Shown here in pieces: positions 1-64,000 of a DNA stretch of 64,000 nucleotides. Below the pieces are notes generated by a model. That model made no database searches and was not told the DNA's origin. It saw nothing but the letters and a program-made list of their open reading frames with translations. The DNA lies in contig OY969788.1 of the NCBI GenBank assembly GCA_963703115.1, positions 855,265 to 919,264 on the forward strand, given 5' to 3'. The number at the start of each line of letters is the position of its first letter. The first letter of the stretch is position 1. The DNA comes from an uncultured Alphaproteobacteria bacterium. GTDB lineage: Bacteria; Pseudomonadota; Alphaproteobacteria; Sphingomonadales; Sphingomonadaceae. A program made the translations under genes and the position numbers.

Positions 1-369
1 CGGATCCTCAAGGTCGATTCGATCGCGCTCGCGCTGGGCATCGGCCCGGTCGCATTGATGATCGACGGCGGCGGACTTCAGCGACTGGATGCGGCATGGC
101 TGGGAAGCTGGATGGCCCAGCAACCCGCGTTGACCCTGCGCGCGGTGCCGCGTGGTCATGCCGCTTTTGGCCGCGCTGCCGGGACGGTCCGAGCGCAGGC
201 GCTGATCCCGATCCACTGCGGTTCGGGCCTGCCCAGCGGCCTGCTTGCGCTTGGCCAGCGCAAATCGATCGCGATCGAGGATTCGCACGGGGGCGAATTG
301 CTACGGTTCCTTGGCGACTCGCTTGGCGCTATCATCGCCCGGTGGCTGACCGAGACGAACCAGCGTTAA
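1..369 (+). CDS. DUF484-family protein, 3' part (5' end outside window)
   Basis: Frame 1 is open from nt 1 to TAA 367-369; the ORF track lists it only from 55. It lies directly upstream of and overlaps xerC, the usual DUF484-xerC arrangement in Alphaproteobacteria. The family call rests on context, not on a motif I can verify. Confidence 0.4.
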   Translation, partial: RILKVDSIALALGIGPVALMIDGGGLQRLDAAWLGSWMAQQPALTLRAVPRGHAAFGRAAGTVRAQALIPIHCGSGLPSGLLALGQRKSIAIEDSHGGELLRFLGDSLGAIIARWLTETNQR

Positions 370-1276
370 GCGCCCACCCGGCGAGCATTCTGGCCGCGAA
401 CTGGGAGCAGTTCCTCGCCCACGACCGACGCTGTTCGCCCCATACCGTGCGCGCCTATGTCGCCACTGCCGGACGCCTGATCGCCTTTCTGGGGGAGCAT
501 CTGGGAACGAGGGTCGGCGAGCGTGAATTGCAAGCGATCGATTCCGCTGATCTTCGCGCGTTCCTAGCACGCAGGCGTGCCGATGGCCTTGGCGCGGCAT
601 CGACTGCACGCGAATTGTCCGGCGTGCGCGCCTTCTTGCGCTATGCGGCGCGCAGCGACGGACGCGAGGCCAATTTACCGCGCACCCGCGCTCCCAAGCG
701 ACCGCGAACGCTGCCGCGGCCCGCTGCCCCGACCGAGGCGCTGAACCTGGCGGCAGATGCTCAGCGGGCGGCAAAAGTGCCGTGGATTGGTGCCCGGGAC
801 CTTGCAGTCCTGTTGTTGCTTTACGGAGCTGGCTTGCGAGTGGCCGAAGCGCTGTCCCTGACCGGGGCCGACTATCCACTCAGGGCTTCGGTGCGGATTA
901 CCGGAAAACGCGGGAAAACCCGGATCGTGCCGATCATCGAAAAGGTGCGCGATGCGATCGACAATTATGTTGCGCAATGCCCGTACCAGATAAAGGCGGA
1001 TGCCCCCTGTTCCGCGGCGCGCGGGGCGGTCCGCTCAATCCTGACCTGGTCCGCAGGGCGGTCGCATCGGCGCGTTGTCGGCTGGGCTTACCCGACAGCC
1101 TGACGCCGCACGCGCTTCGCCACAGCTTCGCGACCCACTTGCTGGCACGCGGGGCCGACTTGCGCGCGCTTCAGGAACTTCTTGGCCATGCCAGCCTCAG
1201 TTCAACCCAGATCTATACCAAGGTCGACGCGGCGCGCCTGCTTGACGTCTATCGCCACGCCCATCCGCGTGCGTGA
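342..1276 (+). pseudogene. xerC: tyrosine recombinase XerC, reading frame broken by a 1-nt indel
   Basis: The N-terminal part is in ORF 96..1103 ([42 protein letters not shown]). The C-terminal part is in ORF 782..1276 ([50 protein letters not shown], the catalytic R-H-R-Y region). The frames join at the C5 run 1003-1007; one more C would read [11 protein letters not shown]. Probable GTG start at 342. Confidence 0.85.
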
Positions 1277-1307
1277 CGCATTGAATTGCGACTGGATGCC
1301 GGGGATC

Positions 1308-1349
1308 GTCACGGGACGGCGATTAGTGGGGTAACCCCCGTCCCGCGAC
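1308..1349. terminator. GC-rich stem-loop between convergent xerC and the dedA-like gene
   Basis: GTCACGGGACGG (1308-1319) pairs with CCGTCCCGCGAC (1338-1349) with one mismatch and an 18-nt loop. There is no U tract, so terminator function is only plausible. Confidence 0.3.
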
Positions 1350-1436
1350 CTCGCCATGGTAGGCCGCAAACCTTGTTCAAAGCCTGCCCAGCTTCCTCAA
1401 TTTTCAGGTAACCATCGCCCGTGCCCCGGGAACTGG

Positions 1437-2039
1437 TTAGTCGCGGTGCGGCTTGTGGGAAAACACCCGCCAGGCATAAGCCCCGCCGATCGCGACCAGC
1501 ACCAGAATTGAAATCGGACCGATTACCGCCTCGATCGAGCCGTAGTGGGCACCCAGTTGTGCCCCCAAGAAGGCAAGCATCGCCGTCCACAAAGCGGTGC
1601 CGATCAGCGAGGCGAGGAAAAACGACCGGAAGCGCATGTCGAGGAGGCCCGCGGGGACCGATATCAGGCTTCGCGCGGTCGGCACCACGCGCCCGACCAG
1701 TACGAAGGCCGACCCATGCCGTTCGAACCAGTCGTGGGCTTTCTCAATATCTTTCCAGCCAATTCCCAGCCAGCGCCCCCAACGCTTGATGAACGGCTTT
1801 AGTCGCTGCGTTCCAAGCGCCCGGGCGGCAAGGTACCAAAGGATGTTGCCGAGCATTGCCCCGGCTGTACCCGCGGCAATGACACCGGCCATGTTCATTT
1901 GCCCGCGTTGGGCGGCAAGGCCCGCGACCGGCATGATTAGCTCGGATGGAATGGGTGGGAACACGGTCTCCAGGAACATCAGGAAGCCAATTCCAAGATA
2001 GCCCGATTGTTCGATCAGGCGAACGATCCAGTCGCTCAT
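1437..2039 (-). CDS. DedA-family (VTT/SNARE-associated domain) inner-membrane protein
   Basis: 200-aa ORF. The N-terminus GYLGIGFLMFLETVFPPIPSELIMPVAG and the later GRVVPTARSLISVPAG are typical of the DedA family. It has several hydrophobic helices. Confidence 0.85.
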   Translation of the reverse strand: MSDWIVRLIEQSGYLGIGFLMFLETVFPPIPSELIMPVAGLAAQRGQMNMAGVIAAGTAGAMLGNILWYLAARALGTQRLKPFIKRWGRWLGIGWKDIEKAHDWFERHGSAFVLVGRVVPTARSLISVPAGLLDMRFRSFFLASLIGTALWTAMLAFLGAQLGAHYGSIEAVIGPISILVLVAIGGAYAWRVFSHKPHRD

Positions 2040-2986
2040 TGCGATTTGATCCGACGTTCGATCGCATTCCAGATCGTTGCTGCGGTGTTGGTGCCATTGA
2101 ACCCGTCCATCGCCACGATCCCGGTCGGCGAGGTGACGTTGATTTCGGTCATCAGGCCGCCGATTACGTCGATTCCGACGAACAGCAGACCACGTTTCTT
2201 GAGTTCGGGACCCAAGGCGGCGCAGATTTCCTGCTCACGCGCGGACAATTGGGTGACTTCGGCACTCCCGCCGGCGGCGAGGTTGGAGCGAAATTCCCCC
2301 TGCGCCGGGCGGCGGTTGATCGCGCCCGCGACTTCGCCATCGACTAGGATGATCCTTTTGTCTCCGTCGGCAATCGCCGGAAGGAACGCCTGCACGATGA
2401 ACGGTTCCTTGGCGATGGCGCTGAACAATTCGGCAAGCGCGGCAAGATTGGTGCCCTCTTTGTCGATCCGGAACACGCCTTCGCCGGCCTTGCCGTGGAG
2501 CGGCTTTACGACCACCTCGCCATGCTTGGCGTGGAAGGCGCGGATTTCGCTCATGTCGCGACTGATGAGGGTCGGCGGCATGAACTCGGCAAAGTCGAGG
2601 ACGAAGAGCTTTTCCGGCGCGTCGCGGACGCTTCGCGGGTCGTTGACAACAAGGGTCTCGCGCGCCACGCGCTCAAGCAGATAGGTAGCCGTGATATAGC
2701 CGATGTCAAACGGCGGATCCTGCCGCATCAGTACGACGTCGACGTCGCTGCCAAGGTCGATGCTGACCGGCTGGTCGAACGAGAAATGATCTCCTGCGAC
2801 CGGTCTCACGCGCACCGGGTGAGCGGCCGCGCGCACCCTTCCGTCTTCGTACGTCAGATCGCCAGCGCCATAATGGAACAGCTGGTATCCGCGCTCCTGC
2901 GCTTCGAGCATCAGCGCGAACGTGGAATCTCCGGCGATGGAAATGCGCTCCATCGGGTCCATCTGAACGGCGATCCTAAGGTTCAT
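2036..2986 (-). CDS. gshB: glutathione synthetase
   Basis: 316-aa ORF with the prokaryotic GshB pattern (MDPMERISIAGDSTFALMLEAQERGY, VLMRQDPPFD, ATP-grasp C-terminal half). Its 4-nt stop/start overlap with the downstream gene suggests an operon. Confidence 0.9.
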   Translation of the reverse strand: MNLRIAVQMDPMERISIAGDSTFALMLEAQERGYQLFHYGAGDLTYEDGRVRAAAHPVRVRPVAGDHFSFDQPVSIDLGSDVDVVLMRQDPPFDIGYITATYLLERVARETLVVNDPRSVRDAPEKLFVLDFAEFMPPTLISRDMSEIRAFHAKHGEVVVKPLHGKAGEGVFRIDKEGTNLAALAELFSAIAKEPFIVQAFLPAIADGDKRIILVDGEVAGAINRRPAQGEFRSNLAAGGSAEVTQLSAREQEICAALGPELKKRGLLFVGIDVIGGLMTEINVTSPTGIVAMDGFNGTNTAATIWNAIERRIKSQ

Positions 2987-3017
2987 CGGGTTGAGCTAGG
3001 CGAGGGCCGCGCCTTTG

Positions 3018-3368
3018 TCATCCCTGCCACACGTCGGGCACGTGCCTGGGCCAGCGTCCCGGAAGGACGAATATTGCATCGATTCGGGTCTCATCGCCAT
3101 CACGGCCATAGCGCTGGATGAGTTGTTCGGCGGCCACCGCCACCCGGCGCAAGCGATAATGGTCCAGTGCAAAACGCGCGCTTTCCTCGCTTGCGCGCGC
3201 CTTGACCTCGACGAACGCAAGGGTGCGTCCGCGTCGGGCGACGATGTCGATTTCTCCGCCGCGCGCCTTGACCCGGCGCGCAAGAATCCGCCAGCCCTTG
3301 AGGCGCAGTGCCCAGCAGGCCAGCGTTTCGGCCTTGCGACCGCGCCGCTCTGCCTGGCGGCGGCTCAT
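3018..3368 (-). CDS. yraN: YraN-family endonuclease (UPF0102)
   Basis: 116-aa ORF. GRKAETLACWALRLKGWRILARRVKARGGEIDIVARRGRTLAFVEVKAR matches the YraN signature. It lies downstream of rsmI, the conserved arrangement. Confidence 0.8.
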   Translation of the reverse strand: MSRRQAERRGRKAETLACWALRLKGWRILARRVKARGGEIDIVARRGRTLAFVEVKARASEESARFALDHYRLRRVAVAAEQLIQRYGRDGDETRIDAIFVLPGRWPRHVPDVWQG

Positions 3369-4198
3369 CGCGACAAGTGGAGCGCCCGGGCGTAGGCGCG
3401 CTTTCGCGGGATCAAGAGCAAATCGGCAACCTCGGCGGCAGCGCGCGAGGGTGAAAGACGGGTCAGCGCCTCGCCCAGCGCGGAGTCAATTTCGGCATCG
3501 CTGGCTGCGGCGCGTTCCGACGGTGGGCCGACCACGATCACGATTTCGCCCTTGGGCGGCGCTTCGGCGTATCGCGCTGCAAGCTCGTCCAGCCGGCCGG
3601 TAACGCATTCCTCGTGCAGCTTGGTGAGTTCACGCGCCACCGCAGCATCGCGACTGCCCAGGCCTTGCGACAATGCCGAAAGGCAATCGGCAAGGCGCGG
3701 GCCGCTTTCGTATAACACCAGGCTGGCACGCAGTCCTGCGACCTCTGCGATTGCATCGGCGCGGGCCTTGGCCTTGGCGGGCAGGAAGCCAAGGAACAGG
3801 AAACGGTCGGTAGGAAGGCCGGACACGGCCATTGCAGCAATCGCGGCGCACGGGCCCGGCACCTGGTGCACGCTCAGGCCGCGTTCGCGCGCGGCGCGCA
3901 CCAATTTGTAGCCTGGGTCGGAGATGAGCGGTGTCCCGGCGTCGCTGACCAGAACGACCGCCTGCGATGCAATGAGGTCGAGCACCCCGTCGCGCTGGGC
4001 ATCGCTGGAATGATCGTCGTAGCGGCGCATTTGCGCTTTCGCGCCGACATGGGCGAGCAGCTTTGCGGTCACCCGCGTGTCCTCGGCAAGGATCAGGTCT
4101 GCGGCCTTCAGAGTGGCGGCAGCGCGCGGCGATAGGTCGCCAAGGTTCCCGATCGGAGTCGCGACTAGGTGAAGCCCGGGGGCAAGCGTCTCGCTCAT
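3365..4198 (-). CDS. rsmI: 16S rRNA (cytidine1402-2'-O)-methyltransferase
   Basis: 277-aa ORF with LHLVATPIGNLGDLSPRAAATLKAADLILAEDTRVTAKLL and VSDAGTPLISDPGYKLV, the tetrapyrrole-methylase fold typical of RsmI. Confidence 0.9.
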   Translation of the reverse strand: MSETLAPGLHLVATPIGNLGDLSPRAAATLKAADLILAEDTRVTAKLLAHVGAKAQMRRYDDHSSDAQRDGVLDLIASQAVVLVSDAGTPLISDPGYKLVRAARERGLSVHQVPGPCAAIAAMAVSGLPTDRFLFLGFLPAKAKARADAIAEVAGLRASLVLYESGPRLADCLSALSQGLGSRDAAVARELTKLHEECVTGRLDELAARYAEAPPKGEIVIVVGPPSERAAASDAEIDSALGEALTRLSPSRAAAEVADLLLIPRKRAYARALHLSR

Positions 4199-5322
4199 GC
4201 GGCGGCCTCGGCAGCGGTAAGTGCGATCCGGCCCAGGATATGATCGAGTAGGGGGCGCCCGGCACGGGTCAGGCCGATGCGGCAGTCATTTCGCCACACG
4301 TGCCCGCTCATGACCAGCCGATCAATCTCGGCCCAATCAATCGCGAGTGCGTCCGCTTCGACCCCTTCCGTGAGCCGCAGGCCCATCACCAGTGTCTCGT
4401 CGGCGCGCTGGGCGGGCGACAGGGCCGCCTGTTCGACCATGCCGTGGCCATTGCGCGCTACAGCATTAAGAAAATTCTCGGGTTTCTTGTGACGAAGCGT
4501 GCGCATTCCGCCGCGCCGACCATGGGCGCCGGGTCCGATCCCGGCATAATCGCCATAGCGCCAATAGGTCAGGTTGTGTCGGCTCTGGGCGCCAGGACGG
4601 GCATGGTTGGAAATCTCGTAGGCGGGCAGTCCCGCTGCTTGAGTCAGGTCCTGGGTAACTTCGAACAGGTCGACGCTGCAATCTTCGTCGAGCGGCGCGA
4701 ATTTCGCCTTTGCGACATCGGTTGCAAAGCGCGTTCCGGGCTCGATCGTCAGTTGGTAGAGCGACAAATGCTCGGTGCCGAGCGAAAATGCGCGGTGAAG
4801 GTCGGCTTCCCAACCCTCGATCGTGTCGCCCGGAAGCGCAGTGATGAGGTCGAAGCTGACCCGGTCGACAGTGGTCTGCGCAATTTCGAGTGCGGCGAGA
4901 CCTTCGGCCGCCGAATGCGCCCGCCCAAGGAACGCCAGCTTCTCGTCGTGGAAGCTTTGCAGCCCAAGACTGATCCGGTTGACCCCGGCGTGCGCCAGGT
5001 CGGCAAAGCGCGCAGCCTCCGCGCTATTCGGATTGGCCTCCAGCGTGATTTCGCAATCGTCGGAAAGTGACCAGTGTCTACCTGCGCCTTCGATCACTGC
5101 GGCAACGGTCGCCGGGTCCATCAGGCTGGGGGTTCCGCCGCCGAAAAAGATGCTGGTCAGCTGGCGTCCCGGAAGCAGCGCTGCTTCGTGCGCCAAATCG
5201 GCGAGCAGTGCGGAGCGCCATAGGTCCTGGTTAACGCTATCGCGGACGTGGCTGTTAAAGTCGCAATACGGGCACTTGCTGACGCAAAACGGCCAGTGAA
5301 CGTAAAGGGCTAGGCCCGCCAC
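4195..5322 (-). CDS. hemW: radical SAM heme chaperone HemW (HemN-like)
   Basis: 375-aa ORF. LYVHWPFCVSKCPYCDFNS carries the CxxxCxxC radical SAM motif in the HemW/HemN-like context. Confidence 0.9.
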   Translation of the reverse strand: MAGLALYVHWPFCVSKCPYCDFNSHVRDSVNQDLWRSALLADLAHEAALLPGRQLTSIFFGGGTPSLMDPATVAAVIEGAGRHWSLSDDCEITLEANPNSAEAARFADLAHAGVNRISLGLQSFHDEKLAFLGRAHSAAEGLAALEIAQTTVDRVSFDLITALPGDTIEGWEADLHRAFSLGTEHLSLYQLTIEPGTRFATDVAKAKFAPLDEDCSVDLFEVTQDLTQAAGLPAYEISNHARPGAQSRHNLTYWRYGDYAGIGPGAHGRRGGMRTLRHKKPENFLNAVARNGHGMVEQAALSPAQRADETLVMGLRLTEGVEADALAIDWAEIDRLVMSGHVWRNDCRIGLTRAGRPLLDHILGRIALTAAEAAA

Positions 5323-5325
5323 GGA

Positions 5326-5937
5326 TCAGCCCTTCAACGCTGCCACGAACTTGGTGAAGGCATCGGCGCGGTGGCTCATGGCGTGCTTTTGCGCCGGGTC
5401 CATTTCACCAAAGCTATGCTGGTGCCCGTTGGGGACGAACATCGGATCGTAGCCAAAACCCTTGTCGCCGCGCGGCGGCCAGATCAGCGTGCCGTCGACT
5501 CGGCCTTCGAAGGTTTCGGCCTGTCCGTCTTCGGGCCAGGCAATGGCAAGCGCGCAGGCGAAATGCGCGTCGGTGGACGGTTCCTCGCCGGTGTTGTGCA
5601 CGGCGTCCCAAACGCGTTTCATCGCCCGCATCCAGTCCCGCTTCCCGTCTTCGTCTTCGGCCCAGCGCGCCGAGTAAATCCCCGGGTTGCCGTGGAGCGA
5701 ATCGACTGCCAGCCCGCTGTCGTCGGCAAGTGCCGGAAAGCCCGAAAGGTCGGCCGCCTGCCGCGCCTTCAGATCGGCGTTGTCGGCGAAGGTTACCCCG
5801 GTTTCTTCCGGTTCGGGCAGGTCGAGTTCGGCGGCACTTACGCATTCGACCCCGAGCGGCTCCAGCAATTGCGCAATCTCGCGCAGCTTGCCGGGATTAT
5901 GGGTCGCGATCACCAGCTTGGGGCCGATGTTCCTCAT
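5326..5937 (-). CDS. rdgB: dITP/XTP pyrophosphatase (RdgB/HAM1 family)
   Basis: 203-aa ORF with [32 protein letters not shown] and FGYDPMF. It is adjacent to rph and hemW, as in many proteobacteria. Confidence 0.9.
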
Positions 5938-6662
5938 GCCGCATTCCCGTTGCCGGTGGCCTTGAGTTGGGCCGCAAAGATGTCGGCGCAGCCGATCCGG
6001 GCAAGCCGGAGTAGGCGAAGCAGCGATTCCTCGTCGAAGGTTGCGCCCTCGGCAGTCAATTGCGCCTCAACAATATTGCCATCGCCGGTAAGCACGAAAT
6101 TCCCGTCCGAATGGGCGTTACTGTCCTCGTCATAATCGAGGTCGAGGACCGGCGTTCCCTCGTAAATCCCGCAGCTAACCGCCGCGACCTGGGTGAGAAT
6201 GGGATCGACCTTGAGCGCTCCGGACGCGAGCAATTTGTCGATCGCGATGCGCAGCGCGACCCAACCGCCTGAAATTGAGGCGGTGCGGGTACCGCCATCG
6301 GCCTGGATGACGTCGCAATCGATAGTGATCTGGCGCTCACCGAGCTTGCCCATGTCGACGACCGCGCGCAGCGAACGGCCGATCAGGCGCTGGATTTCCT
6401 GGGTTCGGCCCGATTGCTTGCCGCGCGCTGCTTCACGGTTGCCGCGCGTGTGAGTCGCGCGGGGAAGCATCCCATATTCCGCGGTCACCCATCCTTGGCC
6501 CTTGGAGCGAAGCCACGGCGGAAGCCGTTCCTCGACGCTTGCAGTGCACAGCACCCGGGTGTCGCCGAAACTGACCAGGCACGAACCTTCGGCGTGCTTG
6601 GTGAACGCGGGCTCGAAGGTGAGGGTACGAATCTGGTCGGGTTCGCGGCCGGATGGGCGCAT
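5934..6662 (-). CDS. rph: ribonuclease PH
   Basis: [42 protein letters not shown] is near-canonical RNase PH. The ORF is open to 6671, but the conserved MRP start is at 6662. Confidence 0.92.
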
Positions 6663-6737
6663 GGGAAACATTCTCCTGATAATGGTCCGGCTGGCTCCCT
6701 AGACCGTTCGCTCTGGCAATCCTAGATAGCGCAGGCA

Positions 6738-7772
6738 ATGGCAGCACCCTTCCCCGAATTGACCGAGCGCATGCGCGATATCTTCGGCCTTGTGGTCGAA
6801 GCCTATCTTGATCGCGGGATTCCGGTCGGTTCCAAGGCGCTTGCCGGTAACATCAGCTTGTCGCCGGCATCGATCCGGGGGGTCATGAGCGACCTGGAAG
6901 AGCGCGGGCTGCTGACCCACCCGCATACCAGCGCTGGGCGCATTCCTACGGAAAGCGGGCTTCGCCTGTTCGTCGATGGGATCATGCAGGCGACGCGACC
7001 CGACCCTGATGAAGTGCGCGAAATCGAGCGGCGGATTTCCGCCGAGGCGCCGATCGAGGAACGGCTTGCGGCGGCTTCCGCGGCGCTTAGCGGCCTGTCG
7101 TCGTGCGCTGGGGTGGTAATGGCGCCCAAGGCCGACCTTCGCTTGAAACAACTCAGTTTCGTGCCCTTGAGCGAACGCCGCGCGCTTGCCGTGCTGGTCA
7201 GCGACGACGGGTCGGTCGAAAATCGCGTGGTGGCGTTGGACGGTGCAACCGGCGCTGCCGCTTTGGCCGAGATCAGCAATTACGTCACCGCGCGCATGGC
7301 GGGGTTTACGCTGGCCGAGGCCGGGGCTCGGCTGCGCACCGAAATCCGCGAGCGCAAGGAAGCGATCGACCATGCCGCCGCGGAACTCGTGGCCGCCGGG
7401 CTGGCCGACTGGAGCCGCGATAATTCCGAGCGCCCGGTGCTGATCGTGCGCGGCCAAGCCAATCTTATCGACGAGGCCGCCGCCGAAGACCTTGAGCGGG
7501 TGCGGCAATTGCTTGGCGAGCTTGAGGATACGCAGGAAATTGCGCGCCTTCTGGAGGGCGCACGCGATGCGCCGGGTTGCCGCGTGTTTATTGGCAGCGA
7601 GAATCGGATGTTCGCACTTTCAGGCTCGTCGGTGATCGCTGCCCCCTATCGCGGGAGCCAGGGCCAGGTGATCGGCGTTGTCGGTGTAATCGGGCCGACG
7701 CGGTTGAATTATGCGCGGGTGGTTCCCATGGTGGATTTCACGGCGAAAACGCTAACGAGATTGATGAGATGA
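6738..7772 (+). CDS. hrcA: heat-inducible transcription repressor HrcA
   Basis: 344-aa ORF. It has an N-terminal winged helix (LTERMRDIFGLVVEAYLDRGIPVGSKALA, SPASIRGVMSDLEERGLL). The ATGA overlap with grpE gives the conserved hrcA-grpE operon. Confidence 0.92.
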   Translation: MAAPFPELTERMRDIFGLVVEAYLDRGIPVGSKALAGNISLSPASIRGVMSDLEERGLLTHPHTSAGRIPTESGLRLFVDGIMQATRPDPDEVREIERRISAEAPIEERLAAASAALSGLSSCAGVVMAPKADLRLKQLSFVPLSERRALAVLVSDDGSVENRVVALDGATGAAALAEISNYVTARMAGFTLAEAGARLRTEIRERKEAIDHAAAELVAAGLADWSRDNSERPVLIVRGQANLIDEAAAEDLERVRQLLGELEDTQEIARLLEGARDAPGCRVFIGSENRMFALSGSSVIAAPYRGSQGQVIGVVGVIGPTRLNYARVVPMVDFTAKTLTRLMR

Positions 7773-8314
7773 GCGACGAGAACAATATGCACGACGAGGC
7801 CGAAGAGCTGCGCGAGGAAACCGCTGCGGAGGCCCCCGAACTTGCCGAGCACGACCGGGTGGCAGAACTGCAACAAGCGGTCGAGGAAGCTCAGGCCAAG
7901 GCGCTTTATGCCGCCGCCGAATTGCAGAATGCGCGTCGGCGGATGGAAAAGGAGATGGCCGACACCCGAAGCTATGCCGCGGCGGGATTTGCGCGCGACA
8001 TGCTTGCAGTCCGCGATCATCTTCAGCGTGCGATCGACCATGTTCCGCAAGGCGCACGAGAAGGCGAGATGGCGAATTTCATCGGCGGGGTCGAAGCGAC
8101 CCTTCGCGAAATCGATTCGGTGTTCGGGCGCAACGGCATCGAGAAGGTCCCGGCCAAGGGAATGCCGCTCGATCCCAACCTTCACCAGGCAATGGTCGAA
8201 ATCCCTACCGACGATTCCGAACCGGGCACGATCATCGAGGAGATGCAGGCCGGCTACAAGATGAAGGACCGGCTGCTTCGCCCGGCGATGGTCGGGGTGG
8301 CTCGCAAGCCCTAG
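7769..8314 (+). CDS. grpE: nucleotide exchange factor GrpE
   Basis: The ATG at 7769 overlaps the hrcA stop (ATGA). It has an acidic N-terminus and a coiled coil, then NARRRMEKE, FARDMLAVRDHL, DPNLHQAM and YKMKDRLLRPAMV, all typical of GrpE. Confidence 0.9.
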   Translation: MSDENNMHDEAEELREETAAEAPELAEHDRVAELQQAVEEAQAKALYAAAELQNARRRMEKEMADTRSYAAAGFARDMLAVRDHLQRAIDHVPQGAREGEMANFIGGVEATLREIDSVFGRNGIEKVPAKGMPLDPNLHQAMVEIPTDDSEPGTIIEEMQAGYKMKDRLLRPAMVGVARKP

Positions 8315-8329
8315 GCGCTTGCCGCCGTG

Positions 8330-9640
8330 CTAGAACGGGAAATAATGCTGGATCGCGATCACCCCGGCGGCCCAGGTGACAATGTTGAGCGGTAAGCCGA
8401 CCTTCAGGAAATCAACGTAATTATAGCGTCCCATCTGGTAGACGAGGACGTTGGTCTGATACCCGAACGGCGTTGCAAAGGACGCACTTCCCGCCATCAT
8501 CACCGCGATCAGGAAAGGGCGGGGGCTGACCCCCAGGCTTTGCGCCAGCGACACCGCAAGCGGGGTAATCAGCACCGCCACGGTGGCATTGGATAGCAAT
8601 TCGGTCAGGAACAAGGTCGCGCCATAAAGTCCGATCAAGGCCCACAGCGGCGGGAGATTGTCGAGCCCGCCGACCATCCACCGGGTGGCCGACCCGGCAA
8701 GGCCGGTTTCTTCCAGCGCAATCCCAAGGACGACCATCCCTGCGATCAGCATCAGAACTTCGGGCCTAAGCCCCTGATAGGCCTCGTCGGCGCTTAGAAC
8801 CCGCAGCAGGATAAGAAGGACCGCACCGGCAAATGCACAAGCGGCAATCGGCGCGACGTTCAGCGCTGCAGCGGTAATGACGCCGATGAACACCAGTCCC
8901 GCAATCACGGCCTTGCCCAGTTGCAGTTTGCGGTCCTTGGCAAAGGCCTGGACGGTGCCAAGCTGGCCGCCGGCGAGCCCGGCTTCTCCGGGCTTGTCGG
9001 GCATATCGCCGACTTCCCCGTCAGGGTGGGCACGAGCCAGCAATCGCTGTCCGATGAGTACCAGGTAGAGCCCGCCGGCAAGCGCAATCCACAGGCCGAC
9101 CGGGGTCATTTCGAACATCCCGAAATTGGGCTGGCCCGAAACGCGCGCCATGTCGTTGACGAGCAGGTTTGTCGAGGTTCCGATGAGCGTGCAGCAACCG
9201 CCCATCACGGCCGCATAGGAAAGTGGCATAAGGAACGTTTGCGGCTTCAGTTTCAACGCGGTCGCGACATCGCGGATGACGGGCGCGCTCAAGACCACGA
9301 TCGGCGTGTTGTTGAGGAACGCGGACGCTGCGCCGCAGATCCCGATCATGTACCAGATACCGGCCCGGCCAAAGCGCTTGCCAAGCGCGATCCCGCGATG
9401 GATCGCGGTGTCGAGAAGACCCGACAATTCCATCGCATAGGCAATCACGAATAGTGAGGCGAGTGCGATGATGGCCGGACTGGCGAAGGCGCTCTGCACC
9501 TCTACCGGACGGACTGCACCACTTACCAGAAGCACCGCTGCGCCGGTCAAGGCGACGACATCGGCGCGTCCTCTTTCAAAGATCAGTGCGCCAACAACCG
9601 CACCGAGCACGGCCAGCGTAATTAGTTGGTCCGCTGGCAC
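8330..9640 (-). CDS. SLC13/DASS-type anion permease (CitMHS/ArsB fold), without TrkA-C insert
   Basis: 436-aa polytopic membrane ORF with two homologous halves joined by a short hydrophilic linker. The N- and C-terminal motifs resemble SLC13-family permeases. Substrate unknown. Confidence 0.7.
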   Translation of the reverse strand: MPADQLITLAVLGAVVGALIFERGRADVVALTGAAVLLVSGAVRPVEVQSAFASPAIIALASLFVIAYAMELSGLLDTAIHRGIALGKRFGRAGIWYMIGICGAASAFLNNTPIVVLSAPVIRDVATALKLKPQTFLMPLSYAAVMGGCCTLIGTSTNLLVNDMARVSGQPNFGMFEMTPVGLWIALAGGLYLVLIGQRLLARAHPDGEVGDMPDKPGEAGLAGGQLGTVQAFAKDRKLQLGKAVIAGLVFIGVITAAALNVAPIAACAFAGAVLLILLRVLSADEAYQGLRPEVLMLIAGMVVLGIALEETGLAGSATRWMVGGLDNLPPLWALIGLYGATLFLTELLSNATVAVLITPLAVSLAQSLGVSPRPFLIAVMMAGSASFATPFGYQTNVLVYQMGRYNYVDFLKVGLPLNIVTWAAGVIAIQHYFPF

Positions 9641-9700
9641 CGTCCATCAATCTCCTTCGTGGCCCACGCACTCGCGGAGCGAGGCCAATTGTGGCACAGT

Positions 9701-10498
9701 ATGCCGATGTCGCACAGTCCGTCCAACAATCCGCTTGTACTTTGCGCGTTTCTGCCACTCCTTGTCGCGGCCTGTTCGGGAGGGAAACCGGAAGACGAGA
9801 ACGTCGCCGCTCCGCCCTCGGTCGATGCCCCGGCACCGGTCAAACGTGAGATTCCGCTGCCCGATTTGGCGCTGGATCGCGAAAGCCTGTTGGTGACCAT
9901 GCTGACGGCCGCCGGAAGTGCGATGACCGGGCTGGACGACGAGGAAGCTCAAAAGGCGCTCAACGGGCGCCGGTTCGAGCTTCGGATGCGCTTCGGTTGT
10001 CCCGGCGCCGACCCTGCCGCCACGAGACGCTGGAGTTTCGATCAGAAATCCGATGCGCTGAAAGTGACCGTAAAGCCCGATCTGTCGATCGAGGTGCCGG
10101 GGGCGGACGAAGATACCAAGCCGACCACCCTGAGTGGTTTTTCGGTGCCGCGCCCGCTGTTACTCGCCAACGGTTGCCCGCTTCCAGAATATCGCGGGAT
10201 CGACCCGGGTGCGCGGATCAACTTTGCGCTTGTCCAGGCGGCCGATCCCGACGCGCCGCGTGCTCGCGCCCTTCTTGCAAGCTATGACATCGTCAAGAAA
10301 ATCTCCCCCGAAGCCGCACCGAACGGCGGTCTCGACCTGTTCCTGAGCGGCCGGATCGAGGCGGACACGCAGGGCAGGACCATTACCTGTTCGCCAGCGG
10401 GTGGACAGGTTCGGTGCCTTGCCCGTGCGACCTTTGACCGGATCGCAATCGAAGATCCCGCCAGTTCGACTTTGGTCGCCGAATGGAGCGCGAACTGA
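9701..10498 (+). CDS. hypothetical lipoprotein
   Basis: The ATG at 9701 gives MPMSHSPSNNPLVLCAFLPLLVAACSGG, a signal peptide with an L-V-A-A-C lipobox. I recognise no family. Confidence 0.55.
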   Translation: MPMSHSPSNNPLVLCAFLPLLVAACSGGKPEDENVAAPPSVDAPAPVKREIPLPDLALDRESLLVTMLTAAGSAMTGLDDEEAQKALNGRRFELRMRFGCPGADPAATRRWSFDQKSDALKVTVKPDLSIEVPGADEDTKPTTLSGFSVPRPLLLANGCPLPEYRGIDPGARINFALVQAADPDAPRARALLASYDIVKKISPEAAPNGGLDLFLSGRIEADTQGRTITCSPAGGQVRCLARATFDRIAIEDPASSTLVAEWSAN

Positions 10499-10502
10499 AG
10501 GT

Positions 10503-10805
10503 CTAGAGGATTTCGAGGACCCGCGACTTCCAGATGACGATCATCATCGCCACGCACGCCAGCACCGAGATCGCGACGACCAGCCGAAGGGTCTGCATGT
10601 TGACGCTGACCACCCGGTGTTCATCGAGCCGGTCAAAGACTGCGCTCGCACGCCGCTCGGCGGAGACGAACATGAGAATCGCCGTGGCAAGAAAGCCGGT
10701 CGCGATCAGCCGCGGGACCCAGCCTGGTTCGACCTTGTTGAACAACGCTTGGAAGGCAAGGCCGATGCCGATCGCGCCATATCCGGTGCGTAGCCATGAT
10801 GCCAA
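10503..10805 (-). CDS. DUF202 (YidH-like) membrane protein; true start probably upstream of 10805
   Basis: Two hydrophobic helices. The family-defining N-terminal motif (DRTVLANERTLASWLRT) begins upstream of the only canonical start, TTG at 10805. See the finding on this region. Confidence 0.6.
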   Translation of the reverse strand: MASWLRTGYGAIGIGLAFQALFNKVEPGWVPRLIATGFLATAILMFVSAERRASAVFDRLDEHRVVSVNMQTLRLVVAISVLACVAMMIVIWKSRVLEIL

Positions 10806-10907
10806 GGTCCGCTCGTTGGCAAGGACGGTCCGGTCCTCTGCTAGATCGGTGCGCTGCGCGCTCCCGCTGTGGTTGTCACCGCCGGCGATAAATCAATTCT
10901 CCCAGGG

Positions 10908-12194
10908 CTAGATGATCTCGCGCTTGTGGATAGCGCTTTTGGTCGACAGCGCAAAACGCGGCTCGGGCGCGCGAAGACCGAACAGTCGCTCGCTCGCATA
11001 ATGGCCAACCGCCGGACCATGTTTGAAGCCGTGCCCCGAACCACCCCCGACGATCATGACATTGGCAAGGGTGGGATGCAGGTCGATAATGAAATCGCCG
11101 TTCGAGCTGTTTTCGTACTGGCATACCCGGGCCTCGGTCAGCGGCGCACCCCGAAGCAAGGGAAAGCGGCGGTCGCGAAAGGCGATGATCTCATCCAGCG
11201 CTGCCTGCGTCGGGCGGCGATCCTGGGTGTCCGGATCGACCGTTACGCCATGCTTGTCGTGCGCGAACTTGACTCCGCGACCCTCCAGGTCGGGAAAGCC
11301 GTAAAACACGTCGCCCCCATTGAAATCGGCCCAGCCGGGCATGGCCGCAGGGCGGAACATCACCGAGCCAGCGGGCGGGGCGAAGAAGAACACCTCCTGC
11401 CGGGTAGGCTCGATCTTCGCGCCCACGACGTCCGGAAAGACCTTCGCCAGCCACGGACCGCAGGCGAAGACGAAGCGATCGGCAGCGACCGTCTTGCCCG
11501 AGGACAGGCGAATGGTGTCAAGGCGCGCGCCGGACTCGGACGGCGGCTTGACCATGCTTTGGACGTAGGTGCCCCCTGCGGCGACAAATTCGGCCACCAG
11601 CGTCTGGACTGCACGGCGCGCCATCAACGCCCCGAATTCAGGCTCGAACAATCCAAGCTCGACACCGGAAAAGTCGATCATCGGAAAGCGCCGCGAAAGC
11701 TCTTGGCGGCCAAATTGGCGCAACGGCAGCCCGAGCTTGCGGTGAACCGCCACCAAATCGCTGAAATAAGCGTCGGGAACGCCTGAGAAGAATAACACGC
11801 CGCATTGGTGGAGGATCGGAAGTCCCGAACGGCCGCTCAACGCCTTCCATTCCGGCAGGCTGGCTACCGCCATCCGGGTGTAGATTTCATCCTTACCGTA
11901 ACCCGCCCGGGTCATGCGCGATTCGCCGCCCGATGAAGCGCGGGCGTTTGCCGATCCCCAGGCGTCGATCAGAGTCACGCGATGGCCCGCGCGCTGGAGG
12001 AAAATAGCTGTCCAGGCACCGAACACCCCGGCGCCGATGACCGCCACATGCTCACCCGATCCGCGCGGAGCCGCTTGGAGAAATGCCGGCAAAACGGCAG
12101 CGCCGCCCGCCCCCATAAGGAGCGAGCGGCGCGTCACGGCCGAAAGGCTGGCCTTCCGGCGGGTTCCGAGCGGACGATTACTCGCCGCGCTCAC
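10908..12194 (-). CDS. FAD-dependent oxidoreductase (DAO family) with twin-arginine signal
   Basis: A Tat-type signal (TRRSLLMGAGGAAVLPAFLQAAP) is followed by the dinucleotide-binding motif VAVIGAGVFGAWTA. An alternative GTG start at 12137 would remove the overlap with the upstream receptor gene. Confidence 0.8.
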   Translation of the reverse strand: MSAASNRPLGTRRKASLSAVTRRSLLMGAGGAAVLPAFLQAAPRGSGEHVAVIGAGVFGAWTAIFLQRAGHRVTLIDAWGSANARASSGGESRMTRAGYGKDEIYTRMAVASLPEWKALSGRSGLPILHQCGVLFFSGVPDAYFSDLVAVHRKLGLPLRQFGRQELSRRFPMIDFSGVELGLFEPEFGALMARRAVQTLVAEFVAAGGTYVQSMVKPPSESGARLDTIRLSSGKTVAADRFVFACGPWLAKVFPDVVGAKIEPTRQEVFFFAPPAGSVMFRPAAMPGWADFNGGDVFYGFPDLEGRGVKFAHDKHGVTVDPDTQDRRPTQAALDEIIAFRDRRFPLLRGAPLTEARVCQYENSSNGDFIIDLHPTLANVMIVGGGSGHGFKHGPAVGHYASERLFGLRAPEPRFALSTKSAIHKREII

Positions 12195-14769
12195 CGCGTT
12201 CCACCGGCGGCGGGGGAGGCGGCGGGGGAGGCGGCGGTGCCATCTCCTGAACCGGTGCGGGCGGCGGCGGCGGCATCATGACCGGAGCCGGCGCCGGTGC
12301 CGCGAGCGAGCGGCCGAACATCTTCCGGACCGTCAGACCGATCGTCCGCGGCTGGCCGATATTGTAGGCGATCCGCGCCCGAAGCCCGCGCTCACGATCG
12401 AGCGAGAGGAGCGGGTTCTTGTCGAAGATATTATTCACATAGGCGATGACCTCGAGGCCATTGTCCCAGTGAAGCCCGCCCGACAGGTTGACGAGGCTGT
12501 ACGAAGGCAGCTTGAGCGAGCCGAAGTCGTTGACACCGCTGCCATAAGCCCCGGTGGCCGGGTCATAGAACAGCGCGCTCGAGACAAGGCCGGCACCCGT
12601 CTCTTGGTCGCTCGGCTGGGTATAACGACTGCCAAGGTGCTGGAAGCTTGCAGTCAGGTTCCAGTCAGTGGAATCGTTAAGTGGCCGCTCGTAAGTTGCC
12701 GTGGCAGCGAACTGGAACTTGGGCACGGTCGGCAGGCGATTGCCATCGCGAATCCCGCCGAGCACTGCGCCGGTTCCGGTCGTCACCGTGCTGTCGAACT
12801 TGGCGGACTGAACGGTCGTTGCAACCGAGAGGTTGAGGTCCGGCGTCGGACGAACGCCGAATTCCGCTTCGAGACCGGTCGAATGCGCCTTGGGCACATT
12901 GAACACGACGCGCGACGAACAGCTTCCGGCATCAAGCGTGACCTGAAGGTCCTTGATCGCGTTGTGGAACGCGGCTGCGTTGAAGTACATTGAGCGGCCA
13001 AGGCCGTACTTCATCCCCGCTTCGTAATTCCACAAAGTCTCGTCGTCATATTGCTGGTAGCCGCCGAAGATTTCGGCGTCAGCGGGCGTGCACAGCGGAA
13101 GGTTGAGCGGGTCATTGACACCCCCAAGACGGAAGCCCTTGGCCGCCTGGACGTTGAACGACAGCGCGCGGTTGGCCTCATAGGTCAGGATGACGCGTGG
13201 CGAAACGCCATTCGACTTGGTCTTGTCGCCAAGGTTCGTATTTCCGTCCGAGAAAATGCCGCCCGAGACGAAGTCACGCAATTCCTTGAAGTTGTAATAG
13301 CGTGCGCCGGCGGTCAGTTTGAACTGGCCAAACTGATAGCTTCCTTCGCCGAACAGTGCAGTCTGCTTGATGTCGTATGGAATATCGGCGTTGTACGGCG
13401 AATTCGCCGGGAAGCCGTTATAGGTCGCCGAAATCGGCAATCCACCTGCAGCGACGTCAAGGAACGCCTGGCCGAACGGGTCCGAACCCGGTGTCGGAAG
13501 ACGCTGCGCATAGGTCCGGTCGACTTTGGAGTAAAAGCCGCCGAACACCCACTGGAACGGTCCGGCGCCAGTCGAGGACAGGCGCAGTTCCTGGGTCCAT
13601 TGCTTGAGCTTGGTCGTGTCCCGAAGGTTCGAGTTGAGCGCCGCACCGCCGGCCGCATCAGGTGCTGCGCCTGCGAACGAGATATAGACCGAACCGGTCA
13701 GTGCCGAGGCATCGCGGCTGACGAGGATGTTGCGGTTGAGATAGCTCGACACGCTGGTCAGTTCGGCCCCGCCAAAGTCATAGGACATGACGAGGTCGGT
13801 AAGCAGTGTCTTGTCGCTGAACTTCTCACGGAAGCGAAGATACTGTTCGCGTTCACCAAGCGTGTTGCCACCGGTAGTGAATTGGTTGTCGAACAGGATA
13901 TATTCGTCCTGACGGTTGAACCCGCCGGCGGTGACCTTCTGATAAACTACCCGCGGAGTGATACGGAAGTTGTCACTCGGCTGGAGGAGCAGCGCGATGC
14001 GGGTGCCCCAGCGGTCGCCGTCATTGACGTTCTTCTTGCTGTACGGCCCGATGGAATCGATGAAGCCGCCAAAGTGCGTGTTATAGCCGACGACGCGAAG
14101 CGCGGCCCCTTGCCCGAAGGGAATGTTATAGGCGCCCTTCACCGAATAGCCGACGCCGCCGCCCTTGAGCATGTTGACGTTGCCTTCGACCGCGCCCTCG
14201 ACGCGATCGGTGGTCGGCTGGTTGGTGATGTAGCGCAACGTTCCGCCGACGCTGCCCGAACCGAACAGCGTGCCCTGCGGGCCGCGCAGGGTCTCGAGGC
14301 GGTTCAAGTCGAACAAGTCAAAGTCGGGCGTGAAGAGCGAAAGCGATGCAACAAATTCGTCGAGATAGACGCCGACCTGTTCCTTGACTCCCGGCTGATC
14401 GCGCACGATCTGGCCCGCCGAAACACCGCGTACCGAGACCTGGCTTTGGCCCGGCCCGAGGTTCTGGACCGTCAGGCTGGCGACGTTACGGCTGATATCC
14501 TCAAGTGTCTGGGCATTTGCGCGCTGGATGTCTTCCTGGGTCTGCGCGTTGATTGAAAACGGCACGTCCTGCACGCGGCTGGCGCGCTTGGTCGCGGTCA
14601 CGATGATCGCGTCTTCCTCAAACGACGACACCTCGTCGGCCGGCGGCGTGGTAGTATTGTCAGTGTCATTCGCCTCTTGGGCGATTGCTGCCTGCTCGGT
14701 TTGGGCGTGGGCCGGTACTGCCAGCGCGACAAGCGACGTGCCGACCAGCAAAGATGTGGTGATGCGCAT
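12178..14769 (-). CDS. TonB-dependent receptor with a 45-aa proline-rich C-terminal extension
   Basis: Signal peptide (MRITTSLLVGTSLVALAVPAHA), plug domain (IIVTATKR, ETLRGPQGTLFGSGSVGG), long beta-barrel. The canonical terminal strand ends RTIGLTVRKMF (Phe codon 12316-12318) and is followed by 45 more codons containing 11 consecutive Pro. Confidence 0.9.
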   Translation of the reverse strand: MRITTSLLVGTSLVALAVPAHAQTEQAAIAQEANDTDNTTTPPADEVSSFEEDAIIVTATKRASRVQDVPFSINAQTQEDIQRANAQTLEDISRNVASLTVQNLGPGQSQVSVRGVSAGQIVRDQPGVKEQVGVYLDEFVASLSLFTPDFDLFDLNRLETLRGPQGTLFGSGSVGGTLRYITNQPTTDRVEGAVEGNVNMLKGGGVGYSVKGAYNIPFGQGAALRVVGYNTHFGGFIDSIGPYSKKNVNDGDRWGTRIALLLQPSDNFRITPRVVYQKVTAGGFNRQDEYILFDNQFTTGGNTLGEREQYLRFREKFSDKTLLTDLVMSYDFGGAELTSVSSYLNRNILVSRDASALTGSVYISFAGAAPDAAGGAALNSNLRDTTKLKQWTQELRLSSTGAGPFQWVFGGFYSKVDRTYAQRLPTPGSDPFGQAFLDVAAGGLPISATYNGFPANSPYNADIPYDIKQTALFGEGSYQFGQFKLTAGARYYNFKELRDFVSGGIFSDGNTNLGDKTKSNGVSPRVILTYEANRALSFNVQAAKGFRLGGVNDPLNLPLCTPADAEIFGGYQQYDDETLWNYEAGMKYGLGRSMYFNAAAFHNAIKDLQVTLDAGSCSSRVVFNVPKAHSTGLEAEFGVRPTPDLNLSVATTVQSAKFDSTVTTGTGAVLGGIRDGNRLPTVPKFQFAATATYERPLNDSTDWNLTASFQHLGSRYTQPSDQETGAGLVSSALFYDPATGAYGSGVNDFGSLKLPSYSLVNLSGGLHWDNGLEVIAYVNNIFDKNPLLSLDRERGLRARIAYNIGQPRTIGLTVRKMFGRSLAAPAPAPVMMPPPPPAPVQEMAPPPPPPPPPPPVERGERGE

Positions 14770-14897
14770 AAATTCTCCCCTTCGTGCGCTTTCGGTAAAA
14801 AGCGCGCCAATCTCTCCTAATCCGAAGCAAAGGTGGAGCCTAAAGCGTGTCCGGATGACGTTCTCGGGACGAATGTTGCATAACTGTAACAGTCGTT

Positions 14898-15386
14898 TCA
14901 GGCGAACGGCAGCAGTTCCGCGAGCTCTTGCCGGTCGGCTCGCGGTTGCGCGCCGATTTTCGCAAGGAACGCATGGCGAACGATTTCGGCTTGTTGTTCA
15001 AGCCCGTAGGCCGCGAATGCTTTGCCCGGAACACGGCGATAATCGTAGCGGCAGAACGGGTGGCGCATCAGCGGAAGGAAAAATCGCCCGCCTTTCTGCG
15101 CCTGCCAGACATGGGTCATCTCGTGGATGAAAAACCCCTGAGCGGCGGGCGGCTCAAGCGAAAAGTCCGGCGACCAGCCGCCACGTTCCGGATGGAAATA
15201 GATTTCGCCCATCGGTGCCATCGCTACTCCGCGCGGATGAAACGGCCAGAACTTGCCGCGAACCAGCCGCACTTGCAGATAGTCGATGGCGTCGCCGAAC
15301 ACCGTCCGGCACAGCGCGATTTCCCCGTTGGTAAGTTGGCGCTTGTGCATTGCCGTCCACTTAGGAAAAGAGGGGACCTGCGCCAA
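14898..15386 (-). CDS. HExxH-motif protein of unknown function (putative zinc-metallopeptidase-like)
   Basis: 162-aa ORF with [13 protein letters not shown] (HExxH). There is no signal peptide. Homologues are, as far as I recall, annotated only as Vgr-related or hypothetical. Confidence 0.6.
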
Positions 15387-15461
15387 GCGTCACGTGCTCC
15401 CTTGCGAGGATGCCGCGCCCTCGCTAGGGCAGCGCAAACGCATAAATGGAGGAAACATCAC

Positions 15462-15698
15462 ATGAGCGAGACTGCTGATCGGGTGAAGAAGATCGTCGTC
15501 GAACATCTCGGCGTCGAAGGCGAAAAGGTCACTGAGGAAGCCAGCTTCATCGACGACCTGGGCGCCGATAGCCTCGACATCGTCGAGCTGGTGATGGCGT
15601 TTGAGGAAGAATTCGGGGTCGAAATCCCGGACGACGCGGCGGAAAAGATCGCGACCGTCAAGGACGCGATCGACTATATCGACAGCAACAAGGGCTAG
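15462..15698 (+). CDS. acpP: acyl carrier protein
   Basis: 78 aa, [18 protein letters not shown]...[22 protein letters not shown], with the DSLD phosphopantetheine site. A GGAGG-type RBS lies upstream of the ATG at 15462. Confidence 0.95.
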
Positions 15699-15780
15699 CG
15701 CCCAAGCCGCTTCCTTGCCCTGAGCTTGTCGACGGGCCGCTCCGGTTGACCATTCGGGCCGGAATTGAGAAGCATCGACA

Positions 15781-15816
15781 GGCTCAGCCCCTAATCGGGC
15801 TGGGCCTTTCGTATTT
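15781..15816 (+). terminator. hairpin plus U-rich tract in the acpP-fabF spacer (possible attenuator)
   Basis: GGCTCAGCCC (15781-15790) pairs with GGGCTGGGCC (15797-15806) with one mismatch, followed by TTTCGTATTT. Confidence 0.35.
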
Positions 15817-15828
15817 CGGAGGGATAAT

Positions 15829-17088
15829 ATGCGTCGTGTCGTCGTGACTGGACTGGGCCTCGTTACCCCGCTTGGGGCGGACGTCGAAACCGCCTGGTCG
15901 AATCTCCTCGCGGGTAAGAGCGGCGCGGGACCAATCACCCGGTTCGACGCATCGGACCAGAAGTGTCAGATCGCTTGCGAGGTCAAACCCGCCGATCACG
16001 AATATGGATTCGACCCGAACAAGCGCGTTGACCACAAGGTCCAGCGCCAGGTGGACCAGTTCATCATCTATGGAATCGATGCCGCGGGCCAGGCGATCGA
16101 GGACGCTGGCCTGACCGACATGGACGAAGCGACCCGCTTTCGGGCAGGCTGCTCGATCGGCTCAGGGATCGGGGGCTTGCCGGGGATCGAGAGCGAAAGC
16201 CTGCTGCTTGCCGAAAAAGGGCCAACTCGGGTCAGCCCGCACTTCGTCCACGGACGCCTGATCAACCTTATCTCGGGCCAGGTCTCGATTAAATACGGCC
16301 TGATGGGCCCGAACCACGCTGTGGTCACCGCCTGTTCGACCGGCGCGCACTCGATCGGCGATGCTGCGCGGATGATCCGCGATTGCGATGCTGACATCAT
16401 GCTTGCCGGCGGTGCCGAAGCGACCATTTGCCCAATTGGAATCGCTGGATTTGCGCAGGCGCGGGCGCTCAACATGAGCATGAACGATCGCCCGCAAGAG
16501 GCCAGCCGACCCTACGACAAGGGCCGCGACGGGTTCGTGATGGGCGAAGGAGCAGGCGTTGTGGTGCTCGAGGAATATGAGCATGCCAAGGCGCGCGGAG
16601 CGAAAATCTACGCCGAGGTGGTTGGCTACGGAATGTCGGGCGATGCCCATCACGTTACCGCGCCCCATCCCGAAGGCGACGGGGCCTTCCGCTCGATGAA
16701 GGCGGCGCTTGATAAAGCGGGGATGAAGCCGACGGATATCGATTACATCAACGCCCACGGCACCTCGACGATGGCCGATACCATCGAGCTTGCGTCGGTC
16801 AGGAAGCTGTTCGGGGATGATATCGGCGGCGCATCGATGAGTTCGACCAAGTCGGCGATCGGGCACCTGCTGGGCGGCGCCGGAGCGGTCGAGACGATCT
16901 TCTGCATTCTCGCGATCCGGGACCAGATCGTTCCCCCGACCCTCAACCTCCACAATCCCGACGACGGGACCGAGGGCGTGGACCTGGTCCCGCTGAAGGC
17001 GCGAAAGCGCGAAGTGCGCGCCGCGCTCAACAACAGTTTCGGCTTTGGCGGCACCAACGCCTCGCTGATCGTCAAGAAGGTCGATTAG
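15829..17088 (+). CDS. fabF: beta-ketoacyl-ACP synthase II
   Basis: 419-aa ORF: MRRVVVTGLGLVTPLG, active-site region VVTACSTGAHSIGDA, HVTAPHPEG, NAHGTSTMADTIE and NSFGFGGTNASL. Confidence 0.95.
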   Translation: MRRVVVTGLGLVTPLGADVETAWSNLLAGKSGAGPITRFDASDQKCQIACEVKPADHEYGFDPNKRVDHKVQRQVDQFIIYGIDAAGQAIEDAGLTDMDEATRFRAGCSIGSGIGGLPGIESESLLLAEKGPTRVSPHFVHGRLINLISGQVSIKYGLMGPNHAVVTACSTGAHSIGDAARMIRDCDADIMLAGGAEATICPIGIAGFAQARALNMSMNDRPQEASRPYDKGRDGFVMGEGAGVVVLEEYEHAKARGAKIYAEVVGYGMSGDAHHVTAPHPEGDGAFRSMKAALDKAGMKPTDIDYINAHGTSTMADTIELASVRKLFGDDIGGASMSSTKSAIGHLLGGAGAVETIFCILAIRDQIVPPTLNLHNPDDGTEGVDLVPLKARKREVRAALNNSFGFGGTNASLIVKKVD

Positions 17089-17091
17089 CCG

Positions 17092-18054
17092 ATGCTGCGC
17101 GGGTGGGGCGCGCGGCTTGGCTTGCTTCTGGCCCTGGTGGTCGCGGCGGCGTGGTTCCTGTTCTGGAAGCCGGGCGGAAACAGCGAGCCGACGACCTTTA
17201 TCGTCGAGCAGGGGAGCAGCGTTTCCTCGGTCGCGGAAAAACTCGGCGACGCGGGACTGGTCGACCGGCCAATCGCCTTCAAACTTTATGCCCGCCTGTT
17301 TGGCGGTGGTGCCCCGGTCCAGGCCGGCGAGTTCGAGATTCCCGCCCGCGCAAGCACTGCTGCGATCGTCGACTTGCTGCAGCACGGGCGACCGCTGCAA
17401 CGCCTGATGACGGTGCCAGAAGGAATGCCCTCGATCATGGTGCAGGAGCGGCTGGCCGCCTTGCCCTTTACGCAAGGGAAGGCGCCGCTTCCGCCAGAGG
17501 GAAGCGTGCTTCCCAACAGTTACACCTATGAGCGGGGTGAGCAGCGCTCTGAAATCCTCAACCGCATGACCGGCGCGATGGACCAGGAACTTGCCAGATT
17601 GTGGGCGCAACGCGACGGCAAATGCCCGGTAAAGACCCCGCGAGAGGCGATCATCCTGGCGTCGATTGTCGAGAAGGAAACCGGTAAGCCGAGCGAACGG
17701 CCAATGATCGCCGGGGTGTATTGCAACCGGCTTAAAATCGGGATGAAGCTGGATGCGGATCCGACGGTGATCTACCCGGTAACAAAGGGCAAACCGCTGG
17801 GACGGCGGATCCTGCGGTCGGAACTTGCTTCGGATAACGGATACAATACCTATCGCCGCGCGGGCTTGCCGGACGGGCCGATCGCCAATCCGGGGAAGGA
17901 AAGCATTGCCGCGGTCCTTCGGCCAGCCACGACCGACGCGCTTTATTTCGTTGCAGATGGCAGTGGCGGGCATGTATTTGCTGCAACCTTCGAGGACCAC
18001 CAGCGCAACGTCGCCAAGTGGTTCGCTTATCGCCGCAAGAAAGGTGACATGTGA
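17092..18054 (+). CDS. mltG: endolytic murein transglycosylase MltG (YceG-like)
   Basis: N-terminal membrane anchor, then ILASIVEKETG, AGVYCNRLKIGMKLDADPTVIY, YNTYRRAGLPDGPIANPG. It follows fabF, as in many proteobacteria. Confidence 0.9.
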   Translation: MLRGWGARLGLLLALVVAAAWFLFWKPGGNSEPTTFIVEQGSSVSSVAEKLGDAGLVDRPIAFKLYARLFGGGAPVQAGEFEIPARASTAAIVDLLQHGRPLQRLMTVPEGMPSIMVQERLAALPFTQGKAPLPPEGSVLPNSYTYERGEQRSEILNRMTGAMDQELARLWAQRDGKCPVKTPREAIILASIVEKETGKPSERPMIAGVYCNRLKIGMKLDADPTVIYPVTKGKPLGRRILRSELASDNGYNTYRRAGLPDGPIANPGKESIAAVLRPATTDALYFVADGSGGHVFAATFEDHQRNVAKWFAYRRKKGDM

Positions 18055-18410
18055 ATAATCGTCGCGAAGACGGACACTCTTTGAAAATCGACCCCCGCAT
18101 TGTTCAGGCCGGGTGGTACGCGTTCGGAGCGTCGGTCTTTCTGTGGATTGCCGGAATGCTGGTCAGTCCGACCAGCGGACCCAGCGGTTCCGGCTCGCTT
18201 CCAATGTTGCGGGTGCAGGCCGCTTATGTCGTCGCGACGCTGCAAATCATCAGCGCGATTTTTGCCATGATGATCGTGGCCCCCTATCGCAGGAGCCGTC
18301 GGCGTCGCCGACCAATGCGGGACTGGTCGCTGCGTATCTTCCTTCTGGTCATCGTAATGACCGGGCTTCTGCAAATCTCGCTTTTGATGCGGATAACGCA
18401 CGCCCAATAG
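18051..18410 (+). CDS. hypothetical small membrane protein
   Basis: 119-aa ORF overlapping the mltG stop, with three hydrophobic segments and an RRSRRRRRP loop. I recognise no family. Confidence 0.45.
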   Translation: MNNRREDGHSLKIDPRIVQAGWYAFGASVFLWIAGMLVSPTSGPSGSGSLPMLRVQAAYVVATLQIISAIFAMMIVAPYRRSRRRRRPMRDWSLRIFLLVIVMTGLLQISLLMRITHAQ

Positions 18411-18433
18411 GGCCATCGGATTTGGCGCGGGGT

Positions 18434-18760
18434 CTAGCGACCGACCGCAGCGGCGTTCACGTAACCGACCAGCCCGTCATCGCCGGCATAGCCCCATGCC
18501 CACCCAAGCGTGTCGTCAAGTAGCCGAAAACGCGTGCCCTTCGAAAGTTTGGCAATGATCGCGCTGTGCTCGCTTGGACCCTCGTGCAGCGCTGCGTTTG
18601 CAACAAGGCGTCGTTCTACCGGTTCGGCATAGTGCGAGGCGATTACCCGGCCAGCCAGCGCCGCATCGGCCAGATCCTCGCGAAACGCATGACGGGTGGG
18701 GTCGGGCGGGTCGGACGGCCCAGCCAGTGCAAATCCGTTAACCGCGCGCGAAGGCTGCAA
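18434..18760 (-). CDS. bacterial SH3-domain protein (start uncertain)
   Basis: The C-terminal half (AIIAKLSKGTRFRLLDDTLGWAWGYAGDDGLVGYVNAAAV) looks like an SH3b domain. The ORF is open to 18919 but would then overlap the MarR gene by 180 nt. TTG at 18760 or 18832 are the plausible starts. Confidence 0.5.
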   Translation of the reverse strand: MQPSRAVNGFALAGPSDPPDPTRHAFREDLADAALAGRVIASHYAEPVERRLVANAALHEGPSEHSAIIAKLSKGTRFRLLDDTLGWAWGYAGDDGLVGYVNAAAVGR

Positions 18761-19115
18761 CTCGCTCGACTGGGCGAAGGACGTTTCCGTTGCCGGTCCC
18801 GGGTCCGGCGATATTGCGTTTAAATCCTTCAAGGAAATCAGCCCCGTTCGAAGTGCGGACGACGAATACGTTGCGGCGATCGTCCTGGTCGCGCTCGCGG
18901 CGCAGATAGCCGAGCCCACCCAAAGTGTTCAAGGCGCGCGTTACGACCGGTTTCGAAACTCCTAAAATGCGCGCAAGCCCGCGAACGGTGTGCGGGCCGG
19001 GCGTGAGGTAAACCACCATGAGAAGGGCCATCTGGCGGTTCGTAAGATCGGGTTCGCCCGACCTGACATAGGCGATCAGCGCTTTCATCCATGCGGCAAG
19101 CGGTCCATCGCCCAT
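18738..19115 (-). CDS. MarR-family transcriptional regulator
   Basis: 125-aa ORF with the winged-helix core LTNRQMALLMVVYLTPGPHTVRGLARILGVSKPVVTRALNTLGGLGYLRRERDQDDRRNVFV. Confidence 0.75.
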   Translation of the reverse strand: MGDGPLAAWMKALIAYVRSGEPDLTNRQMALLMVVYLTPGPHTVRGLARILGVSKPVVTRALNTLGGLGYLRRERDQDDRRNVFVVRTSNGADFLEGFKRNIAGPGTGNGNVLRPVERVAAFARG

Positions 19116-19216
19116 CTTGTCCTCCGTTCACGTCGCTTAGTGCAAGGTAAACTGGTAAGGACCCGAAATGTTGCAGGCGCGCCGCCAAAAATGACGAAAA
19201 ACTAGGGGTTTATAGC

Positions 19217-20617
19217 TCAATCGTCGGCGAACCGACTTTCCAGTGCGGTGAACATTGCACGAAGGCCCAGTGCCTCGCCCCCTTTCGGACGTCCCGGCGT
19301 GGCCGAATCCCGCCACGCGTAGGTGTCGATGTGGACCCAGGGGACCTGGGGCGGCACGAATTTTTCCAGGAACAAGGCCGCGGTGATGCAGCCCGCCATT
19401 GGCGAGTTCGCGCTATTGGCAATATCGGCAAGGTTGCTTTTGAGCATGTCGGCGTAAGGCTGCCACAGCGGCAAGCGCCACAGCGGGTCCAGCGCGTGCT
19501 CGGAAGCCGCAGTGACTTGTCCCGCAAGCTCTTCGTCATTGGCGAAGAATGGCGGCAGGTCAGGCCCCATGGCGACACGTGCTGCCCCGGTCAGCGTGGC
19601 AAGGTCGATGATGCACGAAGGCTCGCTTTCCGCCGCCTTGGCCAGGGCGTCGCCCAGGACCAGCCGGCCTTCGGCATCGGTATTGTCGATTTCTACCGTC
19701 AGCCCTAGCCGCGATTTCAGAATGTCGCCCGGGCGATAGGCCGCTCCCGAAATCGCGTTCTCGACCGCGGGGATTAGAAGGTGAAGTCGCACCTTCAGGC
19801 GTTCGGACATCACTAGCCCAGCGAGTGCAAGGGCATGGGCTGCGCCGCCCATGTCCTTCTTCATATTGCGCATTCCGCTGCCCGGCTTGATGTCGAGACC
19901 GCCCGAATCGAAGCACACGCCTTTGCCGACCAATGCAAGGCGCGGGTGGCCGGGATTGCCCCATTCAAGTTCGATCAGGCGCGGTGCGCGCGCAGAAATC
20001 GCCCCGCCTCCCACGGCTGCGATCATCGGGCAGGTTTCGGCCAACGCATCGCCCTTGGTGACGGTGACCTTGGCATCGTGATTCTTGGCAAGGTCGCGAA
20101 CCGCGTCTTCCAGCTCCGCAGGCCCAAGATCGGCGGCCGGCGTGTTGACAAGGTCGCGGACCAGCGCGGTCGCCTCGGCCTCGCGGACTATGCGTTCGAT
20201 CCGCGCTGCCTTTCCGGACAGCAGGATCCGCGGCCCGCGCCGCTGGTCGCCACAAGCTTTGTAACGGTCGAATACATGCTGAGCGAGCAGCCAGCCCAGC
20301 GCGGCGATTCCCGGATCATCGCAGGCAAGGCGATATGAGCCTTCGGGCAGCGCTTCTGCCAAGCCGGCAAGGCACCAAGGCGTCAGCTGCGCGACATTGG
20401 CGACAGTCACGGCGATTTCGAATTCGTCGGTCTTGCCGGTTGGAAGAAGGAGGAACCGGCCCTTAACCCCGCCATCGAAGCCGTTGGCCTTCATCCAGGC
20501 GCGCTGGTCGGCGGGGCGGGCTTTGGCCCAATCGTCAAAGCGTGCCTTGTCGACAAGGTGGATGGTCCGGGCATCACCGCCGCGGTCGGGTTTAAGCAGG
20601 GTAGAGAAATCCGTCAT
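19217..20617 (-). CDS. M17 leucyl aminopeptidase family protein
   Basis: 466-aa ORF with the M17 signature NTDAEGRLVLGDAL and the metal-ligand region VGKGVCFDSGGLDIKPG. Confidence 0.85.
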   Translation of the reverse strand: MTDFSTLLKPDRGGDARTIHLVDKARFDDWAKARPADQRAWMKANGFDGGVKGRFLLLPTGKTDEFEIAVTVANVAQLTPWCLAGLAEALPEGSYRLACDDPGIAALGWLLAQHVFDRYKACGDQRRGPRILLSGKAARIERIVREAEATALVRDLVNTPAADLGPAELEDAVRDLAKNHDAKVTVTKGDALAETCPMIAAVGGGAISARAPRLIELEWGNPGHPRLALVGKGVCFDSGGLDIKPGSGMRNMKKDMGGAAHALALAGLVMSERLKVRLHLLIPAVENAISGAAYRPGDILKSRLGLTVEIDNTDAEGRLVLGDALAKAAESEPSCIIDLATLTGAARVAMGPDLPPFFANDEELAGQVTAASEHALDPLWRLPLWQPYADMLKSNLADIANSANSPMAGCITAALFLEKFVPPQVPWVHIDTYAWRDSATPGRPKGGEALGLRAMFTALESRFADD

Positions 20618-20658
20618 CGCGTTGATGTAGGGGCTTGATGGCCGCTTGTCAGCGCTTC

Positions 20659-21729
20659 TCAGGGTACTACCGTCACCAGCAAATAGGCGGCGAAGATGAC
20701 GAGGTGCAGCATCCCCTGCAGCACGGTCGTCATGCCGCGCGTGATCGACAAGGCTGCGACGAAAAAGGTCAGCGCAGCCAGGACGATTTCCTTGGGCTCA
20801 AGCCCCAGCGAAAGCGGCAGGTGAAAATAGATCGAAACTACCGCGACTGCCGGAATGGTCAGGCCGATGGTCGCGATTGCCGACCCCAGTGCAAGATTGA
20901 GGCTGGTTTGAAGCCGGTTGTGCCACGCCGCGCGCAACGAGGCGAGGGCTTCGGGAAGAAGCACGACGGTCGCGATGACGACACCGACCACGGCCAGGGG
21001 AAGGCCCGCGCCAAGCACCACGCCTTCGACCACGGGCGACAGTTTCTTGGCCAAGAGGACGACCGAAAAGAGGCTTGCAACCAGAAGCGCAAGCGAGGCC
21101 ACAACCTGTCGCCCGCTGGCCTTGGGCGCATGGTCTTCTTCCCCGTGGGGATGCTTTTTCGACGGCAGGAAATAGCTGCGGTGGCGGACCGTCTGCACGA
21201 AGATGAAGCTGGAATAGAGGATGAAGCTCAACGCCGCGACCGTCGCCAGCTGCACCGGGGTATAAAGTCCGCCCGGTGCGCTGACGGTAAAATTGGGAAG
21301 GATCATCGTCAGCGTCATCAGGATCGCAATCGTGGCAAGCGCGGCAGTCGCGCCCGACTGGGTAAATCCCTGTTCATTATGCTTTATGCCGCCGACCAGC
21401 AGGCACAGGCCGATGATCAGGTTCAGGATCAGCATTGCGGCCGCGAACACCGTGTCGCGCGCGATTTCGTCAATCTCGTTCTTGCCGGCCAGCATCAGCG
21501 TGACGATCAGCCCGGCCTCGATCACGGTCACTGCAAGCGCAAGGACTAGCGAACCATAAGGTTCGCCGACTTTGTGCGCGATGACTTCGGCATGATGGAC
21601 CGCGGCAATGACCACCCCGACCAGCACGATCGCCATGATCGCAGTAACGAGGCCATATGGCTTGAGTAACAAGGCAGCGAGCCCAAGGAGCGGAATGACG
21701 ACCGGCCAGGACTTCTTGATTGGGATCAT
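20659..21729 (-). CDS. Ca2+/H+ antiporter (CaCA family)
   Basis: 356-aa polytopic membrane ORF with two repeated alpha-repeat-like halves, resembling ChaA-type calcium:proton antiporters. Confidence 0.65.
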   Translation of the reverse strand: MIPIKKSWPVVIPLLGLAALLLKPYGLVTAIMAIVLVGVVIAAVHHAEVIAHKVGEPYGSLVLALAVTVIEAGLIVTLMLAGKNEIDEIARDTVFAAAMLILNLIIGLCLLVGGIKHNEQGFTQSGATAALATIAILMTLTMILPNFTVSAPGGLYTPVQLATVAALSFILYSSFIFVQTVRHRSYFLPSKKHPHGEEDHAPKASGRQVVASLALLVASLFSVVLLAKKLSPVVEGVVLGAGLPLAVVGVVIATVVLLPEALASLRAAWHNRLQTSLNLALGSAIATIGLTIPAVAVVSIYFHLPLSLGLEPKEIVLAALTFFVAALSITRGMTTVLQGMLHLVIFAAYLLVTVVP

Positions 21730-21819
21730 TATCCAAGCGTTAAACGAATTGGAAAGTCCCGGCCAGAGAGATGTTCAGGTGCGGGACAAGCGCCTTGACG
21801 CGCGATCAGGATGGATAGG

Positions 21820-23175
21820 TCAGGCGGGCACGCCGAACAGGTCGTGCTCGTCGGTTTCCTCGATCAGGACGCGGGCGAAGTCCCCTTCAGACAGGTGCGC
21901 CGCGTCGCGCAGGTGCACTTCGCCGTCGATCTCGGGTGCATCGGCCTTGGATCGCCCGGTCGCGCCCCCCGTTTCAGGGTCGACGGCATCGATCAGTATG
22001 TCGATGGTCTTGCCGACCTTGGCTTCAAGCTTGCCTGCGCTGATCCGTGCGGAAAGCTCCATCACACGGGCATAGCGTTCCTGCTTGACCTCGTCCGGAA
22101 CAGGATCGGGAAGTGCGTTGGCGGCCGCGCCCTCGACCGGCTCGAAGGTAAAGGCACCAACGCGGTCGAGCCGCGCTTCCTCGAGCCATTGCAGGAGGTA
22201 CTCGAAATCCTCGTCGGTCTCGCCCGGGAAGCCGACCACGAAGCTGGATCGGACGGCGATATCGGGACAAATGGCACGCCAGTCCTTGAGGCGTTCGAGC
22301 ACCTTGGCCTCGTTCGCGGGACGGCGCATCGCCCGAAGCACCTTTGGGCTTGCGTGCTGGAACGGGATGTCGAGATAGGGAAGTACTGTGCCCGAAGCCA
22401 TCAACGGGATCACCTGGTCGACGTGCGGGTAGGGGTAGACATAATGAAGCCGTACCCAAACCTGCTCGCCTTCGGGTGTGCGGAGGCTGCCCAACTCCCT
22501 GGCGAGGTCGGTCATATGGGGCGTGACTTCCCGGCCGTGCCAGGTCCGCGGTTGCTTGCGGATATCGACGCCATAGGCCGACGTGTCCTGGCTGATGACC
22601 AGCAATTCCTTGGTTCCGGCGGCCACCAGTTTCTCCGCTTCGCGCAGGATGGCGTCGGGGCGGCGGCTGGCAAGATCGCCGCGGATCGAAGGAATGATGC
22701 AAAACGCGCAGCGGTGGTTACAGCCCTCGGAAATCTTCAAGTAACTGTAGTGGCGCGGGGTAAGCTTTAGCCCGGCCTCTGGAACCAGATCGATGAACGG
22801 CGAAGGGACCGGCGGGGCTGCCGCATGAACTGCAGAGACAACCGCTTCATACTGGTGCGGGCCGGTAATCGCGAGCACTTGCGGAAAGCGCGCCCGGATA
22901 ACGTCGGCTTCGTTGCCCATGCAGCCGGTCACGACCACGCGGCCGTTTTCGGCAATCGCCTCACCGATCGCTTCCAGGCTCTCTTCCTTGGCGCTGTCGA
23001 GGAAGCCGCAGGTATTCACCAGAACCACGTCGGCTCCGGCATAGTCGGGGCTCATGTGATAGCCGTCTGAGCGCAACTTGGTCATGATGCGCTCGGAATC
23101 GACCAGCGCCTTGGGGCAGCCGAGCGAGACCAGGCCCACGCGCGGGGCATCGGGGATTTTGGTTGTAATGGTCAT
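21820..23175 (-). CDS. rimO: ribosomal protein S12 methylthiotransferase RimO
   Basis: 451-aa ORF: [16 protein letters not shown] (UPF0004 domain), the radical SAM motif [13 protein letters not shown], and a C-terminal TRAM domain. Confidence 0.92.
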
Positions 23176-23241
23176 GGGTTTCGCGCGCCCAGTAGCGGGA
23201 ATTCGCGCGCAAATCGAGCAGCTTGTGCGACCCGCGACGAT

Positions 23242-24294
23242 TTAGCCCTTGGGTACCTTGGGCATCAGGTGTTCGGGAATGATCTCAATGATCCGGTCGC
23301 CAAGTTCCAGACGATTCGCACCTTCCTCCCAAAAGCCGATCGGATTGCCCGAACGAATCACCCTTAGGCCGATGCCGACCGCGGCTTCGTGAAGGCCCTT
23401 GCCGATCTCGAACTTCTCGATCTCGCGCTCGTGGATTCGGACTTGCCCCGCCGCCGAGGCAAGGTCCTTCATATAGTCGGCAATTCCGCGGCCATCGATC
23501 GACCCGGCAAGTAGCAGGCTTGCGAAACTGGTCGGGTTGATGACCACGTCGGCACCTGCTGCGCAGGCTGGAAATTCATTGTCATAGGCGCGCACCGCCA
23601 CCGAAATGGGAAGTCCGGGCGCAAGGTGCCGAGCGGTAAGGCAAATGAGGATCGAGGTATCGTCGCGGCCTGCCGACACCATCATCGCGCGCGCGCGTTC
23701 GACGTGTACCGCGTGCAGCGTGAAATCGCGCGTCGCATCGCCCTGAAGCACCGCACAGCCCATCGCTTCGGCGCGTTCCAGCGCGGCTTCGTCAGGGTCT
23801 ATCACGACGATCTTCTTGGGATTCGTGCCGCGCTCGATCAGTTCGCACACGGTCTGCGATCCGCTGTTTCCGAAGCCCGCGACGATCACGTGGCCCTTAA
23901 GTGTTTGCTGGATTCTTTTCATGATGAACTTGTTCCAGGTGCGCTTGATGACAAAGGTGTAGGCGGTGCCGGCGAGGATGAGGAGGAAAAAGATCCGCGC
24001 CGGGGTTACGATCAGGGCATCGAACAGGCGCGCTCGATCGGTGACCGGGACGATGTCGCCATAACCGGTGGTGGTGAGCGAGATCATCGTGAAATAGACG
24101 ACGTCGGAAAAGCTCATCACCCCGTCGACATTGTCGAGAAAGGCCCGTCTTTCCGTCCAGTGCACGAGGATGATGAACCCAAGCAGCCCAAGCATCGCCG
24201 CAAAGCGGATCAGCAGTGCAGGCCAGGGCCGGATCCGGCTGCTTTGGCGAAGGAGCGGCTTTTGCCGTGGGTCGGTCGACCTTGGCGAAACCAT
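23242..24294 (-). CDS. potassium channel protein with RCK/TrkA-N domain
   Basis: The selectivity filter TTTGYGD follows two TM helices. A Rossmann-type VIVAGFGNSGSQ RCK domain lies downstream. Confidence 0.85.
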   Translation of the reverse strand: MVSPRSTDPRQKPLLRQSSRIRPWPALLIRFAAMLGLLGFIILVHWTERRAFLDNVDGVMSFSDVVYFTMISLTTTGYGDIVPVTDRARLFDALIVTPARIFFLLILAGTAYTFVIKRTWNKFIMKRIQQTLKGHVIVAGFGNSGSQTVCELIERGTNPKKIVVIDPDEAALERAEAMGCAVLQGDATRDFTLHAVHVERARAMMVSAGRDDTSILICLTARHLAPGLPISVAVRAYDNEFPACAAGADVVINPTSFASLLLAGSIDGRGIADYMKDLASAAGQVRIHEREIEKFEIGKGLHEAAVGIGLRVIRSGNPIGFWEEGANRLELGDRIIEIIPEHLMPKVPKG

Positions 24295-24374
24295 CGATTA
24301 CGAGGGGTCCGGGTAGCGCATCCCGCTTTCTATAACTAAAGCGCGCAAAAGCACCAATTTGGCGTGGAGACGGC

Positions 24375-25685
24375 ATGAAAATCGCAATGATCGGCACCGG
24401 CTATGTGGGGTTGGTTTCTGGTGCCTGTTTCGCCGATTTTGGCCATGACGTCACCTGTGTCGACAAGGACGAGAGCAAGATTGCCGGGCTGCATGCCGGC
24501 AAGATGCCGATCTGGGAGCCCGGCCTGGACGGATTGGTGGAATCTAATGTTGCGCGCGGCCGTCTTATGTTCACCACCGATCTTGCCGCCGGGGTCAAGG
24601 AAGCCCAGGCGGTGTTCATCGCGGTGGGAACGCCGGCGCGGCGCGGCGACGGCCACGCCGACTTGAGTTACGTTTATGCCGCAGTGCGTGAGCTTGCCCG
24701 CCATATCCAGCCCGGAACGGTAGTCGTCACCAAGTCGACAGTCCCGGTCGGAACCGGCGACGAGATCGAGCGGATCCTGGGCGAAGAAGGGGTCACCGGC
24801 GTGTCGGTTGCTTCCAACCCCGAGTTCCTGCGCGAGGGCGCTGCGATCGCGGATTTCAAGCATCCCGACCGGATCGTGGTCGGCGCAAGCGATGAGCGCG
24901 CGGCCGAAGCGCTGAAGGAGATTTACCGGCCCTTGTTCCTCAACCGCGCGCCTATCCTGGTAACCGCGCGGCGCACGGCAGAGCTGATCAAATATGCCGC
25001 CAATGCCTTCCTCGCGGTCAAGATCAGCTTCATCAACGAAATCGCGGATTTGTGCGAAGCAGTCGATGCCGACGTGCAGGACGTGGCGCGCGGGATCGGC
25101 CTGGATAATCGCATCGGCGCGAAATTTCTTCACGCCGGCCCCGGCTATGGCGGAAGTTGCTTTCCCAAGGACACGCTGGCCTTGCTCCAGACTGCCCAGC
25201 AGGCGGGGGTCGAGCAGCAGATAGTCACCGCCACCGTCAAGGTGAACGACGAGCGCAAGTCGGCAATGGCGAGCCGGGTGGCCCGGGCATTGGGCGGGAA
25301 GCTTGAAGGAAAAACCATCGCGCTGCTGGGCCTGGCCTTCAAGCCCAACACCGATGACATGCGCGACGCGCCCTCGATCCCGCTGGTCGCCGGTTTGCTG
25401 GACAAGGGTGCAACGGTTGCCGCGTTCGACCCGGTCGCGCGCGAACAAGCTGAAAAAGTCATCACCGGCATTCGCTTCGCCGACGATGCCTACAGCGCTG
25501 TCGAGGGCGCGGACGCGGTCGTGATTGTCACGGAATGGGACGAATTCAGGGCCCTTGACCTCAATCGCCTTGCGGAGCGGATGAACGGCAGCGTCCTGAT
25601 CGACCTTCGCAACGTCTACGAAGCGCACGAGGCTGAACGCGCCGGGCTGAACTATATCGGCATCGGCCGCGGCAAGATCGGCTGA
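24375..25685 (+). CDS. ugd: UDP-glucose 6-dehydrogenase
   Basis: 436-aa ORF: MKIAMIGTGYVGLVSGACFA, GGSCFPKDT (catalytic Cys) and LGLAFKPNTDDMRDAP. Confidence 0.92.
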   Translation: MKIAMIGTGYVGLVSGACFADFGHDVTCVDKDESKIAGLHAGKMPIWEPGLDGLVESNVARGRLMFTTDLAAGVKEAQAVFIAVGTPARRGDGHADLSYVYAAVRELARHIQPGTVVVTKSTVPVGTGDEIERILGEEGVTGVSVASNPEFLREGAAIADFKHPDRIVVGASDERAAEALKEIYRPLFLNRAPILVTARRTAELIKYAANAFLAVKISFINEIADLCEAVDADVQDVARGIGLDNRIGAKFLHAGPGYGGSCFPKDTLALLQTAQQAGVEQQIVTATVKVNDERKSAMASRVARALGGKLEGKTIALLGLAFKPNTDDMRDAPSIPLVAGLLDKGATVAAFDPVAREQAEKVITGIRFADDAYSAVEGADAVVIVTEWDEFRALDLNRLAERMNGSVLIDLRNVYEAHEAERAGLNYIGIGRGKIG

Positions 25686-25832
25686 TCTTCGAGCGAAACA
25701 TTTTTGCGCGATCGCCATAGCGGCTTACAGTGGTGCTGATTTCACCGATCGGAGATTGACGACATTCTGGCCCGCACCAAACACCTGTCGACCATTGCCC
25801 CGCGCTCGTTCCTGGCGCGGCGGCGGGTCCAG

Positions 25833-27044
25833 TTGATCGGCGCGCTGGCGGTCAGCGCGCTGTTGCCATGGCTTATCCGGCTGCTCTTGCCCGGCACGAT
25901 CTTGGAAGAAGCGTCGGTCAACGGCCTGGTCGGCAACATCGTCGCAATTATCCTGGCTTTCTGGATGCGCCTGTCGATCAACGTCTATCCCGGCATCCAG
26001 CGGTCCAGCGTCATCCTGCCCTCTGCGCTTACCGGGCACGGAATCGTCTTGCTGTGGTTCGTCCTCACGCGCTTTCCCTATGACCGGCTGGAACTTACGC
26101 TGGGGTTCTTGTTCCACGTCGCCTGGCTGTACTTGATGTACGTCTATGCCGAGCGCGGGATCGAACGGCGGATCGGGATCGTCCCGTTCGGCGATGTCAC
26201 GCCGCTGGGCAAGATTCCGGGCGTGCGCTGGAGCACGCTCGAGAGGCCCGCCGTCAACCGCCAAGATAAAATGGACGCGCTGGTCGCCGACTTTAACGCC
26301 GACCTGCCAGACAAGTGGGAGGCGTTCCTCGCCGATCAGGCACTCGCCGGACGGATGGTTTACCAGGTCAAGCAACTCTCGGAATCGCTGACCGGCCGGG
26401 TAGAAATCGACCATCTTTCGGAAAACAGCTTTGGAAGCCTCGTCCCGGCACGCGGCTATTTCTATCTCAAGTCCGTGCTCGATTGGCTGGTCGCTTTTGC
26501 ACTGTTTCCGATCGCCCTGCCGTTCATGTTGGTGATTGCAGCTGCAATTCGCTTCGACAGCCACGGTCCTGCGCTGTTCCGACAGACCAGGGTTGGCCAC
26601 CGCGGCGACCCGATCACGGTCTACAAGTTTCGGACCATGCGAACGGTCGATTTCGACGACGCGCTGGAAGCCGCCAAGACCGATGACGAGGACGACCGGA
26701 TTACCAGGGTCGGAAACTGGCTGCGCAAGACCCGGCTGGATGAGGTGCCGCAGATGGTCAACATCCTACTTGGAGAGATGAGCTGGATCGGCCCGAGGCC
26801 CGAAGCACAGGTCCTTTCCAGTTGGTACACCAATGAAATCCCCTTCTATCGCTATCGCCACGTGGTGAAGCCGGGGATTTCGGGCTGGGCCCAGGTCAAC
26901 CAGGGTCACGTCGCCGAGGTGGACGAAGTCCACACCAAGCTCCAGTACGATTTCTATTACATCAAATATTTCTCGCCTTGGCTCGACATCCTGATCCTGT
27001 TCCGGACCGCCAAGACGATGCTTTCGGGGTTTGGCGCGCGCTAG
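25833..27044 (+). CDS. polyprenyl-phosphate sugar phosphotransferase (priming glycosyltransferase, bacterial sugar transferase family)
   Basis: An N-terminal TM region is followed by a C-terminal domain with GPALFRQTRVG, ITVYKFRTM, DEVPQMVNILLGEMSWIGPRP, PGISGWAQV and DILILFRT. TTG at 25833 is the only canonical start. Confidence 0.85.
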   Translation: MIGALAVSALLPWLIRLLLPGTILEEASVNGLVGNIVAIILAFWMRLSINVYPGIQRSSVILPSALTGHGIVLLWFVLTRFPYDRLELTLGFLFHVAWLYLMYVYAERGIERRIGIVPFGDVTPLGKIPGVRWSTLERPAVNRQDKMDALVADFNADLPDKWEAFLADQALAGRMVYQVKQLSESLTGRVEIDHLSENSFGSLVPARGYFYLKSVLDWLVAFALFPIALPFMLVIAAAIRFDSHGPALFRQTRVGHRGDPITVYKFRTMRTVDFDDALEAAKTDDEDDRITRVGNWLRKTRLDEVPQMVNILLGEMSWIGPRPEAQVLSSWYTNEIPFYRYRHVVKPGISGWAQVNQGHVAEVDEVHTKLQYDFYYIKYFSPWLDILILFRTAKTMLSGFGAR

Positions 27045-27652
27045 GAAATCAGCGCATCGAGCTTTGCAAGGGCCGCAGAGTCACTCTCGGCCATGTCGAT
27101 GGTCGAGGCGAGCTTTCCATCCTTGTCCATAAGGAACACCGTTGCGGTGTGGTCGATGGTGAAGTCGCCGCCCTTGGCCGGCACCTTTTCGTAATAGACA
27201 TGATAGGCGCGCACGACCTTCGCGAGTTGCGCTGTCGAACCGGTTAGTCCGGTGATCGGAACACCGAACAGGTCGAGATACCGGCCAATGTCGGCGGGAC
27301 TGTCGTGGTCCGGATCGAGCGAGACGAAGACGATTCGCAACTGTTTCCCGCCAGGCCCAAGCGCCTTCTTCCATCGCGCCAGCTTGGCAAGGGTGGTCGG
27401 GCAAACATCGGGGCATCGCGTGTAACCGAAGAACAGTGCGAAAGGCTGGCCGCGAAGGTCCGCGTCAGTAACCGTAGCTCCCTTGGTGTCGATAAGCGCG
27501 AAGGGGCCGCCCACACTTGCAGCGTAATTGGAAGCGGGACGGTCGTTCGGCTCTGCCCGACGAGTCGCGGTCCACAGTACCCAGCTAGCAAGGATCAAGA
27601 CCAGCCCCCAGAGCACGAGCCGGATGGTTCGTAGACGGTTGCGATCAGCCAT
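27041..27652 (-). CDS. SCO1/SenC-family copper chaperone
   Basis: A membrane anchor plus a thioredoxin fold with FGYTRCPDVCPTTL. The ATG at 27652 overlaps the upstream PCuAC stop by 8 nt; the ORF track start at 27706 is probably too long. Confidence 0.85.
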   Translation of the reverse strand: MADRNRLRTIRLVLWGLVLILASWVLWTATRRAEPNDRPASNYAASVGGPFALIDTKGATVTDADLRGQPFALFFGYTRCPDVCPTTLAKLARWKKALGPGGKQLRIVFVSLDPDHDSPADIGRYLDLFGVPITGLTGSTAQLAKVVRAYHVYYEKVPAKGGDFTIDHTATVFLMDKDGKLASTIDMAESDSAALAKLDALIS

Positions 27653-28175
27653 TGGCGGCAAGTTCAGGACCGGTAGATTCGACCGGCAAGACCGGAACCG
27701 CGACATCGATTGTCCCGGCTTTTTCGAACTGGAGTGTGATTGGAAGGATCGTTCCGCGCTCCAAGGGATGCTTTAGATCGACCAGCATCAGGTGGGTGCC
27801 GCCGGGACCCAGCGTCAACGATTCCCCGGTCGCAAGGTCAAGACCATCTTGGACCTGGCGCATACGCATGATGTTCCCGTCCATCGCCATGACGTGAAGC
27901 TCGATCCGCTCGGCCATCGGACTTGATGCCGAAAGCAGTCGGTCATTGACGCCTTCCGCGTTGACGATGCGCATGAAAGCGCCGCCATTATCCTGCCCCG
28001 GCGCGGTTTCGCGCGCCCAGGCTTCGGCCAGGGTGATCTGGTTCGCAGCGGGCTCGACCGCCTCACTTTCCGGGGCCGTCGGCGCCTTGGAGCAGGCGGC
28101 AAGCGCAACCACCGCGCACAAGGCAAGCGATTGGGCGATGCGCACGGACGCGATCGGGAAGAGGGCATTCGGCAC
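27645..28175 (-). CDS. copper chaperone PCu(A)C (DUF461)
   Basis: Lipoprotein-like signal (LALCAVVALAACS), then the Met/His-rich motif region HVMAMDGNIMRMR typical of PCuAC. It is coupled to the SCO gene. Confidence 0.8.
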   Translation of the reverse strand: MPNALFPIASVRIAQSLALCAVVALAACSKAPTAPESEAVEPAANQITLAEAWARETAPGQDNGGAFMRIVNAEGVNDRLLSASSPMAERIELHVMAMDGNIMRMRQVQDGLDLATGESLTLGPGGTHLMLVDLKHPLERGTILPITLQFEKAGTIDVAVPVLPVESTGPELAANG

Positions 28176-28274
28176 TTTTCGGTCCTCGGGCAGCCTGTCG
28201 ACTGCGTGCCGATAGCGAAATCGGCTCGGCCTGTCATTTCCGTCATCCTTAAGGCCGCAAAGCGCAGGCCCGAA

Positions 28275-30254
28275 TCACGCGTCGATGTCCGCCTCATCGA
28301 TTGCCGCGGCGCGCTCCTGAATGAAATTAAAGCGGTGTTCCGGGTTCTTGCCCATCAGCTTTTCGACCAGGTCCTTGACCGGCTGGGTGCTCTCATAATC
28401 CTGCGGCAGCGTGACCTTGATCAACGACCGGCTTGCCGGGTCCATGGTCGTTTCCTTCAACTGTTGCGGGTTCATCTCGCCCAGGCCCTTGAAGCGTGCG
28501 ACCTCGACCTTTTTGCCCTTGAATTCCTTTTCCTCCAGCTCAGCGCGGTGGGCATCATCGCGCGCGTACAGCGATTTCGACCCGCTGGTGAGGCGATAAA
28601 GCGGGGGCTGGGCAAGAAACAGGTGCCCGCTGCGCACCAGTTCGGACATTTCCTGGAAAAAGAAGGTCATCAGCAGGGTTGCGATGTGCGCGCCGTCAAC
28701 ATCCGCGTCGGTCATGATGATAACCCGCTCATAACGAAGAGAATCTTCGTCGAACTTGTCGCGCGTGCCGCAACCCAGCGCCTGCGAAAGATCAGCGATC
28801 TCCTGGTTGGCGCGAATCTTGTCGGCGGTGGCGGAAGCGACGTTCAGGATCTTGCCGCGAATGGGAAGGATGGCCTGGGTCTTGCGGTTACGCGCCTGCT
28901 TGGCGCTGCCCCCGGCGCTATCCCCTTCGACAATAAACAATTCGGTGCCATCGGCATCGTCGTTGGCGCAATCGGTAAGTTTTCCAGGCAGTCGAAGCTT
29001 GCGCGCACTGGTCGCGGTCTTGCGCTTGATCTCTCGCTCGGCGCGACGTTTCAATCGCTCATCCATCCGCTCCAGCACGTTGCCCAGCAATGCTCGGCCG
29101 CGATCCATGTTGTCGGCCAGATAATGGTCGAAATGGTCGCGCACTGCCGCCTCTACGAAGCGGGCTGCTTCAAGGCTGGTCAGCCGGTCCTTGGTCTGGC
29201 TCTGGAAATGCGGATTGCGAATGAACACGGACAGCATCACCTCAATGCCGTTCATCACGTCATCGGGAATGACGTCCTTTGCCTTCTTCTGGCCGACCAG
29301 GTCACCGAAAGCGCGGATCCCCTTGGTCAGCGCGGCGCGCAGCCCCGCCTCGTGGGTGCCGCCGTCAGGCGTGGGAATGGTATTGCAGTAATAGCTCTGC
29401 GATCCTTCGGAATAGAGCGGCCAGGCGACTGCCCATTCTGCGCTGCCCTGGCCATCGGAAAAATCCTGTCGGCCAGTAAACGGGTGATTGGTGACGCACG
29501 GCCGGTCGCCCAATTGCTCGGTCAGGTGATCGGCAAGCCCGCCCGGAAACTGGAATACCGACTGCTCGGGAACGTCCTGCGAGGCCAGGCTGGGATCGCA
29601 CTTCCAGCGAATCTCCACGCCGGCGAAAAGATAAGCCTTGGACCGCGCCAGCTCATACAGGCGCTTCGCGGAAAATTTCGCGTCAGCGCCGAAAATCTCG
29701 GGGTCGGGCACAAAGCTGACGGTGGTACCGCGACGATTTGGGGCGGCGCCGACTTCTTCGATCCGGCTGGTCGCATTGCCCCTGGAAAAACGCTGTCGGT
29801 ACAGCTTCTTGTCGCGCGCCACCTCGACTATTGTCTCGGATGAAAGCGCGTTTACCACCGATACTCCGACACCGTGCAGGCCGCCCGAAGTTGCATAGGC
29901 CTTGCCCTCGAACTTCCCGCCCGAATGGAGCGTGGTCATGATCACTTCCAGTGCCGACTTGCCCGGAAACTTGGGGTGGGGATCGATCGGGATCCCGCGG
30001 CCGTTGTCGGTGACGCTCAGGCGATTGCCCACGCCCAACTCGACCTCGATGCGGCTGGCATGGCCGGCGACCGCCTCGTCCATCGAATTGTCGATGACTT
30101 CGGCCGCAAGGTGGTGGAGCGCGCGCGCATCGGTGCCGCCGATATACATGCCGGGGCGGCGGCGGACTGGCTCGAGACCCTCAAGGACCTCGATTGCGGA
30201 CGCATCGTAATTATCGGGGGCGGCGCTTTGGCCGCCGGAAAACAGGTCGGACAT
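28275..30254 (-). CDS. parE: DNA topoisomerase IV subunit B
   Basis: 659-aa ORF: GHKL ATPase (GLEPVRRRPGMYIGG, HHLAAEVIDNSMDE), Toprim (ELFIVEGDSAGGSAKQARNR, IMTDADVDGAHI). It lacks the GyrB-specific insert and C-terminal length, which favours ParE. Confidence 0.9.
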   Translation of the reverse strand: MSDLFSGGQSAAPDNYDASAIEVLEGLEPVRRRPGMYIGGTDARALHHLAAEVIDNSMDEAVAGHASRIEVELGVGNRLSVTDNGRGIPIDPHPKFPGKSALEVIMTTLHSGGKFEGKAYATSGGLHGVGVSVVNALSSETIVEVARDKKLYRQRFSRGNATSRIEEVGAAPNRRGTTVSFVPDPEIFGADAKFSAKRLYELARSKAYLFAGVEIRWKCDPSLASQDVPEQSVFQFPGGLADHLTEQLGDRPCVTNHPFTGRQDFSDGQGSAEWAVAWPLYSEGSQSYYCNTIPTPDGGTHEAGLRAALTKGIRAFGDLVGQKKAKDVIPDDVMNGIEVMLSVFIRNPHFQSQTKDRLTSLEAARFVEAAVRDHFDHYLADNMDRGRALLGNVLERMDERLKRRAEREIKRKTATSARKLRLPGKLTDCANDDADGTELFIVEGDSAGGSAKQARNRKTQAILPIRGKILNVASATADKIRANQEIADLSQALGCGTRDKFDEDSLRYERVIIMTDADVDGAHIATLLMTFFFQEMSELVRSGHLFLAQPPLYRLTSGSKSLYARDDAHRAELEEKEFKGKKVEVARFKGLGEMNPQQLKETTMDPASRSLIKVTLPQDYESTQPVKDLVEKLMGKNPEHRFNFIQERAAAIDEADIDA

Positions 30255-30389
30255 GAGGGGACAGCTATAGGCTGCCCGTCATCGCCCTGCAAAGCACTTG
30301 GCGGGGGTTATCCACACCTCGCTTCGATCCCGGCGCGATTTGCCGTTCCGGTATGCGTAACGGACATTCCATCCGCCTCCCGAAGCCCT

Positions 30390-30418
30390 CTTGAAACCCC
30401 GTCGGAAAATCCCAAATC
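30390..30418 (+). promoter_or_regulatory. candidate sigma32 (RpoH) heat-shock promoter of the Hsp20 gene
   Basis: CTTGAAA (30390-30396), a 14-nt spacer, then CCCAAATC (30411-30418). Compare the sigma32 consensus CTTGAAA-N13-15-CCCCATNT. It lies about 100 nt upstream of the Hsp20 start. Confidence 0.45.
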
Positions 30419-30424
30419 CAAGCC

Positions 30425-30521
30425 GCCGGACGCCAAATCACGGGTCTGGCGACGGGATGAAATTGGCCCGTGCGCGGCCGTTCTCCCGCCCTGTTGCTCA
30501 CTCAAGGAGGACATTAACATG
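30425..30521 (+). promoter_or_regulatory. candidate ROSE-like RNA thermometer in the Hsp20 5' UTR
   Basis: The UTR would be about 95 nt. A UUGCU element (CTGTTGCTC) lies just upstream of the SD. CCUGUUG can pair with CAAGGAGG (3+3 bp around a G-rich internal loop, 6-nt loop), masking AAGGAGG 8 nt before the ATG. Additional upstream hairpins are possible (CGCCA...TGGCG). Confidence 0.3.
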
Positions 30522-31004
30522 CGTAGCGCTATCGATTTTGCTCCATTCCGCCGTTCCAGCGTCGGGTTCGACCGGCTGTTCGACATGCTCGAAAGCCCGA
30601 ATTTTTCGAACGGCGGCGAAAATTACCCGCCATTTGACCTCATCAAGACCGGTGAGAACGACTATCGGATCGAGCTCGCGGTCGCCGGCTTCAAGGCCGA
30701 CGAAATTGACATCACTGCCCAGCAAAACGTGCTGATCGTATCGGGCCGCAAGCGCGAGGATGGTCAGGAAAAGGGCACCAATTACGTCTATCGCGGGATC
30801 GCCAACCGATCATTCGAACGCCGGTTCGCGCTTGCCGACCATATCCAGGTCCGGGGAGCCGACATGAATGACGGCATGCTGCAAATTGACCTTGTGAGGG
30901 AAATCCCCGAGGCGATGAAGCCGCGCAGGATCGCGATCGGCGGTGCCGAAGAAGCCAAGACGATCGAGGCCAAGGCCGAAAACCGCGAAACCGCGGACGC
31001 CTGA
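30519..31004 (+). CDS. Hsp20/alpha-crystallin family small heat-shock protein (IbpA-like)
   Basis: 161 aa: FAPFRRSSVGFDRLFDML, YPPFDLIKTGENDYRIELAVAGFKADEIDI, YRGIANRSFERRFALAD and GMLQIDL. Confidence 0.9.
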   Translation: MRSAIDFAPFRRSSVGFDRLFDMLESPNFSNGGENYPPFDLIKTGENDYRIELAVAGFKADEIDITAQQNVLIVSGRKREDGQEKGTNYVYRGIANRSFERRFALADHIQVRGADMNDGMLQIDLVREIPEAMKPRRIAIGGAEEAKTIEAKAENRETADA

Positions 31005-31027
31005 ACCGATTACTGGCGACCAATTTG

Positions 31028-31065
31028 GCTCCGGGGTGCGCAATGCTCCCCGGGGCTATTTTTTC
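31028..31065 (+). terminator. rho-independent terminator of the Hsp20 gene
   Basis: The CCGGGG (31031-31036) / CCCCGG (31048-31053) stem is followed by T6 (31059-31064). It overlaps the 3' end of the convergent gene. Confidence 0.6.
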
Positions 31066-31502
31066 GCTTTGACGGCGCGATGGATCTCGCTGGTGAGTTT
31101 GTTATTTTCTTCGATCAGGCGATGCATCTGGTCGTTGAGGTGGAGGATCGCCTCGGCGTCCATGTAGGTCTGGTAGGCCTGGGCATCGGAGGCGCGGGCA
31201 GCGACCTTTTGGCCGACCATGATGATCGACAACAGGACCAATTGCAGGAACGTTTGGGCAATCCACGCGATCAGTGGCGCGATTCCGCCCGCAATGGCCT
31301 GTGGAAGGCTGATCAGCGCGAGGAGTGTAAAGGCATAGGCACACCACATCGTCCCCACCGCATTGGTGATAGCAAGGGCGATGCGGCTGTTGAGCGTGTC
31401 CTTCTTGGGTTCGGGCTTCTGCACTTCGCGTGAGCGATGCATCATCCATTCCCGCGCCCGCACCAGCGGTCCGTTCGTTGCGGCCCCTTCGCTCATTGCC
31501 AT
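31056..31502 (-). CDS. hypothetical membrane protein with C-terminal coiled coil (DUF1003-like topology)
   Basis: 148-aa ORF with two TM helices and a charged helical tail (LNDQMHRLIEENNKLTSEIHRAVKAKK). The family assignment is tentative. Confidence 0.5.
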   Translation of the reverse strand: MAMSEGAATNGPLVRAREWMMHRSREVQKPEPKKDTLNSRIALAITNAVGTMWCAYAFTLLALISLPQAIAGGIAPLIAWIAQTFLQLVLLSIIMVGQKVAARASDAQAYQTYMDAEAILHLNDQMHRLIEENNKLTSEIHRAVKAKK

Positions 31503-31634
31503 CCCCTCAGGCTGATTGACGAATATCCAGCATGAAGCGCCAAGTGGCGCACCGCCAGCCCGAAATTCGCCTTTTGAAGCAAATGAGTGATGCGATGATG
31601 CTGGCCGACGGCCGAAGCGATCGACCCAGCGGGA

Positions 31635-32348
31635 TTAGCGGACCCTTGGACCACCGAACGGCAACGGCGGCGGCGGGCGCCGGTCGCGCCGCGGAAGCTG
31701 CGCCTGATAGGCTACTCCGCAATGCGCGACGCAATAGGGATAGCCGGGGTTCGCGGGCTGGCCGCAGAAATGGAAGTCCGGTTCACCGGGATGTCCCATG
31801 GGCCACTTGCAGATACGGTCATTGAGGTCGAGCAGGCTGGTCTTGTCGGCGACTTCAGGGCTCGGCTTGGCAGGGACCAGGCGGCGCGGGGGAGCTGGCG
31901 GGATCGGTGCCTGCTGGTCGCCCGGACCCTGGCGAATGAAGCCGCCCGGACCGATTGAGCGATATTGCATTTCAGGACCGCTGGGCTTGGTCGGCGTAGC
32001 CTGCGAGGCGGAGGCCTTGTCACCTTTTGCTTCCGGTTCGGCAGGGGCGGGCGAAGAAGCGGGTGCAGAAGACTTGGCCTTGGCAGCCGGTGCAGGGCGC
32101 GGCGCGGCTGCAGCCGGCGCTGCCTTCTTGGCTGATGCCCTGGTAGCGGCAGGGCGGGCCGAAGCCTTCTTGGCCTTGGCTTCGCCGCTCTTGACCGGGG
32201 AGGGGCGCTGCTCGAGCCCCAGGCGGTGTGCCTTACCAATCACCGCATTGCGGCTGACTCCGCCAAGGTCGTCGGCGATTTGGCTGGCGGTGGAGCCAGC
32301 GGCCCACATCTTCTTGAGGCGGTCGATGCGTTCTTCGGTCCAGGACAT
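31635..32348 (-). CDS. gcrA: cell-cycle transcriptional regulator GcrA
   Basis: MSWTEERIDRLKKMWAAGSTASQIADDLGGVSRNAVIGKAHRLGL, then an Ala/Pro/Lys-rich linker. The conserved C-terminus is CKWPMGHPGEPDFHFCG...YCVAHCGVAYQ. Confidence 0.9.
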   Translation of the reverse strand: MSWTEERIDRLKKMWAAGSTASQIADDLGGVSRNAVIGKAHRLGLEQRPSPVKSGEAKAKKASARPAATRASAKKAAPAAAAPRPAPAAKAKSSAPASSPAPAEPEAKGDKASASQATPTKPSGPEMQYRSIGPGGFIRQGPGDQQAPIPPAPPRRLVPAKPSPEVADKTSLLDLNDRICKWPMGHPGEPDFHFCGQPANPGYPYCVAHCGVAYQAQLPRRDRRPPPPLPFGGPRVR

Positions 32349-32450
32349 AAGTCGTGCGCTCTCCGGCGGAAAATTCTAAACATGCCCGGGGGCCTTGCGG
32401 CTCGACGGGTCGCTTGCGGCGGTCGGCGTTAGCCGATAGTCGCTCTTTAA

Positions 32451-33305
32451 GTGAACGACCAGCCCCACATTCCCCAAGCCAACGCCGACCCGGTATCGTG
32501 GGTCCGCAGCGAACCCGGCGTTCCGGTTCTGAAGGGCGTCAATTGGGGTGGGCTCTCCACCCTTTATATCAAGGAGGTGCGGCGGTTCTTCAAGGTCCAG
32601 CTCCAGACTGTCTGGGCGCCGGCCATTACCACGCTCCTGTATCTTGCCATTTTCACCATCGCACTGGGCCGCGCCGGACGGACCGTCATGGGCGTTCCGT
32701 TCGCCGACTTCATCGCGCCGGGCCTGATCGTCATGGCAATGATCCAAAATGCCTTCGCCAATGCCAGCTTCTCGCTGCTGGTGGGCAAGATGCAGGGCAA
32801 TATCATCGATTATCTGATGCCGCCGCTTTCGGTCGGTGAATTGATTGCGGCGCTGGTCGGCGCCTCAGTGACGCGCGCTTTCCTGGTCGGTGGCGCGGTG
32901 TGGCTGGCGATGGTGCTGTGGCCCGGAGTCCATGTCGCCCCCAAGTCGATCGGAATCAGCTTGTGGTTCGGGCTGATGGGCGCGCTGATGCTCAGCTTCA
33001 TGGGTCTCATCACCTCACTGTGGGCGGACAAGTTCGACCATGCCGCAGCAGTCGGAAATTTCCTCGTCACTCCGCTGTCGCTGCTGTCCGGAACATTCTA
33101 TTCCGTCGACACCTTGTCACCGACGTTCCGCGCGATCAGCCACGCCAACCCCTTTTTCTACATTATCTCGGGATTTCGCGCAGGGTTCCTGGGCGTTAGC
33201 GATTCGCCGCTCCTGGTCGGCGGACTTTCGCTTTTGGGGCTGAACATCGTCCTGTGTGCGGTGTGTTACGCGCTGCTCAAGAGTGGCTGGAAGATCAAGA
33301 GCTGA
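32451..33305 (+). CDS. ABC-2 type transporter permease
   Basis: 284-aa ORF (GTG start) with six predicted TM helices and ABC-2 family features (YIKEVRRFFKVQLQTVWAPAITTLLYL). No cognate ATPase gene is adjacent. Confidence 0.75.
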   Translation: MNDQPHIPQANADPVSWVRSEPGVPVLKGVNWGGLSTLYIKEVRRFFKVQLQTVWAPAITTLLYLAIFTIALGRAGRTVMGVPFADFIAPGLIVMAMIQNAFANASFSLLVGKMQGNIIDYLMPPLSVGELIAALVGASVTRAFLVGGAVWLAMVLWPGVHVAPKSIGISLWFGLMGALMLSFMGLITSLWADKFDHAAAVGNFLVTPLSLLSGTFYSVDTLSPTFRAISHANPFFYIISGFRAGFLGVSDSPLLVGGLSLLGLNIVLCAVCYALLKSGWKIKS

Positions 33306-33484
33306 CGGTCGCTTGTTAGCGATCGGGAAAGCGCATCTCACCTTTGCAAAGCTGCCGTTTCCCGCCGCGCGGATCGCGTTATCGCCGTGCGGTTAACCCG
33401 TTCACCTCAGTGAACAGGGGGTGACGGGAACATTCAGCAATGCCTCAAACGTTCTCCTCCATATTGGCAGGGTAGAAATGGCTC

Positions 33485-33914
33485 ATGAAGAGGAGAGACG
33501 ACATGCGCAAACTGACCATGGTTTCCCTTGCAGGTGCAGCCGCGGGTTTCGCGGTCGCTACCCCTGCTTCGGCGCAATATTACCAGGTTCGCCCGATGCC
33601 GCAGCAATACAGCTACGGTTATTCCAACAACAGCCGGACGGCGGTGCTTGGAATGAAGGCCCGAATTCGACGGAATCCAGCAGCGCATCGGCTATCTTTA
33701 TTCGCGCCGGGCAATCACGCGCGACGAATATAACGGCCTGCGCCGGGAATCGAACCGGATCGAAGCGCGGATCGCGCGTTATGCGCGCTACGGGATCAAC
33801 CCAGCCGAAGCGCAGGACGTCGATCGCCGGATTTACAAGCTCGAGGCGCACATCGCGCACGAGGTCAATGACGGCAATTACTGGAAGAATCGCAACCGCC
33901 CCCGCTGGCGCTAG
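33485..33914 (+). pseudogene. secreted protein of unknown function, paralogue of 33951..34520, frame broken by a 1-nt indel
   Basis: The signal peptide and AQYY start are in frame 2 (MRKLTMVSLAGAAAGFAVATPASAQYYQ...). The C-terminal 82 codons are in frame 0 up to TAG 33912-33914 (EFDGIQQRIGYLYSRRAITRDEYNGLRRESNRIEARIARYARYGINPAEAQDVDRRIYKLEAHI). This part aligns with the downstream paralogue. The junction is at the C3 run 33660-33662. Confidence 0.6.
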
Positions 33915-33950
33915 CAGCGGACCCTGAATTCCCTTTGAAAGGACAATATC

Positions 33951-34520
33951 ATGCGTAACCTTGCACTTATTCTCGCTGCTGCCGCTGGCAGTCTTGCGAT
34001 TGCCGCTCCGGCTGCCGCGCAATATTATCCGGCGCCCCAGTATCCGGTCTATCCGACCCAGGCACCGGGCTATGGCCAACCCTATGGCTATAACCAGGCA
34101 TACGGCACCCAATCGCCGTGGCTCTATAATTTCCGCGACAATCGGTACGCGGGGATGATGCAGCAGCGGGTGAGCGCGCTTCGTAACGACATCCGCAACA
34201 TGGGGATGCAGCGCATCCTGTCGCGAAGCGAAACTCGCACCCTCGATCGCCAGGCCGATCGCATCCAGCAGAAAATCTGGCGCTATTCGCAATATGGGGT
34301 CGGCGCATACGAAGCGCAGTCGATCGACCGCCAGGTCAACAACCTGGAACGTCGTATCATGCGGGCAGCAAGTGACTGGAACGTGCGTCCGGGCGCCCGC
34401 CGCTACAACCCGTACGATTACAACCGCTACCAGGGCTATTACGGCAAGTCGAACAAGCGCGACCGTGACCATGACGGCAAGATCCACCGTTATAAAGACA
34501 AGGGCCGCGATCGCGACTAA
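33951..34520 (+). CDS. secreted protein of unknown function (Tyr/Pro/Gln-rich N-terminus, helical repeats, highly charged tail)
   Basis: 189-aa ORF with signal peptide MRNLALILAAAAGSLAIAAPAAAQYY and a C-terminal KRDRDHDGKIHRYKDKGRDRD. I recognise no family. Confidence 0.65.
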   Translation: MRNLALILAAAAGSLAIAAPAAAQYYPAPQYPVYPTQAPGYGQPYGYNQAYGTQSPWLYNFRDNRYAGMMQQRVSALRNDIRNMGMQRILSRSETRTLDRQADRIQQKIWRYSQYGVGAYEAQSIDRQVNNLERRIMRAASDWNVRPGARRYNPYDYNRYQGYYGKSNKRDRDHDGKIHRYKDKGRDRD

Positions 34521-34674
34521 TCGCGGTTAATCGCCTGACCAATGAAGCGCCCCGGGACCAAAGCGGCTCCGGGGCGCTTTTCCTTTGCGCCGCGCCCTTC
34601 TATATGGGCGCGGCTGCGGGGGCAGCCGCCTCCCACCAGTCACGAAGATTCGCCGTCAAAGGAGCCGATTCCCC

Positions 34675-35860
34675 ATGGCCATCACGCCACTCATGCCCGT
34701 CTATCCGCGTTCGCCGGTCCGCCCGGTAAGGGGCGAGGGAGTTTATCTGTATGGCGAGAATGGGGAGAAGTATCTCGACTTCGCAAGTGGCATTGCGGTC
34801 AATATCCTGGGTCATGGCCACCCGCACCTGACCAAGGCGATCCAGAAGCAGGCGGAGACGTTGATCCACGTCTCAAACCTATACGGAAGCCCGCAGGGGG
34901 AGCATTTCGCACAGCGCCTGGTCGACCTGACCTTTGCCGACACCGTTTTCTTCACCAATTCCGGCGCCGAGGCGGTGGAATGCGCGATCAAGACCGCGCG
35001 CCGCTATCATTTCGCCAAGGGCAAGCCCGAGAAGCACAACCTCATCACCTTTTCCAACGCCTTTCACGGGCGGACGATGGCGACGATCAGCGCGACCGAC
35101 CAGGCCAAGCTGCGCGAAGGTTTCGCGCCCTTGTTGACGGGCTTTACAGTGGTCCCTTTCAACGACCTCGACGCGGCGCTGAATGCGGTTGACGAACATA
35201 CTGCCGGGTTCCTGTTGGAGCCGGTGCAGGGTGAAGGCGGGATCATGCCCGCGACGAAGGAATTTCTCGCCGGTCTGCGTAAGGCGTGCGACGAAAAGGA
35301 TCTGATGCTGGTGTTCGACGAAGTGCAGTGCGGGGTCGCGCGCACGGGGCAACTTTACGCTTACGAGCATTATGGCATCGCGCCCGACATCATGGCGTCC
35401 GCCAAGGGCATCGGCGGCGGCTTCCCGCTTGGGCGCCTGCCTTGCGACCGAGAAGGCGGCGGCGGGAATGGTCGTCGGCACCCATGGCTCGACCTACGGC
35501 GGCAACCCGCTGGCGATGGCCGCGGGGGAAGCGGTGTTCGACATCGTCGCCGATGACGCGTTCCTGGCCGGGGTGCGCGAAAAGGGCGAGCGGCTGCGCA
35601 ACGCACTCGAACAGATGATCCCGAACCACGACAAGCTGTTCGATCACGTCCGCGGGCTCGGCCTGATGCTGGGGGTCAAGATGAAGACCGACCCGCGTGC
35701 CTTTGTCACCTATTTGCGAACCCGCGGGATCCTTGCGGTCGCGGCCGGCGATAGCGTTCTGCGCATCCTGCCGCCGTTGACGATCGAGGAATCGGACATT
35801 CGCGAGTTCGTTGACGGGCTGAGCAAGGCAGCGGCGGAATATGAGATTCCGCAGGCCTAA
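34675..35860 (+). pseudogene. argD: acetylornithine/succinyldiaminopimelate aminotransferase ArgD, frame broken by a 1-nt indel
   Basis: The N-part comes from the ATG at 34675 ([67 protein letters not shown]). The C-part is in ORF 35372..35860 ([31 protein letters not shown]). The frames join at GGG 35431-35433; one G fewer restores LGACLATEK. Confidence 0.88.
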
Positions 35861-35916
35861 TCAGCCGCATTGCGGCGGGGATTGAGCGCAAGCTGAGCCG
35901 CCACTATCTAGCGGCC

Positions 35917-36822
35917 ATGCCTTCAGATACTTCCAACCTCGACGTCGCGCTGAGCGTGGCGATCCCGTCGCGCGATGCTCGTGGACGGCTGGTTCGCCTT
36001 GGGCCTTCGCTCGATGCGATTCTCGGCGCGCATAATTATCCGCCACCGATCGAACAATTGCTGGGCGAAGCCCTGGTCCTGACAGCGTTGCTTGGCTCGC
36101 TGCTCAAGGAAGAAGACGGCCAGGTGACGATCCAGGCTCAGACCGAAAACGGGATCGTCGACTTGATGGTGTGCGATTATTTGCGCGGACAATTGCGTGG
36201 CTACATTCGCCATGACAGCGAGCGACTTGCCGAAGCAGGGCCGCACCCGTCGCTGTTCTCGCTGTTCGGCAAGGGCTATCTCGCGATCACCTTCGACCAT
36301 CCCAAGATGGAAGAACGCTATCAGGGTATCGTGCCGCTGGAAGGCGCGAGCCTGGCCGAAGCGGCGGAGAGCTTTTTCGCTCAGTCCGAGCAAATCCCCT
36401 CGATCGTCCGTCTTGCGGCGGGAAAGCGCGATGGCGCGTGGGTTGGCGGCGGCCTGCTGTTCCAGCACTTGCCCGAGGGCGAAGAGGGACGTGAGCGGCT
36501 ACATACCCGCCTCGATCACCCCCAGTGGCGTGAGGTCGCGATACTTGCCGGGTCGACCAAGGAGGAGGAACTAACCGATGCTGGTCTGAGCCTCGAGGAA
36601 ATCGCGTGGCGATTATTCCACGAGGAGGACGAGGTTCGCGTTCTGGGTGGCCAGCCACTTTCGCGGGGATGCCGCTGCGATCCGGAATATGTCCGTTCGG
36701 TAATCGCCCGTTTTCCCGAAGCGGAACGGGCCGAGATGATCGGCGAAAATGGCAAGATCACGGTCAATTGCGAATTTTGCTCAACCAGTTTCGGCCTTTC
36801 CCCGGACGAACTTGCGGGCTGA
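35917..36822 (+). CDS. hslO: Hsp33-family redox-regulated chaperone
   Basis: 301-aa ORF with the C-terminal zinc centre CRCDPEYV...NCEFCSTSF and Hsp33 core motifs. Confidence 0.9.
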   Translation: MPSDTSNLDVALSVAIPSRDARGRLVRLGPSLDAILGAHNYPPPIEQLLGEALVLTALLGSLLKEEDGQVTIQAQTENGIVDLMVCDYLRGQLRGYIRHDSERLAEAGPHPSLFSLFGKGYLAITFDHPKMEERYQGIVPLEGASLAEAAESFFAQSEQIPSIVRLAAGKRDGAWVGGGLLFQHLPEGEEGRERLHTRLDHPQWREVAILAGSTKEEELTDAGLSLEEIAWRLFHEEDEVRVLGGQPLSRGCRCDPEYVRSVIARFPEAERAEMIGENGKITVNCEFCSTSFGLSPDELAG

Positions 36823-36857
36823 CTTCCCGCTCTGGATTCGTTAATCGAGTGCCCGTT

Positions 36858-37250
36858 ATGACGAAGTTTATGCGACGCTCTACGATATTTGCAGGCCTCC
36901 TGGCCTTCCCACTGGTGGCCGCAGCGGCCCCGCTGGTGTTTGCGGACGCCAAACCTGGCCTGTGGGAATTGTCCGTTGCAGGAAGCGCGAAGCCGCCCAT
37001 CAAGGTGTGCGTCAAGAACATCCTTGAAGTCGCTGCGGTCGAACATGGTGCGCCGGGCAGTTGCACCTACCGCGACCTGGGTGGCGGGAACACCACCAAG
37101 CGGGTCAATTTCACCTGTTCGGGCGGCGGATTCGGTCAGGCCGTCATGACAGTCATTACCCCGCGCAATCTGAAGGTCGCTACCCAAGGATTGGTCGACG
37201 GCGCGCCATATAATGAGAATTTTCAGGCGCGCCGCCTGGGGGATTGCTAG
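36858..37250 (+). CDS. DUF3617-like secreted protein
   Basis: The ATG at 36858 gives signal peptide MTKFMRRSTIFAGLLAFPLVAAAAP followed by KPGLWEL, typical of DUF3617 as I recall it. Confidence 0.6.
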   Translation: MTKFMRRSTIFAGLLAFPLVAAAAPLVFADAKPGLWELSVAGSAKPPIKVCVKNILEVAAVEHGAPGSCTYRDLGGGNTTKRVNFTCSGGGFGQAVMTVITPRNLKVATQGLVDGAPYNENFQARRLGDC

Positions 37251-37437
37251 CAGCCGCGGGCGCTTCCTTGTTTTGCGATTAAGCCGCCGTTTATCCACCT
37301 TCGCCTAAAGCTGGGGCGTGCCGTTTTACTGGCATGCATTCTTCCCAGCCGGGCGATGCCCCGGCTCCTGGGCCGCTCGACCAGTCTGGTGGGCGGCCCT
37401 TCTTTTTGTTCGCGCGATTGCCTAGAGGCGCGCTGAA

Positions 37438-38140
37438 ATGACGCAACAACCCACTTCTTCCGCCAGGCGCGCGGTCGTTCTTCTCTCGGGCGGGCTCGAC
37501 TCCATGGTGTGCGCGGGTCTTGCGCGCGAATCCGGCTACGAGATCCTTGCGCTGACAATCGATTATCACCAGCGCCACCGGGTCGAACTTGAAGCCGCCA
37601 GGCGGATCGCCGCGACCATCGGAGTCGCGCGCCACGTCGTCCTTCCGCTCGACCTCTCGGTGTTCGGCGGATCGGCGCTGACCGCCGATATCGCGGTTCC
37701 AAAAGGCGGAGTGGGAACGGACATCCCGGTCACCTACGTACCGGCCCGCAATATCGTATTCCTGCTCGCTATGCGTAGCATTTGCCGAAGCGGTGGAGGC
37801 GCACGACGTCTATATCGGGGTAAACAGCCTGGATTATTCGGGCTATCCCGACTGCCGCCCCGATTTCATCGCCGCGTTCCAGGCTGCCGCCAACCTTGGC
37901 ACCAAGGCGGGTGATCAAGGTCATGGCTTTGCGATCCAAACCCCACTTCAATATCTGACCAAGGCAGAAATCGCGCTGGAGGCCGAGCGCCTGGGGCTCG
38001 ATTCCGGCATGAGCTGGTCGTGCTATGACCCGACACCGGATCAGCGTCACTGCGGACTGTGCGACAGCTGCCGCTTGCGCAGCGCGGGGTTCGCGGAAGC
38101 TGGACTTGCAGATCCGACCGACTACGCGGCGCGACCATGA
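37438..38140 (+). pseudogene. queC: 7-cyano-7-deazaguanine synthase QueC, frame broken by a 1-nt indel
   Basis: The N-part has AVVLLSGGLDSMVCAG and YVPARNIVFL. The C-part is in ORF 37793..38140 (AEAVEAHDVYIGVNSLDYSGYPDCRPDF, CYDPTPDQRHCGLCDSCRLR zinc site). The frames join between 37771 and 37783, which includes a T3 run at 37781-37783. Confidence 0.88.
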
Positions 38141-38769
38141 GCTATGCGGTCAAGGAGATTTTCCTCACCTTGCAGGGGGAGGGCGTGCAGCAGGGGCACC
38201 GGGCGGTATTCCTGCGCTTTTCCGGCTGTAATCTATGGTCGGGCCGCGAGGCGGACCGCGCGCAAGCGCAATGCCGCTTTTGCGATACCGACTTCGTGGG
38301 GACGGACGGCCTCCACGGCGGCAAATATGCCGATGCGCAGGGTCTAACTTCGAAAGTCGCGGAACTGTGGGGCGAAGGAAAGTCCGAGCGACTGGTGGTG
38401 ATTACCGGCGGTGAGCCGATGCTCCAGCTCGATTCGCCATTGATCGACGCGCTTCACGGCGCAGGCTTTCGAATAGCGGTCGAAAGCAACGGGACACTGC
38501 CCGCCCCGAGCGGAATTGACTGGCTGTGCATCAGTCCGAAGGCGGGTACCGAAGTGGTGCAGCGCTCAGGCGACGAACTGAAGCTCGTCTGGCCACAAGA
38601 AGGGGTCGATCCCTTGGACCTGGAGGATTGGGGGTTTGATCACTTCTTGGTCCAGCCGATGGACTGCGAGGACGGGGACCGGGCGCTAGACGCGGCGATC
38701 GCGCTGGCGATGGAACGGCCCAAGTGGCGCCTTGCACTCCAGGCGCATAAGGTCGTCGGCCTTCCCTGA
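38137..38769 (+). CDS. queE: 7-carboxy-7-deazaguanine synthase QueE
   Basis: The ATG at 38137 overlaps the queC stop (ATGA). MSYAVKEIFLTLQGEGVQQGHRAVFLRFSGCNLWSG...CRFCDTDF is the QueE radical SAM pattern. Confidence 0.88.
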   Translation: MSYAVKEIFLTLQGEGVQQGHRAVFLRFSGCNLWSGREADRAQAQCRFCDTDFVGTDGLHGGKYADAQGLTSKVAELWGEGKSERLVVITGGEPMLQLDSPLIDALHGAGFRIAVESNGTLPAPSGIDWLCISPKAGTEVVQRSGDELKLVWPQEGVDPLDLEDWGFDHFLVQPMDCEDGDRALDAAIALAMERPKWRLALQAHKVVGLP

Positions 38770-38779
38770 AGGCAAGCGA

Positions 38780-39133
38780 TCAGGTCGCGCTATTACCTTC
38801 GGGTGTGCTGCCTTCAGTTGCTGGTGCGGGTTCGGTCCGCTTGACCGCGGGCCGGGTGGTCTTGGTCGGCTTCTTGGGCGCACTCGAATTGTCGGTTTCC
38901 GCCGACGAATCCTCGCCATTGTCCAGCGAATCGCCGTCGTTCCATTGCACATCGGCGGCCATGTTGGCGGCCTGTCCGGTGACCGCGTCGATCGCGGTTA
39001 CGTCGTTGACCGAATATTCCTCGGCGGTGACGGCAGCGGTGCCGTTGGTCGCCGCATCTTCGGCGGCCTGCTTGCCACAGCCGGCAAGCGCAAGCGCAGC
39101 AAGCAGCGCGACGGGAAATGTTTTGCTGGTCAT
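38780..39133 (-). CDS. hypothetical lipoprotein, acidic and low complexity
   Basis: MTSKTFPVALLAALALAGCG has a lipobox. The rest is Ala/Asp/Thr-rich with a basic Pro-rich tail. Confidence 0.6.
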   Translation of the reverse strand: MTSKTFPVALLAALALAGCGKQAAEDAATNGTAAVTAEEYSVNDVTAIDAVTGQAANMAADVQWNDGDSLDNGEDSSAETDNSSAPKKPTKTTRPAVKRTEPAPATEGSTPEGNSAT

Positions 39134-39194
39134 CGCTTGCTTCCTATCGCTTCAGGCGCGCTTGGCAATCGCCAGAATTTGCCCTGGCCACGAA

Positions 39195-39229
39195 AAAAGG
39201 CTGCCAGACACGAGGTCCGGCAGCCTTTT
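39195..39229. terminator. bidirectional rho-independent terminator
   Basis: AAAAGGCTGCC (39195-39205) and GGCAGCCTTTT (39219-39229) form a perfect 7-bp GC stem flanked by A and T runs. It lies just downstream of the minus-strand gene 39275..39502. Confidence 0.6.
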
Positions 39230-39274
39230 CAACTGCTGGCCGGTCGGACGAATGACGCCCGACAAGCCAGTCGA

Positions 39275-39502
39275 TTACATCGCGTTTGCGTCGGCCGTGT
39301 TGGCGTCCGTAGCATTCGCGTCCATGGCATTGGCGTCCATGCCATTGGCGTCCATGGTCATGTTCGCGTCCATGGCGTTGGCATCGACGGTCTCTTCAGC
39401 GACCATGTTTTCGTCGAGGTTCATGGTGTTGTCAGCGGCTTCGTTGCTGCTGCAAGCGGTGACTGCAAGGGCCGCACCGGCGACCAGGATAAGAGCACGC
39501 AT
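39275..39502 (-). CDS. small lipoprotein with tandem Met-rich DAN pentapeptide repeats
   Basis: MRALILVAGAALAVTACSS has a lipobox. It is followed by VDANAMDANMTMDANGMDANAMDANATDANTADANAM, which runs to the stop codon. Confidence 0.6.
   Translation of the reverse strand: MRALILVAGAALAVTACSSNEAADNTMNLDENMVAEETVDANAMDANMTMDANGMDANAMDANATDANTADANAM
39288..39395 (-). repeat. tandem 15-nt (one 18-nt) coding repeat, about 7 units
   Basis: Plus-strand units start at 39288, 39303, 39318, 39333, 39348, 39366 and 39381 (consensus GCGTCCATGGCATTG). They encode the DAN-x-M repeats. Confidence 0.7.
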
Positions 39503-39593
39503 TCAAAAACTCCCTATTTTTATCGATTTGGGCTGTCTGGAATAAGACAACGCGCAAACCGTGCCGGTACATAGTCCGAGAGCACAGGCACCT

Positions 39594-40333
39594 TCAAGTA
39601 ACTTTGCACGCCGTCGCCAAGTCATTGAGGAAGCTTGGAAAATTTTCCTTCAATGCCCGGTCCGCAGCGGCCATGTCGACGGCCACGCCCAAATCGGCGA
39701 GGCTGGTAACCCCAAATTCGGCAATTCCGCACGGCACGATTCCACTGAAATGGCCGAGGTCTGGCGCGATATTGAGCGAGAATCCGTGCATCGTGACCCA
39801 GCGCTTCACGCGCACGCCCAGCGCTCCGATCTTGGCTTCGGCCGGTCCTTCGCCGACCCAAATGCCGATCCGTCCCGGCGCACGGTGTGCCCTGATCCCA
39901 AGGTCGCCAAGCGCGGCAATCATCCACCCTTCGAGCGCGTGGACGAAACAGCGGACATCCTTGCCCCGTCTGGCAAGGTCGAGGACCAGATAGCCGACCC
40001 GCTGGCCAGGCCCGTGATAGGTGTAACGCCCGCCGCGTCCCGCAGCGAACACCGGGAAACCCTGCGGGTTCATCAGTTCGGAGAATCAGCGCTGGTCCCG
40101 GCGGTAAAAGTCGGCGGATGCTCAAGCAACCAGACCAGTTCTCGGGCGGTGCCGGATTGCACCCCGGCGACCTGCGCCTCCATTTCGGCCAAGGCCTGTG
40201 CATAGGGCACCTGTTCTTCGCTGACGCGCCATTCGATGTCGTCGATCCCGTCCACCGCCGCGACATGGAACCAAGGCTCGCGGCTTGCAAGCCGGTTGCA
40301 AGCTGCCGCGGGTCGTGGAACACAAGGGTCCAA
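39594..40333 (-). pseudogene. lipB: lipoyl(octanoyl) transferase LipB, frame broken by a 1-nt indel
   Basis: The N-part is ORF 40073..40333 ([18 protein letters not shown]). The C-part is ORF 39594..40073 ([49 protein letters not shown]). The frames join near 40075-40080; one extra G/C would read [10 protein letters not shown]. The real start is possibly GTG at 40255. Confidence 0.85.
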
Positions 40334-40344
40334 TCAGGGAAGGA

Positions 40345-41160
40345 ATGCAGATGGGCGCGTTGTCGATTTCAAAGGCGTGGGACGAGACCAAGGCCGTGGT
40401 CGGTCGCGACGGGCGCTTGTTCGCGACCATTTCCCTGGCGCTGGTTGGCCTTCCTCAATTGCTGTCGACGGTGATTGCGCCGGACGCGCAGACTAGCAGC
40501 GACTTTAAGTTGATTGACCTATTCGTTCTTCTGCTTGGCCTCGTGACGTTGGTCGGCCAGCTCGCGATCGCAAGGCTCGCGCTTGCGCCGCCGGTTACCG
40601 TCGGTGAAGCGATCAACCGGGCGATCAAGCGGTTTCCGGTTCAGCTGGGGGTGATCGCGCTGTGCGTTGTCGGCGCGGTCCTGTTGTTCGTGCCATTCTT
40701 TGTGGTCGCAGCAAGCGAGGGCGCTTCCCTGACCGACCGCGCGAGCTTTGAAACGCTTTCGGGCCGGGCAGTGCTGGTGGCTTTTGCAGCAGTGCTGTTG
40801 ATCATCTATTTCGGGTTGCGGCTGGTGCCCCTCAATGCGGTGGTGGTGGCGGAGAAATTAGGCCCGGTCGCTGCTCTTGTGCGGAGCTGGAAATTGACCT
40901 CTGGCAACGTGCTTCGACTGTTCGTCTTTTTCATCGTTGCAGTGATCGTGATGTTCGTCCTGTTGCTTGCGGTGGGCGCGACGGTGGGAGCGCTTGCCGC
41001 TGCGACCCTAGGCGCGCCTGAGCCGCTGTCGGCGGCCGCGCTGGTAATCGGACTGGTCCAAGCGGTGATAACTGCAGCAGTCACCGTCCTGTTCGTGGTG
41101 ATGAGCGTTCGAATTTATACCCAGCTGGCTGGGCGCGACAGCGTCGAACCGTTGGGCTGA
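40345..41160 (+). CDS. hypothetical polytopic membrane protein
   Basis: About 270 aa with 5-6 hydrophobic helices. The N-terminus is MQMGALSISKAWDETKAVVGRDGRLF. I recognise no family with confidence. Confidence 0.55.
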   Translation: MQMGALSISKAWDETKAVVGRDGRLFATISLALVGLPQLLSTVIAPDAQTSSDFKLIDLFVLLLGLVTLVGQLAIARLALAPPVTVGEAINRAIKRFPVQLGVIALCVVGAVLLFVPFFVVAASEGASLTDRASFETLSGRAVLVAFAAVLLIIYFGLRLVPLNAVVVAEKLGPVAALVRSWKLTSGNVLRLFVFFIVAVIVMFVLLLAVGATVGALAAATLGAPEPLSAAALVIGLVQAVITAAVTVLFVVMSVRIYTQLAGRDSVEPLG

Positions 41161-41163
41161 AGT

Positions 41164-42016
41164 CTATTTCCACCGCGCAAGCGGAGGCAGGCTCATCAGG
41201 ATTGCGTCGATGTTGCCGCCGGTCTTGAGGCCGAACAGGGTGCCGCGGTCGTAAAGCAGGTTGAACTCGACGTAGCGCCCGCGGAATTCCAGCAGTGAAT
41301 CCATGTCTTTTTCATCGAACGGCATGTCCATGCGCTTGCGGACCAGTTGCGGGTAGCATGTCGAGGAACGCTTCGCCGACCGCGCGAGTGAAGGCGAAAT
41401 GGGCGTCGAAATGGCCTTCGAGATGATCGTAGAAAATGCCCCCGACCCCGCGTGCCCGCTGGCGATGGGGTAGCCAGAAATAGTCCTCCGCCCACTTGGA
41501 AAACTTGGGATAGAAGGTCGGGTCGTGCGCAGCGCACGCTGCCCGCAAGCGCGCATGGAAGGCTTGCGTGTCTTCATCGTACGGGATCGCTGGATTCAGG
41601 TCCGCGCCGCCACCGAACCATCTTTTGGTGGTGCACAGGAACCGGGTGTTCATGTGGACTGCGGGGACATGCGGGTTGGCCATGTGGGCGACCAGGCTGA
41701 TACCGGTTGCAAAGAAGCGTGGGTCTTCAGCAGCGCCGTTGATCTGTGCCGCGAATTCGGGCGCGAAGCGGCCGCCAACGGTCGACACGTTGACCCCGAC
41801 TTTTTCGAACACTTTCCCGTTCATCTGGCCGCGCACGCCGCCACCGCCGGGCGAACCGTCGTCGGTCTCGCGCGCCCACGGCGTGTAAGTGAAGGCGGCT
41901 TTACTCCCAGCCTCGCGTTCGATTGCCTCGAACGCGGCACAGATCCGTTCGCGCAGGGTCTCGAACCAGTCGCGCGCTGCCTGCTGCTGCTCGTCCAACT
42001 CCAGTTTCTCGCTCAT
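41164..42016 (-). pseudogene. hemF: oxygen-dependent coproporphyrinogen III oxidase HemF, frame broken by a 1-nt indel
   Basis: The N-part is ORF 41312..42016 ([52 protein letters not shown]). The C-part is ORF 41164..41577 ([50 protein letters not shown]). The frames join at the plus-strand GGG 41351-41353. Confidence 0.88.
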
Positions 42017-42026
42017 CGGGCGGGCC

Positions 42027-42247
42027 CTAGTAGATTCGGCGCTGGGCCGCGAGCAACATGCGAAGCAGCATTGCCACCGGGCGCGGCACTCCGACTTTGC
42101 CTTCCAGCCACAAGCTTACCGCGCTGCGCGATACGCCGATCGCCTGGGCAAGGTCGTTCTGGGTCCGGTAGCCAAGGCTGCGCATGGTGCGACGCAATTC
42201 TTCCGGCGCCATGGACGCAAGCATTTCGCGGTTGGTGTTTTCATTCA

Positions 42248-42248
<1 letters not shown>
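42027..42248 (-). CDS. XRE-family helix-turn-helix protein
   Basis: 73 aa with the HTH core QNDLAQAIGVSRSAVSLWLEGK. Its start overlaps the stop of the upstream P-II gene by 1 nt (TGATG). Confidence 0.7.
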
Positions 42249-43429
<1,181 letters not shown>

Positions 43430-43674
43430 GGAAACTTTACTGCTCAAAAAGGGAGCAAGTTTTTCTGAACCCGACGGTATGAGTGCATATGGCATGGCGA
43501 ATAGACTGGTATCGTTCGCCCTGCCGGTTACTTTTGCGCGCACTTGCTTTGTCCGAATTGCCTGCAAGGTCGAGTGAGCTGTGAGATCGTTATGATGCGT
43601 CTTGATCGAGATATAGTGACCATTAACGCCACTCTTTCTGCATTGCGTCGCGCGCTGGGACATTCGGCACAACA

Positions 43675-45339
43675 ATGAATTTCCGCAACATCCTAGAAAT
43701 TGCCGAGCGCTATCGCGCCGCGCTTCTGCGTTTGGCGCTGTTCGCGATAATTTCGTCCGCATCGGCACTGACCCTTCCCTGGTTTGCCGGGGAATTGTTC
43801 GGCACGGTGATTGATCGCGACGCTTCTACCTCGGTTGCAAGGCCGATAGGGTTGCTGGTTGCAGCACTGCTTGTGACGAGCATGTTCAGTGTCATCGCCG
43901 GGATCCAAACCGCGGTTCTTGAAATCCGGGTGCTGACCGATCTGCGCCAGCGAATTTTCGAACATGTCCAGCGACTTCCGATCGGTTTCCACGAGAATAG
44001 GGGTAAGGGAGATACGTTGGCGCTGATGACCTACGAGGTGGGGCATCTTTCGCATTATCTGACCGGGACCATGGCGCTTATTCCCGCCCGCCTTCTTACC
44101 GCAATTGGTGCAATCGCAGCCATGTTCTGGATCAATGCCCGGACGGCGCTGATCGTGCCCTTTCTTATTCCGGCCATTTACCTTTTTCTCAAAATCCTGG
44201 GTCGAAGCCTGCGGGGGGTGGCGGCAGCAATCCAGCATGCCGAAGCCGAGGTCGTCGAGGTTGCTGAGCAATCTCTGGACATTCTCCCGGCGACCAAAGC
44301 CTTCACTCGCGAGGTGATGGCAGCAGCGAATTATCGCGTCGTTACGGAGGAAGCCGCGCGGCTCTCGGTTAATCGCCGTCGGATTGAAGCAATGATCGAT
44401 CCCATGCTGGGGCTGATCGCTGCCGTCGCGTCAATTCTTGTATTGTTGACAGTCGGGCAGGGGTTGCGGGCGGGCAATCTGAATGTCGCCGAGCTTTTCA
44501 GCTTTCTGTTTTATGCGATGCTCCTGACCCGACCAGCAAGCGCATTGTCCCATATTTACGGAGAAACTCAGAACGCCTTGGGAACCAGCGCGCGAATGCA
44601 ATCGGTACTCGAACAATCGGTTGAGCAGATGCGGACGACGAAAAATAGCCGGCGTGCACAAGGCAAGATCGTGTTCGAAAACATCTCGTTCGCTTATCCC
44701 GGGCGGGACAGCCTGTTACGCAACCTCGACCTTGAAATTTCCCCCGGTGAGAAGATCGCGATCGTCGGGCCGAACGGTTCGGGCAAGACCGCGCTCGTCA
44801 ATCTGCTTTTGCGATATTACGAGCCGGACGGGGGGAGAATTCTCCTCGATGATACTGACATTCGCGATTATGGCTTCGCCGACTTGCGGCAGCAAATCGG
44901 GCTGGTTCCGCAAACGCCCCTGCTGTTCAATTCGACGATCCGGGACAATGTGTGCTTCGGCTCGCCAGATGCGTCGCCCGTCGATCTCAACCGCGTTCTC
45001 CAGCTGGCCCAGGCCAAGAAATTTATCGACGACCTTCCAAAAGGGCTCGAGACGACCATCGGCGACCGGGGCGTTCGTTTGTCAGGGGGACAGAAGCAGC
45101 GCCTCGCGCTGGCCCGCGCCTTGATCAAGGACCCTCCGATTCTGATCCTCGATGAAGCGACCTCCATGTTCGATCTGGGTGGGGAAGTCGCGCTGGTTGC
45201 CGGCATCGAAAAGGCGATCAAGGGCCGCACAGTAATCTTTATCACTCACCGCCTGATGTTGCTCGACCTCGCCGACCGTATTTTCGAAATTAATGACGGG
45301 AAGCTGGTGGACATTGGGAAACAGAGAACTCGAAGTTGA
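43675..45339 (+). CDS. ABC exporter, fused permease-ATPase (McjD/MsbA type); candidate lasso-peptide D protein
   Basis: 554 aa: six-TM domain, then Walker A GPNGSGKT, ABC signature LSGGQKQRLALARAL and Walker B ILILDEATS. There is no N-terminal C39 peptidase domain. It is the first gene of the lower-GC island. Confidence 0.88.
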   Translation: MNFRNILEIAERYRAALLRLALFAIISSASALTLPWFAGELFGTVIDRDASTSVARPIGLLVAALLVTSMFSVIAGIQTAVLEIRVLTDLRQRIFEHVQRLPIGFHENRGKGDTLALMTYEVGHLSHYLTGTMALIPARLLTAIGAIAAMFWINARTALIVPFLIPAIYLFLKILGRSLRGVAAAIQHAEAEVVEVAEQSLDILPATKAFTREVMAAANYRVVTEEAARLSVNRRRIEAMIDPMLGLIAAVASILVLLTVGQGLRAGNLNVAELFSFLFYAMLLTRPASALSHIYGETQNALGTSARMQSVLEQSVEQMRTTKNSRRAQGKIVFENISFAYPGRDSLLRNLDLEISPGEKIAIVGPNGSGKTALVNLLLRYYEPDGGRILLDDTDIRDYGFADLRQQIGLVPQTPLLFNSTIRDNVCFGSPDASPVDLNRVLQLAQAKKFIDDLPKGLETTIGDRGVRLSGGQKQRLALARALIKDPPILILDEATSMFDLGGEVALVAGIEKAIKGRTVIFITHRLMLLDLADRIFEINDGKLVDIGKQRTRS

Positions 45340-45464
45340 GCCGGGGGATTGAGATGCGCCCTATTCGCATTTCGACGAACTTCACGAGCGCAAGCTCCGC
45401 ATAATTCCAGATTGCCACCGCGCGCCGGTGGGGATGTCTCCAGCAGAGTGAGGAGAAAAAGAGC

Positions 45465-47354
45465 TTGAGCGGAGTGGCAGCCATTATCCGATTTGACGGT
45501 GGTGAGGTTGAACCCGGCTTGATCGAAAAAATCACGGCGGCGATGAGTTATCGGGGCTGTGACGGGATACGTCACCTTTCGCGCGGATCCATCGCGTTAG
45601 GTCATTGCATGTTACACACGACCAAGGAGTCGCTGGAAGAAACTCAGCCGCTTTGCAATGAGGACGAAAGCTTGATGCTGGTCATGGATGGCTGGCTCAG
45701 CAATTGGACTGAACTTCGCTCCGAACTGATTGCTCGAGGATCGCATTTACGCACGCGCTCCGACGCTGAACTTGTACTGCGTGCCTACGAAGTCTGGGGT
45801 GAGGATTGCCCACAGCATATCGACGGCGAGTTCGCTTTCGTCATCTGGGACCAGAACCGTCGCGAAGCGTTCGTAGCCGGCGATCACGTCGGTTTAAAAC
45901 CACTGCATTATCACTGGGATGGCCGCCAACTTGTCGTTGCCTCCGACATTGTGGGCGTGTTGGCGATGCCGGGTTTTTCACGCGAACCAAACCTGGCGCG
46001 AATATCGGAATATCTTAAATTCGAATGGGGCACGCGTGGGCAGACAATCTGGAAGGGCGTGTCTCGCGCCGTTCCCGCACACTCGATGCGATTTAGAAAC
46101 GGCCATTGCGAGAGCAGGAAATATTGGGAACCGCCGCTTGAAACCACCATTTTCTATAAGCGCGACGAGGAATATTTCGAACACTACCGGCACCTTTTTA
46201 CCGAATGCGTCCGCAGAGCATCGCGAACGCACAAGCCGCTTGCTTGCGACGTCAGCGGCGGGCTGGATTCCTCAGCTGTTTTTGCAATGGCTCATGAACT
46301 GCGGCGCAAGGGGACCCTGCCCGCACCTGGGGTCAAGGGCTACACCTATTTTTTCAAAGATGCCGAAGGCACCGAACACGACGAGATTGAATATGCGCGT
46401 GCGACCGCACGACACCTGGGGGTAGCTCTTAAAGAGGTCCCGCCTTTCCTTCCCGATATGCAGTGGTTTCTGGAGCGCGGGCGGATGGACTGTGACATCG
46501 CCGGCTATCCTAACGGAGCAATGTCGATCGCCATTGGCAAAACCCTGGTCGCCGATGGCTGCCGCGTGAGTTTGAACGGCGAGGGCGGCGATGAATTCTT
46601 GGCTGGAACTCGATTTTACTTCGCTGAGCAGCTCGCGGCGCGCGAGTGGGGCAAGTTATCGCAGACCTTTATCGAAGATACGGCCGAAATCGGTCTACGA
46701 AAAACGGCCTGGAACCTGTTGCGTTTCGGGCTTGCTCCGATGTTGCCGGTCCCGGTTTTGGAGGTGCTCCGCAATCTTCGGGAACGCCGACGGATAGGCG
46801 AGTTGGACAAAGCTGCCTGGATCAAAGCGGAATTGAGGAACTCGGCGAATCTAAAGGGATTGAGGCCTGGTCATGAACTAATGCAATTGGCCAAGTCGGC
46901 TCGTCGCTGCAAACATCTGGTCCTGAATGATCCCTTTGCGCTGGTGGTTTGGGACCAGTTCTCACGACAAAGTGCCAGAGTTGGCTACGAAATTCGCACT
47001 CCAATGTACGCAAGAGAATTCATCGACTTCTCCTTTGCCACGCCCGAGCGGATCAGGCTTCGGGGAGAGCGCCGGAAATTTATTCATGTCAGAGCGCTTG
47101 AGGGATTGCTTCCCGAAGTCGTGGCCAATCGAAAAACCAAGGCAGACTTCGGAATTGCCTTTACCCGCCTTCTTGAAATGGTGAAGAGTCATTTAATGGA
47201 TGCGGTAGATGGGGATGGTTCCGACTACCTAGACAAGAAAGGGCTCGCACGATTGTTCGAGCGGCAGCAGGCGGAGCCGGACGATTTCCGGTTGGTCTGG
47301 CATGTGTGGACGCTTTTCGAATTGAATGATATTTTGATGCAAAATGAGAATTAA
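45465..47354 (+). CDS. asparagine-synthetase-like protein lacking the Cys nucleophile; candidate lasso cyclase (C protein)
   Basis: 629 aa with a TTG start preceded by GAGGAG. The N-terminus is MSGVAAI rather than MCG. AsnB fold motifs are present (LGHCMLH, SDAELVL, GEFAFVIWD, GLKPLHY) together with the ATP-PPase loop DVSGGLDSSAVFAM. Confidence 0.8.
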   Translation: MSGVAAIIRFDGGEVEPGLIEKITAAMSYRGCDGIRHLSRGSIALGHCMLHTTKESLEETQPLCNEDESLMLVMDGWLSNWTELRSELIARGSHLRTRSDAELVLRAYEVWGEDCPQHIDGEFAFVIWDQNRREAFVAGDHVGLKPLHYHWDGRQLVVASDIVGVLAMPGFSREPNLARISEYLKFEWGTRGQTIWKGVSRAVPAHSMRFRNGHCESRKYWEPPLETTIFYKRDEEYFEHYRHLFTECVRRASRTHKPLACDVSGGLDSSAVFAMAHELRRKGTLPAPGVKGYTYFFKDAEGTEHDEIEYARATARHLGVALKEVPPFLPDMQWFLERGRMDCDIAGYPNGAMSIAIGKTLVADGCRVSLNGEGGDEFLAGTRFYFAEQLAAREWGKLSQTFIEDTAEIGLRKTAWNLLRFGLAPMLPVPVLEVLRNLRERRRIGELDKAAWIKAELRNSANLKGLRPGHELMQLAKSARRCKHLVLNDPFALVVWDQFSRQSARVGYEIRTPMYAREFIDFSFATPERIRLRGERRKFIHVRALEGLLPEVVANRKTKADFGIAFTRLLEMVKSHLMDAVDGDGSDYLDKKGLARLFERQQAEPDDFRLVWHVWTLFELNDILMQNEN

Positions 47355-47376
47355 CCCATTTAGACCGAGGTGAAGC

Positions 47377-47779
47377 TTGCCGAGCGAAAAGAGCGCAGTT
47401 GCGAATGAACCTGGCGCCAAGCCCGACAAAGCGAATGTCGGGACGAAGCTGGAATATGAAACTCCGACACTGACAATTTATGGTTCAGTCAGGGAACTAA
47501 CGGGGTCAGGGTCAGGCGGGTCTTCCGATGGTGGCATGCCCATGGCCGTCGTCGGATTCTGCTGTAAAAGAACATGTCGTGCGGGTCGGGGACCATCCGG
47601 CCGGCTTCGGGATATACCTGTTCGATTACAAGCCGGAGTTCCGCAACTCATTTGGTCATGGTCGACAATTTGGCGTCATCGCAGATGAAGTTGAGCGGGT
47701 TGTCCCCGAGGCCGTCACCATTGGCAGCGATGGCTACAGGCGGGTTTGCTACAGCTTGCTTGGGATCGAACGACAGTGA
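47377..47779 (+). CDS. lasso-type RiPP precursor (YxxPxLx3Gx5TxG leader), apparently continuing across a 1-nt frame break into a peptidase-S74 autoprocessing domain
   Basis: Frame A starts at the TTG at 47377 (GAGGTG 5 nt upstream) and reads MPSEKSAVANEPGAKPDKANVGTKLEYETPTLTIYGSVRELTG|SGSGGSSDGGM.... Frame B is open from 47501 to TGA 47777-47779 and reads ...PWPSSDSAVKEHVVRVGDHPAGFGIYLFDYKPEFRNSFGHGRQFGVIADEVERVVPEAVTIGSDGYRRVCYSLLG, the S74/CIMCD pattern with S-D-x-x-x-K. Deleting one C of the CCC run 47539-47541 fuses them into a 133-aa protein. Confidence 0.6.
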
Positions 47780-47817
47780 TCCAAACGCTTCTCGATTAAT
47801 ATCATTGGTCCCCTGTT

Positions 47818-48942
47818 TTGCTGACAACGCTGGAAGAGCATCACGGCTATCTCTCTGACGAGAGGCGCCTTGAGAGATTCCGCGAAGCAATTGGCCATGC
47901 GGTTCGGCCGGGTGATCTTGTCGCCGACGTTGGCTGCGGTTTCGGGATACTTGGACTGATGTGCCTTCAGGCGGGCGCCTCTAGAGTATGGGGGATCGAC
48001 CGAACGGACGCGATTGAAATTGCCCGGGAGAGCTTGGGTCGCGCGGGTTTTGGCGACCGCTACACCTGCATTCGTGATCATTCGTCCCGGGTGATCTTGC
48101 CAGAAATGGTTGATGTCATCGTCTGCGATAACGTCGGTTATTTCGGGATAGATTACGGCATCGTCGAAACACTGGCCGACGCTCGTCGCCGTTTCCTCAA
48201 ACCAGGCGGCCGGATAGTGCCCAGCCGGATCAGGCTGATGCTGGCCGGGGTTGCTTCGCCAGAATGCCGCGGCAAGGCAGAAGGCTGGGACGATCCGCGC
48301 GTACCCGACGAATATCATTGGCTGCGCGAATTCGGGGTCAATTCGAAATTTGCGCACATGTTTGAAACGGATGAAATCGCTACCGAGTCTCTCATCGTCG
48401 GCACGATTGATCTCAATACGGACAGCCCAGACACATTTTCATGCCAAGTGTCCCTGACTGCCACTCAAGACGCTGTACTGGATGGGCTCGGTGGGTGGTT
48501 CGAGTGCGAGCTGTCGCCGGACAATTGGATGACGAATTCACCGCTTGCGCACGATCAAATCGACAGGCCACAAATCTTTCTGCCTTTCGATACGCCGATC
48601 ACTGTTGGCGCGGGTGACAGTGTAGAAGTTTCAATCGTTGTTCGCCATGATGCGCACCTGTTCGCTTGGAGCGTGCGAGACCCCCGGACGGGCGTAAAGC
48701 AGAAACAATCTACTTGGCGAAGTCGCATTCTGGCTGAATCCGATCTGTCTCCGAAGTCTGATCGGCCATTGCAACTTAGTGCCGAAGGCCATGCGCGCAG
48801 CATTATTTGCGACTATGTCGACGGCAATCGCAGTGCGCGGCAAATTGAGGATGCCGTTTTGTCCGATCATCCCGATTTACTCCCGTCGTCCGAAGAAATC
48901 CGCCGATTTGTGGGAAAAGAATTGGCCCGGAACGCTCGATGA
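47818..48942 (+). CDS. PRMT-fold class I SAM methyltransferase with C-terminal PqqD-like (RRE) extension
   Basis: LEEHHGYLSDERRLERFREAIGHAVRPGDLVADVGCGFGILGLMCLQAGASRVWGIDRTD matches the protein arginine methyltransferase signature and SAM motif I. GGWFECELS...NSPLAH...QIFLPFDTPITVGAGDSV resembles the PRMT beta-barrel. The last ~70 aa (ARSIICDYVDGNRSARQIEDAVLSDHPDLLPSSEEIRRFVGKEL) look PqqD-like. Confidence 0.7.
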   Translation: MLTTLEEHHGYLSDERRLERFREAIGHAVRPGDLVADVGCGFGILGLMCLQAGASRVWGIDRTDAIEIARESLGRAGFGDRYTCIRDHSSRVILPEMVDVIVCDNVGYFGIDYGIVETLADARRRFLKPGGRIVPSRIRLMLAGVASPECRGKAEGWDDPRVPDEYHWLREFGVNSKFAHMFETDEIATESLIVGTIDLNTDSPDTFSCQVSLTATQDAVLDGLGGWFECELSPDNWMTNSPLAHDQIDRPQIFLPFDTPITVGAGDSVEVSIVVRHDAHLFAWSVRDPRTGVKQKQSTWRSRILAESDLSPKSDRPLQLSAEGHARSIICDYVDGNRSARQIEDAVLSDHPDLLPSSEEIRRFVGKELARNAR

Positions 48943-49799
48943 TCTTTCATCTGGAGCAATTGGCCGCAAAGCCGCAAGGTGAGATCGAAGACAGTCCATA
49001 TGACCGCTGGCTGAGCGTCGAAGGCCAGGACGTCGCGCTATTTTACCGTACGGACCAAAGCTTTTTGGTGCGGTTCCAGGATAAGGCAGATTTTGAATTA
49101 TCTGTCGGTAGGGGGGTCGTCACCTGCACGCCGGCGCCTGACGTTTCGGGTCAAACGACGATCGATCTGTTTCACAACCAGGTGATCCCCCTACTTCTCA
49201 ATCATCAGGGCGAATTGGTGCTCCATGGAAGCGCTGTTGCTGGAAGCACTGGCGCCCTGGGTTTCATCGGGCAATCGGGCAGCGGCAAGTCAACGATTGC
49301 AGCCTATTTTGCGAAGGCAGGCCATCCGTTCATGACCGACGATGGCCTGTTTTTGAAGGAAGCGGGATCCGCATATAACGTTGAACCTTATCGTCCCTAC
49401 CTGCGTCTTTGGTCTGACAGCAATCAAGCGGTGCTTGGCCGGAAGCCTCCCACCGCGGAGGAGGGAGAAGACAACAAAACACTGATCGATGCCGGGCCAT
49501 CACTTCCATTTCAGGAGACGCCGTTGCCGCTGGCTGCGCTATATCTTCTAGGCAGTAGGGAGGTGGAGAAGGTTTCGGTCGAACGCATGAAGCCCGACCT
49601 GGCGCTATTGGCGTTGCTAAAGCACTCCTTCATCCTTGATGTGGACGATCGCCAACGGTTGAAAGCCCATTTCGAACGTTTGGCAAAGCTGTCGGAAGCA
49701 ATTCTATGCTTCACTCTCGAATATCCGCGGGATTATGGGGTGTTCCCCGAGTTGATCCCCACGGTTCTTAACCACGCGTCATCGGAAGGTGTCTTATGA
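48939..49799 (+). CDS. HPr-kinase-related serine kinase (RiPP/lasso tailoring kinase type)
   Basis: 286 aa with an ATGA overlap with the methyltransferase gene. VLHGSAVAGSTGALGFIGQSGSGKSTIAAYFAKAGHPFMTDDGLF matches the HprK C-terminal P-loop region (Walker A at 49269-49295). Confidence 0.75.
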   Translation: MIFHLEQLAAKPQGEIEDSPYDRWLSVEGQDVALFYRTDQSFLVRFQDKADFELSVGRGVVTCTPAPDVSGQTTIDLFHNQVIPLLLNHQGELVLHGSAVAGSTGALGFIGQSGSGKSTIAAYFAKAGHPFMTDDGLFLKEAGSAYNVEPYRPYLRLWSDSNQAVLGRKPPTAEEGEDNKTLIDAGPSLPFQETPLPLAALYLLGSREVEKVSVERMKPDLALLALLKHSFILDVDDRQRLKAHFERLAKLSEAILCFTLEYPRDYGVFPELIPTVLNHASSEGVL

Positions 49800-50080
49800 A
49801 TTTAACCGACAAGATGGTCGCCTCGGACGAAGTCGTCGCTCGTGACGTGGGAGGCGAAACTGTCCTTCTGAATCTCGCGAGTGGCACCTATTTCGGTCTC
49901 AACTCGGTCGGTGCGCGAATTTGGACCATCGTCGAAAATGACGAAAACTTAAGCATGTCGCAAGTTTGCGACACCTTAGCGAATGAATTTGATGTCTCGC
50001 GTCAGCAGTTAGAGGGCGATGTACTGAACCTTGCGACTGAACTCGTCGAACAAAAGCTTGTCGTCATCAAGGAAGAATAG
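49796..50080 (+). CDS. PqqD-family protein (lasso B1 / RiPP recognition element)
   Basis: 94 aa with an ATGA overlap with the kinase gene. VVARDVGGETVLLNLASGTYFGLNSVGARIWTIVENDENLSMSQVCDTLANEFDVSRQQLEGDVLNLATELVEQKLV is a textbook PqqD pattern. Confidence 0.85.
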   Translation: MNLTDKMVASDEVVARDVGGETVLLNLASGTYFGLNSVGARIWTIVENDENLSMSQVCDTLANEFDVSRQQLEGDVLNLATELVEQKLVVIKEE

Positions 50081-50123
50081 ACTGTTTCGCATCACGGCAA
50101 AATAACATCATCTGATCGTCAAA

Positions 50124-50966
50124 TCAGAGTATCTGGCTGACGTCACTTAGCTCGCTCAATTCAGGAATACCGAATAGCTCGGCCCATGTTTTCGGCTGGC
50201 ATAGGTCGGAAGTCCCCACCGGGATGTAATGAAGGAACAGCAGGTCACAAAATTGCCGACCAGGGTTGCGAGGCAGCGGTTCACGGAAATGCCACTGATT
50301 GGTACCGGAAAATAAAACCGCGTCTCCCGGCTGCAAGACCTCCTGCGTAAAGCGCATTTTCGGGTCCGATGGCACGGCGTTAAAGTCGACGCTCTCCAGT
50401 TCGGACCTTGTTTCGGGCCATGGTACAGGGCGGCTGAAGCTGATTGGCCACGGGTCACTTTGGTCGATGCAAATGTCGAGCGTCCATTTTGCCGAAGGAG
50501 CATCAAGATGGGGCCGACATACGCCGCGGCCAGTATACAGGCTCAAGAAATTGTAGCTCGGCTCAACCAACTCGCCGGCGAGTTCGGACACTGCTTCAAC
50601 TAGTCGGGATTGCAGTTCGGTGAAGGGCGGCCAGCGATGAACAATAAAGCGGCCGAACTCTTCAGCTTCGGTCAGATTGAGGGATTCGCGGGGGATCTTC
50701 CTGATCGTGTCCCGGATTTCGTCCAGCTGCAATTCGCTCAGGAAGTCGGACACAAACCGCTGGGTGAAGTCCGGTGCTATGCGCAAGGGATCGAAGCTGC
50801 GTTCAAACTCCTGCAGGCGAGCGGGTGCAACACGCGCAATGATTTCTTTCGCCTCGATATATTTTGTCAGCCAGATCGAATCATACCAGCGCTTTTCCCG
50901 CGCAATCGGGTTTGAGCCCTGTTTCCTAGCGGCTGTCAGCACTTTGATCCGTCCATTTTCGTTCAC
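50124..50966 (-). CDS. putative Fe(II)/2-oxoglutarate-dependent oxygenase
   Basis: 280 aa. LSLYTGRGVCRPHLDAPSAKWTLDICI carries an HxD (His153/Asp155). LQPGDAVLFSGTNQWHFREP carries a distal His226. The spacing fits the 2-His-1-carboxylate facial triad of a cupin. This is motif-level evidence only. Confidence 0.45.
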   Translation of the reverse strand: MNENGRIKVLTAARKQGSNPIAREKRWYDSIWLTKYIEAKEIIARVAPARLQEFERSFDPLRIAPDFTQRFVSDFLSELQLDEIRDTIRKIPRESLNLTEAEEFGRFIVHRWPPFTELQSRLVEAVSELAGELVEPSYNFLSLYTGRGVCRPHLDAPSAKWTLDICIDQSDPWPISFSRPVPWPETRSELESVDFNAVPSDPKMRFTQEVLQPGDAVLFSGTNQWHFREPLPRNPGRQFCDLLFLHYIPVGTSDLCQPKTWAELFGIPELSELSDVSQIL

Positions 50967-51025
50967 TTAAACAGATTTCGAGTCGCCCTCACTGCTTGTT
51001 TTCCGATGCAGGAGCCAATTCGAAT

Positions 51026-52192
51026 TCAATTCTTCACCCGATCAGGGCGACTGCGAAGCAGGTCGATAATACGCCTGACATATAGCGCCGCTAATGGAAA
51101 ATTTTGCATGCTCGGATATTTTCCGCGCAGGAAATTCGCAGGAGGAAGTGTCCGTTGAGCCAGAAATCTGACTTTGTTGCGAAGCCCTTTCACAGCTTTC
51201 AGATCCTGTAGCGCCCGACCTGCCTGGCCCAGTTCAAGCAGATAGATAGAGGGACCGGACGCAGAAGCGGGTGCCTGGCCTAGGCGCTCCATCACGCCTG
51301 ACGATACAACAGTATCGAAGTGGCTCATCGCGAACTTCAAACCATCGAGGCAAACCGGCGCCAGTTCCATTCGAATGGCGGTCTCGCAAAACGCGCTCCA
51401 CTCTGCTTGCGAAAGTGCACCGGCAAGGAGGTGAATATCATAGGCCCAGATCAGCCGGTCGCCGCCATAATAAGTCACACCGTCGACCATGTATGGACTG
51501 GTGATATGGGTGGCGCGATGCATGGACGCATGGATCAGCATTGTCGCGCGATCCATCGTGAAGGCATTGTCGTCGAGGAGCGGCAGGACTCGCTTGTTCG
51601 CGGCGCAATCAGCGAAAACAAGCGTTTGGCGAAGCGCCATCGAATTCATCGCTTGCCAGTGGAGATCGATGACATGGTTAGTCCCATCCCCTGAAGCGAA
51701 GTTCCAGATTTCCTGGAGTTCAAGATCGTCGGATCTTCCAGCGCACGGCGGGGCCAAGCAAAAGCCGCATTTGGCGAGCGCAAGCCGGGTCTGTTCCAAC
51801 TCCTCCCGCTTTACCAAAAGGTCGGTGTCTCCACGTGCGCGAGTGGCGGGTTTCGCGTAAAGATCGTAGGCTAAAGCGGTGCCTTTCAGGATAAGGGATT
51901 TGATCCCATTTTGACGAAGTTCGGCAAGAAGCCGTGTGAGCATTTGTCTATGACGGACTTCCCACATTTCCTGCGCGATTGCCTGCTGGTGCAAGCGTTC
52001 GAACACTTCCTTGGGCCATCCAATCGGCCGGCCTTCGATCAGCAGGCCAGCGATGCCATGATAGAGCGCGCGATCAACAACGGCCGCCCAAGTCGATGCG
52101 TGATTCCAATGATCCGGCCAGGCGGTACAGCAATTGCCCAACGTTCTTGAAAAGAACCGATCGATTGAATCGCTCAAATTGGCCATTGCCAT
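51026..52192 (-). CDS. NTP_transf_5-type uncharacterised nucleotidyltransferase
   Basis: 388 aa. GIKSLILKGTALAYDLYAKPATRARGDTDLLVKREE and HVIDLHW fit the family that accompanies HprK-like kinases and PqqD proteins in kinase-containing lasso clusters. Confidence 0.65.
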   Translation of the reverse strand: MAMANLSDSIDRFFSRTLGNCCTAWPDHWNHASTWAAVVDRALYHGIAGLLIEGRPIGWPKEVFERLHQQAIAQEMWEVRHRQMLTRLLAELRQNGIKSLILKGTALAYDLYAKPATRARGDTDLLVKREELEQTRLALAKCGFCLAPPCAGRSDDLELQEIWNFASGDGTNHVIDLHWQAMNSMALRQTLVFADCAANKRVLPLLDDNAFTMDRATMLIHASMHRATHITSPYMVDGVTYYGGDRLIWAYDIHLLAGALSQAEWSAFCETAIRMELAPVCLDGLKFAMSHFDTVVSSGVMERLGQAPASASGPSIYLLELGQAGRALQDLKAVKGLRNKVRFLAQRTLPPANFLRGKYPSMQNFPLAALYVRRIIDLLRSRPDRVKN

Positions 52193-52397
52193 TGATTACT
52201 GGGGCCGGATTGACCACCCGTCAATTTGTGGACCACTTCGCTGGATCACCGGACATCCTTCTTGACGGTCAGCCCTCCGACCACCGCCGAAGCGGACGGA
52301 CTACGCAGGTGCGAAGCCGAGGCTTGGAAAAATTTTGTCCTTGGGGACTGTTCACTATCACGCCGCGAGGCCAAGGTAGCGGTCAGATGCGTCCAGC

Positions 52398-53519
52398 ATG
52401 CACGCGTTGGCAGGCCGGGATTGCAGCAATGCGCGACCTGCTATTTCCAGGAGCCGGAGGAAGTCGAGTTTGTTCCCCTATTTCCTCCTTTTGACTTACT
52501 TCGGCTTAGGGGCGCTCGCGACCCCCCAGGCGTCGAGTGAACCGCGCCGCGGTTTCCAGCCGATCTTCTTGTTCGGGATTTTGCTGATCGTGGTGATGGT
52601 GGGCCTGCGCTATCGCGTTGGCGCGGACTGGGGAAATTACCTGCGCATCTACCAGACGTTCGGACGATTAAGTTTCGAATCGGCGGTCGGTAGAGGTGAA
52701 GCGGGCTACATGTTCTTCAACTGGCTCGGCTATCAATGGCGGACCGGCATCTGGCTTCCCAACCTGGTTTGCGCAGCGATCTTCGGGTTCGGGCTTGCAA
52801 GATTATGCCGCATCCAGCCCAACCCCATGCTGGCAGCGACCATTGCGATCCCGTATCTCACCGTGGTGGTGGCGATGGGATACACCCGGCAAAGCGCCGC
52901 GATCGGTTTCGCAATGTGGGCGATTGCCGACATGATCAAGCGCCAGTCGATCATCCGGTTCTTTTTCATCCTGGCCTTGGGGGCGTTGTTCCACAAATCG
53001 GTCGTCGTGGTCGCGGCATTCGTGCTGATGACAGGTGAGAAGAACCGCCTCCTTAAAGGGCTGGTTTCAGCCGTCCTGATCGTCGTGCTGTTCCAGTTTT
53101 TCCTCCAGGACTCGCTCGACAAGTACAAGACCAACTACCTCGATGCCCGCTACCAGTCGCAAGGCGCAGCAATCCGGGTGGCGATCGACGGCTTGGCAGC
53201 GATTATCTTCTTCCTGATGAACAAAGACATGCGATTTAGCGTCATCGAGCGCCAGTTGTGGCGCAATTTTTCGATCGTTTCGCTGATCATGTTGGTCGCC
53301 TTGCTAGTGACCCCGTCCTCGACCGCGATCGATCGGCTTTCGCTCTATCTCGTGCCCTTGCAGATCGCGGTCTTCGCACAGGTTCCCTATGTGCGAGGCG
53401 GGCGTCAGGGCGGTGTGGCGGGAGTGGTCGTCTATTCGGCCCTGGTGCTGACAGTATGGCTGCTGTTTGCAGTTCATGCCCGGGCGTGGCTTCCGTACCG
53501 AATGATCGTCTTCACATGA
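52398..53519 (+). CDS. EpsG-family polysaccharide polymerase-like membrane protein (start uncertain)
   Basis: A polytopic membrane ORF with GLRYRVGADWGNYLRIY near the N-terminus, as in EpsG/O-antigen polymerase-like proteins. An internal TTG near 52467 may be the real start. Confidence 0.7.
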   Translation: MHALAGRDCSNARPAISRSRRKSSLFPYFLLLTYFGLGALATPQASSEPRRGFQPIFLFGILLIVVMVGLRYRVGADWGNYLRIYQTFGRLSFESAVGRGEAGYMFFNWLGYQWRTGIWLPNLVCAAIFGFGLARLCRIQPNPMLAATIAIPYLTVVVAMGYTRQSAAIGFAMWAIADMIKRQSIIRFFFILALGALFHKSVVVVAAFVLMTGEKNRLLKGLVSAVLIVVLFQFFLQDSLDKYKTNYLDARYQSQGAAIRVAIDGLAAIIFFLMNKDMRFSVIERQLWRNFSIVSLIMLVALLVTPSSTAIDRLSLYLVPLQIAVFAQVPYVRGGRQGGVAGVVVYSALVLTVWLLFAVHARAWLPYRMIVFT

Positions 53520-53589
53520 TCGCGGCCGCCCCGACTGTGTGGTCACGAGGTCGCGGTCGCATGGATGTTACCGGCCAGGCGACAGGCTG

Positions 53590-55561
53590 ATGTGCGGAAT
53601 AGCGGGAATATTGGGGGAAGGGCGCGCGCGACCCCTCGCTCATTGCGGCGATGACCGCGCGGATCAACCATCGCGGGCCCGACGACCAGGGATTATGGAG
53701 CGATCACGCGGCCGGGATTGCGCTGGGCCACCGCCGTCTTGCAGTGATCGACCTGTCACCCGCAGGCTTTGAGCCGATGCACTCGGCGAGCGGGCGATTC
53801 ACGATCAGCTTCAACGGTGAAATCTACAATTACCAGGACCTTCGCGACGTCCTAGAGTCAGGCGGGGAAGCGCCTAAGACCGGTTGGCGCGGCCATAGCG
53901 ATGTCGAAGTGTTCCTTGAGGCGTTGGAGCGTTGGGGAATTGAACGGGCACTGTCAGCCGCAGTGGGCATGTTCGCCTTCGCCTTGTGGGATAACAAGGA
54001 ACGAAAATTGTGCCTGGTGCGCGACCGCTTTGGGGAAAAGCCGCTTTATTACGGCTGGGCAGGCAGGGACCTTGTTTTCGCCTCGGAACTGAAATCGCTG
54101 GTTGCCCATCCCCGCTTTGAGCGCCTGCTTAACCGCGACGCGCTGGATGCATATTTGCGGCACAACTATGTGCCTGCGCCAGCGAGCATCTATCGTCACG
54201 CATTCAAGCTGCAACCTGGCACGATCCTGACCCTGGCGCCGGGGGTCGGGCAAATGGCCGAGGCTCCAGCTGTGGGCGAAGCGGGCAAGCATTGGTCTCT
54301 CGACGCATATTACGATTATCGCGCGACCGTCTCAAAGGGTGCCGCCGACAGCTTTAGCGATCATGGCGAAGCGCTCGACGCCCTTGAAGATGTGCTGGAA
54401 CGGGCGGTCGGCGACCAGGCGGTTGCCGATGTCCCGGTGGGGGCCTTCCTGTCGGGCGGGATCGACAGTTCGACGATTACCGCGCTGTACCAGCGCCAGA
54501 CTGCGCATCCGGTGCGCACCTTTTCGATCGGATTCAACGAAGACCGCTACAACGAGGCGGTCCATGCCAAGCGTGTCGCAGCGCACCTTGGGACCGTCCA
54601 TGACGAGCTTTACGTTACCGATGCACAAGCGCGCGAGGTCATTCCCCTGCTGCCGGATATGTACGATGAACCGTTCGCGGATTCCTCGCAGATCCCGACC
54701 TTCATCGTCAGCCGGTTCGCGCGCCAGCAGGTCACCGTTGCACTGACCGGCGATGGCGGGGACGAGATGTTCGCTGGCTATAATCGCCACCTTCTGGTTC
54801 CGCGATGGCGACGGCGCCTGAGCCGGCTTCCGTCGGTACTGCGCAGGCCCGGCGGGGCACTGGCGGCCCGAGTCCCTGGACGCCTGGTCGAACTTGCTGC
54901 GCGGTCGATCGGTGCAAGCGACCCGCGCCAGGCCGCAGCGAAGATGCGCAAGGGACTGGCGCTTGCTGCCGGGGCGAAATCGCTGCCCGCCGTCCTGGAA
55001 GGGCTGCTTGATAACTGGGCCTTGCGCGGTGACATCGTCGATGATGCCGACTCGCGGCACGAGCCCGACCTGGACTTTGGAGCGGCAACCGGGGAAGCAG
55101 AGAAACTCGCCGCTTACGATGCACTGACCTACTTACCCGACGACATCCTTGCCAAGGTCGACCGGGCGTCGATGGCAGTTGGGCTGGAAACGCGGGTGCC
55201 ATTCCTGGACCACCGGGTGGCGGCGGTCGCGGCGCGCATTCCAGGACATATGAAAATCCGTGGCGGGAAGGGGAAGGTGATCTTGCGCGATTTGCTCTCC
55301 CGCCACGTGCCACAGGAATTGCTCGACCGCCCCAAGGCCGGCTTCGCGGTCCCGGTTTCCCAGTGGTTGCAGGGTCCCTTAAGGGACTGGGCAGAGGACC
55401 TTCTTTCGCCCACGGCGCTCGCCGAAGCCGGGGTCCTTAATGTCAAAGCGATCCGAAATCGATGGCTTGCACACGCCAGGGGCAGCGAAGACGCGGCCAA
55501 TGCCATATGGGCGGTGCTGATGTTTCAGGCGTGGCGCCGAGAGTGGAATCCGACGATTTAG
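53590..55561 (+). pseudogene. asnB: asparagine synthase (glutamine-hydrolysing) family amidotransferase, frame broken by a 1-nt indel
   Basis: The ATG at 53590 gives MCGIAGILG, with the Cys2 nucleophile. The rest is in ORF 53651..55561 (INHRGPDDQGLW, GHRRLAVIDLS, FNGEIYNY, SGGIDSS). The frames join at the G5 run 53613-53617; G4 would read ILGKGAADPSLIAAM. Confidence 0.88.
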
Positions 55562-55817
55562 CCCGAAGCGCAAAGAGGAGCCATGATGGTGCGAGTTCCC
55601 GGCGCAACAGGTGACAATTAAATGCACAGGTTTTCTTGTCAGTCCTTGTTAAGGGAGCTGCGCGTAGGTATAGGCGCGGATGGGGATGGCTTGTTTCTTG
55701 CTAACCAGCGGGAATGTAAGCCAATTTTGCCTCCGGCATACCGGGAGGCCGGTGAATGTCGAAGGCTCGCGTAACGCGTTGCGCATTAGCGCGCGACGCT
55801 TGTTCGGGGAGGGCATT

Positions 55818-56282
55818 ATGGCGACCGCACTCAAAGACATTTATGGCAAGGACCGCGAACCGTTCGATCGTGTCGTGCTGTCCGACGACTACAAGCCGTC
55901 GGAAACGGAAGAATTCATGTGCACGAAGCAGCGCGCATATTTCCTTCGCAAGCTCAAGGACTGGAAGGAATCGATCATCGAGGAGTCGCGCGCAACGATG
56001 GCGCAGCTCCAGGTCGACTCGCTTCGTGAACCGGATCTCGCCGACCGCGCGTCGAGTGAGACCGACTGGGGGATCGAGCTTCGTACCCGCGACCGCCAGC
56101 GCAAACTGATCTCCAAGATCGATTGCGCGATCCGTCGTCTATACGACGGTGAATATGGCTATTGCGAGGTTAGCGGTGAGCCGATCAGCCTCGCTCGGCT
56201 TGAAGCGCGGCCAGTGGCCACGATGACGCTCGAAGCCCAAGAAAAGCATGAGCGCGTCGAGCGCGTTTCGCGCGACGATTAA
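55818..56282 (+). CDS. dksA: RNA polymerase-binding transcription factor DksA (only one of the four zinc-finger Cys retained)
   Basis: The ATG at 55818 gives MATALKDIYG.... It has a coiled coil with DxxDxA (DLADRASSETD). The C-terminus is YGYCEVSGEPISLARLEARPVATMTLEAQ, compared with CxxC...CxxC in E. coli DksA. Confidence 0.88.
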   Translation: MATALKDIYGKDREPFDRVVLSDDYKPSETEEFMCTKQRAYFLRKLKDWKESIIEESRATMAQLQVDSLREPDLADRASSETDWGIELRTRDRQRKLISKIDCAIRRLYDGEYGYCEVSGEPISLARLEARPVATMTLEAQEKHERVERVSRDD

Positions 56283-56304
56283 GCGCTTCGAAAACCGATC
56301 AGGA

Positions 56305-56342
56305 AAAGGCCCGGGCGGTTAATTTCCGCGCCGGGCCTTTTT
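56305..56342. terminator. bidirectional rho-independent terminator between dksA and the DUF465 gene
   Basis: AAAAGGCCCGGGCGG ... CCGCGCCGGGCCTTTTT: an 11-bp GC-rich stem with one bulge, an A run on the left and T5 on the right. Confidence 0.7.
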
Positions 56343-56353
56343 CATGTGACGGG

Positions 56354-56518
56354 CTAGTGGGTCATGTGCCCGGTAATTTCGTCCTTGAGCCTCAATTTTT
56401 CCTTTTTCAGCCGGTGAAGAAGGTCGTCGTCGGGGTGTGGTCGGTGCTCTTCTTCCTCAATCAAGGCATGAAGAGCAGCGTGCTTTGATTCCAGTGCATC
56501 GACGACAGATTTTTCCAT
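56354..56518 (-). CDS. DUF465 (YdcH-like) protein
   Basis: 54 aa from the ATG at 56518: MEKSVVDALESKHAALHALIEEEEHRPHPDDDLLHRLKKEKLRLKDEI. The 158-aa ORF in the track is an over-extension. Confidence 0.7.
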   Translation of the reverse strand: MEKSVVDALESKHAALHALIEEEEHRPHPDDDLLHRLKKEKLRLKDEITGHMTH

Positions 56519-56680
56519 TGGTGCGCGTCCTTTCCGAAATTGAGGTGTCACCGCAAAGCAATAAAACACGAAAATTCCGCTTTGTCTCGCCTTCGGCGGC
56601 GGCCTGCCGTTCCGGGCTATCGACTGGTCGCTGCAAAATGTCGCTTTGAGGGTCTGCGGGATTGCGCCTAAAGGCCGCTG

Positions 56681-56887
56681 GTGGCGATTAACGACGATCT
56701 TCCGCTGTCCGAGGAACTGGAGTCGCTGCGGACTGAACATCGTAGGCTCGACGACCAGATCGCAAGGCTGGTCGAGTCGGGCCAGGCCGACCAGCTTGAG
56801 ATTGCCCGCCTGAAAAAGCGCAAGCTTCATCTGAAGGATCGGATCAAGGCGATCGCCGACATCACCACGCCCGACATCAGCGCGTAA
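56681..56887 (+). CDS. DUF465 (YdcH-like) protein
   Basis: 68 aa with a GTG start: LESLRTEHRRLDDQIARL...LEIARLKKRKLHLKDRI. It is divergent from the other DUF465 gene. Confidence 0.7.
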   Translation: MAINDDLPLSEELESLRTEHRRLDDQIARLVESGQADQLEIARLKKRKLHLKDRIKAIADITTPDISA

Positions 56888-56965
56888 TTGCCGACATTCG
56901 TCCCGATCCGGGACATTGTTGCGATTTTCGGAGCCCCGGGGCGCAATCGGGCGTTTCCAAGTCCC

Positions 56966-57463
56966 ATGAACAGTGACATCTTTGGATCCATGGACGAGGC
57001 ACCAATCGCTTCGAACGCCAGGATCACCGCCCGGCTAATCGATTCCCTTTACACAGAGGCGATGCTGCTCGCCGATGAGGCGCGCCATTACTTCGACGAG
57101 AGCGGGCGCGACGAGCGTTCAACGCTGGAACCCTTCGCGCGCGTCGGCTTCGCTTGCGAGTCGCTCAAGGTGACAACTCGGATCATGCATATCGTGGCTT
57201 GGCTGTTGACCCAGAAAGCGATCGAGAGCGGCGAGATATCGTCGGTTGATGGCCGGCGCCCGGACCGTCGGCTGGGCAATGCCCAGGACAGCGATCCCAA
57301 GGTCGTCGAGCAATTGCCGGCGACCGCCAAGCAATTGATCAGCGCGAGCGCCGAACTTTACGAGCGGGTCAAGCGACTCGATGAGGGCGGGATCGAAGTG
57401 GAGGTCGTCGAAAGTCCGGCCCGGGCATTGATGGGGCGGCTGGAGCGAGGCTTGCGCGGTTAG
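56966..57463 (+). CDS. DUF1465 protein (RcdA-like regulator of CtrA degradation)
   Basis: The ATG at 56966. ITARLIDSLYTEAMLLADEARHYF and ESLKVTTRIMHIVAWLLTQKA match my recollection of DUF1465/RcdA. Confidence 0.65.
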   Translation: MNSDIFGSMDEAPIASNARITARLIDSLYTEAMLLADEARHYFDESGRDERSTLEPFARVGFACESLKVTTRIMHIVAWLLTQKAIESGEISSVDGRRPDRRLGNAQDSDPKVVEQLPATAKQLISASAELYERVKRLDEGGIEVEVVESPARALMGRLERGLRG

Positions 57464-57470
57464 TCTCTGG

Positions 57471-58415
57471 CTAACCGCACAGCGCGGCCTTAGCCTCGAT
57501 ATATTCACGCTCAAGACGGTCGACCATGGTAGCGGTTGAAACGATGTCCTTGACTGCACCGATGCCTTGGCCCGACCCCCAGATATCCTTCCACGCCTTG
57601 GCACCACCAAAGTCCATTTTGCTGGGGTCGGCCTCAGGTAGGGCGGCAGGATCCAGTCCAGCGCGGACGATTGAACCCTTGAGATAATTGCCGTGGATGC
57701 CGGTAAACAACGAGGAAGCAACGATGTCCTCAGCGCCCGACTTGACGATTTCCGCTTTATATTCGTCCATCGCCCGTGCTTCATCGGTCGCGATGAACGG
57801 TGAACCGATATAGGACAGGTCGGCACCCATTGCCTGGGCGGCAAGAACAGACTGGCCGCGCGCGATTGCTCCCGACAGGAGCAAGGGGCCATCGAAATAT
57901 TCGCGGATTTCCTGGATCAGCGCGAACGGTGAGAGCTTGCCGGCGTGGCCACCTGCGCCCGTTGCAACCGCGATCAGGCCGTCAGCACCTTTATCCAGCG
58001 CCTTGCGGGCAAAACGGTTGTTGATGATGTCATGAAGCGTAATCCCGCCCCAGCGATGAACCGCCTCGTTCAGCTCCTCGCGCGCGCCGAGCGAAGTTAT
58101 GACGATCGGCACCTTGTATTTCTCGCACGTGACAAGGTCTTCCTCCCAGCGGACATTGGTCGGATGGACGATCTGGTTCACCGCAAAGGGCGCCGCTGGC
58201 CGGTCGGGGTTTTCCCGATCGTGCTTGGCGAGCGTTTCGGTAATCTCATGCAGCCATTCGTCGAGTTGGCTTGCCGGGCGCGCATTCAATGCGGGAAAAG
58301 AGCCGACGATCCCCGCCTTGCACTGCGCGATGACCAGCGGCGGGTGCGAGATGATGAACAGCGGTGCGCCAACCACCGGAAGCCTGAGGTTGGCAAGAAT
58401 CGGCGGAAGGCTCAT
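57471..58415 (-). CDS. nitronate monooxygenase (NMO/2-nitropropane dioxygenase family)
   Basis: 314 aa: PVVGAPLFIISHPPLVIAQCKAGIVGSFPALN and a TIM-barrel FMN-binding pattern (GADGLIAVATGAGGHAG). Confidence 0.85.
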   Translation of the reverse strand: MSLPPILANLRLPVVGAPLFIISHPPLVIAQCKAGIVGSFPALNARPASQLDEWLHEITETLAKHDRENPDRPAAPFAVNQIVHPTNVRWEEDLVTCEKYKVPIVITSLGAREELNEAVHRWGGITLHDIINNRFARKALDKGADGLIAVATGAGGHAGKLSPFALIQEIREYFDGPLLLSGAIARGQSVLAAQAMGADLSYIGSPFIATDEARAMDEYKAEIVKSGAEDIVASSLFTGIHGNYLKGSIVRAGLDPAALPEADPSKMDFGGAKAWKDIWGSGQGIGAVKDIVSTATMVDRLEREYIEAKAALCG

Positions 58416-59416
58416 GCATTGACCCCGAAATAATTGCGGTACCAGTCGACGAAGCGGGGAACGCCCTCGTCGATCCGCGTTTTGGGCTCAAAGCCGTGGT
58501 CGCGCTGGATCGCGCTGATGTCGGCGTAGGTATCGCTGACGTCGCCCCGCTGCATCGGCAGAAGCTCGAATTCCGCCTTCCGGCCGGTCTCTTCTTCAAG
58601 CAGCGCGATCACGCGGCTCAGGTCCTCGCTGCGGCTGTTTCCGATATTGTAGATGGCATGCGGCGCGGTGCTTCCCCCCGCCTTGGCCTCACCATCGTCC
58701 TTGGGCGGGTTGTCGAAGCTGGCGATGATCCCGGCGACGATGTCGTCGATGTAAGTGAAATCGCGCCGCATTTTCCCGCGATTGAACAGCGGCAGCGGCT
58801 TGCCGTCGTAAAGCGCCTTGGTGAAAATGAACATCGCCATGTCCGGGCGACCCCACGGCCCGTAAACGGTAAAAAAGCGCAGGCCGGTCTGCGGAAGCCG
58901 GAACATGCTGGCATAGCTTTCGGACAACAATTCATCCGATTTCTTGGTCGCTGCATATAGCGACAGCGGCCGGTCGACCCGGTCTTCGACGCGGAACGGC
59001 AGGCTCTTGTTGCTGCCATAGACTGAGGAGGACGAGGCATAGACCAGGTGCTTGATTTCGCGCTGGCGGCCGAGCTCTAGCAGGTTGCAATGGCCGACCA
59101 GGTTCGACCGGACATAGGCGCCGGGATTGACCAGGCTGTAGCGAACCCCGGCCTGCGCGCCCAAGTGCACGATCCGGTCGATCGCGTATTTTTCGGCGAC
59201 TTCATTCAAGATTTCGGAATCCGCGAAATCCATCTTCTCGAATGCAAATGCGTCACCATGGAGCGCACGGATCCGGTCCAGCCGAGCATGCTTGATCGCC
59301 GGGTCGTAATAATCGTTGATATTGTCGATCCCGAGCACACGTTCGCCGCGACCAAGCAGTGCAAGCGAAACGTGGGATCCGATGAAGCCGGCCGCGCCGG
59401 TGACCATTATTGACAT
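58412..59416 (-). CDS. NAD-dependent epimerase, UDP-glucuronate 4-epimerase type
   Basis: The ATG at 59416 gives MSIMVTGAAGFIGSHV. It also has YASSSSVYG and YAATKKSDE (YxxxK). The ORF track start at 59512 is too long. Confidence 0.85.
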   Translation of the reverse strand: MSIMVTGAAGFIGSHVSLALLGRGERVLGIDNINDYYDPAIKHARLDRIRALHGDAFAFEKMDFADSEILNEVAEKYAIDRIVHLGAQAGVRYSLVNPGAYVRSNLVGHCNLLELGRQREIKHLVYASSSSVYGSNKSLPFRVEDRVDRPLSLYAATKKSDELLSESYASMFRLPQTGLRFFTVYGPWGRPDMAMFIFTKALYDGKPLPLFNRGKMRRDFTYIDDIVAGIIASFDNPPKDDGEAKAGGSTAPHAIYNIGNSRSEDLSRVIALLEEETGRKAEFELLPMQRGDVSDTYADISAIQRDHGFEPKTRIDEGVPRFVDWYRNYFGVNA

Positions 59417-59614
59417 GGAATAGAGACATAGGCGGCCCGCTTCGACCATCCAAGGCAAAATCAAGAACGCCGGGAACCTAGTCTTGGTCCAACGCGCCCA
59501 AGGTTGGGGCAACTAGCAATTTCACGGTCTTCACAATAAGAACGTGAGAGAGCTTGGAAGGAAAAATAGGGCCTTTTTCCCAGCCCAATAATTTTCACGA
59601 AAACAAGGTAGTAA

Positions 59615-61060
59615 ATGGCTTCGTATCGCCACCACCAAATCCATCCCGTCATCTTGTGCGGGGGCGCGGGCAGTCGGCTTTGGCCCTTGTCACGCCAATC
59701 CTATCCCAAGCAGTTCACCGACTTGCTCGGCGGACTGAGCTTGTTTCAGCGAACCGCAGAGCGCTTGACCGGGGAAGGATTTGCCCCGCCGTGGATCGTG
59801 ACCGGGGAAAATTTCCGGTTCACGGTGACCGATCAGCTGGCTCAGATCGGGATGCACGCGAAAAATATCCTGCTCGAGCCGGAACCCAAGAATACCGGTC
59901 CTGCGATTTGCGCCTTGGCGCTTGCAATCGAAGAGCAGCATCCCGGTGGACTGATGCTTGTTTCACCTTCCGACCATCTCATTCCCGATGGCGAACGCTT
60001 TCGGCAGGCGGTCCTCGATAGCGCTGAGGACGCGGGAAGTGGCCGGATTGTCCTGTTCGGAATCGCGCCGACCCGTCCTGAAACCGGATATGGATGGATC
60101 CAGACGAAAGCGCCGACGGACCGTGAAGAGACCAAGCTGTTGCCGATTGCCCGGTTTGTCGAAAAACCCGATCTCGCCACGGCAACTGCGCTCCTCCAGG
60201 GCGAGGGCAATTTCTGGAATGCAGGAATATTCCTGTTTCGAAGCGATGTAATCATCGCGGCCTTCGAGGAATTCTTTCCGGACATCGTCAGTAACGTCCG
60301 CAAAAGTCTTGCCGATGCGACCAGCGATCTGGGCTTCAGGCGCTTGGGCAAGGCGGGCTGGTGCGATCTGCAGTCGATCTCCGTCGACTATGCGATCATG
60401 GAAAAAGCCCAGAACCTCTATCTCAAGCCCTATCACCACGCCTGGTCGGATCTTGGCGACTGGTCGTCGATCAAGGCGGCGGGCGCAGCGGACGAACATG
60501 GCAATTCGGTTGGCGAAAACGTCACCTATGTCGAGTGCAAGGACACGATGTTGCGCTCGACGTCCGAAGCGATCGAGGTGGTTGGCGTGAACCTTGAGAA
60601 CATCCTGGTTATCGCCATGCCCGACGCGGTGCTGGTCGCGGATTCTTCAAAGGCGCAAAACGTTCGAATTGGGGTGGACCTGCTGACGGCAAAGGGCGCA
60701 AGCCAGGCGGTACAGGCGCGCCGCGACTTTCGGCCGTGGGGCTGGTTCGAAAGCATCGACAAGGGTCCCGGATACCAAGCCAAAAGGCTGGTCATCAACC
60801 CGGGCGGGACCTTGAGCCTTCAGTCCCATCGACACCGGTCCGAACACTGGATCGTCGTTCGCGGGGTCGCCACCGTTACCCTTGGGGAAACGGAACGCAG
60901 CGTCCAGGAAAATGAGTCGGTGTTCATCCCTGTTGGCGTAAGGCACCGGCTTGCCAACCGGACGAAGGAAAAGCTGGTGATTATCGAGGTCCAGACTGGA
61001 AGTTACCTCGGCGAAGACGACATCACGCGATACGAAGACGTTTATGATCGCACGGGGTAA
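59615..61060 (+). CDS. manC: mannose-1-phosphate guanylyltransferase / mannose-6-phosphate isomerase
   Basis: 481 aa: PVILCGGAGSRLWPLSRQSYPKQF, an N-terminal NTP-transferase domain and a C-terminal cupin (RPWGWFESI, YQAKRLVINPGGTLSLQSHRHRSEHWIVV). Confidence 0.9.
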   Translation: MASYRHHQIHPVILCGGAGSRLWPLSRQSYPKQFTDLLGGLSLFQRTAERLTGEGFAPPWIVTGENFRFTVTDQLAQIGMHAKNILLEPEPKNTGPAICALALAIEEQHPGGLMLVSPSDHLIPDGERFRQAVLDSAEDAGSGRIVLFGIAPTRPETGYGWIQTKAPTDREETKLLPIARFVEKPDLATATALLQGEGNFWNAGIFLFRSDVIIAAFEEFFPDIVSNVRKSLADATSDLGFRRLGKAGWCDLQSISVDYAIMEKAQNLYLKPYHHAWSDLGDWSSIKAAGAADEHGNSVGENVTYVECKDTMLRSTSEAIEVVGVNLENILVIAMPDAVLVADSSKAQNVRIGVDLLTAKGASQAVQARRDFRPWGWFESIDKGPGYQAKRLVINPGGTLSLQSHRHRSEHWIVVRGVATVTLGETERSVQENESVFIPVGVRHRLANRTKEKLVIIEVQTGSYLGEDDITRYEDVYDRTG

Positions 61061-61120
61061 AACGAATGTGGCGGCATCTTCGTTGACCGGGAACACCGGG
61101 CGCTTCACAAACCTACGAAG

Positions 61121-62242
61121 ATGAAAATTGGCCTGAATGCGACCGTTATCGATGATCGCCCGTCGGGCGCAAAGCAGCGATTCGTCGGCCTCTACGGTGC
61201 CTTGATCGAGGCGAGTCCCGAACATGAGTTTATCGTCTACGTCCCGGAGGGAAGCGAGTTCGCCAACAGCTTCGCCGAGAAAGGGAACTGCACAGTTCGG
61301 CCGGTCAAGATCGACAATTCCAACCGCACCCTGAAGTACCTGTCCGCTAATCGAACATGGAAGAGAACGCTTAAGGAAGACCGACTGGACATAATCGAGA
61401 ATTATCATTTCCCGCCGGTGTTCAACCCTCACGGTTCAACGTTGCTCACGATCCATGACCTGCGATATTTGAAGAACGAATATGGGGCGTTGTTTCGAAC
61501 CGCCTACAAATATGGAGTGAAGTATTTTCTGAACCGGGTCGATGCCGCGATTATCGTGTCGGACACGATTTTAAAGGATGCGCGATCGCTTCATCCCAAG
61601 GCCAATCTCTACCGCGTATATAACGGCATCGAGTCCGCCCGTTTTAACTCAACCACCAGCGATCGGGGAAAGGCTGGTCCCGCCCGGGCCGATAGCAATC
61701 TGATCTTGGCAGTAGGCCACCTTGAAGGACGCAAGAATTTCGACACGCTGGTGCGTGCTGCAAAGCTGCTCAAGGAGCGCGAGGTGCCTTTCAAGGTGAA
61801 GATCGTCGGCAATGACAGCGGCGAAGGGGCAAATCTCAGAAATTTGGTCGAACAGCTTGGACTTCAGGACAGCTGTCAGTTTCTATCCGATCTCGACGAC
61901 CAGGAGGTCATCCGGCTTTATTCGTCAGCCAGCGTGTTCGTATTTCCATCAAGTTACGAAGGGTTTGGAATTCCGATCCTTGAGGCGATGGCGAGTGGAA
62001 CGCCGATGGCCTTGAGTGAACTTGAAATCTTCCATGAGATTGCAGGAGACTCCGCGATCTATTTTGACACGCACGATCCCGGTGATCTGGCGTTGAAGCT
62101 TCAAACTCTTCTCGAACATCCCGAGCAACGCGCCAAGTTGTCGACGCGCGGGAAAGCGCGCGTAAAGGATTTCGAATTCGCGCATCTGGCGGGCCAGCTG
62201 AAGCAGATTTATCGGGACATCGCCCCCGCGGCAAAACGCTGA
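61121..62242 (+). CDS. glycosyltransferase family 4 (GT-B fold)
   Basis: 373 aa. The C-terminal Glycos_transf_1 pattern is present: LAVGHLEGRKNFDTLVRA, VFVFPSSYEGFGIPILEAMASGTP. Confidence 0.85.
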   Translation: MKIGLNATVIDDRPSGAKQRFVGLYGALIEASPEHEFIVYVPEGSEFANSFAEKGNCTVRPVKIDNSNRTLKYLSANRTWKRTLKEDRLDIIENYHFPPVFNPHGSTLLTIHDLRYLKNEYGALFRTAYKYGVKYFLNRVDAAIIVSDTILKDARSLHPKANLYRVYNGIESARFNSTTSDRGKAGPARADSNLILAVGHLEGRKNFDTLVRAAKLLKEREVPFKVKIVGNDSGEGANLRNLVEQLGLQDSCQFLSDLDDQEVIRLYSSASVFVFPSSYEGFGIPILEAMASGTPMALSELEIFHEIAGDSAIYFDTHDPGDLALKLQTLLEHPEQRAKLSTRGKARVKDFEFAHLAGQLKQIYRDIAPAAKR

Positions 62243-62249
62243 AGGCGGA

Positions 62250-63373
62250 TCAAGATTTTGGCAGTTCTTCCAACCCAAGCGCCTTAAAGTGATGGCGGAT
62301 AACCCGGTCTTCGCGAAACGGTGCGATTGCCTGCGCAAGCATTGCGGCTGAAATCGGCCGCGCGATCGCCTGTTCGATCGCGGCGGCAATCGAGACCGGG
62401 TCGCCCACCTTGGCAAGATAGCCGAACTTGCCGTCCTGTAGAATTTCCCGCGGACCGGTTGGACAGTCGGTCGCGACAGGCGTGCAGCCGGCCATCATGC
62501 CTTCGATAAGGACGTTGGGCATTCCTTCCACGCGGGAGGTCAGTAACGAGATGTCGGCCACTGCAAAATAGGGCAGGGGATTGGCCTTGTGGCCCGCCAG
62601 CCGCACACTGTCTTCAAGGCCGAGAAGTTCAATCTGCTGCTGGAGCTTGGCGCGGTCCGGACCCTCGCCGATGATCATCATTCGAACAGCCAGGCCGCGC
62701 GCCTTCAGTTCCGCAGCTGCGGCGACGGCGTCCTGAAAGCGTTTCCATTCGGCAAGACTTCCAACGCAGACAATCTTCGTGGCCTTCGACTTGGAAAGCC
62801 AATCATCGTCGCACCGCTGGGCAAGGCGATTCCTGAAAATTCGCTGTCGACGATGTTGTACACCCGCTGATGCTTGCCGCGTGGAAAGACCGCCCGATAC
62901 TGGCCCACCATTTCTTCGGAAACGCACGTCAAGGCATCGGCCCGCCAGGCGGTCGCGCGTGCAAGTTTCTTCAGCACCCAGCGCTTGGTCAGCGGCCGGT
63001 TCGAATAGGTGTCGAACGGCGTCACGCGCGACGAGGCGCTGATCTTCGCATTCGATCGCGCCAGTATTGCCATCATCAGGACGAGCACGTTGAGATGGTC
63101 TTCGGCGGAAAACACGATGTCGGGCTTTTGGTCGCGAAGGTAGCGATAGACGCCTTGGGCCATTCCCAGCGTTCGTTCGCTTCCAATGACGATATTTTTG
63201 ACGCCCTCCTGTTCGGGCAATTCAAGCTTGGGATCGACATGACCGATCATCAGCGTGACGTCGTGACCTTGAAGCGCAAGCGACCGGGCGAAGCGGGTCT
63301 GGGCCAAGGCAACCCCGGAAAGCACGTATCGCGGCGTCACCACGAGAATGCGGTATTTCGTACCGGTCGCCAT
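62250..63373 (-). pseudogene. glycosyltransferase family 4, frame broken by a 1-nt indel
   Basis: The N-part comes from the ATG at 63373 (MATGTKYRILVVTPRYVLSGVALAQ...VYNIVDSE). The C-part is ORF 62250..62927 (FRNRLAQ...KIVCVGSLAEWKRFQDAV, LTSRVEGMPNVLIEGMMAGCTPV). The frames join at the plus-strand A4 run 62836-62839. Confidence 0.8.
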
Positions 63374-63374
63374 C

Positions 63375-64000
63375 CTACCTCGCAACCTGGAGGATTTTGG
63401 TAAGTCCCTTGACCAGCGCCGAACGCGAGTAATTTTGTTCGTAGATCGATCGCAGTTGGTCATCATAGGGCAAAGGGGGGGCGGCAATCATTTCGGAGAT
63501 CGCCGCTGACATTTCGACTGCTCCCTCGCACGACCGGCAGGAAGCTGGCACATCATAGCCGACGAACGCCTCGGGCGTTCCGACTACGGCCTTTCCATGC
63601 ATCAGCGCTTCAGCGACCTTGGTTTTCATTCCCGATCCGTCAAAAATCGGGGCGACGACCGCGATCGCGCCGCGGTACCAGGGCGCCAGATCGTCGACCT
63701 GGCCGACCACTTCCAGCTTTCCGGGAAGTTCGATCGCGTCTTTCATCGCACTCATGCCTTTTCCGACCACAAGTGTTGGCACCGGAAGGAAGGGCGCTAC
63801 GTTTTTGGAATACCACAAGATGCCCTGCTGGTTGGCGTAGAAGCTGCCACCGACGAAGAGCAGATAAGGTTCCTTTCGAGCGGGAGGCGCATCGCGTGCT
63901 TCCCGCGGCCTTTCCGCAACGATCATCGGCAGGATGCAATCTGCGGCTCGGCCAAATATGGTTAGAAAGGCTTTGCTGTCCCGTTGGTTCAACGCGATCA
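63375..64000 (-). CDS. glycosyltransferase (GT-B C-terminal domain), 5' end outside window
   Basis: The frame is open to the window edge. LLFVGGSFYANQQGILWY, APIFDGSGMKTKVAEALMHGKAVVGT resembles a Glycos_transf_1 domain. The 205 aa visible are only the C-terminal half. Confidence 0.6.
   Translation of the reverse strand, partial: IALNQRDSKAFLTIFGRAADCILPMIVAERPREARDAPPARKEPYLLFVGGSFYANQQGILWYSKNVAPFLPVPTLVVGKGMSAMKDAIELPGKLEVVGQVDDLAPWYRGAIAVVAPIFDGSGMKTKVAEALMHGKAVVGTPEAFVGYDVPASCRSCEGAVEMSAAISEMIAAPPLPYDDQLRSIYEQNYSRSALVKGLTKILQVAR

What the first reader, a model, noticed from the sequence alone, without database searches (positions are those of the whole stretch)
47818..48942. Eukaryote-like PRMT-fold methyltransferase carrying its own PqqD-like recognition domain
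The first ~300 aa have the protein arginine N-methyltransferase signature: H-x-x-(M/Y)L-x-D-x-x-R-x-x-x-(Y/F)-x-x-AI, followed by SAM motif I VADVGCGFGILG and a WFECELS / SPL...QIFLPF beta-barrel-like region. The final ~70 aa (about 48730-48939) resemble a PqqD/RRE domain (DYVDGNRSARQIEDAVLSDHPDLLPSSEEIRRFVGKEL). PRMT-fold enzymes are rare in bacteria, and I know of none fused to an RRE. The fusion implies leader-guided methylation of the precursor. It also gives the island two independent RREs. The target is unclear: the predicted core has no Arg, while the leader has Arg-5 and the S74 domain has several.
Basis: partly seen in the sequence, partly recalled or inferred. Interest (0 to 1): 0.65.

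Follow-up and report, generated by a model that had tools for sequence, protein, structure and literature searches.

The report
PRMT-fold methyltransferase in a lasso-peptide cluster
This gene encodes a methyltransferase built like eukaryotic protein arginine methyltransferases, with an extra PqqD-like tail; it is a conserved but unstudied part of a widespread family of bacterial lasso-peptide gene clusters, and it probably does not methylate arginine.

Summary
The ORF at 47818-48942 (+) is real and intact.

**PRMT fold.** Residues 1-~298 have a complete type-I PRMT fold. The family profile matches PRMT1 in the PDB at E 7e-38. The AlphaFold model has pLDDT 92.7, and Foldseek gives TM 0.84 to PRMT3.

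**Active site.** It is not canonical. The double-E loop reads C-D-(H/N)-V-G-Y-F-G-x-D-Y, and the THW loop is replaced by x-I-x-R.

**Tail.** Residues ~299-374 form three helices. Pfam and PDB sequence searches miss them. A profile-profile comparison with genuine PqqD gives probability 82% and P 1e-5, against a best score of 15.3 in 64 control windows versus 31.6 for the tail. Ten of 28 tails weakly hit the NCBIfam PqqD model. No beta-sheet wing is predicted, so a leader-binding (RRE) function is plausible but unproven.

**Context.** In 83 loci from Alpha-, Beta- and Gammaproteobacteria the order is lasso cyclase, precursor, this methyltransferase, HprK-like kinase, PqqD/B1. Its stop codon overlaps the kinase start.

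**Substrate.** The associated cores are rich in Gly, Ser and Met. Only 13 of 70 contain Arg, so arginine is an unlikely conserved acceptor.

**Novelty.** No description of this enzyme type turned up in the literature I could search. I rate it a new variant of a known kind, of moderate to high interest.

The parts
47818..48942 (+). Methyltransferase ORF, 374 aa, TTG start. The TGA stop overlaps the ATG of the downstream kinase (ATGA at 48939-48942).
   Evidence: The N-terminus agrees with 40 homologues in alignment A1.
47818..48711 (+). PRMT-type catalytic core (residues 1-298): N-terminal helix, Rossmann SAM-binding domain, dimerisation-arm helices (148-174) and beta-barrel.
   Evidence: PDB phmmer E 4e-22. 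Profile E 7e-38 over residues 8-279. AlphaFold pLDDT 92.7. Foldseek TM 0.84 to PRMT3.
47920..47955 (+). SAM motif I, VADVGCGFGILG (residues 35-46). D37, G39 and G41 are invariant in 74 relatives.
48124..48159 (+). Equivalent of the PRMT double-E loop: C103-D104-N105-V-G107-Y-F109-G110-I-D112-Y113-G. PRMT1 has S-E-W-M-G-Y-F-L-L-Y-E-S here. The family consensus is CDHVGYFGFDYG. The window has N105 where 70 of 74 relatives have H.
48529..48579 (+). Region aligned to the PRMT THW loop. The family-invariant motif M238-T-N240-S-P242 is followed by I248-x-R250-x-Q252-x-F254. His and Trp of THW are replaced by Ile and a variable residue.
48712..48939 (+). C-terminal tail (residues 299-374), conserved in all full-length family members. 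A linker with two short helices is followed by three helices: 322-333, 340-350 and 358-372.
48799..48918 (+). Segment (residues 328-367) that aligns without gaps to PqqD positions 40-79, from the end of alpha1 to alpha3. It includes the D-G turn and the I-x3-L...(H/F)-P...(I/V)-x2-F-(V/L) pattern.
   Evidence: hhalign probability 82%, P 1.1e-5. NCBIfam TIGR03859 hits map tail 26-80 to profile 25-77.
47377..47547 (+). Context: lasso precursor. The leader has the Y-x2-P-x-L...T-G motif. The predicted core is SGSGGSSDGGMPMA, with an 8-residue ring from S1 to D8 inferred.
   Evidence: NCBIfam NF033521 E 3.7e-6
47549..47779 (+). Context: Peptidase_S74 (intramolecular chaperone/autoprotease) domain starting SSDSAVKEH. 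It lies in the +1 frame relative to the core; one extra base (G47548) separates them.
   Evidence: Pfam PF13884 E 3.4e-7. In-frame fusions occur in 29 of 70 relatives.
48939..49799 (+). Context: HprK-like peptide kinase, translationally coupled to the methyltransferase.
   Evidence: It lies next to the methyltransferase in 78 of 83 loci.
49796..50080 (+). Context: discrete PqqD-family B1 protein, the bona fide lasso RRE.
   Evidence: Pfam PqqD E 3.4e-16. NCBIfam lasso_PqqD_Bac E 8.8e-17. TbiB1 E 1e-12.
45465..47354 (+). Context: lasso cyclase (Asn-synthetase-like).
   Evidence: NF033535 E 5e-94. Present upstream in 72 of 83 loci.
43675..45339 (+). Context: ABC exporter.
50124..50966 (-). Context: conserved 280-aa protein of unknown family, present in 33 of 83 related loci.
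51026..52192 (-). Context: NTP_transf_5 nucleotidyltransferase, present in 40 of 83 related loci.

Best explanation
The gene encodes a SAM-dependent tailoring methyltransferase of a lasso-peptide pathway.

**Architecture.** The catalytic part is a complete type-I PRMT scaffold: N-terminal SAM-capping helix, Rossmann domain, dimerisation arm and beta-barrel. The substrate pocket has been remodelled into a family-specific, nearly invariant form: C-D-H-V-G-(Y/F)-F-G-x-D-Y, plus M-T-N-S-P...I-x-R. Fused to the last barrel strand is a ~75-residue domain that is a remote homologue of PqqD. Helices alpha1-alpha3 are recognisable; the beta wing is degenerate or not predicted.

**Most likely mechanism (inferred).** The enzyme binds the linear, leader-bearing precursor, either through this PqqD-like domain or with the help of the separate B1 protein. 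It transfers a methyl group to the Gly/Ser/Met-rich core before leader removal and cyclisation. It works in one operon, and probably in concert, with the HprK-like peptide kinase to which it is translationally coupled. The acceptor is most likely not arginine.

**Shown:** the fold, the SAM motifs, the altered pocket, the PqqD-like homology, and the conserved synteny.

**Inferred:** that the precursor is the substrate, that the tail binds it, the timing, and the acceptor atom.
For: **Fold and SAM site.**. D37/G39/G41, D61, R17, D104, G107, F109, G110, D112, Y113, M238, N240, P242 and R250 are invariant or nearly so in 74 relatives. This argues for an active enzyme with a defined pocket.

**PqqD-like tail.** hhalign gives probability 82%, P 1.1e-5, score 31.6, against at most 15.3 in 64 controls. 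This exceeds B1 versus PqqD at 24.1. Ten of 28 tails hit TIGR03859 and 7 of 28 hit NF002535, and the matches are collinear. In the Foldseek search of the tail, PqqD 3g2b was the hit with the highest probability. TbiB1 superposes at 2.2 A over 48 columns, although every E-value exceeds 1.

**Pathway membership.** The order cyclase, precursor, MT, kinase, B1 holds across 83 loci: kinase 78, cyclase 72, B1 71. In two Erythrobacter loci the precursor-MT pair persists alone among housekeeping genes.

**Not arginine.** Only 13 of 70 cores contain Arg and 12 of 70 contain Lys. Met (69 of 70) and Ser/Thr (70 of 70) are universal. The double-E and THW motifs are altered, whereas other bacterial PRMT-fold enzymes in guanidine-chemistry clusters keep E...E.

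**Precedent.** Characterised lasso tailoring enzymes (StspM, lasso kinases, BsfK with B1) act on the linear precursor (PMC8498205, PMC10368454).
Against: - No biochemical data exist, and the acceptor residue cannot be deduced.
- The tail is missed by Pfam PF05402 and by PDB profile searches.
- The tail scores no better than shuffled decoys against an HMM of the neighbouring B1 proteins, and only weakly against B1 profiles.
- No beta strands are predicted in the tail, so the beta3/alpha3 peptide cleft of an RRE is not evident.
- A separate B1 is nearly always present and could serve the methyltransferase, as it does the kinase BsfK. A built-in RRE is therefore not required.
- Two invariant acidic residues remain in the pocket (D104, D112). 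A cationic nitrogen acceptor, including Arg where it is present, is not excluded.
- In this particular window the pathway may be impaired: the precursor/S74 junction is frameshifted, no B2 protease lies within 64 kb, and the pocket carries N105 instead of H.
Confidence: 0.6

Rival explanations
1. One reading: a genuine protein arginine N-methyltransferase with a fully functional fused RRE. It binds the YxxPxL leader and methylates an arginine of the precursor (leader Arg-5, a core Arg, or the S74 domain).
For: PRMT fold and SAM motifs. Two acidic residues are retained in the double-E-loop region (D104, D112). The tail is PqqD-like. 13 of 70 cores and most alphaproteobacterial leaders contain Arg.
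Against: - The second Glu is Tyr, the first is Asp, and the THW loop is lost.
- 57 of 70 cores have no Arg. The window's own core (SGSGGSSDGGMPMA) has none.
- Leader Arg-5 is replaced by H, K, S, A or G in beta- and gammaproteobacterial members.
- 41 of 70 precursors lack the S74 domain.
- No beta wing is predicted in the tail.
Confidence: 0.12
2. The methyltransferase belongs to the pathway, but the C-terminal domain is not a peptide-recognition element. It would be a structural, dimerisation or docking module, for example for the kinase or B1, and substrate delivery would depend on the discrete B1 RRE.
For: B1 is present in 71 of 83 loci. B1 is known to stimulate a lasso kinase in trans (PMC10368454). 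The tail lacks predicted beta strands. The MT, kinase and B1 genes are translationally coupled. Winged-helix and three-helix domains are generic; weak hits include the PKMT winged helix, Fur and forkhead.
Against: The tail is as similar to genuine PqqD as B1 is. In RiPP enzymes, PqqD-like domains are typically peptide binders (established knowledge of RREs; PMC12710340). The precursor-MT pair occurs without a B1 nearby in L072 and L082.
Confidence: 0.2
3. The enzyme does not act on the lasso precursor at all. It would methylate another protein or a small molecule, for example as self-immunity by modifying the cellular target, or by modifying the phosphate or sugar added by the kinase and nucleotidyltransferase.
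For: The acceptor is unknown and the cores lack a conserved N-nucleophile. Other bacterial PRMT-fold enzymes act on free arginine: SznE (PMC11705231, PMC12637814), with plasmid homologues. The gene is tightly linked to the kinase.
Against: The gene always lies directly after the precursor gene. The tail is PqqD-like. A precursor-MT two-gene module occurs in L072 and L082. Methylation of a kinase-installed phosphate would still be tailoring of the peptide.
Confidence: 0.08

Closest known systems
Eukaryotic type-I protein arginine methyltransferases (PRMT1/Hmt1, PRMT3, PRMT6, CARM1)
   Same: The overall architecture and order of elements match: N-terminal H-x3-L-x-D-x2-R helix, motif I V-x-D-V-G-C-G-x-G-I-L, an acidic residue after beta2, an L-K-P-G-G motif, dimerisation-arm helices and the beta-barrel. 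Identity is 20-25%, profile E 7e-38, TM 0.84.
   Different: The double-E loop is D...D-Y instead of E...E. The THW loop is replaced by x-I-x-R. A family-specific invariant M-T-N-S-P motif is present. There is an extra PqqD-like C-terminal domain. The setting is a bacterial lasso-peptide operon, and the associated substrates mostly lack Arg.
Bacterial PRMT-fold small-molecule methyltransferases such as SznE/StzE (free L-arginine guanidino N-methyltransferase of streptozotocin biosynthesis)
   Same: They are bacterial, have a PRMT-like core with beta-barrel, and are encoded in natural-product clusters. Plasmid homologues from Pantoea and Streptomyces share 25-28% identity over residues 8-275. 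The SznE function is taken from PMC11705231 and PMC12637814.
   Different: Those enzymes keep Glu at both double-E positions, and the Pantoea one keeps H-W. They lack the PqqD-like tail. They sit beside HDO, cupin, Rieske and ATP-grasp genes, not lasso genes. That the plasmid hits are SznE-type is my inference from their neighbours.
Known lasso-peptide methyltransferases: LasF/StspM (C-terminal carboxyl O-methyltransferase) and PIMT homologues (aspartimide formation in cellulonodin-2 and lihuanodin)
   Same: They are SAM-dependent tailoring enzymes encoded inside lasso clusters. StspM acts on the linear precursor (PMC8498205, PMC9266682).
   Different: Their folds and families differ (small-molecule O-MT-like and PIMT). 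They occur in Actinobacteria and Firmicutes and have no fused PqqD-like domain. Here the fold is PRMT, the hosts are Proteobacteria, and the chemistry is unknown.
PqqD / RiPP recognition elements (PqqD of PQQ biosynthesis; lasso B1 proteins TbiB1 and TfuB1)
   Same: The helix-turn (D-G)-helix-loop-helix pattern is collinear with PqqD positions ~25-80. hhalign gives P 1e-5. There are recurrent weak TIGR03859 hits. TbiB1 superposes at 2.2 A over 48 residues.
   Different: There is no PF05402 match. No three-stranded sheet is predicted. Similarity to the cluster's own B1 is weak. The domain is fused to a class-I methyltransferase.
Kinase-containing lasso clusters (paeninodin pade; Sphingobium syan; Bradymonas bsf with BsfK/BsfB1/BsfN)
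   Same: The gene set is shared: A, B1, (B2), C, D, an HprK-like kinase K and a nucleotidyltransferase N. Tailoring takes place on the leader-bearing precursor (PMC8498205, PMC10368454).
   Different: In the accounts I read, none of those clusters is described with a methyltransferase between A and K. Here many precursors also carry a C-terminal S74 domain.

Membership tests
Type-I protein arginine methyltransferase (PRMT) | Two-domain fold: Rossmann SAM-binding domain plus beta-barrel with a dimerisation arm | tested here: met
   AlphaFold pLDDT 92.7. Foldseek E ~1e-26 and TM 0.84 to PRMT3 over ~300 columns.
Type-I protein arginine methyltransferase (PRMT) | SAM-binding motifs: N-terminal helix Arg, motif I GxGxG, and an acidic residue after beta2 | tested here: met
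   R17, VADVGCGFG and D61 are conserved in 74 relatives.
Type-I protein arginine methyltransferase (PRMT) | Double-E loop with two glutamates that clamp the guanidinium | tested here: not met
   PRMT SEWMGYFLLYES aligns with CDNVGYFGIDYG. The first E becomes D104 and the second E becomes Y113. D112 lies one position earlier.
Type-I protein arginine methyltransferase (PRMT) | THW loop | tested here: not met
   T-H-W aligns with Q-I248-D in the window (family x-I-x), followed by invariant R250.
Type-I protein arginine methyltransferase (PRMT) | Arginine as the methyl acceptor | not testable with these tools
   Indirect evidence only: 57 of 70 associated core peptides contain no Arg.
PqqD family / RiPP recognition element (RRE) | Match to PqqD sequence models | tested here: inconclusive
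   Pfam PF05402: 0 of 28 tails. NCBIfam TIGR03859: 10 of 28 tails, best E 0.007, all below the cut-off. hhalign against a PqqD alignment: probability 82%, P 1.1e-5, controls at most 15.3 versus 31.6.
PqqD family / RiPP recognition element (RRE) | Three-helix bundle of the winged helix-turn-helix | tested here: met
   Helices 322-333, 340-350 and 358-372. TbiB1 superposes at 2.2 A over 48 columns, although the Foldseek E-value exceeds 1.
PqqD family / RiPP recognition element (RRE) | Three-stranded beta sheet whose beta3 forms the peptide-binding cleft with alpha3 (definition as in PMC12710340) | tested here: not met
   DSSP finds no strands in residues 299-321 of either model. Only a low-confidence extended alignment places S-T-W and P-L-Q-L on PqqD beta1 and beta3.
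PqqD family / RiPP recognition element (RRE) | Binds the leader peptide | not testable with these tools
Lasso-peptide biosynthetic gene cluster (context of the gene) | Asn-synthetase-like cyclase, PqqD/B1, and a precursor with the YxxPxL...T-x leader | tested here: met
   NF033535 E 5e-94, lasso_PqqD_Bac E 9e-17, NF033521 E 3.7e-6.
Lasso-peptide biosynthetic gene cluster (context of the gene) | B2 leader peptidase (transglutaminase-core) | tested here: not met
   None is found in the 64 kb window by tblastn or by an HMM built from 28 B2 proteins. B2 is present within 8 kb in 37 of 83 related loci.

The most novel reading that the evidence does not exclude
A PRMT scaffold has been repurposed in bacteria for a non-arginine methylation of ribosomal peptides. 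Candidate acceptors are a Met sulfur, a Ser/Thr oxygen or a kinase-installed phosphate, or a backbone or other nitrogen, within Gly/Ser/Met-rich lasso cores. Under this reading the enzyme carries its own degenerate PqqD-type recognition domain, so it reads the precursor independently of B1. The pathway would also often use precursors that shed a C-terminal S74 autoprotease domain. That would be a new reaction type for the PRMT fold and a new class of lasso tailoring.
Probability: 0.3. Interest if true: 0.8.

Novelty: new variant of a known kind. Interest (0 to 1): 0.6.

Why it matters
Lasso peptides are valued scaffolds, and only a handful of tailoring reactions are known for them. This family would add a third, structurally unrelated kind of methyltransferase. 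It is present in at least 80 clusters across three proteobacterial classes.

It would also be a case of the eukaryote-typical PRMT fold working on a ribosomal natural product, with a remodelled pocket. Because most substrates lack arginine, identifying the acceptor could reveal new chemistry for this fold.

The PqqD-like fusion bears on RRE mining as well. The RRE-Finder authors discarded about 1,050 methyltransferase hits as presumed false positives (bioRxiv 10.1101/2020.03.14.992123). Whether this family is among them is not known. This family shows that at least some methyltransferase-PqqD-like fusions sit in genuine RiPP clusters.

Tried and rejected
**Searches on the tail that gave nothing significant**
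- Pfam scan of 28 tails: no PqqD hit. There were only two weak hits to PF21782, the PKMT winged helix.
- PDB profile search with the tail: nothing significant.
- HMM of 52 neighbouring B1 proteins against real, shuffled and reversed tails: real tails score no better than decoys.
- hhalign of the tail against B1 alignments: P 0.0017 and 0.046. The first is barely above the best of 39 control windows. I had provisionally concluded 'not PqqD-like'. The NCBIfam scan and the comparison with genuine PqqD reversed that.
- Foldseek of the tail-only model (pLDDT 78): every E-value exceeds 1. PqqD and TbiB1 appear among generic winged-helix proteins.
- Whole-library HMM search with the tail profile: 480 hits, but the 150 listed are family members or fragments. 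No bridging sequences turned up.

**Attempts to infer the acceptor**
- Core conservation shows no conserved Arg, Lys, His, Asn or Gln. Only Gly1, Ser/Thr at positions 2-3, the ring acid and Met are conserved.
- One methyltransferase-less sister cluster (L064, minus strand) has a similar core, so it is uninformative.
- The composite cluster in L038 is not methyltransferase-free.

**Rejected targets**
- Leader Arg-5 and the Arg residues of the S74 domain are rejected as general targets, because neither is conserved or universally present.

**Other checks**
- The promoter/terminator scan was uninformative.
- Literature searches for lasso plus PRMT, arginine methyltransferase, S74 or methionine-rich found nothing relevant. 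Two reviews I wanted were not held.
Full report
**1. What is at the coordinates**

- The ORF at 47818-48942 (+) encodes 374 aa from a TTG start.
- The N-terminus matches that of 40 aligned homologues.
- The TGA stop overlaps the ATG of the next gene (ATGA at 48939-48942). That gene in turn overlaps the start of the following one.

**2. Genomic setting**

The gene lies inside a lasso-peptide island:

| Coordinates | Strand | Gene | Evidence |
|---|---|---|---|
| 43675-45339 | + | ABC exporter | |
| 45465-47354 | + | Asn-synthetase-like lasso cyclase | NF033535 E 5e-94 |
| from 47377 | + | precursor with lasso leader | NF033521 E 3.7e-6 |
| 47818-48942 | + | the methyltransferase | this report |
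| 48939-49799 | + | HprK-like kinase | |
| 49796-50080 | + | discrete PqqD/B1 protein | Pfam E 3e-16; TbiB1 E 1e-12, |
| 50124-50966 | - | conserved unknown protein | |
| 51026-52192 | - | NTP_transf_5 nucleotidyltransferase | |

**3. The PRMT claim**

- phmmer against the PDB returns almost only protein arginine methyltransferases among its 60 best hits. The best is E 4e-22 to PRMT1/Hmt1.
- A profile of 41 family members gives E 7e-38 and aligns residues 8-279, including the beta-barrel.
- The AlphaFold2 model built on that alignment is confident (pLDDT 92.7, pTM 0.82).
- Foldseek against the PDB lists only PRMT3, PRMT1, Hmt1, PRMT6, PRMT2 and CARM1 among its 50 best hits. E-values are about 1e-26 and TM is 0.84 over ~300 columns.
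- The fold assignment is therefore secure, and the SAM-binding elements are intact.

**4. The catalytic pocket is not that of an arginine methyltransferase**

- PRMT S-E-W-M-G-Y-F-L-L-Y-E-S aligns with C-D-N-V-G-Y-F-G-I-D-Y-G. The first Glu is Asp104. The second Glu is Tyr113, with Asp112 one position earlier.
- The T-H-W loop aligns with x-Ile248-x followed by Arg250.
- These replacements are not decay. In 74 relatives, C103, D104, G107, F109, G110, D112, Y113, M238, N240, P242 and R250 are invariant.
- The window copy differs from columns conserved at 90% or more at only one site. It has N105 where 70 of 74 relatives have His.
- Two other bacterial PRMT-fold enzymes were found on Pantoea and Streptomyces plasmids. 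They sit beside HDO, cupin, Rieske and ATP-grasp genes. They keep Glu at both positions and lack the tail.
- SznE of streptozotocin biosynthesis is a characterised arginine-guanidino methyltransferase acting on free arginine (PMC11705231, PMC12637814). I infer that the plasmid enzymes are of that kind.

**5. The tail**

- Residues ~299-374 are conserved across the family. They fold as three helices, 322-333, 340-350 and 358-372, in both the full-length and tail-only models.
- The first tests were negative or weak:
  - There was no PF05402 hit in 28 tails and no PDB profile hit.
  - Tails scored no better than shuffled decoys against an HMM of the neighbouring B1 proteins.
  - hhalign against B1 gave P 0.0017 and 0.046.
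  - Foldseek gave E above 1 for every hit. PqqD 3g2b had the highest probability (0.69), and TbiB1 superposed at 2.2 A over 48 columns.
- Two further tests changed the picture:
  1. Scanning the 28 tails against NCBIfam made the PQQ-pathway PqqD model TIGR03859 the most frequent family of 18,950. Ten of 28 tails hit it (best E 0.007), and 7 of 28 hit a second PqqD model. Tail positions ~26-80 map collinearly on profile positions 25-77 of 81.
  2. I built an alignment of genuine PqqD proteins. hhalign of the 74-sequence tail alignment against it gives probability 82%, P 1.1e-5 and score 31.6. That is 40 gap-free columns, MT 328-367 on PqqD 40-79. Under identical conditions the bona fide B1 family scores 24.1. 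Sixty-four control windows from other proteins of these loci score at most 15.3.
- I conclude that the tail is a remote PqqD homologue, at least for alpha1-alpha3.
- The beta sheet is not predicted, so the beta3/alpha3 peptide cleft that defines an RRE (PMC12710340) is not evident. Only a low-confidence extended alignment places S-T-W and P-L-Q-L on PqqD beta1 and beta3. Homology is supported; RRE function is not shown.

**6. Distribution and synteny**

- The family has 812 protein clusters at E <= 1e-5. The best 120 are almost all ~374 aa. JGI names many of them PRMT1, and NCBI names them L11 methyltransferase or class-I methyltransferase.
- 119 species-representative genomes encode a relative. 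They are mostly Sphingomonadales, Burkholderiales, and Competibacteraceae or Chromatiaceae, plus one Cyanobium and one acidobacterial MAG.
- In 83 loci the order is cyclase, precursor, MT, kinase, B1. The kinase is adjacent in 78, the cyclase in 72 and B1 in 71. Most exceptions are contig ends.
- In two Erythrobacter loci, a precursor plus the methyltransferase sit alone among housekeeping genes.
- This is strong guilt-by-association evidence that the precursor peptide is the substrate.

**7. The substrates**

- I compared seventy precursors. They share the leader Y-x2-P-x-L-x3-G-x5-T-x.
- The cores are 14-34 residues long. The pattern is G/S/A/T/N at position 1, S/G/M at 2, S/G/A/T at 3, G at 4, and D/E at 8 (8-residue ring inferred). 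A tail containing Met follows.
- Composition is Gly 23%, Met 17% and Ser 12%.
- Arg occurs in 13 cores, Lys in 12 and His in 3. Met occurs in 69, and in 67 it lies within the last six residues. Ser/Thr occurs in all 70.
- Leader Arg-5 is confined to the alphaproteobacterial members.
- Arginine is therefore unlikely to be the conserved acceptor, and the real acceptor cannot be deduced from sequence.
- Known precedents are a lasso kinase, BsfK, that phosphorylates Ser3 with help from B1, and tailoring enzymes that prefer the linear precursor (PMC10368454, PMC8498205).

**8. Literature**

- Searches of the held library for lasso peptides combined with arginine methyltransferase, PRMT, HPr kinase plus methyltransferase, S74 or methionine-rich returned nothing describing this enzyme.
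- Reviews list only the StspM/LasF carboxyl O-methyltransferase and the PIMT homologues as lasso methyltransferases.
- The RRE-Finder authors set aside 1,050 methyltransferase hits as presumed false positives.

**9. Verdict**

  - The PRMT fold is established.
  - The PqqD-like domain is supported as remote homology, but with no predicted wing.
  - A canonical arginine methyltransferase is not supported.
  - Leader-guided action is plausible but untested.
- Most likely this is a precursor-directed tailoring methyltransferase that works with the adjacent kinase (confidence about 0.6).
- This particular copy sits in a cluster that may be impaired: the core/S74 junction is frameshifted and no B2 lies within 64 kb.
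- I rate it a new variant of a known kind, with interest 0.6.

Noticed in passing
window 47377-47779; L002 9567-9965; 29 of 70 related precursors: Many lasso precursors next to this methyltransferase are fused in frame to a C-terminal Peptidase_S74 (intramolecular chaperone/autoprotease) domain. It starts S-D-x3-K immediately after the core. An example is the 132-aa Sphingomonas lutea precursor. Autocleavage would release the leader-core peptide. I found no description of this in the held literature.
   Followed up: partly
window 47545-47557: In the window the core (...GGMPMA, ending at 47547) and the S74 domain (SSDSAVKEH..., from 47549) are separated by one extra base, G47548. The S74 domain is therefore in the +1 frame and remains open for its full length. 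This could be a sequencing error, a recent frameshift or recoding; I could not decide which.
   Followed up: partly
L005 7730-7732: In a related Sphingomonadales MAG, a TAG stop sits exactly where the S74 catalytic Ser codon should be. That is one base change from TCG. The downstream S74 reading frame is fully intact. The closest relatives (L003, L004) have short precursors with no S74 domain at all. This suggests repeated uncoupling or loss of the domain.
   Followed up: partly
whole window 1-64000: No B2 leader peptidase (Transglut_core3) is detectable anywhere in the 64 kb, by tblastn or by an HMM of 28 B2 proteins. B2 lies within 8 kb of the methyltransferase in 37 of 83 related loci.
   Followed up: yes
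window 48130-48132 (codon 105): The window's methyltransferase has Asn at position 105 of the remodelled double-E loop. Of 74 relatives, 70 have His and 3 have Gln. It is the only deviation from columns conserved at 90% or more.
   Followed up: yes
L072 and L082, about 7700-9122: In two Erythrobacter genomes an intact precursor gene and the methyltransferase form a two-gene module among housekeeping genes (SSB, COQ9, YceD, BamE). No cyclase, kinase or B1 lies within 8 kb.
   Followed up: partly
window 50124-50966 (-): A 280-aa protein with no Pfam, NCBIfam or PDB match is conserved next to the B1 gene or near the cyclase in 33 of 83 related loci. It is probably another uncharacterised component of the pathway.
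   Followed up: partly
core peptides of 70 related loci (e.g. L061, L040, L077): The predicted cores are unusually rich in methionine (17% of residues). In 45 of 70 there is an M-x-M or M-M motif within the last eight residues. Some end in long (G/M)n runs. The meaning is unknown; metal binding and the methyl acceptor are both possibilities.
   Followed up: no
L083 (Pantoea plasmid) 5935-6900; L084 (Streptomyces plasmid) 5854-6957: Tail-less bacterial PRMT-fold methyltransferases sit beside HDO-type iron enzymes, Rieske or cupin proteins, ATP-grasp, amidinotransferase and arginine-deiminase-family genes. This resembles streptozotocin-type guanidine/N-nitroso chemistry. They retain the two Glu residues of the double-E loop.
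   Followed up: partly
L038 2688-7126: A Dechloromonas genome carries three different S74-fused precursors and two kinase genes in one composite cluster. A nucleotidyltransferase/HEPN-like gene pair is inserted just upstream of the methyltransferase.
   Followed up: no
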